A stretch of 63,229 nucleotides of DNA, counting the filler, from Octopus bimaculoides (taxonomy: Eukaryota), in NCBI RefSeq assembly GCF_001194135.2. It is 5 parts of 5 records of this genome, joined end to end, with 100 filler letters (N's around TTAATTAATTAA, not from the genome) between each part and the next. Parts side by side here need not be neighbours in the genome. Positions count along the whole stretch, not along the records: positions 51,428 to 57,343 come from NC_069009.1; 4 more parts are not named here. The stretch is one strand, 5' to 3'. The notes beneath the pieces are model-generated. The model worked only from the letters and a program-made list of their open reading frames with translations, was not told the DNA's origin and made no database searches. Positions 1 to 63,229 of this stretch are shown here, piece by piece. The translations under genes were made by a program, and so were the position numbers. Numbering within the stretch: the first letter of the stretch is position 1; every line of letters begins with the position of its first letter.

Positions 1-649
1 TATATATATATATATATATATGTATCCTATCTTTTCAGCTGCATCGCTGTTGTCGTTACTGCCCTGTAATGAAAGCGCTTTGAGATGGAAGTAGATAAGG
101 TGACGACATTGGTCAGGGCGATGGCGGAGAAGGTCTTCACCTTACATAACCTTACTGTACTCTCGAGACAAAAGAGTTCCTTTTAGTTTTAAGTGGATTT
201 ATTGTGCTGTTCACTTAATGCCTCTTAAATGATTTTCAAATAGTTTTAAGGTCCATCTGGATTGAAGCTGACCATACTCATGGATTTCATTCTATTTCTG
301 TTATTAACTCTGTGTGTGTATATGCTACAAACATACCTCTTTCATGTGTATATATGCGCACAATCGTGTGTGCTTCCATGCTTTAATGTGTGTATTTCTC
401 TCTCTGTCCATATAACAGCTTTAGGATTCTTCGTTTTCTTCCTCTTTAAGTAGGCGCAGACGAGGTGTGTTTCACAATGGTGCAACAAGAATATGCATCT
501 TCCTAGCTTTATTAGGTTCTGCCCCAATATCATGTCTCATGTTTGTGTGTGTGTCTATTTGTGCATGTGTGTGTGTATGTGTGTGTGCGTGCCCGGGCGA
601 GTGTGCCAGTGACATCAACGTAGCTGAGTGATATGTACTTATATAAATA

Positions 650-1014
650 CTCTTACTCTCTCTTTTACTCTTTTACTTGTTTCAGTCATTTGACTGCGGC
701 CATGCTGGAGCACCGCCTTTAGTCGAGCAAATCGACCCCAGGACTTATTCCTTGGAAGCCTAGTACTTATTCTATCGGTCTCTGTTTGCCGAACCGCTAA
801 GTCACGGGGACGTAAACACACCAGCATCGGGGGGGGGGACAAACACAGACACACAAACATATACACACACATACATGCATATATATATAGATACATATAT
901 ACGACAGGCTTCTTTCAGTTTCCGTCTACCAAATTCACTCACAAGGCTTTGGTCGACCCGAAGCTATAGTAGTAGACACCTGCCCAAGGTGCTACGCCGT
1001 GGGAATGAACCCGA
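650..1014 (-). mobile_element. SINE family A (tRNA-like head, internal microsatellite), 5'-clipped
   Basis: Shares ACCTTGGGCAAGTGTCTT...GGTAGACGGAAACTGAAAGAAGC and the CATGGCCGCAGTCAAATGACTGAAACAAG tail with other copies. Confidence 0.85.
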
Positions 1015-1050
<36 letters not shown>

Positions 1051-1281
1051 ACACACACACACACACATACACACACACACATTTCATAATATATAATATA
1101 AGAGTTATGAATATATATATTTTACATTGTGCAAACATTATCTGCTATTGAACTCAATACGCTGGGAAGAGCGAAGAGACCAGCTTGAGGCGAATCTTTG
1201 AGTAGACTGTCAGTTGTTGATACAATACACACACACACACATACACACACACATACACACACCTTATTTTTTTCTACTTTA

Positions 1282-1697
1282 GACACAAGGCCCGAAACAT
1301 TTGGGGAGGGGGCAGTTGCTTAGATCGACTCCAGTTCGCAACTGCTACTTAATTTATCGACCCTGAAAGGAAGAAAGACGAAGTCGTCTTCGGCGGAATT
1401 TGAACTCAGAACGTAGACAGACAAAATACCGCTAAGCAGTTCGCCCGGCGCGCTAACATTTCTTATGTCTTTATTGCCCACAAGGGGCTAAACATAGAGG
1501 GGACAAACAAGGACATACAAAGGGATTAAGTCTATTATATCGACCCCAGTGCGTAACTGGTACTTAATTTATCGCCCCCGAAAGGATGAAAGGCAAAGTC
1601 GACCTCGGCGGAATTTGAACTCAGAACGTAACGGCAGACGAAATACCGCTAAGCATATCGCCCGGCGTGCTAACGTTTCTGCCAGCTCGCCGCCTTA
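1282..1697 (-). mobile_element. Two tandem family B SINEs (MetaSINE-like central domain): 1282-1463 and 1464-1697
   Basis: Both carry GAGTTCAAATTCCGCCG (B-box-like) and a GTCGACTTTGCCTTTCATCCTTTCGGGGTCGATAAATTAAGTACCAG-type domain. Their 3' tails differ. Confidence 0.85.
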
Positions 1698-2689
1698 CAC
1701 ATATACATTATTGTCTTATTGTAGTTGTCATGGAGGCCATGAACTGCCGAGTTTCTAAAATATTTGGGTTTTTTTTTTTACATATATATAAAAAATATGA
1801 CAGTGTGATCTGGAAGCANNNNNNNNNNNNNNNNNNNNNNNNNNNNNNNNNNNNNNNNNNNNNNNNNNNNNNNNNNNNNNNNNNNNNNNNNNNNNNNNNN
1901 NNNNNNNNNNNNNNNNNNNNNNNNNNNNNNNNNNNNNNNNNNNNNNNNNNNNNNNNNNNNNNNNNNNNNNNNNNNNNNNNNNNNNNNNNNNNNNNNNNNN
2001 NNNNNNNNNNNNNNNNNNNNNNNNNNNNNNNNNNNNNNNNNNNNNNNNNNNNNNNNNNNNNNNNNNNNNNNNNNNNNNNNNNNNNNNNNNNNNNNNNNNN
2101 NNNNNNNNNNNNNNNNNNNNNNNNNNNNNNNNNNNNNNNNNNNNNNNNNNNNNNNNNNNNNNNNNNNNNNNNNNNNNNNNNNNNNNNNNNNNNNNNNNNN
2201 NNNNNNNNNNNNNNNNNNNNNNNNNNNNNNNNNNNNNNNNNNNNNNNNNNNNNNNNNNNNNNNNNNNNNNNNNNNNNNNNNNNNNNNNNNNNNNNNNNNN
2301 NNNNNNNNNNNNNNNNNNNNNNNNNNNNNNNNNNNNNNNNNNNNNNNNNNNNNNNNNNNNNNNNNNNNNNNNNNNNNNNNNNNNNNNNNNNNNNNNNNNN
2401 NNNNNNNNNNNNNNNNNNNNNNNNNNNNNNNNNNNNNNNNNNNNNNNNNNNNNNNNNNNNNNNATATATATATATATATATAGTGAGAATTTACAAAAAG
2501 ACAAAAGACAAAGACAGGTGTGTAAACAACAAACAGATGTATTAATTTAACGTTCGGGAAGTGAGAAAGTCTTTTACGTTTCGAGCCTACGCTCTTCGAC
2601 AGGAAGGAACACAGAAATACACAGGGAAAGAAAAAGAAGAAAAAGGTATAATGGCTATATATATATATCCACATACACATGTATGTGTG

Positions 2690-2890
2690 TGTATATGTGG
2701 ATGTGTCTTTGTGTAAATGTATGTGTTTATCCCCCACCACCGCTTGACAACCGAGGTTTCTGAGTTGAAGTCCCCGTTACCTAGCAGTTCGGTAAAAGAT
2801 ACTGATAAATTCAGTGCCAGGCTTAAGAAAAACGTAATAAGTATTGGGGTCGATCTGCTCAACTAAAATTCTTCACGGTGCTTCAATGAA
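2690..2890 (+). mobile_element. SINE family A, 3' half
   Basis: CCCCACCACCGCTTGACAACCG...GGGGTCGATCTGCTCAACTAAA matches the 3' half of the 59146 copy. Confidence 0.75.
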
Positions 2891-2892
2891 CA

Positions 2893-3140
2893 GCGATGGG
2901 TAAAGGAGTTGAAAACATGGCAAACCAGCTCTGTGAAGACAAACCATACTGTAGGGGACCATCAACTGCGACCACTGAAACGAATCACCAGCGAGTGAAC
3001 GAATGGATTTGCGCGGATAGTCGAAATAAGTTACAATTCGTGAGCTTCTTATGGCCAGAATGCATTGCAGAAGATTGGGGAAAAGTTTGGGTATAATTAA
3101 GTGCATGCAAAGTGGGTACCTCGGCTGTTGAAATACGATT
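2893..3140 (+). pseudogene. Mariner transposase N-terminal relic
   Basis: Frameshifted RWVKE...EDKPYCRGPSTATTETNHQRVNEWICADSR...AKWVPRLL, i.e. a GRP-like HTH linker and the WVP motif. Confidence 0.7.
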
Positions 3141-3414
3141 TGAAGGAGAAAGGGGTAGAAGTTATCTCTAATCTACTCAATAAACATATAATATTGCCCT
3201 CACCGGGAGTCTGTCCTCTATTGTTCCTAGGAGTGTTTCCTTTTTTCCCCCGCATCTGTTTCTATTTTCTGTTTATGTAAGGATTGAAATTTTATGAACT
3301 CCGACAACTCCTTGTTATTCTTGCGAGCAACAGTAAAGTTGGGGAGTGTTTGCTGCTGCTGCTGTTGCTGCTGTTGTTGTTGTTGCTGCTGTTGTTACAT
3401 TTGTTATTCTAGCT

Positions 3415-3674
3415 CAATGGATCTCAACCGAGGTCAATATGACCCTGGGTGGGGTGGCCCATATAGGATTTTGTTGTTAAAAATCATGCGCAATAAATCG
3501 GTTATACTCCTACAATATACAAAATATTTTAACAATGTTTTAATACAATTCCTGATAATATTCAATCATAAAAATAAACTGGGATTTTTTCAGAAATTAA
3601 ATGGTTTTGGGGGTCCAGTGGTGAAAAATAGGATTCAAAGGGGTTCATAAGCAAAAAATGGTTGAGAACCACGG
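3415..3674. mobile_element. hAT (Charlie/MER5-like) MITE, 260 bp
   Basis: TIRs CAATGGATCTCAACC / GGTTGAGAACCACGG. 8-bp TSD TTCTAGCT (3407-14) / TTCTAGTT (3675-82) with the central CTAG typical of Charlie targets. Confidence 0.85.
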
Positions 3675-3779
3675 TTCTAGTTGTTGCATTCGTTTCTAAT
3701 ACGAGTACAAGGTTTGACCTCTGTACATAACTGGTGCATTATTTTTATCAACTATGAAAAGATAGAAATAAAGTTGACG

Positions 3780-4052
3780 TCGGCAGGAGTTGATCCCGGA
3801 ATGCAAGCAAACGGACCAAATACCGCACGGTTCTTTGTGTTCCGAGTTCAAATCCCGCTGGTACTATCATTACCTCTGAGGTTGATGAAATTTCGACTAA
3901 CACCTTTTCCCTCAAAATCGCTGACAATTGCTATTAATATTAGAATCATTATGCCTCCGTTCATCGTTTCGGGGTCGATAAATTAAGTACCAGTTATGCA
4001 CTGGGGTTGATGTAATTGACTTAATCCCTTCCCCAAATTTGAGGCCTTGTGC
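3780..4052 (+). mobile_element. Family B SINE fragments (degenerate)
   Basis: TTCCGAGTTCAAATCCCGC and TTTCGGGGTCGATAAATTAAGTACCAGTTATGCACTGGGGTTGATGTAATTGAC. Confidence 0.75.
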
Positions 4053-4965
4053 TTCAAGAAGAAAGGATTACTCTTTTCTNNNNNNNNNNNNNNNNNNNNN
4101 NNNNNNNNNNNNNNNNNNNNNNNNNNNNNNNNNNNNNNNNNNNNNNNNNNNNNNNNNNNNNNNNNNNNNNNNNNNNNNNNNNNNNNNNNNNNNNNNNNNN
4201 NNNNNNNNNNNNNNNNNNNNNNNNNNNNNNNNNNNNNNNNNNNNNNNNNNNNNNNNNNNNNNNNNNNNNNNNNNNNNNNNNNNNNNNNNNNNNNNNNNNN
4301 NNNNNNNNNNNNNNNNNNNNNNNNNNNNNNNNNNNNNNNNNNNNNNNNNNNNNNNNNNNNNNNNNNNNNNNNNNNNNNNNNNNNNNNNNNNNNNNNNNNN
4401 NNNNNNNNNNNNNNNNNNNNNNNNNNNNNNNNNNNNNNNNNNNNNNNNNNNNNNNNNNNNNNNNNNNNNNNNNNNNNNNNNNNNNNNNNNNNNNNNNNNN
4501 NNNNNNNNNNNNNNNNNNNNNNNNNNNNNNNNNNNNNNNNNNNNNNNNNNNNNNNNNNNNNNNNNNNNNNNNNNNNNNNNNNNNNNNNNNNNNNNNNNNN
4601 NNNNNNNNNNNNNNNNNNNNNNNNNNNNNNNNNNNNNNNNNNNNNNNNNNNNNNNNNNNNNNNNNNNNNNNNNNNNNNNNNNNNNNNNNNNNNNNNNNNN
4701 NNNNNNNNNNNNNNNNNNNNNNNNNNNNNNNNNNNNNNNNNNNNNNNNNNNNNNNNNNNNNNNNNNNNNNNNNNNNNNNNNNNNNNNNNNNNNNNNNNNN
4801 NNNNNNNNNNNNNNNNNNNNNNNNNNNNNNNNNNNNNNNNNNNNNNNNNNNNNNNNNNNNNNNNNNNNNNNNNNNNNNNNNNNTGAAGGTCAACAGAAGA
4901 GTAAAGACGGTTAACTGAAGTGGACACGTGACTTCTACAGTAGCCAATATGGATCCAGATTGAAG

Positions 4966-4996
<31 letters not shown>

Positions 4997-5055
4997 GATT
5001 GTGTGTATACATACATACACACACACAAACACACACACACACGCACACGCACACA

Positions 5056-5107
<52 letters not shown>

Positions 5108-5525
5108 CACACACATGCACAAAATATGGGGTTTTAGTTCACAAGTGATCTAAACGATTAGGTACTTTACTTTGATGCTTCTTTTTTCTTTTCCTTCTTC
5201 ATCTCCTTATTCCTTTACTCCTGTCCTCTACATCATCATTTCATTAATCTATACCCTTTTCATTTTCCCTATTTGTTTCCGATGACAGAATACCCCATAC
5301 TCTAGGATATCCCAGAAACAGCTGTATGACTGAATTTCTTTCCAATAATAATAATGTCTGCCTTGCCTTAACGTTTGCTGTCCTCCTTAATAATTATATA
5401 TATATATATATACATACACATGCGTATTAATAATTAAGGGTACTAACAAGTAGTACTCTTAATTATTAATTGATAATTTTTTTACCGTTTAAGGTTTTTA
5501 CGCATACTGAGTCAGTAATATTATT

Positions 5526-5567
<42 letters not shown>

Positions 5568-5622
5568 AATATATATAGAAAAATGTATACTTACATATAA
5601 GAGACAAGTTGTACGTACGCCG

Positions 5623-5660
<38 letters not shown>

Positions 5661-8219
5661 NNNNNNNNNNNNNNNNNNNNNNNNNNNNNNNNNNNNNNNN
5701 NNNNNNNNNNNNNNNNNNNNNNNNNNNNNNNNNNNNNNNNNNNNNNNNNNNNNNNNNNNNNNNNNNNNNNNNNNNNNNNNNNNNNNNNNNNNNNNNNNNN
5801 NNNNNNNNNNNNNNNNNNNNNNNNNNNNNNNNNNNNNNNNNNNNNNNNNNNNNNNNNNNNNNNNNNNNNNNNNNNNNNNNNNNNNNNNNNNNNNNNNNNN
5901 NNNNNNNNNNNNNNNNNNNNNNNNNNNNNNNNNNNNNNNNNNNNNNNNNNNNNNNNNNNNNNNNNNNNNNNNNNNNNNNNNNNNNNNNNNNNNNNNNNNN
6001 NNNNNNNNNNNNNNNNNNNNNNNNNNNNNNNNNNNNNNNNNNNNNNNNNNNNNNNNTTCTCTCTTCAGTCGAGATCCAGATTATCCTTGCAATTTCGGCT
6101 GGTTATTCTCGATATTGCACCAATCTGGCCAGCCCCAAGGAAAATCTAAGCTAAGAGCATTAGATTCCTTGGAAGAAAGCAGCGAATGTATACAAAAACA
6201 AGAACGGAAAAAACGAACAATGTTACTCAAATACAATAAAAATAATAAAACAGGACATAACAACAGGTGTCTTTCGTCTAAGGACGAATTAAATTAAGCT
6301 GGCGTTGTGGAAATAAGGCCTTACGGCAGGAATACAAGATTTCACAGGCACAGGGAGGAATAACGATGTTGCACGCACAACGGCCGGCCAAGAAAGAAAG
6401 ATCACGCTTATGCTCGTGTGTGTGTGTGTGTGTCTAAATGCCGCTTTTGTTGTGTATAACGGATATTGTTATTAACTAAGACCCTGATATGTTCTGAGCC
6501 TTTGGGGGAGACGTTGTGTTCGTATGAAGACGATCTTGAAGCCTTACTCTCCACCTCCTCCCTCTGTGTCTGTACATATGCACGCATAAATTTGATATAT
6601 AAAATAGAGACAAAACAAATGAAGGCAGCGTTTCCAGACATGTGAGAAACCGTCACCTAGGTTTGATCAAAGCACCCTACAACCTTCACCACTTTATGCT
6701 CCCATGTACTCCGCGACTACGAACTTGAAATTGTAGCTCCCTAAAAGCCTGTGATTATTATGGTTGTCGGAGTGGATAAGCAATGGTCCCTGGTCATTAA
6801 GATATAAAAGTCAATAGTCCTGAAGTTGTTTTTAACTACCAGTCTGTCTCTTACCTGTTCCACATAGCCGGAGTCCACCTCCTTAAAAATCTGCACTTTA
6901 CATTTTTTTAATATTCTCGTAGATCGTTTAAACTATGCATCAGTCAGTCGTTTTCTATTCCAATTACTGTGAATTTCATACCTTTCTAGGAGGAGAGGAA
7001 CTTCTCTTCGTGCGTTCCGCTCGTTCTTTGTTTTGGAATTATTTTTGTTTTCTTTTTTTGTTTTGTTTTGTTTTCACAATCTTCGATACTTGCCATCCCT
7101 ATTTGTTCTCTACGCTCACCCTATCGTCACAAGAAGCACTAGTCGGCATGGCTGAAGTGAGAACTCTGGATCGTCGATTGAGGACAAGATAATTCTTTCG
7201 CTAGTTTGAAGGAGTTACAACTGCGCATAGTGGACAATTCGAGATGGGGTGGGGGCGGTACCAACTAAGCCCTTTGCCTCGCCTTGTCCTCGAATTCGAA
7301 GACCAGTCACACACTTCCATGTCTTCTACTCCATATTTTGAAGACTACATCGACCCACGCATCAGCTGGGGGCTCCCTTTAATTGGTCCTTTGAAGTTAA
7401 AACAACGGACGGGATAAATCCCTTTTCTCCTAGTCGTTTCAGATAAGGAGATACAATTTTTCGTGACATACCTCTTTCCACCATCCTTTATTTCAAGAGA
7501 ACTGTTTCATGTACAAGCTTATTTTTGTCTGAAGACATTCAGATCTCTATTTGCTCTTAGTTGCATTGGGAATTATTTCATGTATATGCATGATGGTGGT
7601 GCTGTTGCTAACGTCTAGTGTTTACGCTACTAATGTATTCGTTTGTATTTTCAGTGTATTTTCTAAAGCTTTAATGTTTGCGTCAGTGTTTGTAATTCCA
7701 TTTGTTGCTTTAAATGTCATCATTTTTTCCTCTGTTTGTCCTTTTTATTCCTTAGCCATTTTGTGTTTATTTTCATTATGTTCAGCGATTTGTTTTGTTC
7801 GATAATATTGAGGGCGTGTAAGCTGCTACCGTTTTAACCGTGTAAGCTGCTACCATCTTTACCAGCTGCAACTCTTACTGTTACTCCAGACAAAGAAGCC
7901 ATCATGTTATGAAAAGATAATAAATAAAACGAAAGTTTGAAAAATAAAGCATGTAAAACCGTCCAAAAGTAATACCTTCCTGCTGCGAGAAGGTAAGCAG
8001 GAAAAATTCCAAAACGAAACTAGTAAATAAATAAATACACACAGAATTTTTCCATTAATTATAAACATAGCGGTTGAAAGACGTCCAGTCCCCTCAAAAC
8101 AAGAAAGCATCAACAACAACAATAATAATAATAACAACAACAACAACGACAACAACGATGTTGATGACGACGACAACGACGATGATGATAATGATGATCA
8201 TCAACATCATTATCATTAT

Positions 8220-8652
8220 GATTTCTTTTGTCACGGGCATAAACGAGGGGAACATCACAAGAGCAATCGACAATTTGTTTTGGTGGGGTACATAAAAGAT
8301 TAAGGAAAATTGAAAAAGACGGTGAAATGCGATAAAAGTATGCGATAACATGAATGATGCAGCCCTCCTAATACGGGAGAAACTCCAACAAGGGCCAAGC
8401 ACACTACTCCACAGATCTAGGACTACCCTGACCACCGAAGACACGAGCCCTCTCCTAAATGTTGTTCTCCAATCTACAAGCACATACTTAGAGTAGGGCC
8501 ATACACTCTAACCATTTTTGTCACAGTCACCCATCTTTTCACAAATTCACTGGGTGTTAGCACTTCCCTCTCCACTGTCACTTTCCTTTCCGAGTGGAAA
8601 CTTTAAAAAGTCAATGAGGCCTTGACCGAAGAGGAAGCTGTCTTTCTTCAGT
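8220..8652 (-). mobile_element. L1/Tx1-like LINE 3' fragment (copy 2)
   Basis: Minus translation LKKDSFLFGQGLIDFLK..RKVTVEREVLTPSEFVKRWVTVTKMVRV, then a 3' UTR and a trinucleotide (ATC/ATG) tail. Homologous to the 9277-9519 fragment. Confidence 0.6.
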
Positions 8653-9560
8653 GATGATGATGATGATGATGATGATGAATGTTTCTTTTATGGGCCACAA
8701 GGGCCCATGACAACGAGGACAATATCAATGGACGAAATACAACGCATAAAAGATGGGGCTTACAACGATAAAAAAACTTCAACAGCAATACAACAATAAG
8801 AATATAACAAAAGATATATAAAATAGAATCCAGAAGATGTTGTTGTTGTTGTTGGCACTCCGTCGCTTACGCCGTCGAGGGTTCCAGTTGATCCAATCAA
8901 CGGAACAGCCTGCTTGTGAAATTAACGTGCAAGTGGCTGAGCACTCCACAGACACGTGTACCCTTAACGTAGTTCTCGGGGAGATTCAGCGTGACACAGC
9001 TGACCCTTTGAATTACAGGCACAACAGAAACAGGAAGTAAGAGTGAGAGAAAGTTGTGGTGAAAGAGTACAACAGGGTTCGCCACCATCCCCTGCCGGAG
9101 CCTCGTGGAGCTTTTAGGTGTTTTCGCTCAATAAACACTCACAACACCCGGTCTGGGAATCGAAACCGCGATCCTATGACCGCTGCCCTAACCACTGGGC
9201 CATTGCGCCTCCACAAACCAGAAGATAATAAATGAATAAAATAAACTTCCCCCAGTCCGCCTAATATAAAAACCACTCAACAGTTAAAGGTCCTGGATTT
9301 ACTCTGCGGTCTCCAAGGCATGCATCCGGTTTCTTTCCTCCGATTGAGATTTACCAGTCTTGCAACTCTCATCCACCTTTCGATAAACACACTAGAAGGC
9401 AACATTTCCCTCTCTCCCTCACCTTCTTCTTCAAATGGTACTTTCGGAAATTGATGAGGGATTGGCCAGATAGTAAAGTGCCTCTCTTCGAACTTTTCTG
9501 ACGCAAATCGCTTGTCCAATGGTTATTCTGGAAGCGCGCCTGTCAGAAGGCTGTCAGCCT
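8653..9560 (-). mobile_element. L1/Tx1-like LINE 3' fragment (copy 1), interrupted by a SINE at 8839-9214
   Basis: GTLLSGQSLINF.KYHLKKKV...EREMLPSSVFIERWMRVARLVNLN (frameshifted). The 3' UTR continues across the SINE to CCCTTGTGGCCCATAAAGAAACATT(CAT)n. Confidence 0.6.
8839..9214 (-). mobile_element. tRNA-derived SINE (family 3), complete, with (CAA)n tail
   Basis: Head GTGGAGGCGCAATGGCCCAGTGGTTAGGGC (A box) and GGTTTCGATTCC (B box). ~12-bp TSD AATCCAGAAGAT (8827-38) / AAACCAGAAGAT (9215-26). Confidence 0.88.
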
Positions 9561-9811
9561 GACGGCGAAAAATTTTCAAATGGCAGAATGTCTTCCCCGA
9601 ATACATACCTGGAAGGTCACTTAAACGGAATTTGTCCCAAATTAAGCCCCAAAGTTCACCATCACAACGACCATAAAATCAAAAATGTAAAAGAACTAAA
9701 TGGAACCGGGAAGAATATAAAGAAGTATTATACGCTCATTACTTTGCATAAAATAGGCTAACCCAACTGTTTGTCTGCCTAGAGTAGGTCCATTTACCCT
9801 CTTCTAATTTA

Positions 9812-9950
9812 GGCAGGAGTCCCACAATTTTGAGGAGAAGGGATTTGTCGATACCATCGACCCCTGTATTTTACTGGTAGGTTATTTTACCAGCACCGAA
9901 AAGATGGAAGTTGAAGTTGACCTTGGCGGGATTTGAACTCAGAAAGTAGA
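9812..9950 (-). mobile_element. Family B SINE, degenerate
   Basis: Reverse complement of the family B core (GGCGGGATTTGAACTCAGAA, ATCGACCCC). Confidence 0.7.
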
Positions 9951-11112
9951 GTCAAAACATTTTTTTTCTTTTCTGTTTCTTTTTGGGTGGGGCGGAGCAA
10001 TCTAACGATTCGATCAATCCACAACAACAACAACAACGAAAACAACAGTGAGGAAAGGAATAGAAAAAGGAGGAGTGAGAGGAGGAGGAGGAGGAGGAGG
10101 AGGAGAAGAAGAAGAAGAAGAAGAAGAAGAAGAAGAAGAAGAANNNNNNNNNNNNNNNNNNNNNNNNNNNNNNNNNNNNNNNNNNNNNNNNNNNNNNNNN
10201 NNNNNNNNNNNNNNNNNNNNNNNNNNNNNNNNNNNNNNNNNNNNNNNNNNNNNNNNNNNNNNNNNNNNNNNNNNNNNNNNNNNNNNNNNNNNNNNNNNNN
10301 NNNNNNNNNNNNNNNNNNNNNNNNNNNNNNNNNNNNNNNNNNNNNNNNNNNNNNNNNNNNNNNNNNNNNNNNNNNNNNNNNNNNNNNNNNNNNNNNNNNN
10401 NNNNNNNNNNNNNNNNNNNNNNNNGATGAGAAGGAGGAGGAGAGGAGGAGAGGAGGAGAGGAGGAGAGGAGGAGAGGAGGATAATGCTGACAGTGATGAT
10501 GTTAACAGCCCTGATGACGATGATGGTAATGATGATGATGATGATAATGTTGAACATAACTGTAGTAGCGATAATGATTATGATGATGATGACGATGATG
10601 ATGATGATGATGATAAAGAAGCGGAGGTGGAGGGGGACGACAAGGAAGAGAAAAGGATCCGCTAAACCCATCTTGATTCGGCTTTCTTCTACTCTGACCA
10701 ATTTTGCATTGCAATGTGAGGAAATGTAGGATGTTATAAAATAGCTACCAGGTATGAAAGCTAGTGAAGCATTTCAAAGAATATTCCAGAAGAGAAACCC
10801 GTAAAGTACAAAAAAAAATAATAATAAATAAATAAACAAATGAAAGAAAAGAAAAAATATAAAGAAATTTAAAAAAAGGGAACAGAATCGCGTGTGTTTT
10901 ATATTATTGAAATATTGAATAAGAATGAATGGTTGGCTGAGTTCTCCTTTATCGTCCATTTTTCTCACAAAACTATTAGCGTATGAAACTTTATATGTGT
11001 GTGTATGTATGTATGTATGTATATATGTACGTACGTATGTATGTATGTATGNNNNNNNNNNNNNNNNNNNNNNNNNNNNNNNNNNNNNNNNNNNNNNNNN
11101 NNNNNNNNNNNN

Positions 11113-11158
<46 letters not shown>

Positions 11159-11284
11159 CAGGGCATAATTGATGGTCATTAGATATTACTTTATTATAGT
11201 AAATTTGACTTACAACTGTTTCCAGTAGTCTTGATAGGTTCGTTATTGATCGGTTTACTCAATTTGGACCCACGTACAATTTAA

Positions 11285-12030
11285 TATTTTTTGCTCTTGG
11301 CATCTATATTCAGGAACTTTGTATGTTTCTTTCCTCTAATTGTACGTCTGGGTTCAATCACTTGCAGTGGCGTTAGTACTTGGGACGTATCGTACAACCA
11401 TTCCATCGTTTCCTCCAACTTCTTTGGTTCACTTTCCATGTCTGTCTCTTTCAGTTGGTTTCTGTGTCTCTTTCGTATGTCTTTCCTACTTTTTACCTAA
11501 TACATCATTTTACCTATGCATTTGGTAATTACGACATCTTTCCGACTCGGCTTTCCATTTTTGTATACTCTCATATACACCTTTACATCAACTTTAAAGA
11601 ATTTTTCAATGTCTTCCCTGGCACTTTTTCTTTTCTTGCAGGTAGCAATTTATCAAAGACTGATTTTACTTTCCTCACAAACATCAGCTCCGTCGGTGAT
11701 CTATCTGCTCGTATATTCGGATTTGGTGTCACACGGTACACTTTTAAAAATTGTTGTAGATCTACCTCATCCGTAACTTCCTTATTCGATTTTCTAAGGG
11801 CTCTTTTGAAGATATCGACAAAGCGTTCTACCTGTCCATCAGATCCTGGATGGTATGACACCGTAGTTATATGTTATACTGCGAACGTTTCACAAAATTT
11901 TAAAAATTTGCTAGACGCAAATTGCGTTCCATTGTCAGACACTATCTTGTCTAGGATGCCAAATCTTGCGAACAATTCGTGTAAAAAAATTATTACAGTT
12001 GAGGAAGGTGGTTTTATTAATTCCTTGTGA
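11285..12030 (-). mobile_element. Ty3/Gypsy LTR retrotransposon integrase fragment (pseudogene)
   Basis: Minus-strand translation FLHELFARFGILDKIVSDNGTQFASSKF...SYHPGSDGQVERFVDIFKRALRK...QQFLKVYRVTPNP...SPTELMFVRKVKSVFDKLLP carries the rve-type DNG and ER catalytic motifs. C-terminal EPRRTIRGKK...KKY* ends near 11288. Confidence 0.9.
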
Positions 12031-13589
12031 GTTGTTTAAATCCTCGTCGCCACTGTTATAATCCTTAAAATGTTGGCCCGTTATAACGCCCACTTCGGTA
12101 TACTTAGTAAAACCAGTAAAGACACGACTATCTCTGACCGCCTACTACGTACTCTCGTACTTCACATACTTCTTTAATACTGTTTTCGCCCAGTTTTCGT
12201 CTATTTTTCCCTACTCTGTCAAACTATTGAAATATTGTTTGCATCACAACCACACTCGCTTGTTTACTTAACTGTAAAAAATATTCCCTGAATTTTTTCT
12301 TTTCCCTCTCCTCCTTAATTGCCTCCCTTGGATCTTGTCTTCTCTTTCCTTCCCTCTCTCTTACTCTTATGTCTCTCTCTTTCCCTCTCCCATCCCTTAG
12401 TCCCTCCACCACTCTTCCTCTCTCCTACCATGTGACCGGTGTCCAGTCAAAGTGTATCGTTCTTTTTTAGACCTGCTGCTGACCCAGCCAGACACGTATG
12501 TGTTCCGTTCGCCAAGGACTTTTTCCATTTCTTTGCACTACCTCACTATGTCTGTCTTGATAGCCGAAAAGCCTTTTTTGTGTGTATTGTATTGTTTTAG
12601 TACTGTATACAAACAATTATTCCTCTTACTTATTGCACAGCCGTAAGGCATTTTCTTTTGTGGATGTACCATTCATTGTCTGTTAAATCTTGTCATTATT
12701 TCTTATTCTACACGCCATATAATTTTGCCCTGTCTTCACACACAGTCATCAGCTTTTTCCTGTAGCTCTATGCGCAGGCGCTCCTGTCAGATAACAGTGG
12801 TCTTGGTTTTAATGGCGTGAAACCACTATGACATCTCGGATACCAACTGATGACAAAGTCAGCTGCGAATGTTCCTTGTATCGTGTGTTTATCTCTCTTT
12901 TCTATGCGCTATGTTTTCGCCCGGTTTTCGTCGATTTTTCTCTTCTCTGTCTAACTTTTGATATATATCTTATACAGAATATAAAGGGAGTATTCGTCAA
13001 CTGATTTAAAGTAATAGGTATGTACTATGAGTGATCAGTTTGGTTTACCTCTAAAACTCAGGTTTGTACTACAATTGAATGTGTGATGTTGAGACTGCCT
13101 ATCAGAAGCAGTTAAAGGTGGTTTTTCCTGGAGCTGGTAGATATAAGTTAAAGTAAGACTGAAAAAGCAAACCGTTTAGCATAACTTGAAAAAGACTTTC
13201 AATTTAGATGGTGGATATAGAAAAAACAGAGTTTCTTACAGCTGTTTCTGGAATAGCCAAGTGTGTGAATCATCATACTGAGTATCCCGTCATTAGAGTG
13301 GGAAAAGTCAGAAAGATGTAAAAACAAGGGAATGTCCCCAATCGAGAATATTAGAGGATTCCAGCTTGTGAAGAATTGTGGAAGGATCAGAATAGAATAG
13401 GAATGCGTTAGATAGATCCATGTTCAAATGAAAAACACAGTTACAGGTAATATTCAAAAGCAGCTTCAAATGAGAATGTTTGATGATAATCCATGGCAAG
13501 GAATAGTGGAAGTTTCCCGTTCGAGTAATAAATCAAAACCATTTAATTCCAAGATTTATTCATATTTAACAACTGAATGAATTTAATAA

Positions 13590-13735
13590 AAGCATCTAAA
13601 TATGAAACATGAAAATTGTTCAAACTGAAGTCCTTCTTGAGCGGCACATTTTTCCATTCGAGTCATTACAGAATTACTGATAGTATTTATAGAATTTTGA
13701 TTTACTGTCGGGTGACGTTTGGCCAACCCTCTGTG
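13590..13735 (-). mobile_element. Tc1/mariner-superfamily relic (TIR-like end plus transposase C-terminus)
   Basis: Minus strand CAGAGGGTTGGCCAAACGTCACCCGACAGTA followed by SVMTRMEKCAAQEGLQFEQ, resembling the C..xGxxFE end of Tc1/mariner proteins. Confidence 0.4.
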
Positions 13736-13749
13736 TGTGTATGTGAGGG

Positions 13750-13792
<43 letters not shown>

Positions 13793-13885
13793 GAAGGAGG
13801 CCACTAGGTGGACTGCTAATGTGCTAGAAGAAGATCACATGTCGTGTGTCTACTAAGACCGAATAATGCTCAAAGGGAATTTAGC

Positions 13886-13933
<48 letters not shown>

Positions 13934-14619
13934 AATGGGCTTCAGAACTGAACCCGAAACAACGTGGTAGCAAAGCTAGTTTCTTAACCACTCAGCCATG
14001 TATATATACACATGTATATACGTTTGTATTAATATATTACTGCGCATAATCATTTCAGAAATACTGTAGACAAGACATTGTTTACTCTCATATTCATTCC
14101 ATTATATCTCTCTCTAATCTCCCCCTCTTTCTCCCTATCTTTTCCTCTGTTTTTCTAACTTACACCTACACTCACTCTCCGCCTCTTTATACATCTTTCG
14201 ACCACTACCACTTCCATTAATCTCCCCTTCACTTACGTATATCCTTTGTCATCTAAGTCTTTGTTTTATTTTCCTAGCGTCTCTCATTTTTTTTTCTACC
14301 TTCATTCTACTTTTAATATTTTCATCCTATTTCCTATCTATTTATCCTTTCATATTTGTCTTCTCCTTCATTTTTATTCATTTTCTTTCTTATTGTCTTT
14401 TCAGATTTTATCATTTCTTCATTTTTTTCTCTCCGTTCTTTATCCATTTTTATTCAGTTTTTCTTCAAATTCTGTTCAAATTTTCATTATTTTTTCCCTC
14501 TAATACCATCTTTACACACACTCAATAGGTTTCAATGTATCGCCATTGTCTTCATTGTGTAGAATATCCAATCATCCATTCACCCATCTCTTCCAAACAT
14601 ATACCATAAATACATGTAA

Positions 14620-14668
<49 letters not shown>

Positions 14669-15026
14669 CGTATGTGTGTATACGCATGTGTGTATGTACG
14701 CGTGTATGTATGTATACACACATATATATATATAAACATATATATATATATATAGTATATATATATATACATATATATATAGTATATATATATAACATAT
14801 ATATAGTGTGTGTGTAAGTATGTATGTATATATATATNNNNNNNNNNNNNNNNNNNNNNNNNNNNNNNNNNNNNNNNNNNNTTAATTAATTAANNNNNNN
14901 NNNNNNNNNNNNNNNNNNNNNNNNNNNNNNNNNNNNNATATATATATAATGTATGTGTGTGTATATATGAGTATATATATATATATATATATGTATATAT
15001 AATGTATGTGTGTGTATATATATGTG

Positions 15027-15059
<33 letters not shown>

Positions 15060-16074
15060 GTGCACACATGCAAATGCACATACATGCATGCATATGTGTG
15101 TATGTGTGTACGAGTTTGTTTCACTTTTTGTTCTTGTATTTATCCGTTTTATATTCTTTCTCTGTGAGTGTTGTAGCGTTAATAATATGAATCATGAGAT
15201 TTTAGAATTCACTTCGATTATTGGCAGAAGGTTTTTTTTAGATTTGCTCAATACAATACTCTCTATGAAATGCAACATCATAACGGACCAAACAAGCCCC
15301 ACTTCTAGAAGTCAATACTTTATATAACACGTCACCTGCTCTCACGAAACGTTGAGGAAATGAGGAAATAACTAAGATATTTGTGTGTCTGCAAAATAAA
15401 TCTTTACCATCAATATCATTTATCATAGTATCGGACGGTTTAGAATAAGATGGCTACCCTTCGAGTCGAATTTACTATAGAGAAGACATATTTCTATGTT
15501 CCCAACTTCTATGCGATCGGTTCCCAATCAGTTAACATCGCATCCTCGTCCACTCCTTTGAACACATAACGCTCCATATTTTTAGGGGGAAATATTCCGC
15601 AGTCTTTGTTTGCAGTATTTGTTGTATTATTCCATATGCTTATATATTTTTTTATATGATATTCAACACTAAAAGATTTCATTGTCGCCATTCTTTCAGA
15701 ATTACACTGCAACTTTATATATTTTAAACTAGGCAACTGTGTGATCGTTCGACTTGCTAAAGATAGCAGTCATTTCATCCTTGAATCACACCCTGACATC
15801 TGAATAAAATGAGGACATATTAAATAATCTAATTCTAGATATATTATGTTTCAATAAAGGACATGATACTCTCGACTGGAACGTCTTTGAAAATAGATCT
15901 GCCCATTCAGGAATAACTTGGAACAATTGAAATTCAACAACAATAGCTGTAGCAACAACATCTGCATCAACAACAACAACATCTGCTAAAACAGCAACAA
16001 CAAGATCAGACTCGCGACAGAGAACGCTCTTTTATTGTTGAGCTTGTGGATTTTGATAATAGCACGCATCAGCC

Positions 16075-16405
16075 TCCTGCTTTGTAGCTATCCGTCGCAT
16101 GCGCGGGTATGGACATGTCCTCAATCTCCGGCTAGATCATCCTACCAGAGTTTTACTAGCATTCGACGCAGCAGCTGCGTGCTGGAAGAAGCCTCGGGAC
16201 AGGCCCTGCGCCAGATGGCTGACCGTGATCGGGAAAATCTCCAGAAGCTCGACGTCACATTGAAGGATGCAGAAGGGCTGGAACACGACCAGCAACGATG
16301 GAGGGCACTGGTGGACCTAATCGGCTCCACGCATGATAACACCTCTCGGACCACTAACCTGGGATGACCCCAGCCCCATCGAGCATGAAGCAAGCATACG
16401 AGCAT
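16075..16405 (+). mobile_element. RTE-clade LINE, 3' fragment
   Basis: GYGHVLNLRLDHPTRVLLAFDAAAACWKKPRDRPCARWLTVI, then after a frameshift LQKLDVTLKDAEGLEHDQQRWRALVDLIG. Typical RTE C-terminus (GHVLR...RPRGRP..RW...DR..WR) followed by a (TTA)n tail. Confidence 0.8.
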
Positions 16406-16440
16406 TGTTGTTATTATTATTATTATTATTGCTGATTATA

Positions 16441-16636
16441 AAGCAGCAAGCTGGCAGAGTTAGCACGCTGGGCGAAATGCTTAGCGGTATTTCGCCCGTC
16501 GCTACGCTCTGAGTTCAAATTCCGCTGAGGTCTACTTTGCCCTTCATCCTCTCGGGGTCGATAAATTAAGTACCAGTGAAACATTGGGGTCGATGTAATC
16601 GACTAGTCTCCTCACCCAAAATTTCTGGCCTTGTGC
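16441..16636 (+). mobile_element. Family B SINE, complete
   Basis: AAGCAGCAAGCTGGCAGAG...GAGTTCAAATTCCGC...GGGGTCGATAAATTAAGTACCAG...GGCCTTGTGC. Confidence 0.88.
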
Positions 16637-16913
16637 TTTTATTAGGATTATTATTGTTCATTATGTTACTGTTGTTGTTATTAGGGTTTAACCCTACGTC
16701 TACCAAAACTGAGCAAAATGAATGATCAAAGACGTTCCACTGTGACTATCAGGTTCTTATGCATAGAAACACAGGATCGCTTAATACAAATGGCGTTTTC
16801 TAAGACGGTATGGCGTGATTTGAGGGAGATTTGGTTGCTATTACTTGTATATCGAGGAGCCAAATAAAGGCTTATTCGATGGCTCGTTGTTGCTACTTTT
16901 GTTGTTGTTACTT

Positions 16914-16944
<31 letters not shown>

Positions 16945-17123
16945 GGCGGTGATGGTGATGGTGAGGGTGACGGTGATGGTGGTGGAGGTGGTAGTTGCTC
17001 TTGTCTAGAGTTGTTCATATTGTTGTTGTCGCTGTTTATGTTATTACTGCTGCTTTGCTGCTGCTCGCATCGATTATGTCCTTGTTCATGTCACTGTTGT
17101 TATTATTATTGCTGCCGATGCAG

Positions 17124-17155
<32 letters not shown>

Positions 17156-17399
17156 GCTGCTGCTGCTGTTGTTCCACTTATGATTTTTCTTTTTTTTCTT
17201 TTTATTCTTTTTGCCTTCTTCATGTTTATTGAGTTTTGCTTCCCAATTCCAGAATCTTCGACGTCGTCGTTGTAGTTGTTGTTGTTGCTAATAATCTCAT
17301 TATTTTCCCATCATTAACAACCGTTAACTTTCACACCAGTTCTGACCTCCATGCGCCTTTCTGATCACCTCCTCCCCAATAACAGACATTAGTCACCAC

Positions 17400-18403
17400 C
17401 ACCACCACCACAAACACCGCTACCACCACCACCACCAATCACACACACACAATCTATTCTCCTCCTCCTCCTCCTTCTTCCTTTCTCTTCGCCCCCATTC
17501 CTTTTATTACCTTCTTTGTAACTCCATCTTTCTGAATATTCCCATAATGCCGTATCAATAACATAACTTTCTCTTTAAAATTTCTTCCTTACTCTTCCGT
17601 TTTCTTACCCTATTCGACCAATCCAACCTCTCCACCCGAACTTCACACCCAGCCTCCGCTTCCTGCCTCTTACCGTCCACCACCCGTCGTCTCACCATCC
17701 TAACCCTCTTCCTTCTTTTCTTTTATCTTCCATCCGTCCATGTCTATCCTTCTTTATTTCCTCTCCCCCTCCACCCTGCTTTGTTTTCAGTCTCCTCACT
17801 CTCTCTCTCTCACTCTCTCTCTCTCACTCTCTCTCTCTCCTTCCTTTTCTTCACTCTCACTTCCACTTCTCTCTCCCATCCTCCCTCCTCTCTCCTTCCT
17901 CCTTTCTCTTCATTCCCTTCTCTCCTTCATAAATGAAGTGTCCTGTGTCTTATATACTTTAATGACGTCTACTCTCGCCCTCTCTCTCTCACCCCTTCTC
18001 TCTCCCTCCTCTCTCTCTCCTCCTTCTCTCCTCTTCTCTCTCGTCTCTTTTCTTTCTCCCCTTCTCTTTCTCTCCTCGCTTCTCACTCTATCCATGTCTC
18101 TCTCTCTTTTGCTCTCTCTCTCCCCTTCTCTCTTTCCCCGTCTTTCCTCTTCTGTCTCTCCCCGTCTCTCACTCCGCTTCTCCTTCCCTTTTCTCTCTCT
18201 CCCCTTCTCTCTCTTCCTCTTACTACCACTGCGCAGTCTATCCGGTTTATCTTCCTCATTTCCCAACTCTCTATCTCTCATTCACAATTTCCCAGTTTCT
18301 CTCTCCCTCTTTCTTCTCTCACATTATTTCTCTCTCTCAGTCTCTATCTCTTATCACCTCTTTCTGTCTTTCTTCTTCGCCCCTTCTCTCTTTCCCTCTC
18401 CCC

Positions 18404-18439
<36 letters not shown>

Positions 18440-18460
18440 GTCTATCTCTCTTTTTTAAAA
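17400..18460. repeat. ~1 kb polypyrimidine/polypurine (CT-rich) tract
   Basis: Almost entirely C/T on the + strand, with (CT)n runs. Confidence 0.9.
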
Positions 18461-18789
18461 TACCTCTAACGCTGCTGTAATGACAAAGATGTATGCGGTG
18501 GAAGAGAGGGGGGAAGAATAAATAAAGCTATCAACAACAACAACAGTAGCAGCAACAACACGCAGCCGATTGCCTCGAGCTGTTGAACAATGTCTGACCC
18601 CTTACATCACAAAGGCGGGTCCAGTTGACACAAGGCTTACATAGTGTAGTCTATTGCCTAGGCTCCCGGAAATATTAACAAATGCCCTACAGACTTGTTC
18701 ACATGTAGTGCGCCATTTCTTCTGCCTCACTAAATTTTCGGTGGCGTTGGATGCGTGGATAGAGGGATGGCTGAACCAATGGATGAATA

Positions 18790-19093
18790 GATGCATGCAT
18801 GCATGTGTGTGTGTATGCATCGGTGTATGTATGTATGTATGCGTGTGTGTGTGTGTGCTTGTATGTATGCGTGTATACATGTGTGTATGTGCGTGTGTAT
18901 GTATGTATATGTGTTTATATGTGTAATGTATGTGTGTATGTATGTGTAGATGTATGTGTAGATGCATGTATGTATGCGTGTGTATATATATGCTTATCTA
19001 TGTATGTATGAATGTGTATATGTATGTATATGCGTAGGCGTGTATGTATATGTGTGTATGTATATATGTGCGAATGTATTTATGCATGTGTGC

Positions 19094-19126
<33 letters not shown>

Positions 19127-19348
19127 CGCATGCAATTATGTATGTGTATGAGGCATGTGTATGCTTGTATGTACGTATGTATCTGATGTATGTGTATGTT
19201 TGATGTATATGTGTGTCTGTATGTGTGTATGCATATGTTTGCATGTACACATGTATGTATGTACGTACACATGCATGTATCTGCATGTTTGAGTATATGT
19301 ATGTATGGGGAGAATTATGGCTTTTGAGTCGCAGTGATGGCGGAGGTG

Positions 19349-19385
<37 letters not shown>

Positions 19386-19395
19386 CGGTGGCGGT
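18790..19395. repeat. Compound (GT/ATGT)n microsatellite followed by (GGC)11 at 19351-19383
   Basis: Read directly from the sequence. Confidence 0.9.
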
Positions 19396-20209
19396 GGTAG
19401 TGGTGGTGGTCTTTGACGCAGCGTGTTTTGTGCGGTGTTCATGTGTGGAAACCGAACAAATGGTGGCGAAAGGTACGGGATGGGTTATTAAGTCAGTCAC
19501 AGTCAGTCACAGTCAGTCAGTCAGTCAGTCAGTTAGAATATCGGCCAGGGAGTTAATCAGTCAACAGATTAAAAATCATTCTTTCCCCACCGCTCCTATC
19601 CACCAAACCGTTTGGGTCCCATTCATTACTGATTGCTAACCAGCACACAACGGTTTGGGGGATCGCGCAAGCAATGCAATGCAGAACAAGGCAAGGCACA
19701 ACATATTTTAAAAACACGAGCAGAGGTTGTTATTGATGAAATTAATTACATGCCTTGTTAATATAATGGTGTAAACAATTAGGTTTGTCTACGGCTTTTG
19801 TTGTCGCAGAAGGCGACCTGCGTTCGTATTCACGTAGCGTATATTATAAATGTACGCGCGTACATACACACACACATACACACACATACACACATACAAA
19901 CAAACAAACACACGCACACAAACACATGCACAGACACAAAATTGCGTTCGCACACATAAACATATTGACCCATCTATACACGAGAAAAACATACACTTAT
20001 CCCGTCAAGCTCCCTGTAAACAAAATATACATTCACTACAAAGATGTACTTTAACACCAAATCATGTTCACACACACACACACACGCTTGTTTACGTGTG
20101 TGTTCGTATAGACTGACAGACAAACAGACCGGCAGACAGCCAGACAGGCAGACAGACAGGCAGACAGACAGGCAGGCAGACGGACGGACGGAGAGACGGA
20201 CAAACAGAA

Positions 20210-20256
<47 letters not shown>

Positions 20257-20509
20257 TGTGGAAAAAGCAAAAGAACGCTTGATGATTGAAGACTTAGAGG
20301 GGTTTTTTTAGTTTTACTTTCTATTTTTGTAAATCGAAAACTTTTCTGATGTCTTCCTGTAGACATCAATGCAGGGCATTCGACTGAACGGTTGGACCCT
20401 TATGCGTCGAATTACCGGAAGAGCTCCATCATATATGCACATATATGTGCACGTGTATGTTTATGAATGTATGTATCAGGATTATTGTTGTTGTTGTTAC
20501 TATTATTAT

Positions 20510-20720
20510 TCAATGCTGCGAGTTGGTCGAATTCTTAGAACGCCGAAAAATATTTGCAGCAGTATTTTGTCCATTTGTACTTTCTGAGTTCAACTTCCGA
20601 TAGGGTCAATTTCGCCGTTCATCTTTTCGAGGTCGATAAAATAGGTACAAGTCGAACAAGCTCGATCTAATCGACCTATCCTTCCTTTGAAATTGCTGGC
20701 CTTGTGTCAAAACTTGAAGG
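20510..20720 (+). mobile_element. Family B SINE, degenerate
   Basis: TTCTGAGTTCAACTTCCG...GAGGTCGATAAAATAGGTAC...GCTGGCCTTGTGTCAAAACTTGAA. Confidence 0.75.
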
Positions 20721-21489
20721 CTTTGTTGTTGCTGTTGATGATGATAGTGGTGACGATGATGATGGTGTTGTATTTCGCCGAAGCTGAAGGTGTTTTGTAA
20801 GCTATGTGCGTTTGTGCATTGCTTTCCTTTATAGAAGTCAGTTTTTGTTGTTTTTATTCTACATTGTTTCTAAGTTGGTCGGAACCATAAAGGTCTCGTA
20901 TTTTTTACTTATCATACGAGAAAAAAATTTTGAAAACGAGAAAATTTTCTAAGTGTAAAAAATTTTCAAATTGGTGTCGTCTATGCCGATCAGCCAGCAA
21001 GAGATGAAGATGGGAAGTGATTTCAAAGGCAAAACCATATTTCGCAGTCACCCACGACTACAAAATACTTCCGTCGTAGTCGTATTTAAAAGTAGCAGCA
21101 GTAGTAGCAGTAGCAGCTACAATAGTAACAACAACAATAATAGCAACAACTATAACAATAACAACGGTGGCAGCAGAATGAACACTGACAAGTCAACGAA
21201 GCTCGCAATATCACCAGCATTAAAACGTCGTGCATTGCCATTGCATCAAACAGTAGCGGCACAACGACGACCACCACTCCTATGAGAAGCAGTAACAGCA
21301 TCGCCAACAATGATTCTAACAACACTGGCAGCGGTTAAAACATAGCTAAAATATTTCTCTTACCAAAAACACTAATGATTTCGATCTCATATCGCTTGGT
21401 AATAAGGCATGAATATTTCGAAGAGGGAGAGAAATATACCAAAAGACTAGAAAAGAGAAAGTTTGTGCTCAATATACCACAACACGATT

Positions 21490-22440
21490 TTAGACCAAAC
21501 AGAAACGAAAATAATTCTGTGTAGATGCTTATCGATGGACAGAAGCAAATTAGAGTGTATACTTTCAGAACAAGTTGAATTCTTTTTAAGAAACGTATGA
21601 CAAGTCATTAATTCTGCATGATATGCCCATAATTTCGGATATGTCTGAGTTATCTTTGCACTTGGAAATCCTAGCCCAGACGCATTCCACTGTCCAAGAT
21701 ATAACTGAAGATTTCTTATTGATGCTAGTTTCCCAGGATGGAGAATGGTCCAAATGAAAACTCAAAAATACCTCAAGAACTAGGCTTTTGGTGAAATGTG
21801 TGGTTTTGGAGGACTTTAGCACGTTACTAGAAGGAAAATTTCGAAGAAAAAACTCGGATGAAATTGGGGATAATAGAGGTCCCACGAGAGCGACAACTGC
21901 AGGCGGGAGTGGAAAACAGAGAGCCTTCGAGGGCAGCAACTGAAGATGGGAGTGGAAAATAGAGGACATCGATTCAACGACTACCGAAAAACTTATCACG
22001 TCAAAGCTATTTTCCTCCAACAACAACAATAAAATTACAGCCAAAAGAAGGCCTCCCCAGTGACAAAACACAGATTCAAAAGCAGCAACAGCTCCACAAA
22101 CAATTACAACTTCAGCAGCTAGAACAATGGCATGCAACTTCAGCAACAGTGACTGCAACACCAGCTACAAGACAAGAAGCAGCACCTACAGTAACAGCAC
22201 TACAACGCCAAGAGTGGTAACAACAGCAACAAAAACAATAAAAGAAATACCACCCTCAAGAGTTACCACGTCACCAACAACAACATCTGAAATACTCTGA
22301 ACAACAAGAACAAAATGAAAAGATAATGACCCCGCCACCCAAGATACACCTATCCTCACTTGAGACCACTTAGATATGTGATGTGTCGAATGTGACGGCG
22401 AGGAGCATAAATAGTAAAATGTTACCAATGTAAAGAAAAG
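21490..22440 (+). pseudogene. Heavily decayed LINE ORF1 (gag-like) relic, possibly L1/Tx1 type
   Basis: Stop-riddled frames KIILCRCLSMDRSKLECILSEQVEFFL...FGYV*VIF and AQTHST...TEDFLL, a Q/T/P-rich linker, and a degenerate C-x2-C-x4-H knuckle (CVECDGEEH) at ~22383-22410. The match is to remembered ORF1 proteins and is unverified. Confidence 0.4.
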
Positions 22441-23258
22441 AAAAAGAAAAACATTACCAACACAAAAAACTAACCGATACCAACAAACGGTGGAGATGCT
22501 TTCGAGCAACGAAAACCCAGCACTATCAACACTATCATTCCCATAACCACCATCATCATTGTTAAAGACATTACTATAACAAGCACGAGCACAACCTAAT
22601 TTATGCGCACAACAGTCAGTTCCCACGATCCAACGCGCACCAAAAGAATTAACTACACAGCCATAAACACAACCAATAAAAAAACATTATTCTGTCACTT
22701 CTTGTAACCCTCTCTTCTTGTAACGATTTTTATGGCACTAGTCTTCGAGGCAAAACTGTAGAGGATACGGCTCTACCACAGGAGCTATCAGAATGCAGTG
22801 AAGCAGATTCTGGGAGTGTGAAAAAAGAAATAAGAGAAAAATTGTTCCTAGTCGATCCTTCCTTATCTTATTTATATATTCAGGGAAAATAAACAAAGTT
22901 TATCTTGCCAAGATTTGAACTTAGAAATTAAAGAGTTGGAATAACTACCCGCGAATTATCTATCCAGTGCCCTAATAATACTGCCAACTAATACACCCAC
23001 TGATCTCTAGTCTTACATAACTTCGGTGTGTTTCCTTTCCTAGATATTCCATGCACACATTATATTCAATACTTTTCATTACTTCCAATTGCATCCCCAA
23101 CGATTCATTACTGCGTATAGCACCATAATCCTTAGAAACTACCATCACATACTTTCATTCCAGTAAATTTCCTGAAAAGATGGAAAGTAATAGCTTAATA
23201 GGTATAACAGATATTATTATTGCCACTCTTCATATATATTTCGGCCCATAATTTCATG

Positions 23259-23770
23259 GAAACCTTATTACGGATGCTGGTAACCCAGAAGCATTAGTAC
23301 AGATGTCGACTACTCGGAGACATCCTTACGAGTGCTGGCTATTGAGAAACCACATTAAGTGTGCTATCTATACAGAAAAATTATTATAGGCGTTAGCTAT
23401 ACAGATATTACATTACAGATGTTACTAAGAAACAGCATTAAGGGCACTGGGTATTCAGAAAAATTATTACGGGTGCTGACAGTAATAGCATTACGAGTGG
23501 TGGATACTCTGAAATATTATTCTGTGTACTGGTTACAAACAGTATTAAAGATGTTGGCATCTTAAAAACAGCATAACGGGTATTAGCTACTCGGACATAT
23601 TATTATGGATGCGAACTCCTCAGAAACTGCATTACGGGTATTGGTTACCTAGGGACATTATTACGAATGCTGCCTTCTCAGAAACATCAATATGGGTGCT
23701 GGCTACTCAGAACATTATTATGGTTGCTTGTTCCTCGGAAACATCATTGTGGTTGTTAATTTCTCAGAAG
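23259..23770. repeat. Degenerate minisatellite, ~29-30 bp unit, roughly 17 copies
   Basis: Recurring GAAACATYATTACGGGTGCTGGCTACTCA-like unit, e.g. GAAACATCAATATGGGTGCTGGCTACTCA-GAACATTATTATGGTTGCTTGTTCCTCG-GAAACATCATTGTGG. Confidence 0.85.
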
Positions 23771-24725
23771 TTGTTTAACTCACCTTGACTGAGAAGACAT
23801 ATAATCAAAGCGTATCCGTCCGTCCTTTTAAGTGGCTTGGTCTATACTAACTAATCTGCCCTTCTCTATTTCAGATGATATGGTGTAATTTGCAGATTTG
23901 GCGGCCATTTCTATCAAGTTGATCAAAGGCTTAAAATTCCCAAATGCTCGCCACCTCTGCAGTTGTCTGGTGTAAAGATTCTACCAAAGGTGTCTTGCTT
24001 TTATATGTAGTGGTTTCTTTTAAATAGGCAGCAAGTGCAGGCAAATACAACGCGAGTTAAGTGGAAGAATTTTAAACAAGAAATTGAAACCGTTAGACAG
24101 AGAGCAGCTTCCCTCCCTCCCTCCCTTTCCCTCTTTTCCCTTTCGATCTCTCTCTTCCCTATCTCTCTCCCTCTCTCTCTAATACACAACAAAGTGCATC
24201 TGCCATTCTCTCTCTGTCTCTCTTTTCCTCAATCACATTGTCTCTTGTATGTGAATATCATTGTCAGTCTCTCTAACTGAATTTTCCTCCTCTTCCTCCT
24301 TCTCCTCCGATTTACTCTCTCCACCACCACCACCCTCCCTCTCTCTCTCTCTCTCTCCCTCTCTCTCTCTCCCTCTCTCTCTTTCTCCCTCTCTCTCTCT
24401 ATCGCCCCACCAACTCTACAAATCCCCAGCCATGCGGTTGGCCAATATGTTAGATTTAATCAATTGTTGCTGTTTTCCCCTTTATTTCCTCGATCGAGAA
24501 TGATGAGAACCAAAAATAAAACAAACAAAAGAAACTAATAAATAAATGGCATAAACAAATGCACAAAATAAAAAACAGAAAACAAAACAAGACAAAAATA
24601 AACCTATACATCAACAACGACAATGAAATAAAACCAACAATAAAACAACAATAATAAACTGCATCGTTTGCCTTTATCATCGTCTTATCAACATCATCAC
24701 CGTTATTATTATTATTATTATTATT

Positions 24726-24760
<35 letters not shown>

Positions 24761-25118
24761 GGTTGTTGTTGTTATTGTTGTAATTGTTGTTGTTCTGGTT
24801 CTTGTTCTTGTTATTATTATCATTAAAGTCAGGCCATAAGTATAATTGTGTTTTTATCTAATGTTTCCATTATTGATTAATTTTAATCCTGTAGGTGTTT
24901 TGCCGATGCTTCACCGAATGTTTCACCCGTTACATAGGCATGTTTCCGATACTGAAGGAAGGTGATGGTGGTGGTGGAGCGCGAGTAGTGGTGGTAGTAG
25001 TGGTGGTAGTGGTTGTAGTGGTAGTGGGATAATGCTGTAGTCGATGTTAGAAGGCGAAGCAGCGGTGATGTTGGTAGTAGTAGTAGTAGTAGCAGCAGCA
25101 GCAGTAGTAGTAGTAGTG

Positions 25119-25177
<59 letters not shown>

Positions 25178-25439
25178 TTAAAGGTTGTTTGACGGCGGAC
25201 CAGTGATGCTGGTGGTGGTCTGTGTTGTATGGGAGGTCGAGTGGATGCTGGGTGATAGAGCTGAGTGGTGAAGGTGGAACAACGATAAAATACGTAAATA
25301 GTTCCATTGACTGAATGTTCCAGCTCTACTAAAGTTCACACGTGACGCCAATGGGAAAAACAATTGATAACCAGATAATAAAGTAGGAGAAATCACCTGT
25401 TCTGATTGATTATTGATTATTATTTTAATAGGTTATATG

Positions 25440-26115
25440 TAGTCTTCTACTTCACAGCCCAAGTTGGAGTACCGCCTTGAAGGATTCAGGGTAACAAATC
25501 GATCACCAGTATGTATTATAAGTCTAAAGCAGTGAGCTGGCAGAAGTGTTAGCACACCGGGCAAAATGTTTAGCGGTATTTCTCGTCTGCCGCTACGTTC
25601 TGAGTTCAAATTCTGCCGAGGTCGACTTTGCTTTTACCCTTTCAGAGTCGATAAAATAAGTACCAGTTGAGCACTGGGGTCGATGTAATCGACTACCCTT
25701 TCCCCGAAATTGCTAGCTTTGTGCTAAAATTTGAAATCAATATGTATGTCTACTATGTATTTTATTTGTTGAACCACTAATGTAGTAAATAAGGGATGTA
25801 AATATATCGACACCGGTTGTGAAGTGGTGAGAGGAGGGGACGAAAAAACCAAAAAGTCTCCCACACATGCGTATCTACCTATTTACCTATTTATATGTAT
25901 ACATGTAGATACATACGTAGATAAACATTTATATGAATACCTACACACATACACACACGCACATTGGGCTTCCATACAGTTTCCGTCTACCATATCCACT
26001 TACAAGGCATTGATCGGCTTCGGGTTATAGTGATAATGCTTGCCCAAGATGTCACGCAGCAGGACCGAACCTGAAACCATGTGGTTGCGAATCGAACTTC
26101 TCACCCACACAGCCA
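25440..26115 (-). mobile_element. SINE family A, older copy, interrupted by a family B SINE at 25526-25737
   Basis: Head half 25965-26115, microsatellite 25860-25960, 3' half 25765-25850, tail remnant 25440-25515. Confidence 0.7.
25526..25737 (+). mobile_element. Family B SINE, complete, nested in a family A SINE
   Basis: Full head, core and tail, flanked by similar CAGTATGTAT / CAATATGTAT sequences. Confidence 0.88.
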
Positions 26116-26290
26116 TGTTTATGTTTGTCTCACGCAATTGCTACGCAGGCAAACGCTGCGATTTCATCGCGGTTTCGATTCTCATTTTAATTCCTTTTTA
26201 TTTTATTTGTATCCAAATTTTGTTCTCTGTATATCATTGTTTATATGAAGTCCAATAGATCAATAACCAATATATCGATCATGATTTATA

Positions 26291-26729
26291 TTATCTTTTA
26301 TCTTTTATTTGCTTCAATCATTAGACTGCGGCCATGCTAGGGCACTGCCTTGAAGAATTTTAGTCGAGTGAATCGACCCCAGTTCTTTTTTTGTTTTTTA
26401 GCGCCTGGTATTTATTCTATCGGTCTCTTTTAGAACCGCTAGTTTACGGGGATGTAAACACACCAACAGCAGTTGTCAAAGCGGAGGTGGGAGGGGATAA
26501 ACATAGATACACACACTCACACACACACACACACATATATACATATATACATATATATATATAAACGACGGGCTTCTTTCAGTTTCCGTCTACCAAATCC
26601 ACTCACAAGACTTTGGTCAGCCTGAGACTATAGTAGGAGACACTTGCCCAAGGTGCCACGCAATGGGACTGAACCCGGAATCATGTGACTGGTAAGCAAG
26701 TTTCTTACCACACAGTTACACCCGCGCCC
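26291..26729 (-). mobile_element. SINE family A, complete
   Basis: tRNA-like head with B box GGTTCAGTCCC, internal (CA/TA)n, tail with (TCTTTTA)n-type repeats. Confidence 0.9.
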
Positions 26730-27970
26730 AGATTGAAGTATACTGATCGCGTATATCTCTAACTGACCGTTCCATTGTTTATTCAAAAACAGCAGATCTA
26801 AGAATATATCTTCAAATATTGCCTTTTTAAAAATTACTGTAGATTGTGATTTGAAGAATATTTTACCTGTTGTTTCTAGAGGCGTCCCCACTAGTTCGTT
26901 TGAAGTTTAGTCTATTGCTTTTTTTCTCTGTGCTACTTTTTGTTTGTTTGTTTTTGTTTGTTTGTTTGTTTGTTTTGTCTTTTTTAATCCGAAGAAGGAA
27001 AAATAGTACAAAGTTCCTGTAATCCATGCAGCAATCTAATATTGATGCGATCAAATTGATCAACAGGAAAACTTAGACAGTGTGAGAAAGAAAACTGATT
27101 TCTCTCTGTTGTAGTGGCCAGTTGGGTTAGCTGTGTTTTAATACTTTGATACCTGGGGGTGTGAGAAATGTGAAAGGGAATGTCTGGAAGGATGTGTACT
27201 GTCAGAGGTGGTTAGCAGGTAATTGTCAGGACTCCAACGAGTCAACTAATAAGCGGTGCAAGCTGAGCTGCATCAGTGGATCAGGTGTAATCTCAGGTGA
27301 AAAAGTTTAGTTTGGAAATAAGAAAAGCTTTGTTAAAATTATTTGAAGAGTTTTGGGATCTTTTTTTTTTCTTTTGGTTTTGTTTTTCTCTTTCACATTT
27401 CTTCTTACGAAACAATTCAAAACTGAATCATCTGGCCCTTCTTCTTCTTGTCACCTTCAAGCTCGAAGTACTTACAAAGTGTTTCCTATATTAGTACTCT
27501 GTACACTCCATTCAATGGACAATTTTTTGGTGGTTTTAACCTTTTGGTGAAAGATAGGTTTGGTTTGATCACGATAACATCTTTGTTTTTACCTATTGTA
27601 ACGTCTCTTACGTTGGGCACATAATGAAGCTTTACTAGCCCTGTACTGTAAAACCCTGTGAAGAATGTTTCCTGCACTTTTACCTTTGCAGTTGATCCGC
27701 CGGGTTTGGGGGACGGTCATCATTTTCAATGCTTAAAGGAAGAGTTGATAGGTCGGTCAGGAATAGTTAGATGAAGAAAGAGGAAAATGTTGCAGACAGT
27801 TCGGAAAGGCAATTGTTTCAGCCTTTATACCAGAAGCGTCGGTATATGATCAGAGACGGAATCACGAAGAGTTGTTAACACTGAAGTCACCAAGGATAAA
27901 GAATTTAGAAGCGATTAGTTGAGATGGACCTAATTCGTGTCGAACTATAGATATTGGTTTAGATATTGGT

Positions 27971-28172
27971 TTCAAATTTTGGCATAAGGCCAGTAAGTTC
28001 GAGGGTAAGTTGATTACGTTGACCCCAGTGCTCGTCGGGTATTTATTTTAACGACCCCAAACGAGATGAAAGGCAAAGTCGACTCCAGTGGAATTTGAAC
28101 GCAGAACGTAAAGACGGGTAAAATACCGCTAAGCATTTTGCCCGGCGTGCTAACGATGCTGCCATCTCACCA
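27971..28172 (-). mobile_element. Family B SINE, complete
   Basis: Reverse complement of the family B head, core and tail. Confidence 0.85.
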
Positions 28173-28199
28173 ACTCAAATGACTAAAGATATTAATAAA

Positions 28200-28600
28200 T
28201 ATTGATAACACTGTAATACGATTTTTGTCCTTGGGTACCAATTGCTATTTCCTATTTGCTTACCCCTGGAAAGTATGAAAAATGGTTAATATTTCCTTCA
28301 AACTTTGCTTTTGTTACATTTATTCAAACTCCAAACAATCCCTCTCACCCCATGGCTTTGATGCTCCCCCACGCAGCCATTGTCAGCCACTAAAAGACAT
28401 GCTCAAGTGGTTAAGATCAAGCAAATGGCAAGCAGATCTATGGTATTGAGCAGAATATTTGTTTAAAGATAAATCAGTTTCAAAACATAGATGTCCCGGT
28501 CACAAAAGCTAAGTTTCAAGGGAGTAATAGTCATTTCCTTGGGTTTCTACATAGAAGCGAATAGGAAATATGATAACATTTACTGACCAAAGGCAATTAA
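28200..28600 (+). repeat. Unclassified interspersed repeat, copy 1 (family D)
   Basis: Collinear with 42950-43415: CCTTGGGTA.CAATT, GAAAGTATGAAAAAT, TTTGTTACATTTATTCAAAC, ATTGTCAGCCACTAA, TATTGAGCAGAATATTT, TCAGTTTCAAAACAT, TAATAGTCATTTC. Confidence 0.85.
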
Positions 28601-29177
28601 TAGATAAATAAAAATGTTGTTGCTCAGTGTAATCTGGTCGTAGCTAAATGTGTTCGAAAGGCGGTTAAGACAATAAATGTTCTTAAAAGCTAAAATAAAT
28701 TTTCATTCAAAACTAGAGTTCATTATTTTTGACGTCCAGATAAAGAAGATGAGTACTAGGGCAGAAGATTCTATGTAAGGGAAGTTCTTCATTGCGAAAA
28801 AACACTTAACAAAATAACGTTTAATCTGAACGCTAGAAACGTGTTAGAGATAGACAGAGGCAGGTGAGGGTGAGTTCCTGTTACTGAGTGAAAGAGCTTG
28901 AGTATGTTACATGCTGGTATTGTTGTTGCTAGTGTTGTTGTTGCATAGCTCCAAGTCATCTCTAACGGATGATCAAAGATATTCAAACCATGGCCATCTC
29001 GTCGACTTTTAGAGGACAGTATAGCCCAGGCTACGTTATTGAATGTGTCTCAAAAGTTGAGTAAGTAGAAGTGCTGGAAATAGACAGGCTCAAGTTTAAA
29101 AGTAAATTAACATATTTTACAGTCTTGAAGGGAGACATGTCCAATGAACTGAAGTCATCTAATTTAATGCATCCATA

Positions 29178-29379
29178 AGGCGATGAGCTGACAGAACCGT
29201 CACTACGGCGAGAAAAATGTTTAGCGGCATTCCGTCCGTCAGAGTTCAAATTTCTCCAAGGTCAACTTTGCCTTTCATCCTTCAGGGGTCGATAAAATAA
29301 TTACCAGTCGAACACTGGGGTCGAAATAATCGACTTAAACCCTCCCCTGAACTTGCTGGCCTTGTGCCAAAATTTGAAA
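29178..29379 (+). mobile_element. Family B SINE, complete, with TSD
   Basis: Flanks AATTTAATGCATCCATA (29161-77) and AATTTAATGCATCCCTA (29378-94), 16 of 17 identical. Confidence 0.9.
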
Positions 29380-29927
29380 TTTAATGCATCCCTATCATGT
29401 GAATACGGCATACATTTTAGAAACCACTGACTTTTATATAAAGAATATGATACTTAAATGCTAAAACAGTTTTAAGATTAATTGTGAACATTCCTAGCAA
29501 GTAAACCACTATGAAATATACAGCGTTTCCTTATACTTTCAGAAGCAAACTGAGCTTTCGCACAATAGAATTTGTGTTCACTTCGGAGAACTGAACCACT
29601 GTCACTTAAAATATAATGGTCTGAATCTATATACATAAATGTGTGTTGTGTATACATTTATGTATACAAGTGTATATGTGTGTACCTATATGCGCGTATA
29701 AGTGTGTGTGAGAAAGAGAAAGGACGAATATTTCATTTATGCAAACTCACAACCAGTACATTATGGCACACGTTGGTGCACATATGATATGCGCGTATAT
29801 ACATATTATATATCAACGTCAGAAGTGTTTATATGAACATCTGTCTGCATTCGTGTTCATGGCCATGTGTGCGAGTATGTCTGTGTGTGCGTATATATAT
29901 ATATATATATATATACGCGCGCGCGCA

Positions 29928-29961
<34 letters not shown>

Positions 29962-30074
29962 TACGTGCAGTACAGACAGACAGATCAACGCACACATAAA
30001 TAATTCCTTTGTAACTAGAATTATGTGTTTGTATTTGTCTATGTGTATGTACATGCACGTCCGGGATTACTTCA

Positions 30075-30140
<66 letters not shown>

Positions 30141-30454
30141 GTATATATACATATACTTACACTGACACGCATATATACATACGTTTTGTTCTATGTATAG
30201 TTTTGCGCAGATGTATGCGAGCTTCAATGGGCAAATACACATATGTATGTATACATGTATGTATATATGTATTTGTGTATATATACAATATAATACACAC
30301 ACACACATATATATATCTGCATATGTATGTATGTATGTATGCGTGTACAAATTCATGTAAACATATACAAACAATCTAAACACGTGCATATCATATTTTA
30401 TATGCATCAATAAACATATATATATATATCTATATATATATAAATATATATATA

Positions 30455-30489
<35 letters not shown>

Positions 30490-30499
30490 NNNNNNNNNN

Positions 30500-30567
<68 letters not shown>

Positions 30568-31420
30568 GTGTGTGTGTATATTTGTATACATGCATACATA
30601 CACATACATATATGTGTATGAACATATGTGTGTGCGTGTTTGTTTGTTCTTATATATGTGTCTGTGTGTGTATATGTTATTATATTGATGTGTGTTCATA
30701 TACGTATGCGTGTATGTATGTGTATGTATGTATTTGAATCTGTGTGAAACAATATAACCAACGGGCTTGTCGAAGACTTTTAATTTTCTGTCTGAAACGC
30801 AAGATAAAAAGCAACTTAATAATGACCTCAACAACAGCAAGAAGAACAACAACAACAAAAAATATAATTTACAAAAAAATACATGTGAAAAATCTATAAA
30901 AATATGTAAATACACGTAGCATGTCTTTGATGAGATCTTTACAGTTTTAATAAGCGTAATTCATGGCTGCTTTGGTGTCAATGATATCTTTTCTCCTTTG
31001 GTGAAGAGTTAAAGACAGTCAGCAAGCCAGCCAGGTCCTCTTTCTAGAGAACGTTCAACTGCCACAAGCATGCGACCATCACAACTGGCTAGGTGTAGAG
31101 AGGGGTCGGGAGATGTTGGGTAGATTTTTTTTCGATTTTTTAGCTCACCTCCATGCATTCTACAGTGCTCCCGCTCCACCCCCGTACAATCTACACAATG
31201 AATAATGTGTGCGTTTAGTGAGTTTAGGGACTGTGGTGGTGGGGGCGGATATAATGTACATAGGCGTTACTGACGACAACAATAACACTCGATAATGATG
31301 ATAATCGCAACCATCACCATTATTTTCTCCTTCTCTCAGTCGCTGTCGTCTTTGTCGTCATCAAATTGTCATCATCAACATCATCATCATCGTCGTCGTC
31401 ATCATCATCATCATCATCAT

Positions 31421-31447
31421 CCTAACCCTAACCCTAACCCTAACCCT
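31421..31447. repeat. Short interstitial (CCCTAA)n telomere-type repeat, about 4 units
   Basis: CCTAACCCTAACCCTAACCCTAACCCT directly after a (CAT)n tract. Confidence 0.8.
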
Positions 31448-32961
31448 TAACCATCGAAAATAACGCGAAAAATTATTAAAAAAAAACAATGGCGGAACAA
31501 AACAGAACCAGAAGAGTAAATTTAAGAAGTAAGAATGAGATGAGATTTGAAGCGGGAGGAATGTGGGACAGAGAAGAGACAGAGAAAAGGTAAAGTTAAG
31601 AGATGTGTGGGTGAGTAATGTGAGAGACATGGGAGATAGGAGTAAACCAGGGGTAAGATGGAAGCAAATCAAACGTGAGGAATAAAAGAAGTAAATGTAA
31701 TGTAGAGCAGAGGTTAGTGAAAAGTGATTCAACTCGGTTAAAAAATGAAATAAAGGTTAACTAGAATCAGGGATACGGTGAAGCCATGGGATTCTAGCAT
31801 GGTGGATGATTTTGAAGAGATAGCTGAAGAGCTCAACTGAGCCATCGGTGCTTCTTATATTGATGCTGAGCGGAGGAATGCTAGATCAACAATTAGGATT
31901 ACCAAGTTCTATCGAGAGGGTAACTGCAATGCATCCATAAGAGTGGTGTCCATGATTGTGTAATCAGTCAATGAAAGATTCACTATGATTCAAGCTCTTA
32001 ATTCAAATTCACAAAAATGGAATTGGATGGCGCCAAAGAGTCACGAGAATCTACGAAAGCAACATGACCGAAGAAGATCGAAGAAATGCCAAAACAGAGA
32101 GGGATCAATGTGATCTTGAACCGAAAACTGTATCAGAAATAAAATAGGAGTAGGTGAGAGACGAGAATGGCTTGAAACAGGTGTAATCAGAGTTGAGGTA
32201 CATATGATGCGAAGTGAAAGGCAGGGCTGAAAGTGAATTGAGATAGACTCGGGAGCGGAAACAGGAATGAGTTGAAGACGAATAAACGTGAGTAGTCAGA
32301 AATGAGGCACAGATGACACAATGAGCTCCACAATTGAGAGAAAACTGAGGTATAATTGGGACATAAAATGAAGCAAGAGTAAGTTAAAGGCTTGTAAGGA
32401 TTAACAGAAACATAACGCAGGGAGAGTAAAAAGTGGTAGTACGCAGCCATTATAAATAGACTTATAGCCGGTCGCCAGGTAGAAGATCGGAAGGTCGAGA
32501 GTACGTGTAGGCTGTGTTGATAGTCGTGTCTGTGCTGATATAGTAATTATACTGTGATACTGAGTGGACGTTATAACGACCCAACCTTTTGAGGATAATG
32601 ACACTGTACGACAGGGGGTCGTACAGCGCTAGATGGAACCATTCTATCGACGACTTCGGAATATAACAATATCTGTCAGAGCGACAGCCGTAGACAAAAG
32701 ACAGCTACAACAGTGGCAAAAGACCGCTTTGCAACAGAGTGTCTGGTCGTGACAATCCGGCTGGATATATATGGCCGTTGTTCTAACATTAGCGATTGTG
32801 TCCTCCCCTGTTAAGATGGCACTATGTTACATTTTAGTATATAGGTTAATCATGGCGCACAATATGAACAATTTGATGAACCGAAATGTGATGTAAAACG
32901 AAACAAAGTTCTCTTGATTGACAGGGAAAAGGAACAGACATAAAGTTACGCTACATATAGG

Positions 32962-33025
<64 letters not shown>

Positions 33026-33125
33026 NNNNNNNNNNNNNNNNNNNNNNNNNNNNNNNNNNNNNNNNNNNNTTAATTAATTAANNNNNNNNNNNNNNNNNNN
33101 NNNNNNNNNNNNNNNNNNNNNNNNN

Positions 33126-33193
33126 CCTCGGGCCGACCAAAGCCCTGTGAGTGGGTTTGGTAGACGAAAATTGAAAGAAGCCCGTCATATATA

Positions 33194-33224
<31 letters not shown>

Positions 33225-33420
33225 TTGTGTCCCAACCATCGCTTGACAACTGATATTTGTGTGTTTACGTCCGCGTAACCTAACGGTTCAGCATAAGAGA
33301 CCGATCGAATAAGTACCACGCTTACAAAGAATAAGTCCCGAGTTCGATTTCTGCGACTAAAACTACTTCAAGGAGGTGCTCCAACATGGCTACTGTCAAA
33401 TGACTGAAACAAATAACAGA
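33126..33420 (+). mobile_element. SINE family A, 5' end in gap
   Basis: CCTCGGGCCGACCAAAGCCCTGTGAGTGG...(GT)n...ATGGCTACTGTCAAATGACTGAAACAA. Confidence 0.85.
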
Positions 33421-33865
33421 ATACCAGGATAACAGAATATATATTTATGTATATACGATACAAAGCTATATTCATTTCAAAGTGTTATCACATATCGATA
33501 TTTTTGGATGCACAGAAAGGTTTCCGAAAAGGTCGTGTTAAGTAATAGTAGTTTTATTAAGATTAATTGTTAAGCTAAACATGTTGCATCGCACATGCAT
33601 ACACTGTTTTAAATTTGATCTAAAAAGCCAGAAGCATAACAAAATATAGTATTATTTCTGCAACTGGAAAAAATCCAGTTGGTAGAGCACCATGGAGAAA
33701 ATCATACACGCCATATATCTAAACGTCTTGAAAAGAATCGCGTCAAACGCGCAATATTAAAAGTTGTAGTGAAAGAAACATCATCGATATTAACAATCAA
33801 TTTGAAATTAAGTTTTCTCTCGAATGCTGGACTTAGTAGTAATTTTTTATGTTATAGGCAAAAAG

Positions 33866-34050
33866 CTTGAAATTTGTGGTGGGGATAGCTAGTTTTATTA
33901 CCTTGACACCCGTGGTCAACTGTTACTTATTTTATCGACCCCAAAAGTAAAAAGGCAAAATATACCTCGGTAGTAATTGAACTGAGAACGTAAGAAACCG
34001 AAAGAAATATCATTAAGCATTTTTTTCGGTGCGATAACGATTCTGCCTGC
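33866..34050 (-). mobile_element. Family B SINE, degenerate
   Basis: TTTTATCGACCCCAAAAG...AGGCAAAATATACCTCGG...GAACTGAGAACGTA. Confidence 0.7.
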
Positions 34051-34381
34051 ATGTGTCAAAAATGTTAATAGACATTCGTAGCCTGAAATGATTTTTGTCT
34101 GCTATTCGTACAAAATATTACCTTTCCCTTGTTTCTCTGAAGACACATATGTCTGCATGAACTGCATTTAACCATGAAGAAACATTTACGTAATACTAGT
34201 AGTAAAATCTAGAATTTATCATTTAATGGTGAACTGCAGCGACATATATCTGTACAAGATGGCATTAGTCATGATTTTGAATTGCAGTGAATTGAGAAGA
34301 GCCTTCTCTATATAAAATAATAGCCAATATAAATATTTGTTGGTTCATAGATTTTACCAATCACGATTTACATCGTATAGA

Positions 34382-34385
<4 letters not shown>

Positions 34386-34459
<74 letters not shown>

Positions 34460-34471
34460 GAGAGAGAGAGA
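34386..34471. repeat. (GA)n microsatellite
   Basis: Read directly; representative of dozens of (AT)n, (GT)n, (CA)n, (TAG)n, (TTG)n, (GAT)n and (GATA)n tracts across the window. Confidence 0.95.
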
Positions 34472-34888
34472 GTAAAAGTCAGACACAAAGATAGTTAACA
34501 TAAAAAGTTGCAGTCGAAAGAGGAACATTAAAACTGAAAAGCAATGGTGTGAGGATAGAAACGATAAAAGTTACATAGTCGATGGACACCAAATACCGAA
34601 CACACACACAAGTACAAAAGTGATAGAGAAAGAATTAGTTTTATAGATGCAAGATAAATGCAGATATAAGGCTTGGTGGCTGGCAAAAGTAAAAGGATGC
34701 TGCATACACTCAGCGAAAGAGTAAGAATTAAAGCGAGACAGCGGTGGTAATTTTGACCATATCGCACGAGGAGTTTTAGGCGGGCAATTTAAACTGGTCG
34801 TGTGCATACGTGCATATATATATGTATGTATACATTTGTACATGTAAGTATTGGTATGTTGTATATGTGTATGTGTGTGTGTGTGTGT

Positions 34889-34975
<87 letters not shown>

Positions 34976-35003
34976 TGTGTGTATCTATATGCTATCTGAG
35001 TAT

Positions 35004-35062
35004 ATTCCACTGATGAAGGCAGAGCATTTCTTATGCAAAGCCAGAAATCTGGCATCTGGAAT
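35004..35062 (+). ncRNA. Candidate type I hammerhead ribozyme (variant core)
   Basis: Stem I ATTCCA/TGGAAT (6 bp); CTGATGA 35010-16; stem II GGC-aga-GCAT-ttctt-ATGC-aaa-GCC; GAAA 35044-47; cleavage triplet ATC 35054-56. An extra A flanks each side of stem II. Confidence 0.5.
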
Positions 35063-36189
35063 TAACCAGTAATGTTTTTGCTAGTTTATTTTGTCTTTGT
35101 CTTCTCTCCTGGTGTTGTATGAACATTTAATGTGGTTTTAGAGTCACGTTTTGGCTGCTATTTCCAGCATGGAGGTATCTCTTAGATACCCTTAATTATA
35201 ATTTTGTATATATATATATATATATATGGACTATGTATGTATGCATGTGTGTGCGTGTATGTGTGTGTGTTTCAGTGTATCACTTTTATGATAACTCTAT
35301 TTTGTAATGACAAAATCATACTTCAACCAATTATATATCAGATACTATGGATGCTGATGAAAGAACAATAAGGTAACTCTAACTGAATGTAAATAGATAG
35401 ATGTAAACTTTAGCAACCGCTGCACACTCGTGATAAAAAACATTTAACTTTATAAATATAGTTTCTTGGCAAACATATATTTTCAATTAGGCAATATCCC
35501 TTTTACAGGAAATTAAACTTTATTTTCTTTTCTATCTCTTTTTCCTTAGATGTTTTTGGACTTCATTCTCTTCTTGTCATTATTGTTGTCTTTTGTTTAG
35601 TTTAGCTCTTTTCGATGATATTAGATTTTTCACGCAATGTATATTGAAGTGACACAATCTGATTTGATAATATTACTCTGTCTAGACAAACGTTCAACTG
35701 GAGGGCAACAACACAGCTAATTGAAAATTTAACCAAAGATTATTGGACCGCTTTTTTTATTCTCAGCTCGCCTAACGTTAAATTTAACGTCATATGAATC
35801 GAGAGAAAATCATAACCATTCTAAACAGTTATTAGGTTTTCAGAGATCCATCCCAAATACTGGTTTACAGCTGTTTTAGTCCGACTGTTTTTAGAAATGA
35901 AACAATACAAAGATGGAAAATAGAAATCAGCTGCGAATATTTACTTTTGCCATCATCGATTCTTACATATTTATCTTGTTCTGTTAAAGTTTTCAGTATA
36001 ACACACCATTATAGCCTTACAGTATGAATCGTTATTTGTTTTTCCCTGAGTCTCCATAGCTTCCATTGACAAGAGAAAATACTTCTTTAATGTAATGAGT
36101 ATAGAAGTAGTGACCTTGTATAATCAACACTCCTGTTAGCACATTCTAAATACATACCAAGTTTACAGAATTATTATTCTAGTCTATGT

Positions 36190-36391
36190 CGACGAACTGG
36201 CAGAACCTTTAGTAAGTCGGACAAAAAAGTCTCGTGGCATTTCTTCAGGCTCTGAGTTCAAATATAGCCAAAGTCAACTTTATATTTCATCCTTTCGAGG
36301 ATGATAAAATAAAGTACCAGCTAAGCACTGGGGTCGATTTAATCATCGAATACCTCCTCCCCAATTCCTGGCCTTGTTCCAAAGTTTGAAG
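36190..36391 (+). mobile_element. Family B SINE, complete, diverged
   Basis: CTCTGAGTTCAAAT...TTTCATCCTTTCGAGGATGATAAAATAAAGTACCAG...GGGGTCGAT...GGCCTTGTTCCAAAGTTTGAA. Confidence 0.8.
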
Positions 36392-38004
36392 CAATTTCTA
36401 TTACTCTATTCTCTTTTACTCATTCTGCCACTACTGTGTTTTCCAATTCCTTCAAAATGTCTTGTTCTTTAAAATATTACGATATCTAAAGCACGAAGTT
36501 TAATGGAAGAAACAAATTTTAAAGAACAGTAAATAGTAGCGATACTCTCCCTAAACTAACGCACTTTGTACATTATAATGTGTAACAAAAAGGTATCCAA
36601 ATCAGGAAATAAATCCCGGATATAAGTTATTAGCCCTATTATTGGTATGCCAATCGTGGAACATATAGCTTTATCAATATGAGCGTCATGTACCAAGAAG
36701 TAGAGATATTTTAATAACTTAACCATACATCTCACTTGCCGTGGGTTCAGAACCTCACAGCGATGTGTTAGGATTTTGCTAACACGAGTATTAATACGAG
36801 TTTCGTTGTGATACTAATTGGTTGACCATGATTGACAAAGCATAACCTTGACGCATGGTACCTCACAGTTACAACATTAAAAGTGCATTCAAAATACCAG
36901 TCTTCATAAGAAATAAAATTTCAACAAAACATTCTTCGCTGGTTTGCAATGATAGTCACATTTATTCCAAGCACAGCATTGGCATATGCGTAGAGAAATA
37001 CTGAAAATTTTACAAATGAGACATGTATGATGTCAAGAACCACGGAAATGCGTCTTTTATTAACATCTCATTGTATAAAGGATATTTCTATCGTAATCAT
37101 AGCATTAAAAACTGGTTAGATTGAATATAGTGAGTTTCTCAAGTTCTATGCATTTTATTTGCTGAATATACTTAAACCATGACTTTTGTTTTGACTTTTG
37201 TAGTTGTATTTACTTCAAATGACATTGACAAAATGCTTTCAAATTACGTCAAACTTCATACATGGGTCTGCATTTGATGAAGCTAAATCCATTCTTACAA
37301 ATGGTGAAAATACGGGAAATTTTGAAAAGTGGACATTTGAGCCTGTCAAAATTTTGACAAAAGAAAGCAAAATGGATTTCATCTTTGAAATCAACAACTC
37401 AAAATTTCTAGGAAATATGCCTCTAACATCAGACAACAAAATTGATATTCTCCAATGTTATTGGTCGGCATTTGCACTATAGTTTGTTGGTTGGGTGTAG
37501 AAGGTGTTATATTGTAATGTCTATCAAGTAAGTGTCTACGATATTTATTCTATTAGTTGTGAAATATATGGAGGATGTGTCGTGTATTTCATATTATTTA
37601 TTACATTTCTCAACAAAATAAATATTTTATTTTCTGGCATAAAAGCTGAGAGCTGTTTTAGACTAATTTCAGGGTACTGGTTCCAAAACGGACCTCAGAT
37701 TTTCTGTCACATCACATTTTTGTGCCATCAGTATATACCTTTGTTTACTTGGATCATACTAAGAGTTAATTTTACACCTCTGTTTGCGCGAATTTTGGCT
37801 GGATTGTTATGCTAATTTTGAATAACATACGAAAGCTGAGTTTTGCTTTGAAACACTTTCTCTTCTCTTCAGGTGTGAATTGAACCACTGTGATTTAGTT
37901 ATGGTTGCAAGATCAAAAAGAAGGAAGTATTTTAATGACTCCGAGATCTTATGTTACATCTATGGAAACTTCACTCCATAGGCTCAAAGGCGCAACATTA
38001 ATAA

Positions 38005-40260
38005 CGATTCTAGGAACATTTGCCGTAAAAATTTTTGCCGCAGGAAATCTCGCCTCAGGAATTATCGACGTGGAAAACTTTGCCGTATGGGAAATTTCGC
38101 CGTAAGATAATTTCACCGTATAGATAATTTTGAACATATGGCAAGCAACCTGATTTAGAAAAATTCCAGTGTTGAATGTTAGATTTAATTGATTTTTGTT
38201 TTCTTTTTTTCTTTGTAAACATTATCATATTTATATTGTATTAATTTTATTTAAGCAGAATTTTTTTTATTTTGAAAACTTTATCATCTTCTAGATTGCT
38301 TTACTCCAACCACTGTAGTTTTTCCACGCTCTTCCCCGAACTCTTTACCATTACACAAAAGTGCCCAGGAAGGAAGAAAGGTGTAGGTTTGTGATGGATC
38401 GGCTTTTGTGAGTCATTTGGCTCTGTTTCAAACATTGGTGTATTTTGGTAAGGAAAAAAGCCTGGTATAAATGGGACTTTATTATTAAAAGCATTATTTA
38501 ACATTTCTTTTTTGGGGGTCAAACATTAGCAAATAAATTTCTAAAAGTGTAAATTTATTTAAAAACATATGAAGCGCTAAAAATTAACAAGTAATTTAAA
38601 ATGTTTGCAAATTCCAAGCAATGCTTCGTAAATAAAATGCTTTCTGCGTCGGACTGTAATGGAACATCTTCTGCTGAAGTTTTTCGTTAATATCAATATA
38701 TATTTTCTTCATTAGTATTGCATCTCCTCGATCTAAACCACACTTTCCTTTTCGTTAATGTCTCTTCCTTTTCAAATACGTAATAAGTTACCACAAATTT
38801 GGATGCATGTTTTTAATGGAGTTTTGCATTGCATTTTGGAAGCCTTCTACACTGTTTTTTGTTCTCATCATATTCTGGGTTCTTTCAAAAACATTCCACA
38901 ATTCAATATGGAATGTTGCCTGCTTTCTTCGTCTTCGCTCGTCTCCACCTCGTTCTCCTATATAGTGAATTTCAAAATATGATACAAATTCTTGGGGCAA
39001 ATCATTATCGTCAGTTACTTCAAGAAAACCATCAAAAACATCAAGCACTGGAAGAAATGGTAATGCAGTGAAGCATTTGATTTTGTTGTTAAATTCTGCG
39101 TCTGTTTGATAGAGAGATTTAAACCTATATTCACAATGTAGAAATACAAAAACTGTTACATTTGTTGTTGGAATATATTACAGAAAGCATTGATAATTGC
39201 TTTCTCGAAATCAACCATTAAGGTTTCGGGCCCTAAAGATGAGTGTAAGTCCTTCAAAGTGCTAAAAGCCTTCTGTACGTAACTTGTAATTTGGTACCAA
39301 AGCAAAAAGACGTGGTTAGCTAATATTTCGTATGACAATATGCAACGTGAGCAACTGATAATATATATCTGGGCTGCATTTAAAAGTATCAGCACAAGCC
39401 CAATCCTTATTATTCTCAAGGTCATCCAACCCAGCTTGTGTACTAAACACTAAAATTCTCTCCGGATTATCTTCACCACTCTTGTATAATAAAAATATCT
39501 CACCATTTTCAAGAAGACTATATTCTTGAGATATTATATACTTACTTCTTCCGGTTGGGATCGGGGAAGTTTGGCTTTTCTTTTGCCTCCACCTTCTAAT
39601 ATTGCGAGACAAATGCGATGACGTCGGCATCAGTGACAATGTATTATCATCCGAACTTGATGAAATTTCTGCAATTAACGACCGTAAAGAAGTTTGTGAA
39701 TTAGTGGTTAGTGATTTCAATTTCGTTTTTGCTATGCAAACTTTTGGCTTTGAAGGATGAGCAGGATGGCAATGCTTGCTGAATGTGTTACATATAGATA
39801 TATTATCATTTTCCAGCACGGTATGTACTCTTCCTTTACATTCTCTTTCACATTTCCAATTTGTCTTTTCGTCGTATTTTCTATCTTTCCTATAAACAAA
39901 GTTAAGATCATCAACTAATTTCACACCGCCTCTGCTAGTTCCCACTTGATAGACCATTGTAATGGGTTGACTACACAAGAAAATATTGTTGAATGAATAA
40001 AGAAATTTTGAACGAGTTCAGAAACTACTTTACCTCTTCTTATTGGTTCTCTAATAATATGATAGATAGGTTGGTTGAAACAAGTACATACCAAGTGAGC
40101 TATTCAACTTTTTTACGCTGAAATTGTCTTGCGGTAAAATTTCTTATGCGGCGAACTTTCCTATGGCAAAATTTCCTATGGGGCGAACTTTTCTACGGTC
40201 AAAAAATCCTGCGGCGAATTTTGCTGCGGCGAAAATATTTGCGGAAAACTTTCGGATACG
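38005..40260 (-). mobile_element. Mutator-like DNA transposon (FLYWCH + MULE domain, Phantom-type), full length, 2256 bp
   Basis: Perfect 8-bp TSD ATTAATAA at 37997-38004 and 40261-40268. Imperfect TIRs of ~100-120 bp built from sub-repeats (TTTGCCGYA / TTTCGCCGYA at left, inverted TRCGGCGAA at right). Both ends begin CG. Confidence 0.9.
38596..39957 (-). pseudogene. MULE transposase pseudogene (frameshifted)
   Basis: FLYWCH-like N-terminus (KLVDDLNFVYRKDRKYDEKTNWKCERECKGRVHT...KHCH). MULE core WACADTFKCSPDIYYQLLTLH (DGTF-like) and PETLMVDFEKAIINAF. Downstream YFEIHYIG...ELWNVFERTQNMMRTKNSVEGFQN...HPNLW and terminal YLRSIAWNL. Split over frames 39316-39978, 39156-39425 and 38788-39048. Confidence 0.88.
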
Positions 40261-42540
40261 ATTAATAAGTATCTCAAGGTGTATCTTGCTTACTTTAAAG
40301 TAGTATTTGAAGACTAGGACAAAACCTGGGCTCTTCGCCATGTTTGCAAAGTCCGTATTGAAACTTTACGTTCATGATCTCAAGGAAAGAATGCAAAGCT
40401 CACGTTTGGTGTGCCATGGTTTGGAGAGAACCAACAAACCATGTGGATAACTGCTACTTCTGTCTTGTTAATGTAAAAGGATTCAATATGTAAACCAAAC
40501 GACACTTGTAATACCCAGATTTCCCATCTGCCCGTCGACCGTTCGCACACTCCGAGGAAATACTTGTGCCTGTATTTATTGAGGTGCCACAGATTGATGA
40601 TAATGCCCTCAGTTCACCTACTACTGATGAATATGAACAGTTTATGCCATCTGATACAGACTGTGATAATTTTTTTTCTGTTTAGTCAGCCTAAATTGAA
40701 TGATTCGGTCAAGGATTTGTATTTGCCAAAGCAGTCGGTTGAATTGTTGGCTCCCAGGCTTCAAGGGAACAGGCTGCTGAAACCTGGCTCTTGAGTCTCC
40801 TTTTATCGTAGCAGAGAAGCATAACTGCGGAAGTACCTCCATTCTGATGGTTAGCTTGTTTAATACATGATACTGAGGGGGTTCTTAATATGGGACTAAC
40901 GGCATATGTTTCACGTGAGTGGAGACTTTTTATTGACAACTCTAAAAGCAGCTTCAAATGTGTTTGATTTACAATCCCAATAGGACATTCTATAAAAACG
41001 AAAGAGGAGTATGCCAACATCAAGATTGTTCATATTTTGTTATCACCAAGCTTAATTCTTACACGCTAATGTGCATTTACTCTCACAGCTATGTGTTTTG
41101 ATTTACTAGATTAATAAAAGACATATTATCTATTTAAAATTGCACTAACGTGTATTTAATTCTTCCTTTGCGAGCATTAAATAGCTGTTTGTAGCAGAAC
41201 TAGGTTTTATAGCTAAAAAAATTTGATGTGATAGACAAAATCGGGTGCTCGATTTGATTCAGTATCCCCAAATTAGTTAAAAACCATTGATAAACCTTGT
41301 TCCACAAAAACATGTGTTGATCGGTGTTATTCGGTGTTTATTCTATAGACAATTTATTTGTGTTATGTTATACGGTTAGTACTGTATAAAGAATGTAAGA
41401 ATGTATTGTGTGGGTTGTTACAGATGGGATTATATTTAGATTATGCGTTGGTTTGTGCGCCTTGCTATGTTTCCTACGCTTTTAATGTTCTTTATCATAC
41501 CTTGAACCTTAATTGACACAATTTTCTACCGTTATATCCCACATCCCACTTATTTTTATTCAAAGATCTTTGCACTTTCATGGTTTTACCATCTCCTTTG
41601 TTTTTTATGAGCCCTAATTGCTGACTGATTTATGGCAGAAGTAACTAAGAGTGCGGAGAGATGTTCGATGTTTTGTTTTCCGCTTTGAAATAGTAAAGTC
41701 ATCATTCAGAACAGAAGGGTTTTACATTTTATTTAAACTTTACATTTGGTTTTAACATAAACATATAGAAAGTAGATGACTGACATCCGTACCACCGTCA
41801 CCATAGTCACAACCAGGCAATGAGAGTGTTTGGTGACTGTGGTTGAAGCAAGAAAAGTGAAATGTAGAGATTAATCTGCTAAATCCCCGCCGCCATTCAT
41901 ATTTGTGCTTGTGTGTGTGTGTGTGTGTGTGTACGTGTGTGCGCGCGTGCGTGTGTATGTGTGCGTGTGTGTTTGTGCGTGTATATGCGTATGCGTGTGT
42001 TTTGGTGGGCGTATTTGTATATCTCAAATAGAGTGACATCATTCGAGAATCAAAATCAGATCTCCGAACTGAATCACTGAAAGATTCTACTGCGCTCAGC
42101 TCGACCATAACATTAATAACTGCAGTCTTACCAAAATATGTCCTACGTATTTTACTATCTTAAACTCAAATTCTTTGTCAGGTATTCATTAGATAAAGGT
42201 GTTGACCAGTATCTTCCTAGCAATCCAGTATTCATATTACAGTAAACACAATATTATACCACATTAAATTTATTTAGATGTAAACATCATACTTTCTATA
42301 AATTTCTTCCTAAACAATAATTTAATTTTAGTTTTGCGATCGCTATTTTTCTTTTTAGTTTTATTTATTTATTTTTTCGTTTTACACATCAGTCTAACTA
42401 TTGAATCCGTGCGGTAAAACTACGTGATCATTCTATATATTTATTCTGCTCAATTTCCATACTTATTTTCGATGCATCTAAGAAAAAAACTGTAAAAATA
42501 TTTTTCTCTCCACCTTCTTCCTACATCTCTTCAGTTTTGG

Positions 42541-42599
<59 letters not shown>

Positions 42600-42949
42600 A
42601 TATATGTATGTATGTTTGTATGTATGTGCGTGTGTGTGTGTGTGTTATTTTGTACGACTGTAATTTTTTCACTATCGAAAACTGTAATTATATTGATTCA
42701 AAGCAACGTGAATGTGAAAAACAACGATCTTTAATCGTCAAAACACAAATAGGAAAGAAACTAAAAATATTTGGAAAGGCAGACAGTAATTTATAGAGTA
42801 TATTTATATACATAGTTGTTGATGAAATCTCTGTACCATAAAAAATATTTCACGAATTCTTTACAAATAACTCAGAAGTTGCTTTTCTTGCCATCTCTCA
42901 AGAAAACAACTTACACTTGTGTATATTATTGCGTCTGCATTATCTCAAA

Positions 42950-43415
42950 AACACTAATAACATTGTGTAAAACGATTTTTCTCCTTGGGTAGCAATTATT
43001 ATTTCTTATTTACAAACCCCTAGAAAGTATGAAAAATTGCTATTTCCTTCCAACTTTACATTTGTTACATTTATTCAAACGTCGAAGAATCCCACTCAAC
43101 ACATGGTTATGATTCTCTCTCACTACTCCTGGTCATGATCAAGGATGCACATATTGTCAGCCACTAAGGCACATGCTTAAGTGGCGATGGTCAAACAACT
43201 AAGAAACAAATCTGTAATATTGAGCAGAATATTTACTATAACGATATTTCTGCTTCTGCAACTCAGCGCTGTCTGAAATGTAATGGAAAATAGGTCAGTT
43301 TCAAAACATTGATGTCCAAATAACAAAAACAAAGTTTGAGGGGAATAATAGTCATTTCTTTTGATTTCCAGATAGAAACAAATAGAAGATAACACTTATT
43401 GACTAAAGGCAAATT
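42950..43415 (+). repeat. Unclassified interspersed repeat, copy 2 (family D)
   Basis: Same motifs in the same order as 28200-28600, plus two short extra segments. Confidence 0.85.
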
Positions 43416-46400
43416 AAAATTGTGCTACACAGCGGAATTATATATTCTAAGTTATTTGATGTTCTACATTTGAAAGCGTGTGTACCCCGCTATAGTGGGT
43501 AGCGTTACGCATTTATCGAATTTAAGAGATCGTTGAAACGACGATAAAGAGCAGATTATCAGTAAGGATTTGAAAGAATCCTTATTGCACCGTAAACATT
43601 ACCCTCTGTGTGGAATAGTTTCAACTTTTTAGATAACAAGCACTCATCAATTTGACACAACAGACAATGTTCATAGATGTGAATCGTACCATTACGTCAT
43701 TTTCTCTGATGTTGGTGGAGTTAAGTGTCACACCCATTGTCTTTGAGCGACCAATTCAGATAAGATTTTTCTTCATCACTTACCATCCCAAGCAGCTAAT
43801 AAAAAAGAACAGGACAAAAAGGAGGTGTACGAGGGGAGTTGAAGATGTAAAATGGAAGGGGGAGATGAAGAAGAAGGAAGAGGATGAGTTTATAACTAAC
43901 ACTTGATACTGGTGATTGTTGTAACAGGAGGAAGAATATATTCACGTGGTAGGGGATTAGAATTTGGATTTGGGCGAAATGAGCATTGTTTCTATGAGGT
44001 TTTCCGATTAACCACACCATACCGTACTTTAATAGAGGACAATATTGTATGCGATAGGAAAACCACGATGCGTTTTAACGATTTGAAGATTTACCCTCAA
44101 ATATCTCTCTTTGAAAGTGAAGGATTCATAGCATAATGTAGCTTAAATACAAAACTTGGCATTTTCGGTTTGATAGGTTTTAATCTGAGTAATGTGAGCA
44201 CTAGGTCAACATTTTATTGTGAGGAACACAACAGCCATGACACTTTTCAGGCTTCCATGGTTGCAGAGGAGGCAGAAAGTAATCCGAAGTCTCGAGACTT
44301 AGACTGATTGAAAGCATGCAGCATATTGTAATCCACTAAATCCACTGACGAGACAGCTGTTGGTGTTAAGCTGTGTGACGGATGACATCAAACGTAGGAA
44401 TCAGTGATCACCTCCGACAGACTTCTGACAAATTTTTTTCAGAAGGTTCTACTAGATCAGATGCTATGGAAGGTGCTGAAATGTTAGACCGAGCGTAAAA
44501 CTACCTAATGGTAAAATGAACTTCCGAAATTCACAGTTGTGGTTGCATCCATAAACCAAGAATAAACGGGATGACAATGCTGATAATTATGTAAAATGAG
44601 AGAACTCCAGTTCGTTAGCCAGTTTTTACAAGTGTTTGCAGTCCCTTCAATTATATATGTAATGCATCGAAAGATCGTATTAATGCCACACTGTATCAGG
44701 AGATAAAGTAGATAGAAGAGAAGATACTATTATGAGAATCAAAAGAACGTGAAATACTACTCTGGTTTTCAATGCTTCTCCACATTACTGAAGAGAAAAA
44801 CTATGATAGAATATGACGAAACCGATCCCCAGTGGTCTTCTGATGAAGATAATGTCGTGCAGTGAAAGCAATATGTGAAATATAAATACCCGAGCTTCTA
44901 AGAAATAGTTACTTTGGATGTTTTTTTATCTCCTTTCTCTGTCCTGAATTTTAAAAGTTTCACGTTATGTTAAGCATTTCTTGAATATTTAGGAATTACG
45001 TGCACGCAATACTTGCGTGTGGTTGTTGCGGTCTTATATGCAATGTTTATGAGAAAAACGACACGATTACAGTTGGAACACTTTAAGACAAAGGCCTGCT
45101 CAACTGAGGCTGACACGGGGCTAACCAATATCACTATCAACATCATGTCAATGCTGAGAACAAAATTCTCTGTAACTGAAACATCACTTATTTTCAATCT
45201 AAAATTTCCGAAAACTAAAAACTCGGAAAATGTTTAATAGACACTATTTATAATGAGTTGGTATAGCTTGAATTTAGACCGTGTGAGAAAGTGCGCACAT
45301 GCGTGTATGTGTCTGTGTAAGTTTTGCATGCAATGAGATTTTCACCAAGTAAAGCATACAAGTAATGCTTATCGCTCATTATTTGTTATATGTATTTGTA
45401 ATCGTGACATTTTACTGATAAGTGTGAGAATATAATATTCTTTCATTTCTGAACATAAAGGTATTGTAATAGCTAATATCGAGAATCAAAACCAGGGCCT
45501 CGGCTTGGTTAAGACAACCTAACTCTAAGGCACTGGTCATTACATTTGTGAATATCAAGCCTATTTTTGGATTATTAGAACTGCATTCTTAACCGAACCT
45601 CATTGTGATACAATTGTACAACTGATTTTGAGAACATTAGAATATCATTAGCGTCATTTTATCCAACTGGGAAGGATAGAAGGCTATATGTCCTCATCTG
45701 AATCTGAACTCGAAAAAGATAGAGACACAGTGATAAGACTGTCTTCTTTACAATATAAAGAGCTTTTCAATTGCGCCAACTCACCGTTTATAATCTTTTC
45801 TTATTGATATTATCTTCGGGAAATAACTGTAACGTATAGTGATAAGTTTTACAATTAGGTAAAAATCTTTGTTCTGACTCAAACTTAGAAGAAAATTGAC
45901 TTATATCTATGGTCAAGAAATAAAAACACTTAGTTGATCTATTCTTAGCTTCCATTAACGAATTGCAACCTAATGTCTGGAACTAATGTTTTCAACGAAA
46001 TAATCGATATTTGTAATTCCATTCACTATTAGTTAGCTTACTGATTATTCCGAAAACAAATGACTTAGTTGTTTCATTCTCTATAACATACGAATTGCGA
46101 CAACATTTGATCTCGATAATATACATACAATCTTACGCTATTCATCAATTACTTCGTTCCCCCATCTTCGAATTGTTCATACACAGACAATTCTTAACTC
46201 TTAACTAACCTTCTTACTGTCTACTAGGTGAAGTAGAAAATTATCTTTTAACCACGACACGCACAACACCAACAATGAGATAGAATTCACATCTACTTTA
46301 TGACAGACTGTAACATCTTATCTATCTCGACCAATGCGAACCCATGCGATATCTAAAACTCTAAGAGTTTTAAACTATAACAGTAAAATGATTTATTTGG

Positions 46401-47294
46401 TTGCATAAAAAGAAATATTTTTTCCTTGGCATTTTCTTTTTCATCGTGTCTGCTAAGACATTCAGCATAAAGTCCAGACAGTTAATGTTTACTCTTATTT
46501 CAATCGAAGGAAAATAAAATAAATAAATGCAAAGTAATAAAAGCATAAAGCACAGGAAGCCATCAAGTACATGAGTTGAAGGGAAAGTTAGCAGATTAAT
46601 AATAAATTTTACTTCTGGTTTCTCAGAATTTTGTACAATTTTTCCTGACAGATAAGCGCTTAATGCAATTATTGGCGGCTGGGAAATATGAACAAAGAAG
46701 GTTTTTAATATGGGTCTTATGGGATATAATTTCTTAATGCAAGATAATAGATTGCTTTTCAGAAGAATTTCTAAGGTATATGGAATGACTTGGTAAATGG
46801 AAGCATGTTTTTTTAAGTAATGGCATATATTTCCTCATTATACAGCATATTGTTTAAATTTCTAAAATAGAAGTTTGCTTTTACTTTCATCCCTCTGGGG
46901 ATAATAAAATATATAAAGTGTGAAAGTGACAAGCTAATTTAAATAATTAACAATTTCGGGCTAACAAAAATGCCTTGTAATTTTAATTTCTACACAAAGT
47001 TTCAATCGGGTTTTTCACTACTCCTCATTGGGTGCTATATTTCTAAATGTGCATATGCTATCCTTGAATAAGGTTTCTGATTTTGGATATTAACGTTCTC
47101 AGCCCTTACACAATATGTAGTAACAAATACAATTTTCATAGTGTTCGTTTGCTGTAATTGTAATTCCTGTCCAACGTGTTATGGAATTCTTCTGGTTGCA
47201 CCATATAATGAATGTATGTATGTGTATGTGTGTGAGTGCATGTATCTGTGAGTTTATGTGTATATACATATGTATATATGCAATCATCACCAAA

Positions 47295-47338
<44 letters not shown>

Positions 47339-47367
47339 TGTGTGTGTGTGTATGTGTGTGTGTAGTT

Positions 47368-47404
<37 letters not shown>

Positions 47405-48343
47405 AAATAGAAAAAGGAGCAAAAATGCTGGAGAATCATGTGGCAAAATTATGAAGTGAAAATATTTGTAAATCATATATATAAAAAGGGGAAGAGAAAT
47501 GCCTTCATTTCAAATAGTTTTAATATCTTCTTATTAAAAACATATATATACATATTTTCTCCACTTTAAATTTATATTAGTTTATGTTGCACTCATATCG
47601 AATGCTCATATTGAATTGCCTTAAGTATCCTTTATCCTAGTTTCCTCCCCATATCAAATCGTATTGTAATAAAGCTGGCATAAAATAAAGTAAAATGAAT
47701 AGCAAGGAGAGACATATATAATTAACTCAAACATTATGTTACAGGTTGTGATAAAAAACTAGACTGTCTGACGCTTTTCTCCCTCCTAGCCCCAGCATAC
47801 TCAGTAACTGCCTTGGAAGCTCTAAATCTTTTGTACGCCCTACCCACTAACTAACCTCTCTCGTTCCAAGCCAGCCTTGGCTGGGATCAGGTATGGTTCG
47901 CCCAATGTGATCATTTGTTGTTATATTGCTTGAAATGCTATATATCATCTGAAGGAAGCGGTGATTTTGTTGTAATGTAATGTACTCATTAATGTATTAA
48001 AAAATATATTGAAAACAACTGTAATTCATTGTTTGTTATTTATATGTGTGCGCGCGCGCGTGTATACATACATGTATATACAGACGCTGCCTTCTTCAAA
48101 TGATGACTGGAGATTAAATATATAAAGGCCTTTATATATTTAATCCTTTATATTGAACACTCAGTATTTCATCTATTCAATAAGACATATTCCATATATT
48201 GAATAAGACATTCAATACTTTATTTCATTGTACCATCCATTTTTATATTATATATTGTATATTCCATATTCTATATCCCACATTAACTTTACAAGAATAT
48301 AAATAAAACATAAAAAACAGACAGAGTTGGAACTCTTTTAAAC

Positions 48344-48388
<45 letters not shown>

Positions 48389-48711
48389 AGGCTAAAACGT
48401 TTAAAGCGTATATCAGAAGTGAATAAAATTATAAATAAACATTTAACCGTCATCAAGCCTCACTGTAATGATTCTAGCTATTTCAAGGCTTACAGGAAAT
48501 TGATATATTGGAGTTGAGATATAAAAACAGGAAATATACATTTGAAAATGCGTGACTAGGGCGGTGAAAACAGGGAGAATGTATGCTTAATCTAAGCGGC
48601 TAGAATTGCAAATAGGAAAACATAGTTAGGTTCGCTTAAAGATGAAATTAAAAACATATGACTTGCTATGATAAAAATTATCCATTTTCCGATTACTATT
48701 CTTTTAATTTT

Positions 48712-49058
48712 TTTTACTTGTTTCAGTCATTTGACTGCGGCCATGTTGGAGCGCTACCGTTAGTCGAACAAATCGACCCCAGGACTTATACTTTGTAAGC
48801 CTAGTACTTAATCTGTCGGTCTCTTTTGCCGAACCGCTAGTTTACGGAAACGTAAACACACCCACACCAATTGACAANNNNNNNNNNTATATATATTTAC
48901 GACGAGCTTCTTTCAGTTTCCGTCTAGCAAATCCACTCACAAGGTTTTGGTCGGCCAGAGGCTATAGTAGAAGACACTTGCTCAAAGTGCAATGTAGTGG
49001 GACTGAAACCGGAACCGTGTGGCTAGGAAGCAAGCTACTTACCACACAGCCACGCCTT
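48712..49058 (-). mobile_element. SINE family A, near complete
   Basis: Same head, body and tail as 26291-26729; the internal microsatellite coincides with a small N gap. Confidence 0.88.
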
Positions 49059-49242
49059 CAGCAAACATATATATATAAAGAAAAGATAACACAAAAGTGT
49101 AATACGTACGTGTAGCTTTTCTCGATTTGTCAAGGTGCTGAACGTAGGGATGCTAGTTGTTATTCGAGCCTATGCGGGATTTATTGCCTGTATAATAGTT
49201 CTTACATACTCCCAACATATTTTCTAATAGTTTGTGAGTCAA

Positions 49243-50147
49243 TGGGCAGATAAAAACAAAATGAAACTAAGCGAGGAAAAATTTGAGCTGATGCATTTTG
49301 GAAGAAAGTCTATCCTAAAATAGCCATACTCTCTTCCTTCAGGGAAACCGCTCATAGCATCCAACAGTATCAGAAATCTTGGTGTAATTGTTGACAACAA
49401 TCTCAATTGGAGTGCCCACATCAACAATAAGGTCAATATAGCTCGTAGGATGAGCTCCTGGATCTTAAGAACCTTCCGGTCCAGAGAACAAGGTATTATC
49501 ATTCCACTTTTCTCCTCCTTTGTACGGCCACACCTCGAATACTGCTGCCCATTGTGGTCTCCCCATACAAAACAAAACATTTCGAGGATTGAATCACCCA
49601 AGAGGGCACTCACCAAACGAATTGAAGGCATGACTTATCTTAATTACTGGGACCGCCTTAAAGCCTTGAAACTCTACTCTCTCCAGCGCCGCCGCGAGCG
49701 GTACATCATCTGTTCGATGTGGAAAATATACCACCAGCATTGCCCAAACGACCTGAACATTAGTTTCAAGGTTCATCCAAGGCTGAGACCACAAGCCATA
49801 CGTCCCCTGCCCAATTCATGATCACAATATATAGGTACACTGCGGCATAATTTCTTTTCCTCAACAGGCCCTGCCGTGTTTAACGTTGTCCCGAAACAGA
49901 TAAAAGAGGAAAAGGATCCTATCAGTTTTAAACGGAGTCTAAACTGTTTTCTTCAAAGAATACCAGACGAGTCACCCATACCTGGATACAACTCACTCAA
50001 TAAGAACTCACTACTTGAATGGACCATAAACAAAACTTGACTGTAAAAAGAATTTAGATAATCCTATCAGGTGGTGCTATTAAGTTAGACATGGCCTGGA
50101 CCAATCTTTGGTCGAAACATATCTCAGTTTTATCTAAGTTTTATCAG
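49243..50147 (+). mobile_element. CR1/L2-group LINE, 5'-truncated RT C-terminus plus 3' UTR
   Basis: WADKNKMKLSEEKFELMHFG...IRNLGVIVDNNLNWSAHIN...WILRTFRSR...FVRPHLEYCCPLWSPH...LKALKLYSLQRRRERY. Ends in short TTTTATCTAAG-type repeats. Confidence 0.88.
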
Positions 50148-50354
50148 TTGCTTCTATTATATATAAATGCTTGTCAATGAATATGTCGTTGTTTCCATAT
50201 CAACTTAATCTCTACCAACGGGTTATAGTGGTCATGGAAATCTTTAGGGAGACTGACCCAAGTGAAGTTTCAACTAATCAGATATTATGCTAAGACAACG
50301 ATATGGAAATGCTACGCAGTTACCCGCAGATAAATGCACACGTACACACCACAC

Positions 50355-50424
<70 letters not shown>

Positions 50425-50971
50425 ATACATGTGGATATATGCATGTATATATGTATATATGTTTATACACGCGTATCAATATGAACATTTACATATACAT
50501 ATATAAACAAAAAGAAATAACGGATACCATGTAAGAGACTGAGATGAAGCCAATGCTTAGTAAATGTAATTATTGCAGAAAATGGAAAACAGAAATATAT
50601 ATTACGACTAAACGTAGAAATCTCTGGATATGAGGGCAGTAAGTTCAGGGTATAGTTTGTAATTATTGCATGTGATTATGTGTACATTGTATTAAACATT
50701 AGATAACCATTATATTGATTATTTATAAGCAGAACTGATAAACGAAAACTTGCAATTTCGTTCGTGTACATGCTAATATGGCCTTTCATATTAGCAAACA
50801 TAAGAAAGGCAACGCCGTTATCTGATATGTATATGAATGAATATGCGTATTTACATATACGAGTATGCATACACGCACTCTTATTTAGATGTAGAGATAA
50901 ATTGATAGATAGGTCCATAGATATTGATAAAAAATGCATATAATCGAATATACGTATATATACGAAAATAC

Positions 50972-51072
<101 letters not shown>

Positions 51073-51102
51073 TATATATATATATACGAATATACGTATA
51101 GC

Positions 51103-51265
51103 ACCGCCTTTAGTCGAACAAATCGGCCCCAGAACTTATTCTTTGTAGACCTAGTACTTATTCTATCGGTCGCTTTGTCGAACCGCTAATTTACAGGGAT
51201 GTAAACACACAAACATCGGTTGTCAATCGATGGTGGGGGGACAAACACTGACACACAAATACATA
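51103..51265 (-). mobile_element. SINE family A, 3' half
   Basis: GCACCGCCTTTAGTCGAACAAATCG...CATCGGTTGTCAATCGATGGTGGGGGGACAAAC. Confidence 0.85.
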
Positions 51266-51437
51266 CATACATATATGTTTATATACATATATGTTTATAT
51301 ACATATATGTTTATATATATATATATANNNNNNNNNNNNNNNNNNNNNNNNNNNNNNNNNNNNNNNNNNNNTTAATTAATTAANNNNNNNNNNNNNNNNN
51401 NNNNNNNNNNNNNNNNNNNNNNNNNNNATATATATCG

Positions 51438-51471
<34 letters not shown>

Positions 51472-51761
51472 GTATATATATGTATATGCATGTAAGTATG
51501 TATGTATTTAAGTATGTATTCAAACAGACGAGTTGGTCATGAGTGGAACAGCTTTAATAATAAGTCTACTTGATTTGATGGATGATATGAAGTGAAAAGT
51601 CACCACCCTCACCACCACCACCACCAAAAGTAGAGTTAATTGCCCTGTTATTTCTAACCTTGTTTTGAGTCACCACATAATTATACGTTGAGTGGCTGTG
51701 ATGGTGGTGATGACGACGGTGGTGTGGCATTGTTGTCGATTCTGTTCGCTATTTTTTATAA

Positions 51762-51960
51762 CCCTAGGTCAGTTTTGACCGAGCTGACCTACAAGTACAC
51801 TCAATGGTTACCCATCGGTGACCACCCCGTCTGAAATTCCCAACTCGATGGTTTCTGCCCCTCTCGAGACCTTTGAGCTGACATTTCAGATGTATGCCCA
51901 ACGATGTTCCAGCCGTGGCCATCCTGTCTTTTATTCAGACATAGTGTATCTAGGACTACA
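51762..51960 (+). repeat. Unclassified short interspersed repeat (family C); related pieces at ~16680-16860 (+), ~28960-29040 (+), ~45045-45125 (-)
   Basis: Shared degenerate block resembling GATCAAAG..RTTCCA.CYRTGRCCATC, usually preceded by AACCCTA.GTC or AGCCCCG.GTCAG. Confidence 0.55.
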
Positions 51961-52622
51961 TTAACTAATTGTTACTAATAGTATAGTTGGAAAGAGTAGT
52001 GGCTGTAGGTGTTGTTTATATACATACATACATACACATACGTAATATATCCATATATATGTATATATATATATATACACACACACACATATACAAACAA
52101 TATATATACATATATACATACATATATGTATANNNNNNNNNNNNNNNNNNNNNNNNNNNNNNNNNNNNNNNNNNNNNNNNNNNNNNNNNNNNNNNNNNNN
52201 NNNNNNNNNNNNNNNNNNNNNNNNNNNNNNNNNNNNNNNNNNNNNNNNNNNNNNNNNNNNNNNNNNNNNNNNNNNNNNNNNNNNNNNNNNNNNNNATATA
52301 TATATATATATATAAATGTATAATAAACTTTATAATAAACTTTAATATAAATGAATTTAGCGTCAAAACTCTTATTTAAATTTGTGATATATAACCAAGG
52401 AGATTGATCCATAAGGAGTCTACTATAGACCATTGTGGACGAATTTTTGCTATTTTGGTAACGACTACGTTTTATCTCACCAAAACATTGTGGAGATATC
52501 ATTATATGAACACCTATATATATATAATGTAGTCATACATATATATAACATATATATATATACGTATTCATACATATATATGGCATACATACGTACATAC
52601 ATGCATGCATACATGCATATAT

Positions 52623-52900
52623 ACCGGGTGCGGCATATACATTTACCCATTATTCAAACAGAAACTGATATACTCTTGTTTGAAAAAGTAATCGCGAATA
52701 TTGTACGAAGCATCCTAAATTCTTCTTGTTTCATTGTCCACCCTTAATTGACTGTGGCGGGTCAAACAAAACACACGAAGAAATTGTTGTATTGAAAATG
52801 GCTGGTGTAAAGAATAATGAAGTGATAAAGCAGTCGAGAAAATATGTTGAACGCAAACGGTGGCCATTTTGAATTGTAAATACATACGTAAAATATTGTC
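52623..52900 (+). mobile_element. Tc1/mariner-superfamily deletion relic
   Basis: TA-CCGGGTG start and a C-terminal ANGGHFEL* motif near 52853-52879. The right TIR is not clearly recognisable. Confidence 0.4.
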
Positions 52901-53474
52901 AATGAATATAACAGTCAATTTGTAAACTTTCGTTTACCAAAGCCTAAAACTTTATAGTTGGGGATGGTCATATTTTTGCCAATTAAAGGCATGCGCTATA
53001 TACTTGGTCTTCGGTTCAACTTCATTATTTTTTTTTATTTTAGCGTCTTTTGTCTAAGCTCTTTGGTCACACATTCTATGAGATACGTGGGATAAAGTGG
53101 GCTTAGAGAAAGGACACTAAAGTAAGAATAATGATAGGGATGAAGTGAAGAACGAGTATACAGTGTGTGTGTTTAGTTGGGGAAAATATGACCATCTCAG
53201 AGTATAACAATATCTGCTTCAGCATACGATTCGACATACGAGGAATCTTGCAAGACAAATATACAAACGTGAAGCTTTTTATTTTATGATAAAATATATA
53301 ATGGGTAAGCATATGTACAGGTGTGTGTGTATCGTGTGTGCGTGAGTTTGTGTGTGTGTGTGCGTGTGTGTGTGCACGCGTACGTTTGTATTTAAGCAGA
53401 TGTATGTCTATGAAAGAACAGCTAGATAGATTGGTGGACGTATGTATTTATACCTGTTCGTGCCTATACATATA

Positions 53475-53687
53475 CAAGGGGGTGCTGAAAAGTTCCTGGC
53501 TTTAAGGGTGTAGCGAAAGACCTGGCTGAAGGCCCAACCTTCCGAGTTCTTTTACAGGGCTTAGAAAAACTGAAGGACTGCTGCAGTAAGTGTGTGAATC
53601 TGAGAGGGGAACATGTTGAGTAAAATCATAACTGATTCACCTGTATTTTCTTTTACCCAAAGCCAGGAACTTTTCAGCACTCCTTCG
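53475..53687 (+). mobile_element. Mariner-derived MITE (internal deletion derivative), 213 bp
   Basis: ~28-bp TIRs CAAGGGGGTGCTGAAAAGTTCCTGGCTTT / AAAGCCAGGAACTTTTCAGCACTCCTTCG with TA on both sides. The interior retains a mariner C-terminus GLEKLKDCCSKCVNLRGEHVE*. Confidence 0.9.
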
Positions 53688-53724
53688 TATGTATAGATAC
53701 ATAGTGTGTTTATGCGTTCATGGT

Positions 53725-56700
53725 TTAAATGAATGGCGCCCATATTGGAGACAGGAAGTCTATAAGCGATTGTATTACGAGAATAATCCTACCTTTTTTC
53801 GTGTTTCCAGCACCCGCTTCACGTTTTAATTGTTCAATACGCGGTACCGTGGTGCAATCAGTCTTTGGCGTGGTTTCGTCGGTCTTACCTCCGACGGCTT
53901 CCACCTCGACCGTGGGTTCGGCGTCGCCGATACGTGTTTCGCATGATGGAGGTGCTGTTTTATGGTCACCAGCGACACGTTTGACGAAATTTCCGGTTGA
54001 CTCCGTCGTGCGTCGCTCACAAAGCGCCTCCATAACGAAGTTGTCTCCTTCACCCATGTAGCTTTTATTTTCATGTTGCTTGACGTGGTCGTCTGCTTCT
54101 TCAGGTCTGGTCCAGTTGCGATGAAATCCAGTTTCCAGAATCGTACAACTCAAGGATTGCATCGACTCGAGTTGACCGTCGCCGATTTTCTCTTCCTTAA
54201 TATCTAAAGCTATAGCCATTTGGAAATCTATGGTTTCATCAGTTTCCAATGAAGAATCTTCACAACGTTGACAATCTGTGTTCGATTCGCCAGTGGTGCT
54301 CGTTTGTGGGGAAAATGTATTTTGTTCAGATGACAGTTTGTTTGTCGACTGCAACTCTCTGTGCATTTCTTCATGCGTTGTGTTGCAGATATCACGAAGA
54401 CTTTCACCACTTTCGTTCCGTTCCTGGTCTTGATTCTTGTCATCGTTCGTGTTGCCACTTAAATCTTCGTCCTGTTTATTCAAAATTTTGAAATCAGGGA
54501 AAGAACGATCAGTATTTTCAGGGATTTCCAAAACGGGGGACATTTCACTGCGATTGAAACGAGACTCAAAAGAATCTACAATGCTTTTCGCCATTTTGTC
54601 TTCTTCAAATTTCCAGTTGAGACCTTTGTCGACAGAATCGACTATGCACAAACTCGTGTTATTTTCTTTTTCAACCTTATTCTCGTCGTTTTTGCAGTTA
54701 TTTTCCAAGATAATTCCTTCGTACTCGCTTGTGTCACTGTTAAAATGTCTTCCTTTTCTCTCCGTTGGTAAAACGACGTTCACGTAGCTTTCAAGGATTT
54801 CTTCGCTTTCAATGTTTATCTCTTCCTCGTTGTAAGTCAACCTCCTCGTATTAGTCTCTTCGCAAAGATTAGCTGCGTATTTTGTGACCGCACACTTATT
54901 TTCTGGTTCCTCTACATACGACTTTGAGCAGTAGAGTTCTTCAGTTAAACTGTCATTCCGCTTCTTGTCTTCCCCGCCATCTTCAATGATGTCACACGTC
55001 ACGTGAGCTACGTCACAATCGGTGAATTCATGGACGGCATCTTCTTCAAATTCGAACGAAGTACTCGGAGTAGCAGTGCCTTCAAAATTCACAGAATTTA
55101 CAGAATGAGATTTAGGAATTTGAGGCCCCGCATTAGATATTGAATCTTTACCCTTCACAAATTCGTCCTTCTCGGAAAACTCAGAGTCTTGCAGATTGCG
55201 TCTATTGAACTCGAAGACGCTTCGATTATTAACAGAATTGTTAATGTTGGGTCCATAAACCGGGTTAACATCTCCTCTCTTTATCGTTTCCAAATCTTCA
55301 ACACCAGTAAATCCTAAAACAACGTATTCGGGCAACTCTTTATCTTCCATCTCGTCTCGCATGAAGTCTTTCTTTGCACATACTGTGGAAATATCAGTAG
55401 TAACATCTTTTGAATCATCGTCTGAATGCTCGCATAGTTTCCCGCCTTTCACCAAATTCGATCTCGTACAGGGGCATCCTTCTGCTGGTTCAATGTTTTC
55501 CTCGATCACTGGATAATCCATATCTTTGTAGCAGATGCTTGTGAACAGCGTGTAGTCGCTGTCTTCCGTTAAATCTGAGTAACTACGATCTTTGTCCGTC
55601 CCATTAACCTCTCCGCTAGCAGAAGCGGCAGATGTATTGCCTGTATAAGAAATGCAACGTTCGACCGAGTAGCCAGTGACTTCGTCATCGTAACGATTAT
55701 TCGAAGTGTCGTTGGCTTCGATACTGCGGCGCGTGTACGTCCCTGTCTGTTGTAAGGGACACAAGTCAGGCTCACCCTCAACAGAACACCGCATATCTAA
55801 AGGGTTAGACAACGCCGCGTTAGTGATATTCTGTCTGGAATAGCCGATCGGTTCGTCGTCACAATGAACTTCGTGGCCTGTACCCTTTCCTTCCGTTCGT
55901 CGTTCTGTGATTCCGTCGCCGTCTCGATTTACAGGATGTTCGTCTCCGTCCGTAGCGTCGCTGCAATCACTGTACATGCTCGCTGCACGTCCTATAACAT
56001 TGGAACCATCGGCATCTCCGCCCCGACGGTGCTCCGCGCCGTCTCCAACGTTTCCTCGGTAGCCGGTCACGTGATGCATGTGATAGCCATTTCCGTTGTC
56101 CCCTCTCTTGCTAGTCATTCCTGCAGCAAAATCTGCAACGTCCGCTTCCGATTCATATCCTGTCACAGCACCGATATTTCCGCTTTTTCTATGCTCAGCA
56201 TTCACATCGTATCCGGTGACGTCTCGACTACTCTCACTTTCGCAACGATCCTTTACTTCCTGTCCGGCGCCGAACCCGGTGGTGATGGCAATTTCATCGG
56301 CCTCTTTTCCGTCGCCATCCAATCGGGAACCTTTGTCGCATGTATAACTCGTGACGTCTAAGAAACCGCTATAACAACTTCCGGTTGGTTCATAATTTCT
56401 CTCTACTCCGCTGGCTCCTTCTTCGAGAGAATGGTACCCGGAAGTTGTGATACTAGTCTGTCTTAGGTACCGGGGTACAACTTTATCACTATCGCTGAAA
56501 CCAACAGTACTATTACCACACGTGACCGAGTCGACGGCCTCGACACAGCTGTCACCACTAGCGCCACCTTGCCGGCAAGTCATGTCAGAAAGGGTAGACA
56601 TTTTGTCTGTCCAGTTTTCATTCATATAACCGAATGTGCAAACATCTCCAGTGCAGACGATGTTTGCGCTGCTGTCCACAGCCTCGTTTTCAACCCTCTG

Positions 56701-57125
56701 CCTCCACCTTTCATCCGAGTACTGTCCATTATCTTCTTCTTCTGGGATATCATCGAGATTGTCACATCCGGCGAATATGTTTTCATATCCAGTATATACA
56801 CTGTCACTTCCGCTGTGATTTTTGCCTTTTTCAGAGTACATGTTACTACTTCCGGAATAGGTGGCGTCAATTTCAGCGAAGATATTTCTTCTGGCATATA
56901 AATTGTCGCTCGCAGACAACATGTTACTTCCTGAATACGCAGAATCACTTCCGAAATTGATAGTGTCCTGTTTAGTGTACATTGCCTCACTTCCAGAATA
57001 CATAACTTCGTTATTTCCGGTGTACATATTTTCAGTTCCGGTATATGATTTGTCATTTCCAATGAACATATTACTTCTTTCATTAGTCGTATCACTTCCG
57101 GGATAAACGGTGTTATCCCCAGACA

Positions 57126-57177
<52 letters not shown>

Positions 57178-57343
57178 TCCGAGGTATAAGTCGTCACTTC
57201 CGGAATATTGGAGGAGACAGCTGCTGCCGTCATTATCGTGGTGGCTGTGCTGATAGTCATTGTCTTGCATGTCATTGGTGTTTTCTTTACACGTGACTTC
57301 GAAGGCAGTTTTAGCTGTGCAGTGAACAGCAGCTTCAGCGCAT
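53725..57343 (-). CDS. Giant coding exon (about 1200 codons) of an unidentified gene; acidic, Ser/Asp/Glu/Asn/Thr-rich, probably disordered; 5' end lost in gap, probable splice donor at 53792
   Basis: 1181-aa stop-free ORF (57270-53725) in non-microsatellite sequence that is GC-richer than its flanks. The same frame stays open 24 codons upstream of the first ATG (CAEAAVHCTAKTAFEVTCKENTND) to the N gap at 57344. Minus-strand AAAAAAG|GTAGGA at 53793/53792 looks like a donor, after which the translation (RIILVIQSLIDFLSPIWAPFI) looks intronic. No recognisable domain. Confidence 0.85.
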
Positions 57344-57443
57344 NNNNNNNNNNNNNNNNNNNNNNNNNNNNNNNNNNNNNNNNNNNNTTAATTAATTAAN
57401 NNNNNNNNNNNNNNNNNNNNNNNNNNNNNNNNNNNNNNNNNNN
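57344..57443. other. Artificial 100-nt assembly spacer (44 N + TTAATTAATTAA + 44 N); the 12-mer recurs at 14882-14893, 33070-33081 and 51372-51383
   Basis: Identical 12-mer with stops in all six frames, centred in N runs at four sites. Confidence 0.95.
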
Positions 57444-57677
57444 GTGTGTGTGTGTGCGTCTCTATGTTAGTTTCCATGTGTGCAAATGTATATTGTGAGA
57501 TCGAGCGATTGTGTAAGCAATGGCGTCCATGTGTGCGTGACAGTTTGTGTTTAGCCCTGGTGTTAATGTCCGTCTATATTAGAATTTCTGGTACGCGTAG
57601 GAAGGTGTGTATGTCAGCCGGTCGATGTGCATGCACAAGCCGTATGCGTTCCAGTTGGCGTGTGCCTGTTCGTGCAT

Positions 57678-57725
<48 letters not shown>

Positions 57726-58110
57726 ACACAATACATATATATATAATATATATTATATATTTATATATATATGTATGTATGCATGTATGTCATGGATGTA
57801 TTTATGTATGCATATGGATATGTCTGTATGTATAGGGTTGCATTCTTGTGTTTATATGTATACGTGTATCAGTCTGTACTAGTGTGTGAGTGTGTGTAAG
57901 AGAGTGAGAGAGAGAGAGAGAGAGAGTGTGTGTGTGTGTGTGTGTTTGTGTGTGTGTGTAAATGTATGAATACATATACAATTGGATCGATGTATGGGGG
58001 AGCGTGTATATGTATGTGTGTATGAGGGAGAGGGAGAGAAAGTATGTGTGTGTATATGTGTGAGTATGTCTCTGTCTCTGTGTGTGTTTATGTGCACAGA
58101 AATAGTGAAT

Positions 58111-58148
<38 letters not shown>

Positions 58149-58329
58149 GTGTGTGTGAGTGTGTGTGTGTGCGTGTGTAAATCCAATGTCAGAGAGAGTT
58201 TGACAAGATTTAAACCTCTCCATGTCAACATTACACTTCGTACCCACCGACCCCCACCGACCCCCATCGCCACAGACGTCACAATGTCCAACCTTACATA
58301 CACAGCAACAACAACACCTGCAACAATGA

Positions 58330-58475
58330 AACCGTCTCCCAAATCCACTCACAAGGCTTTGGTCGGCCCGAGGCTATAATAGAAGGCACTTGCCTAAGGT
58401 GCCACACAGTGGGAATGAACCCGGGACTATGTGGTTGGTAAGCAAGCTACTTACCACACAGCCACTCCTGCGCCT
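58330..58475 (-). mobile_element. SINE family A, 5' half
   Basis: Head AGGCGCAGGAGTGGCTGTGTGGTAAGTAGCTTGC... with B-box-like GGGTTCATTCCC. Confidence 0.85.
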
Positions 58476-59145
58476 GAAGTAAATAGACAGCTTTAATTTT
58501 CAAAGCTTCTGATCTAAATTGCCGAAAATCTTCAAACTCCTCTTGCTACTGTTAATAGAATTATATTTCTTGCACGCTCTGCTACCATGTAACAGGTATC
58601 TCGGGTCCTTTATCGCAAATAGTTGTTACATGGTAGCAGGGCTTGCTAGAAATAGCAGCCAAATCTTTGGGGGTGAGATACATAAACACATACATGCATA
58701 TATATATATATATATATACACGACTGCTTTCCAAACACGCTCCGCTCGTAAACTCAAGCATAATTCTTGCTTTTTGCTTTTACAAGAATTCCTGTAGTTC
58801 TAAAGTTTTCGGAAGTGTAATCCTACCTTCTGAGTTCAAATTCTAAATATTTCTGCACACAATTGTTTTTTAACATTCATATTGAACTACTTGTAAGTCA
58901 GCTTTAAGTGCAATGACATTTTACTTCCGAATGGGATTGGACGGAAAGTCATTTCACTCCATTTTCCCATCTCTTATGGTCACCCACTTCAATGAAACTA
59001 ATTTCAGATCCATGGTATTTCTTTAACAAGTTATTTTATAAAATGTTGTCTCTAGCTTTTGAAACAAAGTTTTACTGAAACAACAAGAAACATTTAGCAA
59101 AAGAAAATCATGTTCTTTTTCACTTAACTTTAAAATAGTCACTAC

Positions 59146-59570
59146 AGGCGGTAAGAAGTTTGCTTCCTAATCACATGGTTCCGAGTTCAATACCATTGCG
59201 TGACAGCTTGGCCAAGTATCTTCTAGTATAGCTTCGGGCTGACCAAAGCCTTGTAAGTGGATTTGGTAGATGGAAACTGAAAGAAGCTCGTCGTATATAT
59301 ATGTCAGTATGTATGTACATGTGTGTGTATGTGTGTGTGTGTGTGTATTTGAATGTATGTCCTTGTGTTTATGTTAGTCCTCTATCACCGCTTGACAACC
59401 GGTGTTGGTGTGTTTACATTCCCGTAACTTGAGCTGTTTCTCGAAAAGAGACTAATAAAATAAGTACCAGGCTTAAAACGAAAATATTACTGGCGTCAAT
59501 TTGTTCGACTAAAACTCTTCAGGACTGTGCTCCAGTATGGCCGCAGTCAAATAACTGAAAGATAAAGGAT
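59146..59570 (+). mobile_element. SINE family A, complete, diverged
   Basis: Head, GGTAGATGGAAACTGAAAGAAGC, (TG)n, then CGCTTGACAACCGG...ATGGCCGCAGTCAAATAACTGAAA. Confidence 0.85.
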
Positions 59571-60204
59571 AATGATGACCATTGCACAAGCGATTCAAAT
59601 ACTTGACCATCAGACATCAAATGATGTCCTAAACAGCTACCAATTTGACGGTCTTTCTCGGAATTCTCTTCACATCATCGGAATTTTTAAGCCTAATTTT
59701 GCTCACCGTACTTCCTCAGATGTAGAACAATGGGAGGAAACAAGAGCATCACAATAGCTTTTGTTTTACAAAAACCAACATTTTCGCCTACCATATTAGG
59801 CTATCATCAGTTGTAATCGAAACTATTCTTGACACATCTAATTGTATTTCAGGAAACATTTTAACAATACAGATACGTATGCCTTTTCCTGAAGTATTCT
59901 GAAACAAATTCTCTGAAGACCGAAGTCACTGACAAGAATGCAAATGGCAACGAAAGGACTTTGACCAAAGACAAAACAAACCACTGACTGTTTAACTAAC
60001 AAGTTAAACAAACGATTGATTAATTTGACCAATTGACTAATAATAAAGAAGCGGAATTGAAGCTGTACACGTGTTATTAATATTGGCATAATGACTGACT
60101 CTCCTAAGAGAAAAAAATTGTTTCAACACAAATTCACATTTAAAACAACCTTGCAAAACGAATACAAAAACGAAGTAGGATAATCTCTAAACGAAATTTT
60201 CCAT

Positions 60205-60305
60205 TGCGTGGTACCTTGGACAAGTATCTTCTAGTATAGCCTGGGGCCGACCAAAGCCTTGTAAGTGGATTTGGTCGGCAGAAACTGAAAGAACCCCGTC
60301 ATATA
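60205..60305 (+). mobile_element. SINE family A, partial
   Basis: ACCTTGGACAAGTATCTTCTAGTATAGCCTGGGGCCGACCAAAGCCTTG...GAAACTGAAAGAACCCGTC. Confidence 0.8.
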
Positions 60306-60786
60306 TATATGTGTGTATGTATGTATTTATTAAATTCATTTACGTTATACTGTTCGCTTTATCCATTTCCTTTTCTTATGGTACAGGTACGCCTCCGATT
60401 TTCCTGTATCCTGGATTCCAAAGCTTTGACGGATTAACCGCTTTACCGGAACATCCATGGTCACGCAGTAATAATTCGTCATGACATTTCTAACCTTCTC
60501 ATTATACACCGCCCATGCGTCATAAATATACCCAACTGGTACGATCGCAGGCGTATATACAAGTGTGTGCGTACGTGTGTGTGTGTGTGTGTGTGTGTGG
60601 AGTAAGTCGAAGAATGGCGACTATGGCATTACAGAAATATAAAAAGAAGGTGATGCTATAATGGTATAATATGTTTGTAATATTACACAATGATTTTAAA
60701 GCGGCGAGCTGACAGAATCATTAACACGCCGGGCAAAATACACGCGTGAAACCATTGAGCAGAAGTAACTAGTGACATGTGAGTAG

Positions 60787-60844
<58 letters not shown>

Positions 60845-60928
60845 NNNNNNNNNNNNNNNNNNNNNNNNNNNNNNNNNNNNNNNNNNNNNNNNNNNNNNNN
60901 NNNNNNNNNNNNNNNNNNNNNNNNNNNN

Positions 60929-60993
<65 letters not shown>

Positions 60994-61480
60994 GCTCTTT
61001 CGTATCTAGTCGTGACTTACTGCGATTTTATCCTGATCTGAGAGAATGATACTATTTTTGAGTTTTTTCCCTCATTTCAACGTTCTTCCGTTCATCGGAA
61101 CAATTGATATCCTTTTCTGCTATTTTTAACGCCCATTCCGTTTCAAATTTGTTGAATCTTCCCAGTAATTTCCAGATTATTAACACTTTAGCTATTTATC
61201 ATTTTTCTTCCCGAACAGGGTCAAATTTGACTGCTATTTTATGAACATATCGTCGCTTGCACGTGGTTCCGGAGACGCTCCCTAGCACAGCACTTTGTAC
61301 AAGTACTTTCTACATAACAATGGGTTCGGATTAACCAATGTTCAATAAAAAAGAATTCTGTATACGGAAACTGTGCAGAAACCCGTTATGTGTGTACGTG
61401 TTGACATTCTACTCTGCCAAAAGTATGATAACGCTTGCACTATGTAAAATATATTTTAGTACGCGTACTGTATATCTAAA

Positions 61481-61690
61481 AAGCGGCGAGCTGGTATAAT
61501 CGTTAATACGCTTCTACAAAAATGCTTAGCGGCATTTCGCCTGTCTTTTACGTTTTGAATTCAAATTCCGCCGACGTTGACTTTCACCCCTTCGGGGTCG
61601 ATAAAATAAGTACCAGTTTAACCCTAGGGTCAATGTAATCGACTTACCCTCTCCCCCGAACCTCCTGGCCTTGTACTAAAATTTAAAATC
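61481..61690 (+). mobile_element. Family B SINE, complete
   Basis: AAGCGGCGAGCTGG...TTCAAATTCCGCCG...CGGGGTCGATAAAATAAGTACCAG; flanks TACTGTATATCT / TACTGTACATCA. Confidence 0.88.
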
Positions 61691-61992
61691 AATATACTGT
61701 ACATCACTTACATCTCTCTCTCTCTCTCTCTCTCTNNNNNNNNNNNNNNNNNNNNNNNNNNNNNNNNNNNNNNNNNNNNNNNNNNNNNNNNNNNNNNNNN
61801 NNNNNNNNNNNNNNNNNNNNNNNNNNNNNNNNNNNNNNNNNNNNNNNNNNNNNNNNNNNNNNNNNNNNNNNNNNNNNNNNNNNNNNNNNNNNNNNNNNNN
61901 NNNNNNNNNNNNNNNNNNNNNNNNNNNNNNNNNNNNNNNNNNNNNNNNNNNNNNNNNNNNNAGTTAAACGCAGGTGTTATTCAAATTCTTTT

Positions 61993-62081
61993 ACTTCCGA
62001 CACATGTTTCGAAGATATCTTTGGTATTATTCCAAAGGAATAAAATGGTGTAAAACAATGTAATATACTCATCAGAGAAAT
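61993..62081 (-). ncRNA. Candidate minimal hammerhead ribozyme in an inverted Penelope pseudo-LTR
   Basis: Minus strand ATTTCT-CTGATGAG...CGAAAC-ATGT-GTC-GGAAGT. Stem I is 6 bp with two G.U pairs, stem III is short and near-palindromic, stem II is long and imperfect. It lies ~130 bp upstream of the Penelope ORF relic. Confidence 0.5.
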
Positions 62082-62214
62082 GAAGAAATAAAACTCGTCA
62101 ATAAGACATTTTAACATAATATGATGGAAATGTAAAGTGATGAACTGAACGCTATTAAGTTTTAAAAAAAAAAGTTAAAGGATATAACGTCAAAAGTAGC
62201 CTATAGAAAGAGGA

Positions 62215-63194
62215 GGGATAAAGGAAAGATTGTTTAAGTTATCTGCTAATGTTGACATTTTCAATGATAAGGCCGAATTTTATAACTCTGCCTTATTTAA
62301 AGCAGATTATACAGAGAAAGTTACCTACATTAATTCCATTCAATCTTATTTTACCTTTACTAATGAAGACATGAAATCTACTTGCAAGGATATAAACGAT
62401 ATCAATTTTAATTGATGAAGGGAGATAACCCTTATTTAAACCCTTTTTTTTTCATTCTAAAGGTAAATCTATGTCTTTCAATGATAGTTACACTAAAAAT
62501 AAGACAACTAATAGTAAAACTATTTGGTTAATTATTCCTTATGGGAGGCAAATTAAATCTAATCTTCCTTTGCAGTTTCGAGAAACTATTATTAGGAATT
62601 TTCCAAAGAATTCTAGGTATTACTCTATTATCAACTCACAGACGGTTAGGATTGGTTTATCCAACACAAAAAATCTCTTACAACTTATCTCCTCACATAA
62701 TATTGGCATGTTAAATAGGGATACATTTACTAATATTAACATTAATTTAGCTAATACCATCCATCCCCCTAGAAATATTAATAACAAGGTTATTGTATCT
62801 GAAGTCAATTACAACAGAATCAAGTTTATGTCAAGTAACTCTAAAATTAAAAATTTTATATACCAGTTTAAAATTACTTCAGGTACCGATGTCTGTTTTT
62901 ATATAGGCAGTTCCTCTTCTCTGTTATCTAAAAAAATTTCTAATCATTACTCTACATTTAGGGATAGGAATAAACTTAACAGTACAGGGCTTAGTAAATT
63001 AATTTGGTATCTAAAAGACCATCATAAACAATTTAATTTAGATTGGTTGATTCTCTCAATTTCGATCCCTTATGATAAAGGTAAGGAATTCTGTCTTCTC
63101 TGTAATTCTGAACTATTTTTTATTCCTTTTTCTAAAAATCCCCTTGTAAACACGGTTATAGAGCGTGCATACCGATGTAAACATTGGCAGAAAC

Positions 63195-63200
<6 letters not shown>
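62215..63200 (+). mobile_element. Penelope-like retroelement, RT thumb/linker plus GIY-YIG endonuclease, degenerate
   Basis: RLFKLSANVDIFNDKAEFYNSALFKADY; FPKNSRYYSIINSQTVRIGLSNTKNLLQLISSHN; FYIGSSS...NHYSTFR...NSTGLSKLIWYLKD...WLIL...PY...CLLCNSE. These match the Penelope YIG...STxLSKxIW...CxLC pattern. Confidence 0.85.

Positions 63201-63229
<29 letters not shown>

What the first reader, a model, noticed from the sequence alone, without database searches (positions are those of the whole stretch)
53725..57343. Giant (over 3.5 kb) low-complexity exon of an unidentified, possibly cephalopod-specific gene
Seen: about 1200 stop-free codons in a window where nothing else exceeds a few hundred real codons. 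It is open at the 5' gap, ends at a plausible phase-1 donor (53792), and has no transposon motifs. The sequence is acidic and S/T/N-rich with short linear-motif-like islands (RQTSITTSGYHSLEE, IPKSHSVNSV, RSEMSPVLEIPE). Inference: a giant disordered exon like those of neuronal scaffold or cytoskeletal genes, whose conserved exons lie outside the window or in gaps. I could not identify the neighbouring exons.
Basis: partly seen in the sequence, partly recalled or inferred. Interest (0 to 1): 0.7.

Follow-up and report, generated by a model that had tools for sequence, protein, structure and literature searches.

The report
Large disordered exon, uncharacterized octopus gene
This is a real coding exon of at least 3.5 kb from the Octopus bimaculoides gene LOC106869044, which is annotated but uncharacterized; it encodes an acidic, probably unstructured protein with no detectable relatives, which makes it an ordinary lineage-restricted gene.

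Summary
The minus strand carries 1205 stop-free codons (57342 to 53728, stop at 53727-53725), with strong three-base periodicity. Shuffled sequence never exceeds 261 codons. The frame is cut by the piece's edge at 57343.

An exhaustive HMMER search of 1.84 billion representative proteins found one real match. It is XP_014770039.1, 'uncharacterized protein LOC106869044' of Octopus bimaculoides, 100% identical over ORF residues 517-1183. It then adds 176 residues from exons outside the piece.

The model starts at Met517. The 516 upstream codons look equally coding, so the model is probably truncated at its 5' end.

The searches found no Pfam domain, no match to solved structures and no other homologue. 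Composition (pI 4.4, net charge -0.10 per residue) and a single-sequence AlphaFold run (mean pLDDT 29.5) point to disorder. True low complexity is confined to residues 42-195: about 18 degenerate heptads ([YF]-[ST]-G-[STN]-[DEN]) and a run of 17 Asn.

The neuronal-scaffold idea has no support, because the known downstream exons are also domain-free. Expression, conservation and copy number could not be tested. Interest is low to moderate.

The parts
53793..57343 (-). Coding exon of O. bimaculoides LOC106869044, at least 3551 nt. It is cut at its 5' end by the piece's edge. In-frame codons run from 57342 down to 53794, plus one extra base (53793) that starts the codon split by the intron.
   Evidence: Stop-free frame and coding statistics. 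100% identity to XP_014770039.1 over residues 517-1183 with no gap.
53794..55794 (-). The part of the exon covered by the existing RefSeq model (Met517 at 55794-55792 through Lys1183), 667 codons.
   Evidence: phmmer match of query 517-1183 to P0001 1-667 at 100% identity. The source name is. tblastn of P0001 onto the piece is.
55795..57342 (-). 516 further in-frame codons upstream of the model's start. They are probably coding sequence missing from the 5'-truncated model. The first in-frame ATG in the piece is at 57270 (residue 25).
   Evidence: No stop codon, and a period-3 signal of 32.8 times background, as strong as in the annotated part. Purine and GC asymmetry by codon position is the same in every 100-codon block.
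56758..57219 (-). Asn/Ser/Gly/Tyr-rich array of about 18 degenerate heptads (residues 42-195), with core [YF]-[ST]-G-[STN]-[DEN]-x-[MLIV]. The DNA core is TAY-WCN-GGA-AGT-GAM.
   Evidence: Lag-7 autocorrelation of Y/F and of G: 6 observed against 1.2-1.6 expected, reached in 1-3 of 2000 shuffles. Y[ST]G occurs 9 times against 0.6 expected. A 21-nt tandem repeat and direct-repeat family D5 were found. Codon table. N+Q+S+G+Y make up 54% of residues.
57127..57177 (-). Run of 17 Asn codons, (AAT)17, interrupting the heptad array (residues 56-72).
   Evidence: TRF found period 3, 17.3 copies, 100% match. Translation.
56059..56220 (-). Gly/Asp/His-rich segment with three VTGY motifs and a duplicated AEHR[KR] motif (residues 375-428). 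A fourth VTGY lies at residues 555-558. This is an internal duplication.
   Evidence: VTGY occurs 4 times against 0.02 expected, reached in 0 of 2000 shuffles. AEHR[KR] occurs 2 times against 0 expected.
53786..53796 (-). Splice donor AAG|GTAGGA, phase 1. The exon ends at 53793 and the intron starts at 53792.
   Evidence: Sequence. The gene model reads ...GNTKK then A-A-D-H..., leaving the genomic frame exactly here.
53725..53792 (-). Read-through of the frame into the intron (..GRIILVIQSLIDFLSPIWAPFI*). It is not part of the protein, so the terminal 22 codons of the 'ORF' are intronic.
   Evidence: The model departs from the genome at the donor.
51428..53792 (-). Downstream intron, at least 2.36 kb, holding microsatellites, an assembly gap (52133-52295) and a MITE-like element. 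The next exon is not in the piece.
   Evidence: tblastn of the 176-residue tail found no match in the piece. Repeats. No period-3 signal.

Best explanation
The region is the large coding exon of the Octopus bimaculoides gene LOC106869044 ('uncharacterized protein'). The exon is at least 3551 nt long. It runs beyond the piece's 5' edge and ends at the phase-1 donor at 53793|53792. Together with 176 residues from downstream exons outside the piece, it encodes a protein of at least 1335-1359 residues.

The existing RefSeq model starts at Met517 and is most likely truncated at its 5' end.

The product is acidic (pI about 4.4), has no recognisable domain and is probably intrinsically disordered along its whole length. 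It has no detectable relatives, so it is a lineage-restricted, fast-evolving gene.

The mechanism is inferred, not shown. The N-terminal Asn/Ser/Gly/Tyr-rich heptad array, with an aromatic residue about every seventh position and a 17-Asn run, has the make-up of a 'prion-like' low-complexity domain. It would mediate weak multivalent self-association (condensate or gel formation). The long acidic remainder would act as a solvated, probably phosphorylatable spacer (46 S/T-x-x-D/E sites) carrying short recurrent motifs such as VTGY.

Confidence by step: identity of the exon and gene about 0.95; upstream 516 codons coding and part of the same exon about 0.8; disorder about 0.7; self-association mechanism about 0.25. 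The overall figure of 0.6 weights identity and anatomy most heavily.
For: Stop-free frame, codon asymmetry and periodicity. Exhaustive phmmer search: 100% identity over residues 517-1183 to P0001, which is XP_014770039.1 LOC106869044 of O. bimaculoides. The model leaves the genome exactly at the donor. No Pfam family, no match to solved-structure sequences, and no other homologue. Charge-hydropathy places the exon, both of its halves and the tail on the disordered side (mean hydropathy 0.395 against a boundary of 0.45). Net charge per residue is -0.10, and no 19-residue window exceeds Kyte-Doolittle 0.68. AlphaFold2 single-sequence gave mean pLDDT 29.5 with 1182 of 1183 residues below 50. Within the heptads, the S/T position uses TCC, TCT, TCA, AGC, ACC and ACT while the residue class is kept, a weak sign of selection at the protein level.
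Against: No expression data and no orthologue could be examined, so translation and purifying selection are inferred from sequence statistics alone. The only independent support is a computational Gnomon model, and it starts at Met517, not upstream. That model was found only through EukProt, not through an NCBI source, so its current RefSeq status is unknown. Single-sequence AlphaFold is expected to give low confidence even for folded orphan proteins. Cys is 3.1% (37 residues), high for an intracellular disordered protein. In the heptads, Gly is always GGA and the following Ser always AGT, so the array may simply reflect recent DNA slippage rather than a selected motif. The mechanism rests on analogy of composition only.
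Confidence: 0.6

Rival explanations
1. It encodes a secreted acidic matrix, adhesive or mucus-type protein, for example for statolith, beak, sucker or egg-case material. Acidic Ser/Thr/Asn/Gly-rich disordered chains with scattered cysteines would bind cations or cross-link outside the cell, and the Tyr-Gly-Ser heptads would serve as cross-linking or adhesive motifs.
For: pI 4.4, D+E 19%, 37 Cys (3.1%) and 18 N-x-S/T sequons. Tyr/Gly/Ser repeats. Lineage-restricted repetitive acidic proteins are typical of mollusc extracellular matrices (own knowledge).
Against: No signal peptide or hydrophobic segment is visible in the available sequence; the highest 19-residue hydropathy is 0.68. If Met25 (57270) is the start, the N-terminus (MQDNDYQHSHH...) is not a signal peptide. 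The sequon count is what the composition predicts (about 17 expected, my arithmetic). Asp content is far below that of classical shell-matrix acidic proteins. The true N-terminus is unknown.
Confidence: 0.15
2. This is the first reader's view: a giant disordered insert exon in a conserved neuronal scaffold or cytoskeletal gene, comparable to the giant exons of ankyrins, MAP1B or Bassoon/Piccolo, with the conserved, domain-bearing exons lying outside the piece.
For: The frame is open at the 5' edge, so upstream exons may exist. Multi-kb single exons encoding disordered polypeptide are known in such genes (own knowledge).
Against: The downstream exons are known from the gene model and carry no domain or homologue. 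The Gnomon model was not joined to any conserved upstream domain. The exon itself has no similarity to any protein outside this species. No tissue data are available.
Confidence: 0.1
3. It is not a functional host gene. It would be an ORF belonging to an uncharacterised repeat or transposon, or a young, neutrally drifting or pseudogenising ORF that a gene predictor turned into a model.
For: No homologue, no domain, and only a computational model. The surrounding intron holds transposon remnants. Copy number could not be checked.
Against: A frame of 1205 codons with strong period-3 signal across all 100-codon blocks is not expected of decaying sequence. A canonical donor splices it to further coding exons in the model. 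There is no transposase, reverse transcriptase, integrase or capsid signature, and no terminal repeats flank the ORF.
Confidence: 0.07

Closest known systems
XP_014770039.1, 'PREDICTED: uncharacterized protein LOC106869044' (Octopus bimaculoides; EukProt EP00106_P002597)
   Same: Identical over ORF residues 517-1183, uses the same donor, and is the same gene.
   Different: The model starts at Met517 and lacks the 516 or more upstream in-frame codons, including the heptad array and poly-Asn run. It is a computational prediction with no assigned function.
Prion-like / FUS-type low-complexity domains (aromatic 'stickers' in polar Gly/Ser/Asn/Gln 'spacers')
   Same: Residues 42-195 are 54% N+Q+S+G+Y, with Tyr/Phe spaced about every 7 residues, a poly-Asn run and few charges (16%). 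It may work in the same way, as a multivalent self-association module.
   Different: There is no sequence homology and no RNA-binding or other folded domain attached. It contains Met, Asp and Glu in every repeat and is followed by more than 1100 acidic residues. The behaviour is untested.
RNA polymerase II CTD heptads (YSPTSPS)
   Same: Both are tandem heptads beginning Tyr-Ser/Thr with further Ser/Thr, in a disordered tail-like region.
   Different: This array has no prolines and a Gly at position 3. It is very degenerate, is not part of an RPB1-like protein, and no homology was detected. The resemblance is superficial.
Giant disordered exons of neuronal cytoskeletal or scaffold genes (giant ankyrin-G/B exon, MAP1B, Bassoon/Piccolo)
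   Same: A single multi-kb exon encodes a domain-free, probably extended polypeptide.
   Different: Those exons sit within genes that have conserved folded domains and recognisable orthologues. Here, neither the exon nor the known downstream exons show any domain or orthologue.
TNN65988.1, hypothetical protein EYF80_023744 (Liparis tanakae, a fish)
   Same: It has about 18 tandem heptads (E-D-I-H-T-G-T) that align with residues 90-203 (E 1.2e-5 against the library; 26% identity).
   Different: Similarity is confined to the repeat, comes from a distant phylum and an unverified model, and nothing outside the repeat matches. This is best read as convergence of a simple repeat, not homology. Its weak match to a grass antifreeze beta-roll family is below the Pfam cut-off.

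Membership tests
Exon of O. bimaculoides LOC106869044 (XP_014770039.1) | Near-identical, ungapped match of the genomic translation to the model protein | tested here: met
   100% identity, query 517-1183 to model 1-667, one stretch. tblastn gave 99.85% over 668 residues; the only difference is the residue after the splice.
Exon of O. bimaculoides LOC106869044 (XP_014770039.1) | The model leaves the genomic frame at a canonical splice donor | tested here: met
   ...GNTKK|AADH in the model against AAG|GTAGGA at 53793|53792 in the genome, phase 1.
Exon of O. bimaculoides LOC106869044 (XP_014770039.1) | Transcription and splicing shown by RNA evidence | not testable with these tools
   No octopus RNA-seq or genome collection is available. 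No paper mentions the locus.
Any curated protein domain family (Pfam-A) | Score at or above a family's gathering threshold | tested here: not met
   0 families for the 1205-residue ORF. For P0001 only DUF3206 at 13.6 bits against a cut-off of 23.7.
Transposable-element ORF | Transposase, reverse transcriptase, integrase or gag-type domain in the ORF | tested here: not met
   No Pfam hit and no homologue among 1.84 billion representatives.
Transposable-element ORF | Multiple dispersed copies in the genome | not testable with these tools
   No cephalopod genome is searchable. Within the piece there is no second copy.
Giant-exon neuronal scaffold or cytoskeletal genes (ankyrin, MAP1, Bassoon/Piccolo type) | Conserved folded domains encoded by flanking exons of the same gene | tested here: not met
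   The downstream 176 residues have no domain or homologue. Upstream exons are unknown, so the test covers the 3' side only.
Giant-exon neuronal scaffold or cytoskeletal genes (ankyrin, MAP1, Bassoon/Piccolo type) | Neuron-specific inclusion or expression | not testable with these tools
   No expression data.
Prion-like low-complexity domain (functional class, not a homology family) | A stretch of 60 or more residues dominated by N/Q/S/G/Y, poor in charged and aliphatic residues, with regularly spaced aromatics | tested here: inconclusive
   Residues 42-195 are 54% N+Q+S+G+Y and 16% charged, with Y/F periodicity of 7. No dedicated predictor (PLAAC) and no experiment were available, and the acidic residues in each repeat are atypical.
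Taxonomically restricted (cephalopod- or octopod-specific) gene | Orthologues present in related cephalopods and absent outside them | tested here: inconclusive
   Absence outside is supported. Presence in other cephalopods could not be examined, and it is unclear whether the libraries hold other cephalopod proteomes. The word-index searches even missed the self-hit.

The most novel reading that the evidence does not exclude
The gene encodes an octopod- or cephalopod-restricted condensate- or gel-forming protein of more than 1300 residues. Its Tyr-Ser/Thr-Gly heptad array would be a new kind of self-assembly repeat, with a possible convergent counterpart in a fish heptad protein. The current annotation would be hiding this module because the model is truncated at its 5' end.
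Probability: 0.1. Interest if true: 0.5.

Novelty: new member of a known kind. Interest (0 to 1): 0.25.

Why it matters
The practical value is modest. The existing gene model for LOC106869044 probably misses at least 1.5 kb of coding sequence, including its only clearly repetitive module. The gene also adds to the large set of lineage-restricted, disordered octopus proteins whose roles are unknown. If expression turned out to be tissue-specific (sucker, skin, nervous system or reproductive tissue) and the heptad array did drive self-assembly, it would be a tractable example of a young disordered gene contributing to a cephalopod novelty. Nothing found here makes that more than a possibility.

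Tried and rejected
1. Word-index homology search with the whole ORF found nothing. The exhaustive search replaced it.

2. Word-index searches with P0001 and with its 176-residue tail returned only the self-hit or nothing. The tail search also failed to return P0001, so these negatives are weak.

3. Exact-sequence look-ups for encoding contigs found nothing on record, both for the ORF from ATG 57270 and for P0001. No flanking genome could therefore be fetched.

4. The JGI metagenome scan for relatives of residues 517-1183 gave 58 pattern matches, none confirmed.

5. The PDB sequence search gave only two chance matches to the Asn-rich part (E about 0.6).

6. Rfam on the whole piece gave nothing.

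7. The literature search for the locus or accession gave nothing. The octopus genome paper is not held.

8. The fish heptad protein P0002 was considered as a homologue and rejected as repeat convergence.

9. The downstream exons were sought in the piece and not found.

10. A mariner identity for the intronic elements was tested with Pfam and not supported. It remains a resemblance from memory.

11. A fold search was not run, because no part of the model reached usable confidence.
Full report
**Observation**

On the minus strand, the frame beginning at 57342 is open for 1205 codons and closes at TAA 53727-53725. Beyond 57343 there is only N, so the piece's edge cuts the frame at its 5' end.

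This is far beyond chance:
- The per-codon stop probability from base composition is 0.061, giving about 1e-33 for 1205 open codons.
- In 200 shuffles the longest open frame on either strand averaged 125 codons, with a maximum of 261.
- The other five frames hold 25-140 stops.

The frame also has the statistics of translated sequence. Codon position 1 is 71% purine and position 2 is 40% A. The same asymmetry appears in every block of 100 codons. The period-3 Fourier signal is 32.8 times background for codons 1-516 and 22.7 times for codons 517-1183, against 0.4 for the neighbouring intron.

**Identity**

Pfam gave nothing.

An exhaustive phmmer search of 1.84 billion representative proteins returned two hits.
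- P0001 (843 aa) is 100% identical to ORF residues 517-1183 in a single ungapped stretch. Its source name is XP_014770039.1, 'PREDICTED: uncharacterized protein LOC106869044 [Octopus bimaculoides]', held through EukProt.
- P0002 is a hypothetical protein of the fish Liparis tanakae. It consists largely of E-D-I-H-T-G-T heptads and aligns only with the heptad region here. I treat it as convergence of a simple repeat.

**Exon boundaries**

P0001 reads ...EAGAGNTKK and then AADHEDSDQ.... The genome reads ...AAA AAG|GTAGGATT at that point. The last 22 codons of the open frame (53792-53728) are intronic read-through.

The remaining 176 residues of P0001 are not encoded anywhere in the piece. The 2.36 kb from 53792 down to 51428 is therefore intron.

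The model starts at Met517 (55794). The nearest upstream in-frame Met is residue 456 (55977), so the model's transcript must begin between those two points.

The 516 codons upstream are stop-free and at least as periodic as the annotated part. The simplest reading is that the model is truncated at its 5' end and that the exon is at least 3551 nt long.

Whether the exon continues beyond 57343 cannot be decided. The start codon could be the ATG at 57270 (residue 25). The 24 open codons before it have about a 0.23 chance of being open by accident (my arithmetic). From Met25 the protein would have 1335 residues.

**What the product looks like**

- Charge-hydropathy analysis puts the exon, both of its halves and the 176-residue tail on the disordered side. 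The values are pI 4.4, net charge per residue -0.10, GRAVY -0.95 and no hydrophobic segment.
- A single-sequence AlphaFold2 run gave mean pLDDT 29.5 with no segment at or above 50. This is consistent with disorder, though single-sequence runs are weak evidence.
- No sequence of a solved structure matches.
- 'Low complexity' applies only locally. Mean 30-residue entropy is 3.5 bits and 3% of windows fall below 3.0.

The real repeat is at residues 42-195. It holds about 18 degenerate heptads with core [YF]-[ST]-G-[STN]-[DEN]-x-[MLIV], interrupted by 17 Asn encoded as (AAT)17.
- Lag-7 autocorrelation of Tyr/Phe and of Gly is reached in only 1-3 of 2000 shuffles.
- Y[ST]G occurs 9 times against 0.6 expected.
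- Gly is always GGA and the following Ser always AGT, so the array grew by DNA duplication. The Ser/Thr position uses six different codons.
- This segment is 54% N+Q+S+G+Y.

Further on, VTGY occurs four times (0.02 expected) and AEHR[KR] twice, which marks an internal duplication at residues 375-440.

**Relatives**

Apart from the self-hit, nothing was found:
- the exhaustive search with residues 1-1183;
- the word-index searches with P0001 and with the tail;
- the metagenome scan;
- Pfam on P0001.

Two caveats limit the claim of 'cephalopod-specific'. First, the word-index searches twice failed to return a protein that contains the query exactly. Second, I could not establish that the libraries hold other cephalopod proteomes. 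P0001 is listed only from EukProt, so its present RefSeq status is unknown. Exact-sequence look-ups for genomic context failed, and no paper mentions the locus.

**Interpretation**

What is shown: this is a real, very large coding exon of an annotated but uncharacterized octopus gene. It has a verified 3' splice donor, a probable unannotated 5' extension, no domain and no detectable homologue.

What is inferred: the product is an acidic intrinsically disordered protein.

My preferred mechanism, at low confidence (about 0.25), has two parts. The N-terminal Asn/Ser/Gly/Tyr heptad array acts like a prion-like low-complexity domain, with aromatic stickers in polar spacers giving weak multivalent self-association. 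The long acidic remainder is a solvated spacer with phosphorylatable sites (46 S/T-x-x-D/E, 11 R-x-x-S/T) and short motifs.

Rivals:
- A secreted acidic matrix or adhesive protein. The 3.1% Cys and the acidity favour it. The lack of any hydrophobic leader in the available sequence, and a sequon count no higher than expected, argue against it.
There is no support, because the known downstream exons have no domain.
- A repeat-derived or non-functional ORF. The coding statistics, the splicing and the lack of transposon domains argue against it, but copy number is untested.

For context, published comparisons of octopod genomes report many lineage-specific and octopod-specific genes, with expression of novel genes noted in neural tissue and octopod-age genes highest in male reproductive tissue (PMC7656900). 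A gene of this kind is therefore not unusual for these genomes.

**Verdict**

The feature is ordinary in kind: a lineage-restricted disordered protein gene that already exists as a predicted locus. One useful correction emerges (a probable 5'-truncated model) and one mildly interesting module (the Tyr-Ser/Thr-Gly heptads). Interest is 0.25.

Noticed in passing
window 53467-53695 (intron, about 100 nt downstream of the donor): A MITE-like element of about 229 bp. It has 37-nt terminal inverted repeats (86% complementary) and TA on both flanks. On the + strand its inner part translates to ...FRVLLQGLEKLKDCCSKCVNLRGEHVE*, which resembles the C-terminus of a mariner transposase (from memory only). 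Pfam gave no support.
   Followed up: partly
window 52650-52960, minus strand: A short reading-frame fragment (..MKQEEFRMLRTIFAITF..) that loosely recalls the N-terminus of a mariner-type transposase. There is no Pfam support, only a sub-threshold PAP_assoc match at E 0.013. It may be another decayed transposon remnant in the intron.
   Followed up: partly
window 56622-57275, minus strand, alternative frame: A second open frame of 217 codons overlaps the heptad and poly-Asn region in another frame on the same strand (poly-Ile from the AAT run). In codons 1-200 that frame has no stops at all. It is most likely a by-product of the repeated 21-nt DNA unit, not a second product.
   Followed up: partly
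window 52133-52295 and flanks 52017-52132, 52296-52351, 52515-52624, 51438-51519: A 163-N assembly gap lies inside (TA)n / (ATAC)n / (TATG)n microsatellites. Similar AT-rich microsatellites recur through the intron and form many spurious inverted repeats.
   Followed up: no
window 53321-53381: A (GT)n/(CA)n microsatellite of about 27 units in the intron.
   Followed up: no
window 51601-51740, minus strand: Trinucleotide runs: (GGT)n, and (CAC)n giving a short His-rich ORF (MPHHRRHHHHHHSH...). This is probably just a microsatellite.
   Followed up: no
P0002 (TNN65988.1, Liparis tanakae): A fish hypothetical protein made of about 18 E-D-I-H-T-G-T heptads, similar in pattern to the octopus heptads. 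It has a sub-threshold match to the grass antifreeze beta-roll family PF21300 (E 1e-4, 22.7 bits against a cut-off of 30). Whether such Thr-Gly heptads form a beta-solenoid is open.
   Followed up: partly
tools: The word-index protein search did not return P0001 when queried with sequences that P0001 contains exactly: the whole ORF, and the 176-residue tail. Its negative results for compositionally biased queries should not be relied on.
   Followed up: yes

What the first reader, a model, noticed from the sequence alone, without database searches (positions are those of the whole stretch)
56755..57210. Cryptic heptad array x-Y-(S/T)-G-S-(D/E)-N in the giant exon
Seen: about 19 degenerate units, mostly 7 aa: QYSGSDD, LYLGNNN, VYPGSDT, MFIGNDK, SYTGTEN, MYTGNNE, MYSGSEA, MYTKQDT, INFGSDS, AYSGSN, MLSASDN, TYSGSSN, MYSEKGK, NHSGSDS, VYTGYEN, IFAGCDN. 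A DNA-level relic TATTCCGGAAGTGA recurs, showing origin by 21-bp tandem duplication with the frame preserved. Known: Tyr flanked by Gly/Ser is the sticker pattern of prion-like condensate domains, and regular aromatic-Gly-Ser repeats can form beta-solenoids or cross-beta polymers. Inference: an undescribed repeat domain, either phospho-regulated or self-assembling.
Basis: partly seen in the sequence, partly recalled or inferred. Interest (0 to 1): 0.7.

Follow-up and report, generated by a model that had tools for sequence, protein, structure and literature searches.

The report
Decayed 21-bp coding repeat, octopus orphan gene
The seven-residue Tyr/Gly repeat is real, but it is best read as an old, decayed 21-bp coding minisatellite in a long, acidic, probably unstructured exon of an uncharacterised Octopus bimaculoides gene, which is an ordinary kind of feature with no sign of a new folded domain.

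Summary
On the minus strand, 56755-57210 encodes about 19 degenerate units, mostly 7 aa, with consensus M-Y-S-G-S-D-N (ATG TAT TCC GGA AGT GAC AAT). The periodicity is far above chance at both the protein and the DNA level.

The array lies in a reading frame of at least 1183 codons. This frame is the giant exon of Octopus bimaculoides LOC106869044 (XP_014770039.1, uncharacterised). The RefSeq model starts at an internal Met, 320 codons downstream of the array, so the array is unannotated. The frame is nevertheless clearly coding.

Gly is almost always GGA in the array, against 39% in the rest of the ORF. This shows that the units share descent from a 21-bp duplication. Divergence among units is near neutral (pN/pS 0.73), except at the aromatic position (0.18).

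No orthologue or paralogue turned up among 1.84 billion representative proteins. The only look-alike is the translation of a young fish minisatellite.

The array scores just under threshold against the grass antifreeze beta-roll family (29.3 bits, cut-off 30). That match reflects a shared N-x-hydrophobic-x-G heptad rather than homology, and AlphaFold2 gives no fold (pLDDT 46).

Best reading: a disordered, acidic segment with evenly spaced aromatic residues and acidophilic Ser/Thr sites. Any function is inferred. Conservation in orthologues could not be tested.

The parts
56755..57210 (-). Degenerate heptad array, about 19 units, consensus M-Y-S-G-S-D-N (ATGTATTCCGGAAGTGACAAT). Units with start coordinates: QYSGSDD 57210, LYLGNNN 57189, [N17], NMSGDNT 57129, VYPGSDT 57108, linker TNERSN, MFIGNDK 57069, SYTGTEN 57048, MYTGNNE(V) 57027, MYSGSEA 57003, MYTKQDT(I) 56982, NFGSDS 56958, AYSGSN 56940, MLSASDN 56922, LYARRN 56901, IFAEIDA 56883, TYSGSSN 56862, MYSEKGK 56841, NHSGSDS 56820, VYTGYEN 56799, IFAGCDN 56778.
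   Evidence: Translation and codon table. Periodicity statistics. DNA relic count.
57013..57060 (-). Best-preserved stretch of the 21-bp period (units SYTGTEN and MYTGNNE with neighbours).
   Evidence: Tandem Repeats Finder: period 21, 2.3 copies, 75% matches, score 52.
57126..57177 (-). Perfect (AAT)17 microsatellite encoding Asn17. It is embedded in the array, grown out of the N-N-N tail of unit LYLGNNN.
   Evidence: Tandem Repeats Finder: period 3, 17.3 copies, 100% matches. Translation.
53793..57342 (-). Giant coding exon of Octopus bimaculoides LOC106869044: at least 1183 codons, with the 5' side cut by the edge of the piece.
   Evidence: No stops in frame over 1183 codons. ORF residues 517-1179 are 100% identical to residues 1-663 of XP_014770039.1.
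53791..53792 (-). GT of the splice donor AAG|GTAGGA that ends the giant exon (phase 1).
   Evidence: Sequence. P0001 continues ...NTKK-AADHED... with residues that are not encoded in the piece.
55792..55794 (-). ATG (Met517 of the ORF translation) where the RefSeq protein model starts. The array lies 320 codons upstream of it, in the same frame.
   Evidence: P0001 begins MRCSVEGEPDL. The upstream 516 codons have 0 stops, against 7-71 in the other five frames, and the same codon-position composition as the annotated part.
55669..56445 (-). Second, dispersed Tyr/Gly motif set downstream of the array: VTGY four times (aa 375, 393, 425, 555), plus TTSGY and TTGF. Isolated heptad-like units also occur downstream, some of them beyond this range (CYSGFLD, MYSDCSD, SYTGNTS, SYSDLTE).
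   Evidence: 6 motif matches against 0.40 in shuffles. Every VTGY codon varies at synonymous sites. Y[ST][GD] occurs 5 times against 0.93 expected.

Best explanation
The array is a real, translated, degenerate tandem repeat. It began as a 21-bp coding minisatellite (ATG TAT TCC GGA AGT GAC AAT, encoding MYSGSDN) that expanded by slippage or unequal exchange inside the giant exon of an octopus-lineage orphan gene, LOC106869044. It then decayed to about 54% DNA identity between units. All later indels were multiples of three, because a frameshift would destroy the roughly 1000 codons downstream.

The product is most likely an intrinsically disordered, net-acidic, low-complexity segment. A hydrophobic-aromatic pair ([M/V/I/L]-[Y/F]) recurs every 7 residues, separated by small polar and acidic spacers (S/T-G-S/N-D/E-N).

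If it acts at all, I infer that it works as a multivalent array of weak aromatic contacts. Each unit also offers an acidophilic-kinase-type Ser/Thr (S/T-x-x-D/E), so phosphorylation would tune its charge. It is not a stably folded domain.

Shown: existence, periodicity, duplication origin, frame preservation, exon membership, lack of relatives.

Inferred: translation of the unannotated part, disorder, and the sticker and phospho-acceptor roles.
For: Periodicity and motif excess. The DNA relic occurs 7 times in the array; all 8 matches in the window compare with 0.46 expected.

Gly is GGA in 13 of 15 codons in the array, against 39% in the rest of the ORF, and position-5 Ser is AGT. This indicates identity by descent.

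The frame is open for 1183 codons. The upstream 516 codons have 0 stops, against 7-71 in the other frames, with the same codon-position composition as the annotated part. The exon and its donor site are confirmed by XP_014770039.1.

The aromatic column has pN/pS 0.18, against 0.73 overall. [MVIL][YF] occurs 11 times against 2.2 expected, and [ST]xx[DE] 8 times against 3.8.

Mean hydropathy and net charge place the array and the whole exon on the disordered side of the Uversky boundary. AlphaFold2 gives pLDDT 45.8, pTM 0.10 and no strands. There is no Pfam family above threshold and no PDB relative.
Against: The RefSeq model omits the array, and no transcript or peptide evidence was available here. 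Overall pN/pS among units (0.73) is close to neutral, and five of 19 units have lost the Gly.

The low pN/pS at the aromatic column is biased, because I anchored the units on that residue. It could also reflect staggered duplication times.

With 14% acidic residues and no [G/S]Y[G/S] triplets, homotypic condensation is less likely than for FUS-like domains.

Single-sequence AlphaFold2 is a weak negative for a fold. The 29.3-bit match to a beta-roll family is register-dependent.
Confidence: 0.55

Rival explanations
1. Neutral passenger. The array is translated but has no function of its own. It is a tolerated slippage product in a fast-evolving disordered exon, and only the reading frame is under selection, for the sake of the downstream sequence.
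For: pN/pS among units is 0.73. The Gly column shows little change at either synonymous or non-synonymous sites, which fits recent shared descent rather than selection. Five of 19 units lack Gly. A perfect (AAT)17 run inside the array shows that slippage is still active. No relatives exist among 1.84e9 representative proteins. A fish genome yields a similar heptad simply from a young 21-bp minisatellite.
Against: An aromatic residue is kept in 16 of 19 units, although the third base of that codon is scrambled (TAT 9, TAC 4, TTC 4). The hydrophobic residue before it is strongly enriched. Heptad-like units and VTGY motifs recur elsewhere in the exon, the latter with fully varied synonymous codons.
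Confidence: 0.3
2. Beta-roll or beta-solenoid. The roughly 105 residues from MFIGNDK to IFAGCDN fold into about 7 coils of 14-15 residues, like the Lolium perenne antifreeze protein, with N-x-[Y/F]-x-G replacing N-x-V-x-G and forming an aromatic ladder.
For: Pfam PF21300 (LbR_Ice_bind) matches the 124-aa core at 29.3 bits, E 9e-7, over profile positions 5-97 of 97. Nine composition-preserving shuffles give no such hit. BLASTP against PDB 3ULT aligns 113 residues in register with only 4 gaps. Unit lengths of 7, 7, 8, 7, 8, 6, 7... are compatible with 14-15 residues per turn (LpAFP geometry from PMC5744647).
Against: The score is below the curated cut-off of 30 bits, and only 21.3 bits when flanks are included. 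The same profile also hits an unrelated fish minisatellite translation at 22.7 bits, so it responds to any hydrophobic-x-G-[ST] heptad. Because all units descend from one heptad, the match is effectively one coincidence counted many times. Identity to 3ULT is 22-33%, and phmmer against the PDB does not retrieve 3ULT. AlphaFold2 gives no strands, pLDDT 45.8. Only 3 units have N-x-aromatic-x-G intact. A bulky Tyr or Phe would have to occupy the core position held by Val in a very thin roll (inference). The array is embedded in sequence predicted to be disordered.
Confidence: 0.08
3. Not translated. The protein really starts at Met517 as in RefSeq, and the array lies in a 5' UTR, an intron or a dead exon remnant.
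For: XP_014770039.1 begins at Met517 of the ORF. No transcript data were available here.
Against: There are 516 stop-free in-frame codons upstream of Met517, while the other five frames carry 7-71 stops. The codon-position composition is the same as in the annotated part (G/A-rich first position). All indels between repeat units are multiples of three. The assembly contains N gaps, which can truncate gene models.
Confidence: 0.04

Closest known systems
Lolium perenne antifreeze / ice-recrystallisation-inhibition protein (PDB 3ULT; Pfam PF21300 LbR_Ice_bind)
   Same: Both are tandem units of about 7 residues with Asn, a hydrophobic residue, then x-Gly-Ser/Thr in the same register: T-V-S-G-S-N-N in the grass protein, M-Y-S-G-S-D-N here. 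The match just under threshold depends on register, and the unit lengths are compatible with 14-15 residues per turn (PMC5744647).
   Different: The score is below the family cut-off. An aromatic residue replaces Val. Acidic residues are frequent, a third of units are broken, no fold is predicted, there is no plausible need for ice binding, and the array is embedded in a giant acidic disordered exon. The resemblance is convergent, not homologous.
FET-family (FUS/EWS/TAF15) low-complexity, prion-like domains with degenerate Tyr-anchored short repeats (from general knowledge)
   Same: Both are degenerate short repeats with one evenly spaced Tyr per unit in a Ser/Gly/Asn-rich context. Both arose by repeat expansion and are predicted to be disordered.
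   Different: There are no [G/S]Y[G/S] triplets (0). Tyr is preceded by Met, Val or Ile. The array is poor in Gln, has 14% D+E and a net charge of about -0.09 per residue. There is no RNA-binding context.
RNA polymerase II CTD heptad YSPTSPS (from general knowledge)
   Same: Both have a heptad period, begin with Tyr-Ser, are Ser-rich and are potential multi-site phospho-acceptors.
   Different: The array has no prolines and no match to YSP.SPS. The protein and its context are unrelated.
Bacterial ice-nucleation protein 16-residue repeats (AGYGSTxT...; PMC9418140)
   Same: Both have Tyr-Gly-Ser/Thr-rich tandem units. In the bacterial proteins, outward Tyr ladders mediate assembly of a beta-solenoid.
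   Different: The period differs (16 against 7) and so does the residue order. There is no sequence match in Pfam or the PDB.
Liparis tanakae hypothetical protein TNN65988.1 (P0002), with heptad E-D-I-H-T-G-T repeated about 18 times
   Same: This is the only non-self hit among 1.84e9 representative proteins (E 1.3e-5). It has the same x-[H/Y]-T-G-[T/S]-[E/D]-x heptad, encoded by a 21-bp unit.
   Different: It is a young minisatellite (90% DNA identity) inside a doubtful 330-aa fish gene model that spans 33 kb. The consensus units share only 11 of 21 bases by my hand comparison of the units. It comes from a vertebrate, not a mollusc, so it is a convergent translation product and not an orthologue.

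Membership tests
Degenerate coding minisatellite (tandem repeat in a disordered exon) | DNA-level periodicity equal to the peptide period times three | tested here: met
   Lag 21 is the top autocorrelation lag (0.439, against a null of 0.364 +/- 0.015). Tandem Repeats Finder calls period 21. The relic occurs 7 times in the array; all 8 matches in the window compare with 0.46 expected.
Degenerate coding minisatellite (tandem repeat in a disordered exon) | Units share codon choice (identity by descent), not just amino acids | tested here: met
   Gly is GGA in 13 of 15 codons in the array, against 39% elsewhere in the ORF. AGT accounts for 10 of 21 Ser codons, against 23% elsewhere.
Degenerate coding minisatellite (tandem repeat in a disordered exon) | Indels between units preserve the reading frame | tested here: met
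   Relic spacings are 78, 21, 42, 45, 60 and 102 nt, all multiples of 3. The frame is open throughout.
Pfam PF21300 LbR_Ice_bind (grass antifreeze beta-roll) | Score at or above the curated gathering cut-off (30 bits) | tested here: not met
   29.3 bits for the 124-aa core, and 21.3 bits for the 196-aa N-terminal part of the ORF that includes the upstream flank.
Pfam PF21300 LbR_Ice_bind (grass antifreeze beta-roll) | N-x-V-x-G / N-x-V-x-x-G motif with a small aliphatic inward-pointing residue (PMC5744647) | tested here: not met
   Tyr or Phe replaces Val. N-x-[YF]-x-G is intact in only 3 units.
Pfam PF21300 LbR_Ice_bind (grass antifreeze beta-roll) | Beta-roll fold with 14-15 residues per turn | tested here: inconclusive
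   Single-sequence AlphaFold2 gives pLDDT 45.8, pTM 0.10 and no strands. No alignment was available, so this is a weak negative.
Pfam PF21300 LbR_Ice_bind (grass antifreeze beta-roll) | Ice binding or ice-recrystallisation inhibition | not testable with these tools
   This needs a bench assay.
FUS-like prion-like / low-complexity domain | [G/S]-Y-[G/S] triplets | tested here: not met
   0 in the array, against 0.70 expected by shuffling.
FUS-like prion-like / low-complexity domain | Evenly spaced aromatic residues in polar spacers | tested here: met
   Lag-7 aromatic periodicity, P=0.004.
FUS-like prion-like / low-complexity domain | Low content of charged residues | tested here: not met
   D+E 14%, K+R 5%, net charge -0.09 per residue without the Asn run.
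FUS-like prion-like / low-complexity domain | Phase separation or fibril formation | not testable with these tools
   This needs a bench assay.
RNA polymerase II CTD | Y-S-P-T-S-P-S consensus heptads | tested here: not met
   0 matches to YSP.SPS in the ORF.
Cephalopod reflectins | [M/F]D-x5-MD-x5-MD reflectin motif (from general knowledge) | tested here: not met
   0 matches in the ORF. No Pfam hit.

The most novel reading that the evidence does not exclude
The array, possibly together with the dispersed VTGY and Y-S/T-G units downstream, may be a cephalopod-specific self-assembling module. On this reading, a heptad beta-roll or cross-beta stack with a Tyr/Phe ladder arose de novo from a 21-bp minisatellite and converged on the grass antifreeze and adhesin-head heptad architecture. 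That would be a new class of aromatic-ladder solenoid in an animal protein.
Probability: 0.07. Interest if true: 0.6.

Novelty: new member of a known kind. Interest (0 to 1): 0.22.

Why it matters
The value is modest. The finding shows that the RefSeq model for Octopus bimaculoides LOC106869044 is truncated at its 5' end by at least 516 codons. It also documents a clear case of protein sequence born from a minisatellite in a lineage-restricted cephalopod gene. The amino-acid-level signal is strongest not in the array but in the dispersed VTGY motifs. If orthologues keep the aromatic register, the gene would be a tractable example of how repeat expansion creates multivalent linear-motif arrays. 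Otherwise it is ordinary low-complexity sequence.

Tried and rejected
Homologue searches. The first word-indexed search with the whole ORF returned nothing, not even the species' own protein. I suspect, but did not test, that the Asn17 run swamped the 8000-candidate list. Repeating without the Asn run found only XP_014770039.1. The C-terminal 195 residues of that protein found nothing. The exhaustive search of 1.84e9 representatives found only the self hit and a fish minisatellite ORF. Exact-protein look-ups for P0001 and for the 1181-aa ORF found no contig, so I could not read beyond the edge of the piece.

Structure. AlphaFold2 on the array (pLDDT 45.8) and on the Cys-containing stretch just downstream, about aa 201-370 (pLDDT 35.5), gave unusable models, so I ran no fold search. 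phmmer against the PDB returned only poly-Asn linker artefacts.

Families considered and rejected: reflectin, the Pol II CTD, and FUS-type [G/S]Y[G/S].

Other scans. Rfam and the tRNA scan of the piece were empty. Literature searches for the locus name and for cephalopod Tyr heptapeptide repeats were empty. Later exons of the gene are not in the piece. I did not scan the metagenome or prokaryotic genome collections: the protein-level search already covered proteins predicted from public genomes and metagenomes, and an octopus orthologue is not expected in those collections.

Full report
WHAT IS THERE

The piece (51428-57343) is eukaryotic genomic DNA. It has an AT-rich, microsatellite-laden stretch containing an assembly gap and one very long minus-strand reading frame. 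Read from 57342, that frame is open for 1205 codons. It runs off the edge of the piece on its 5' side.

The exhaustive protein search found one 100% match. ORF residues 517-1179 equal residues 1-663 of P0001, which is XP_014770039.1, 'uncharacterized protein LOC106869044' of Octopus bimaculoides. P0001 then continues (...NTKK|AADHED...) with 180 residues that are not encoded in the piece. This places the exon end at the donor AAG|GTAGGA, with the last exon base at 53793. The 'giant exon' is therefore real, at least 1183 codons long.

CHECK OF THE OBSERVATION

Tiling gives 19 units between 57210 and 56758, with consensus ATG TAT TCC GGA AGT GAC AAT, encoding M-Y-S-G-S-D-N.

- The motif [YF]-x-G-x-[DENS] occurs 11 times in 153 residues, against 0.12 in shuffles. 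It never occurs in the other 1008 residues.
- Lag 7 is the dominant spacing for aromatic residues and for Gly (P=0.004 and 0.0006 against the best of 21 lags).
- At the DNA level, lag 21 is the top autocorrelation, and Tandem Repeats Finder calls a 21-bp period at 57013-57060.
An eighth match, with 3 mismatches, lies outside it, and 0.46 matches are expected in the whole window.
- The spacings are all multiples of three.

The only correction is that the relic recurs in degenerate form (54% mean DNA identity between units).

ORIGIN

Inside the array Gly is GGA in 13 of 15 cases, against 39% in the rest of the ORF. The position-5 Ser is AGT, and Phe is always TTC. Shared synonymous choices mean the units are copies of one 21-bp ancestor, not independent solutions to a structural need.

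A perfect (AAT)17 tract (Asn17) has grown from the Asn tail of the second unit, so slippage is still active at this locus.

Aggregate Nei-Gojobori counts among 15 registered units give pN/pS of 0.73, close to neutral. The one strongly constrained column is the aromatic position (0.18), where TAT and TAC are mixed but the first two bases are kept. I anchored the units on that residue, so this figure is biased towards constraint.

IS IT TRANSLATED?

The RefSeq model starts at Met517 and so omits the array. The 516 upstream codons nevertheless have no stop, while the other five frames have 7-71 stops. They also have the same codon-position base composition as the annotated part. The scaffold contains N gaps, which could have truncated the model. 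I conclude that the array is coding. Transcript proof is lacking.

RELATIVES

Three word-indexed searches and one exhaustive search of 1.84e9 representatives found no orthologue or paralogue.

The only other hit, P0002 from the snailfish Liparis tanakae, carries E-D-I-H-T-G-T about 18 times. Its locus shows a young 21-bp minisatellite (18.4 copies, 90% matches) inside a doubtful gene model. This is convergence. It shows how easily such heptads arise from translated minisatellites.

FOLD OR NO FOLD

Pfam has nothing above threshold. The 124-residue core does match PF21300, the grass antifreeze beta-roll, at 29.3 bits against a cut-off of 30, over nearly the whole profile. Nine composition-preserving shuffles gave no such match.

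The Lolium protein (PDB 3ULT, confirmed) is built of N-x-V-x-G heptads, at 14-15 residues per turn (PMC5744647). BLASTP aligns the two in register at 22-33% identity. The octopus heptad N-M-Y-S-G-S-D thus mirrors N-T-V-S-G-S-N.

I do not read this as membership, for six reasons:
- The cut-off is not reached.
- The same profile also picks up the fish minisatellite product at 22.7 bits.
- All octopus units descend from one heptad, so one chance resemblance is counted many times.
- The aromatic residue would sit where a small Val packs.
- Only three units keep N-x-aromatic-x-G.
- AlphaFold2 gives pLDDT 45.8 and no strands. This last point is a weak negative, because only a single sequence was available.

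Hydropathy and net charge put the array and the whole exon on the disordered side of the Uversky line.

HOW IT PROBABLY WORKS

I commit to the following reading. The array is a disordered, net-acidic segment in which a hydrophobic-aromatic pair recurs every seven residues ([MVIL][YF] 11 times against 2.2 expected), spaced by S/T-G-S/N-D/E-N. Each unit offers an S/T-x-x-D/E site (8 against 3.8 expected, P=0.015). That is the anatomy of a multivalent array for weak interactions, with charge tunable by phosphorylation.

[G/S]Y[G/S] occurs 0 times and acidic residues make up 14%, so homotypic condensation is less likely than partner- or cation-dependent behaviour. These functional steps are inference.

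The main rival is that the array is a neutral passenger (0.3). The beta-roll reading (0.08) and non-translation (0.04) trail behind.

BEYOND THE COORDINATES

Downstream of the array there are isolated heptad-like units (CYSGFLD, MYSDCSD, SYTGNTS, SYSDLTE). Y[ST][GD] occurs 5 times against 0.93 expected.

There is also a distinct motif, V-T-G-Y, four times, plus TTSGY and TTGF (6 against 0.40 in shuffles). The four VTGY copies use different synonymous codons at every position. This is better evidence of selection at the amino-acid level than anything in the array itself.

VERDICT

The feature is real, statistically solid and unannotated. It is nevertheless of an ordinary kind: a decayed coding minisatellite in a disordered exon of an orphan gene. 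It is a new member of a known kind, and interest is low to moderate.

Noticed in passing
window 56220-56209, 56166-56155, 56070-56059, 55680-55669 (minus strand; ORF aa 375, 393, 425, 555), plus 56445-56434 and 56283-56272: The tetrapeptide V-T-G-Y recurs four times (DVTGYD, AVTGYE, HVTGYR, EVTGYS), with TTSGY and TTGF nearby: 6 motif matches against 0.40 in shuffles. Each of the four codons varies at synonymous sites between copies, which suggests selection on a short linear motif.
   Followed up: partly
window 53467-53695: A MITE-like element lies in the intron about 100 bp past the exon end. It has 37-nt terminal inverted repeats (53467-53503 and 53659-53695, 86% complementary). As single-stranded DNA it folds at -48.5 kcal/mol, z = -7.5 against shuffles. 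Its family was not identified.
   Followed up: partly
window 57126-57177: A perfect (AAT)17 microsatellite encodes Asn17 inside the array. Its purity suggests recent expansion and probable length polymorphism. I suspect, but did not test, that it swamped the first word-indexed protein search.
   Followed up: partly
window 55792-55794 (minus strand): The RefSeq protein XP_014770039.1 starts at this internal ATG (Met517 of the ORF). The 516 in-frame stop-free codons upstream indicate that the public gene model is truncated at its 5' end.
   Followed up: yes
window 56622-57275 (minus strand, second frame): A 217-aa ORF in the second frame is also open across the array (I-P-E-V repeats). This follows automatically, because the 21-bp unit has no stop in that frame. 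There is no evidence that it is used.
   Followed up: partly
window 52133-52295 and 51438-52625: There is an assembly gap (a run of N) inside a very AT-rich stretch (15-20% GC) of TA/TATG/ATAC microsatellites. A (GT)n tract lies at 53321-53374. The intron after the giant exon is longer than 2.3 kb, and no later exon of the gene lies in the piece.
   Followed up: yes
L001:18266-18652 (Liparis tanakae SRLO01000226.1): A young 21-bp minisatellite (GAGGACATCCACACTGGGACT, 18.4 copies, 90% matches) is translated in a hypothetical fish protein as E-D-I-H-T-G-T heptads. It also scores 22.7 bits against the grass antifreeze Pfam profile, which shows that the profile is permissive for this class of heptad.
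   Followed up: partly
window 51692-51711 and 57241-57260: An 80% similar 20-mer encodes His-rich peptide on the minus strand in both places (HHHHSH in a short intronic ORF, YQHSHH just upstream of the array). This is probably chance.
   Followed up: no
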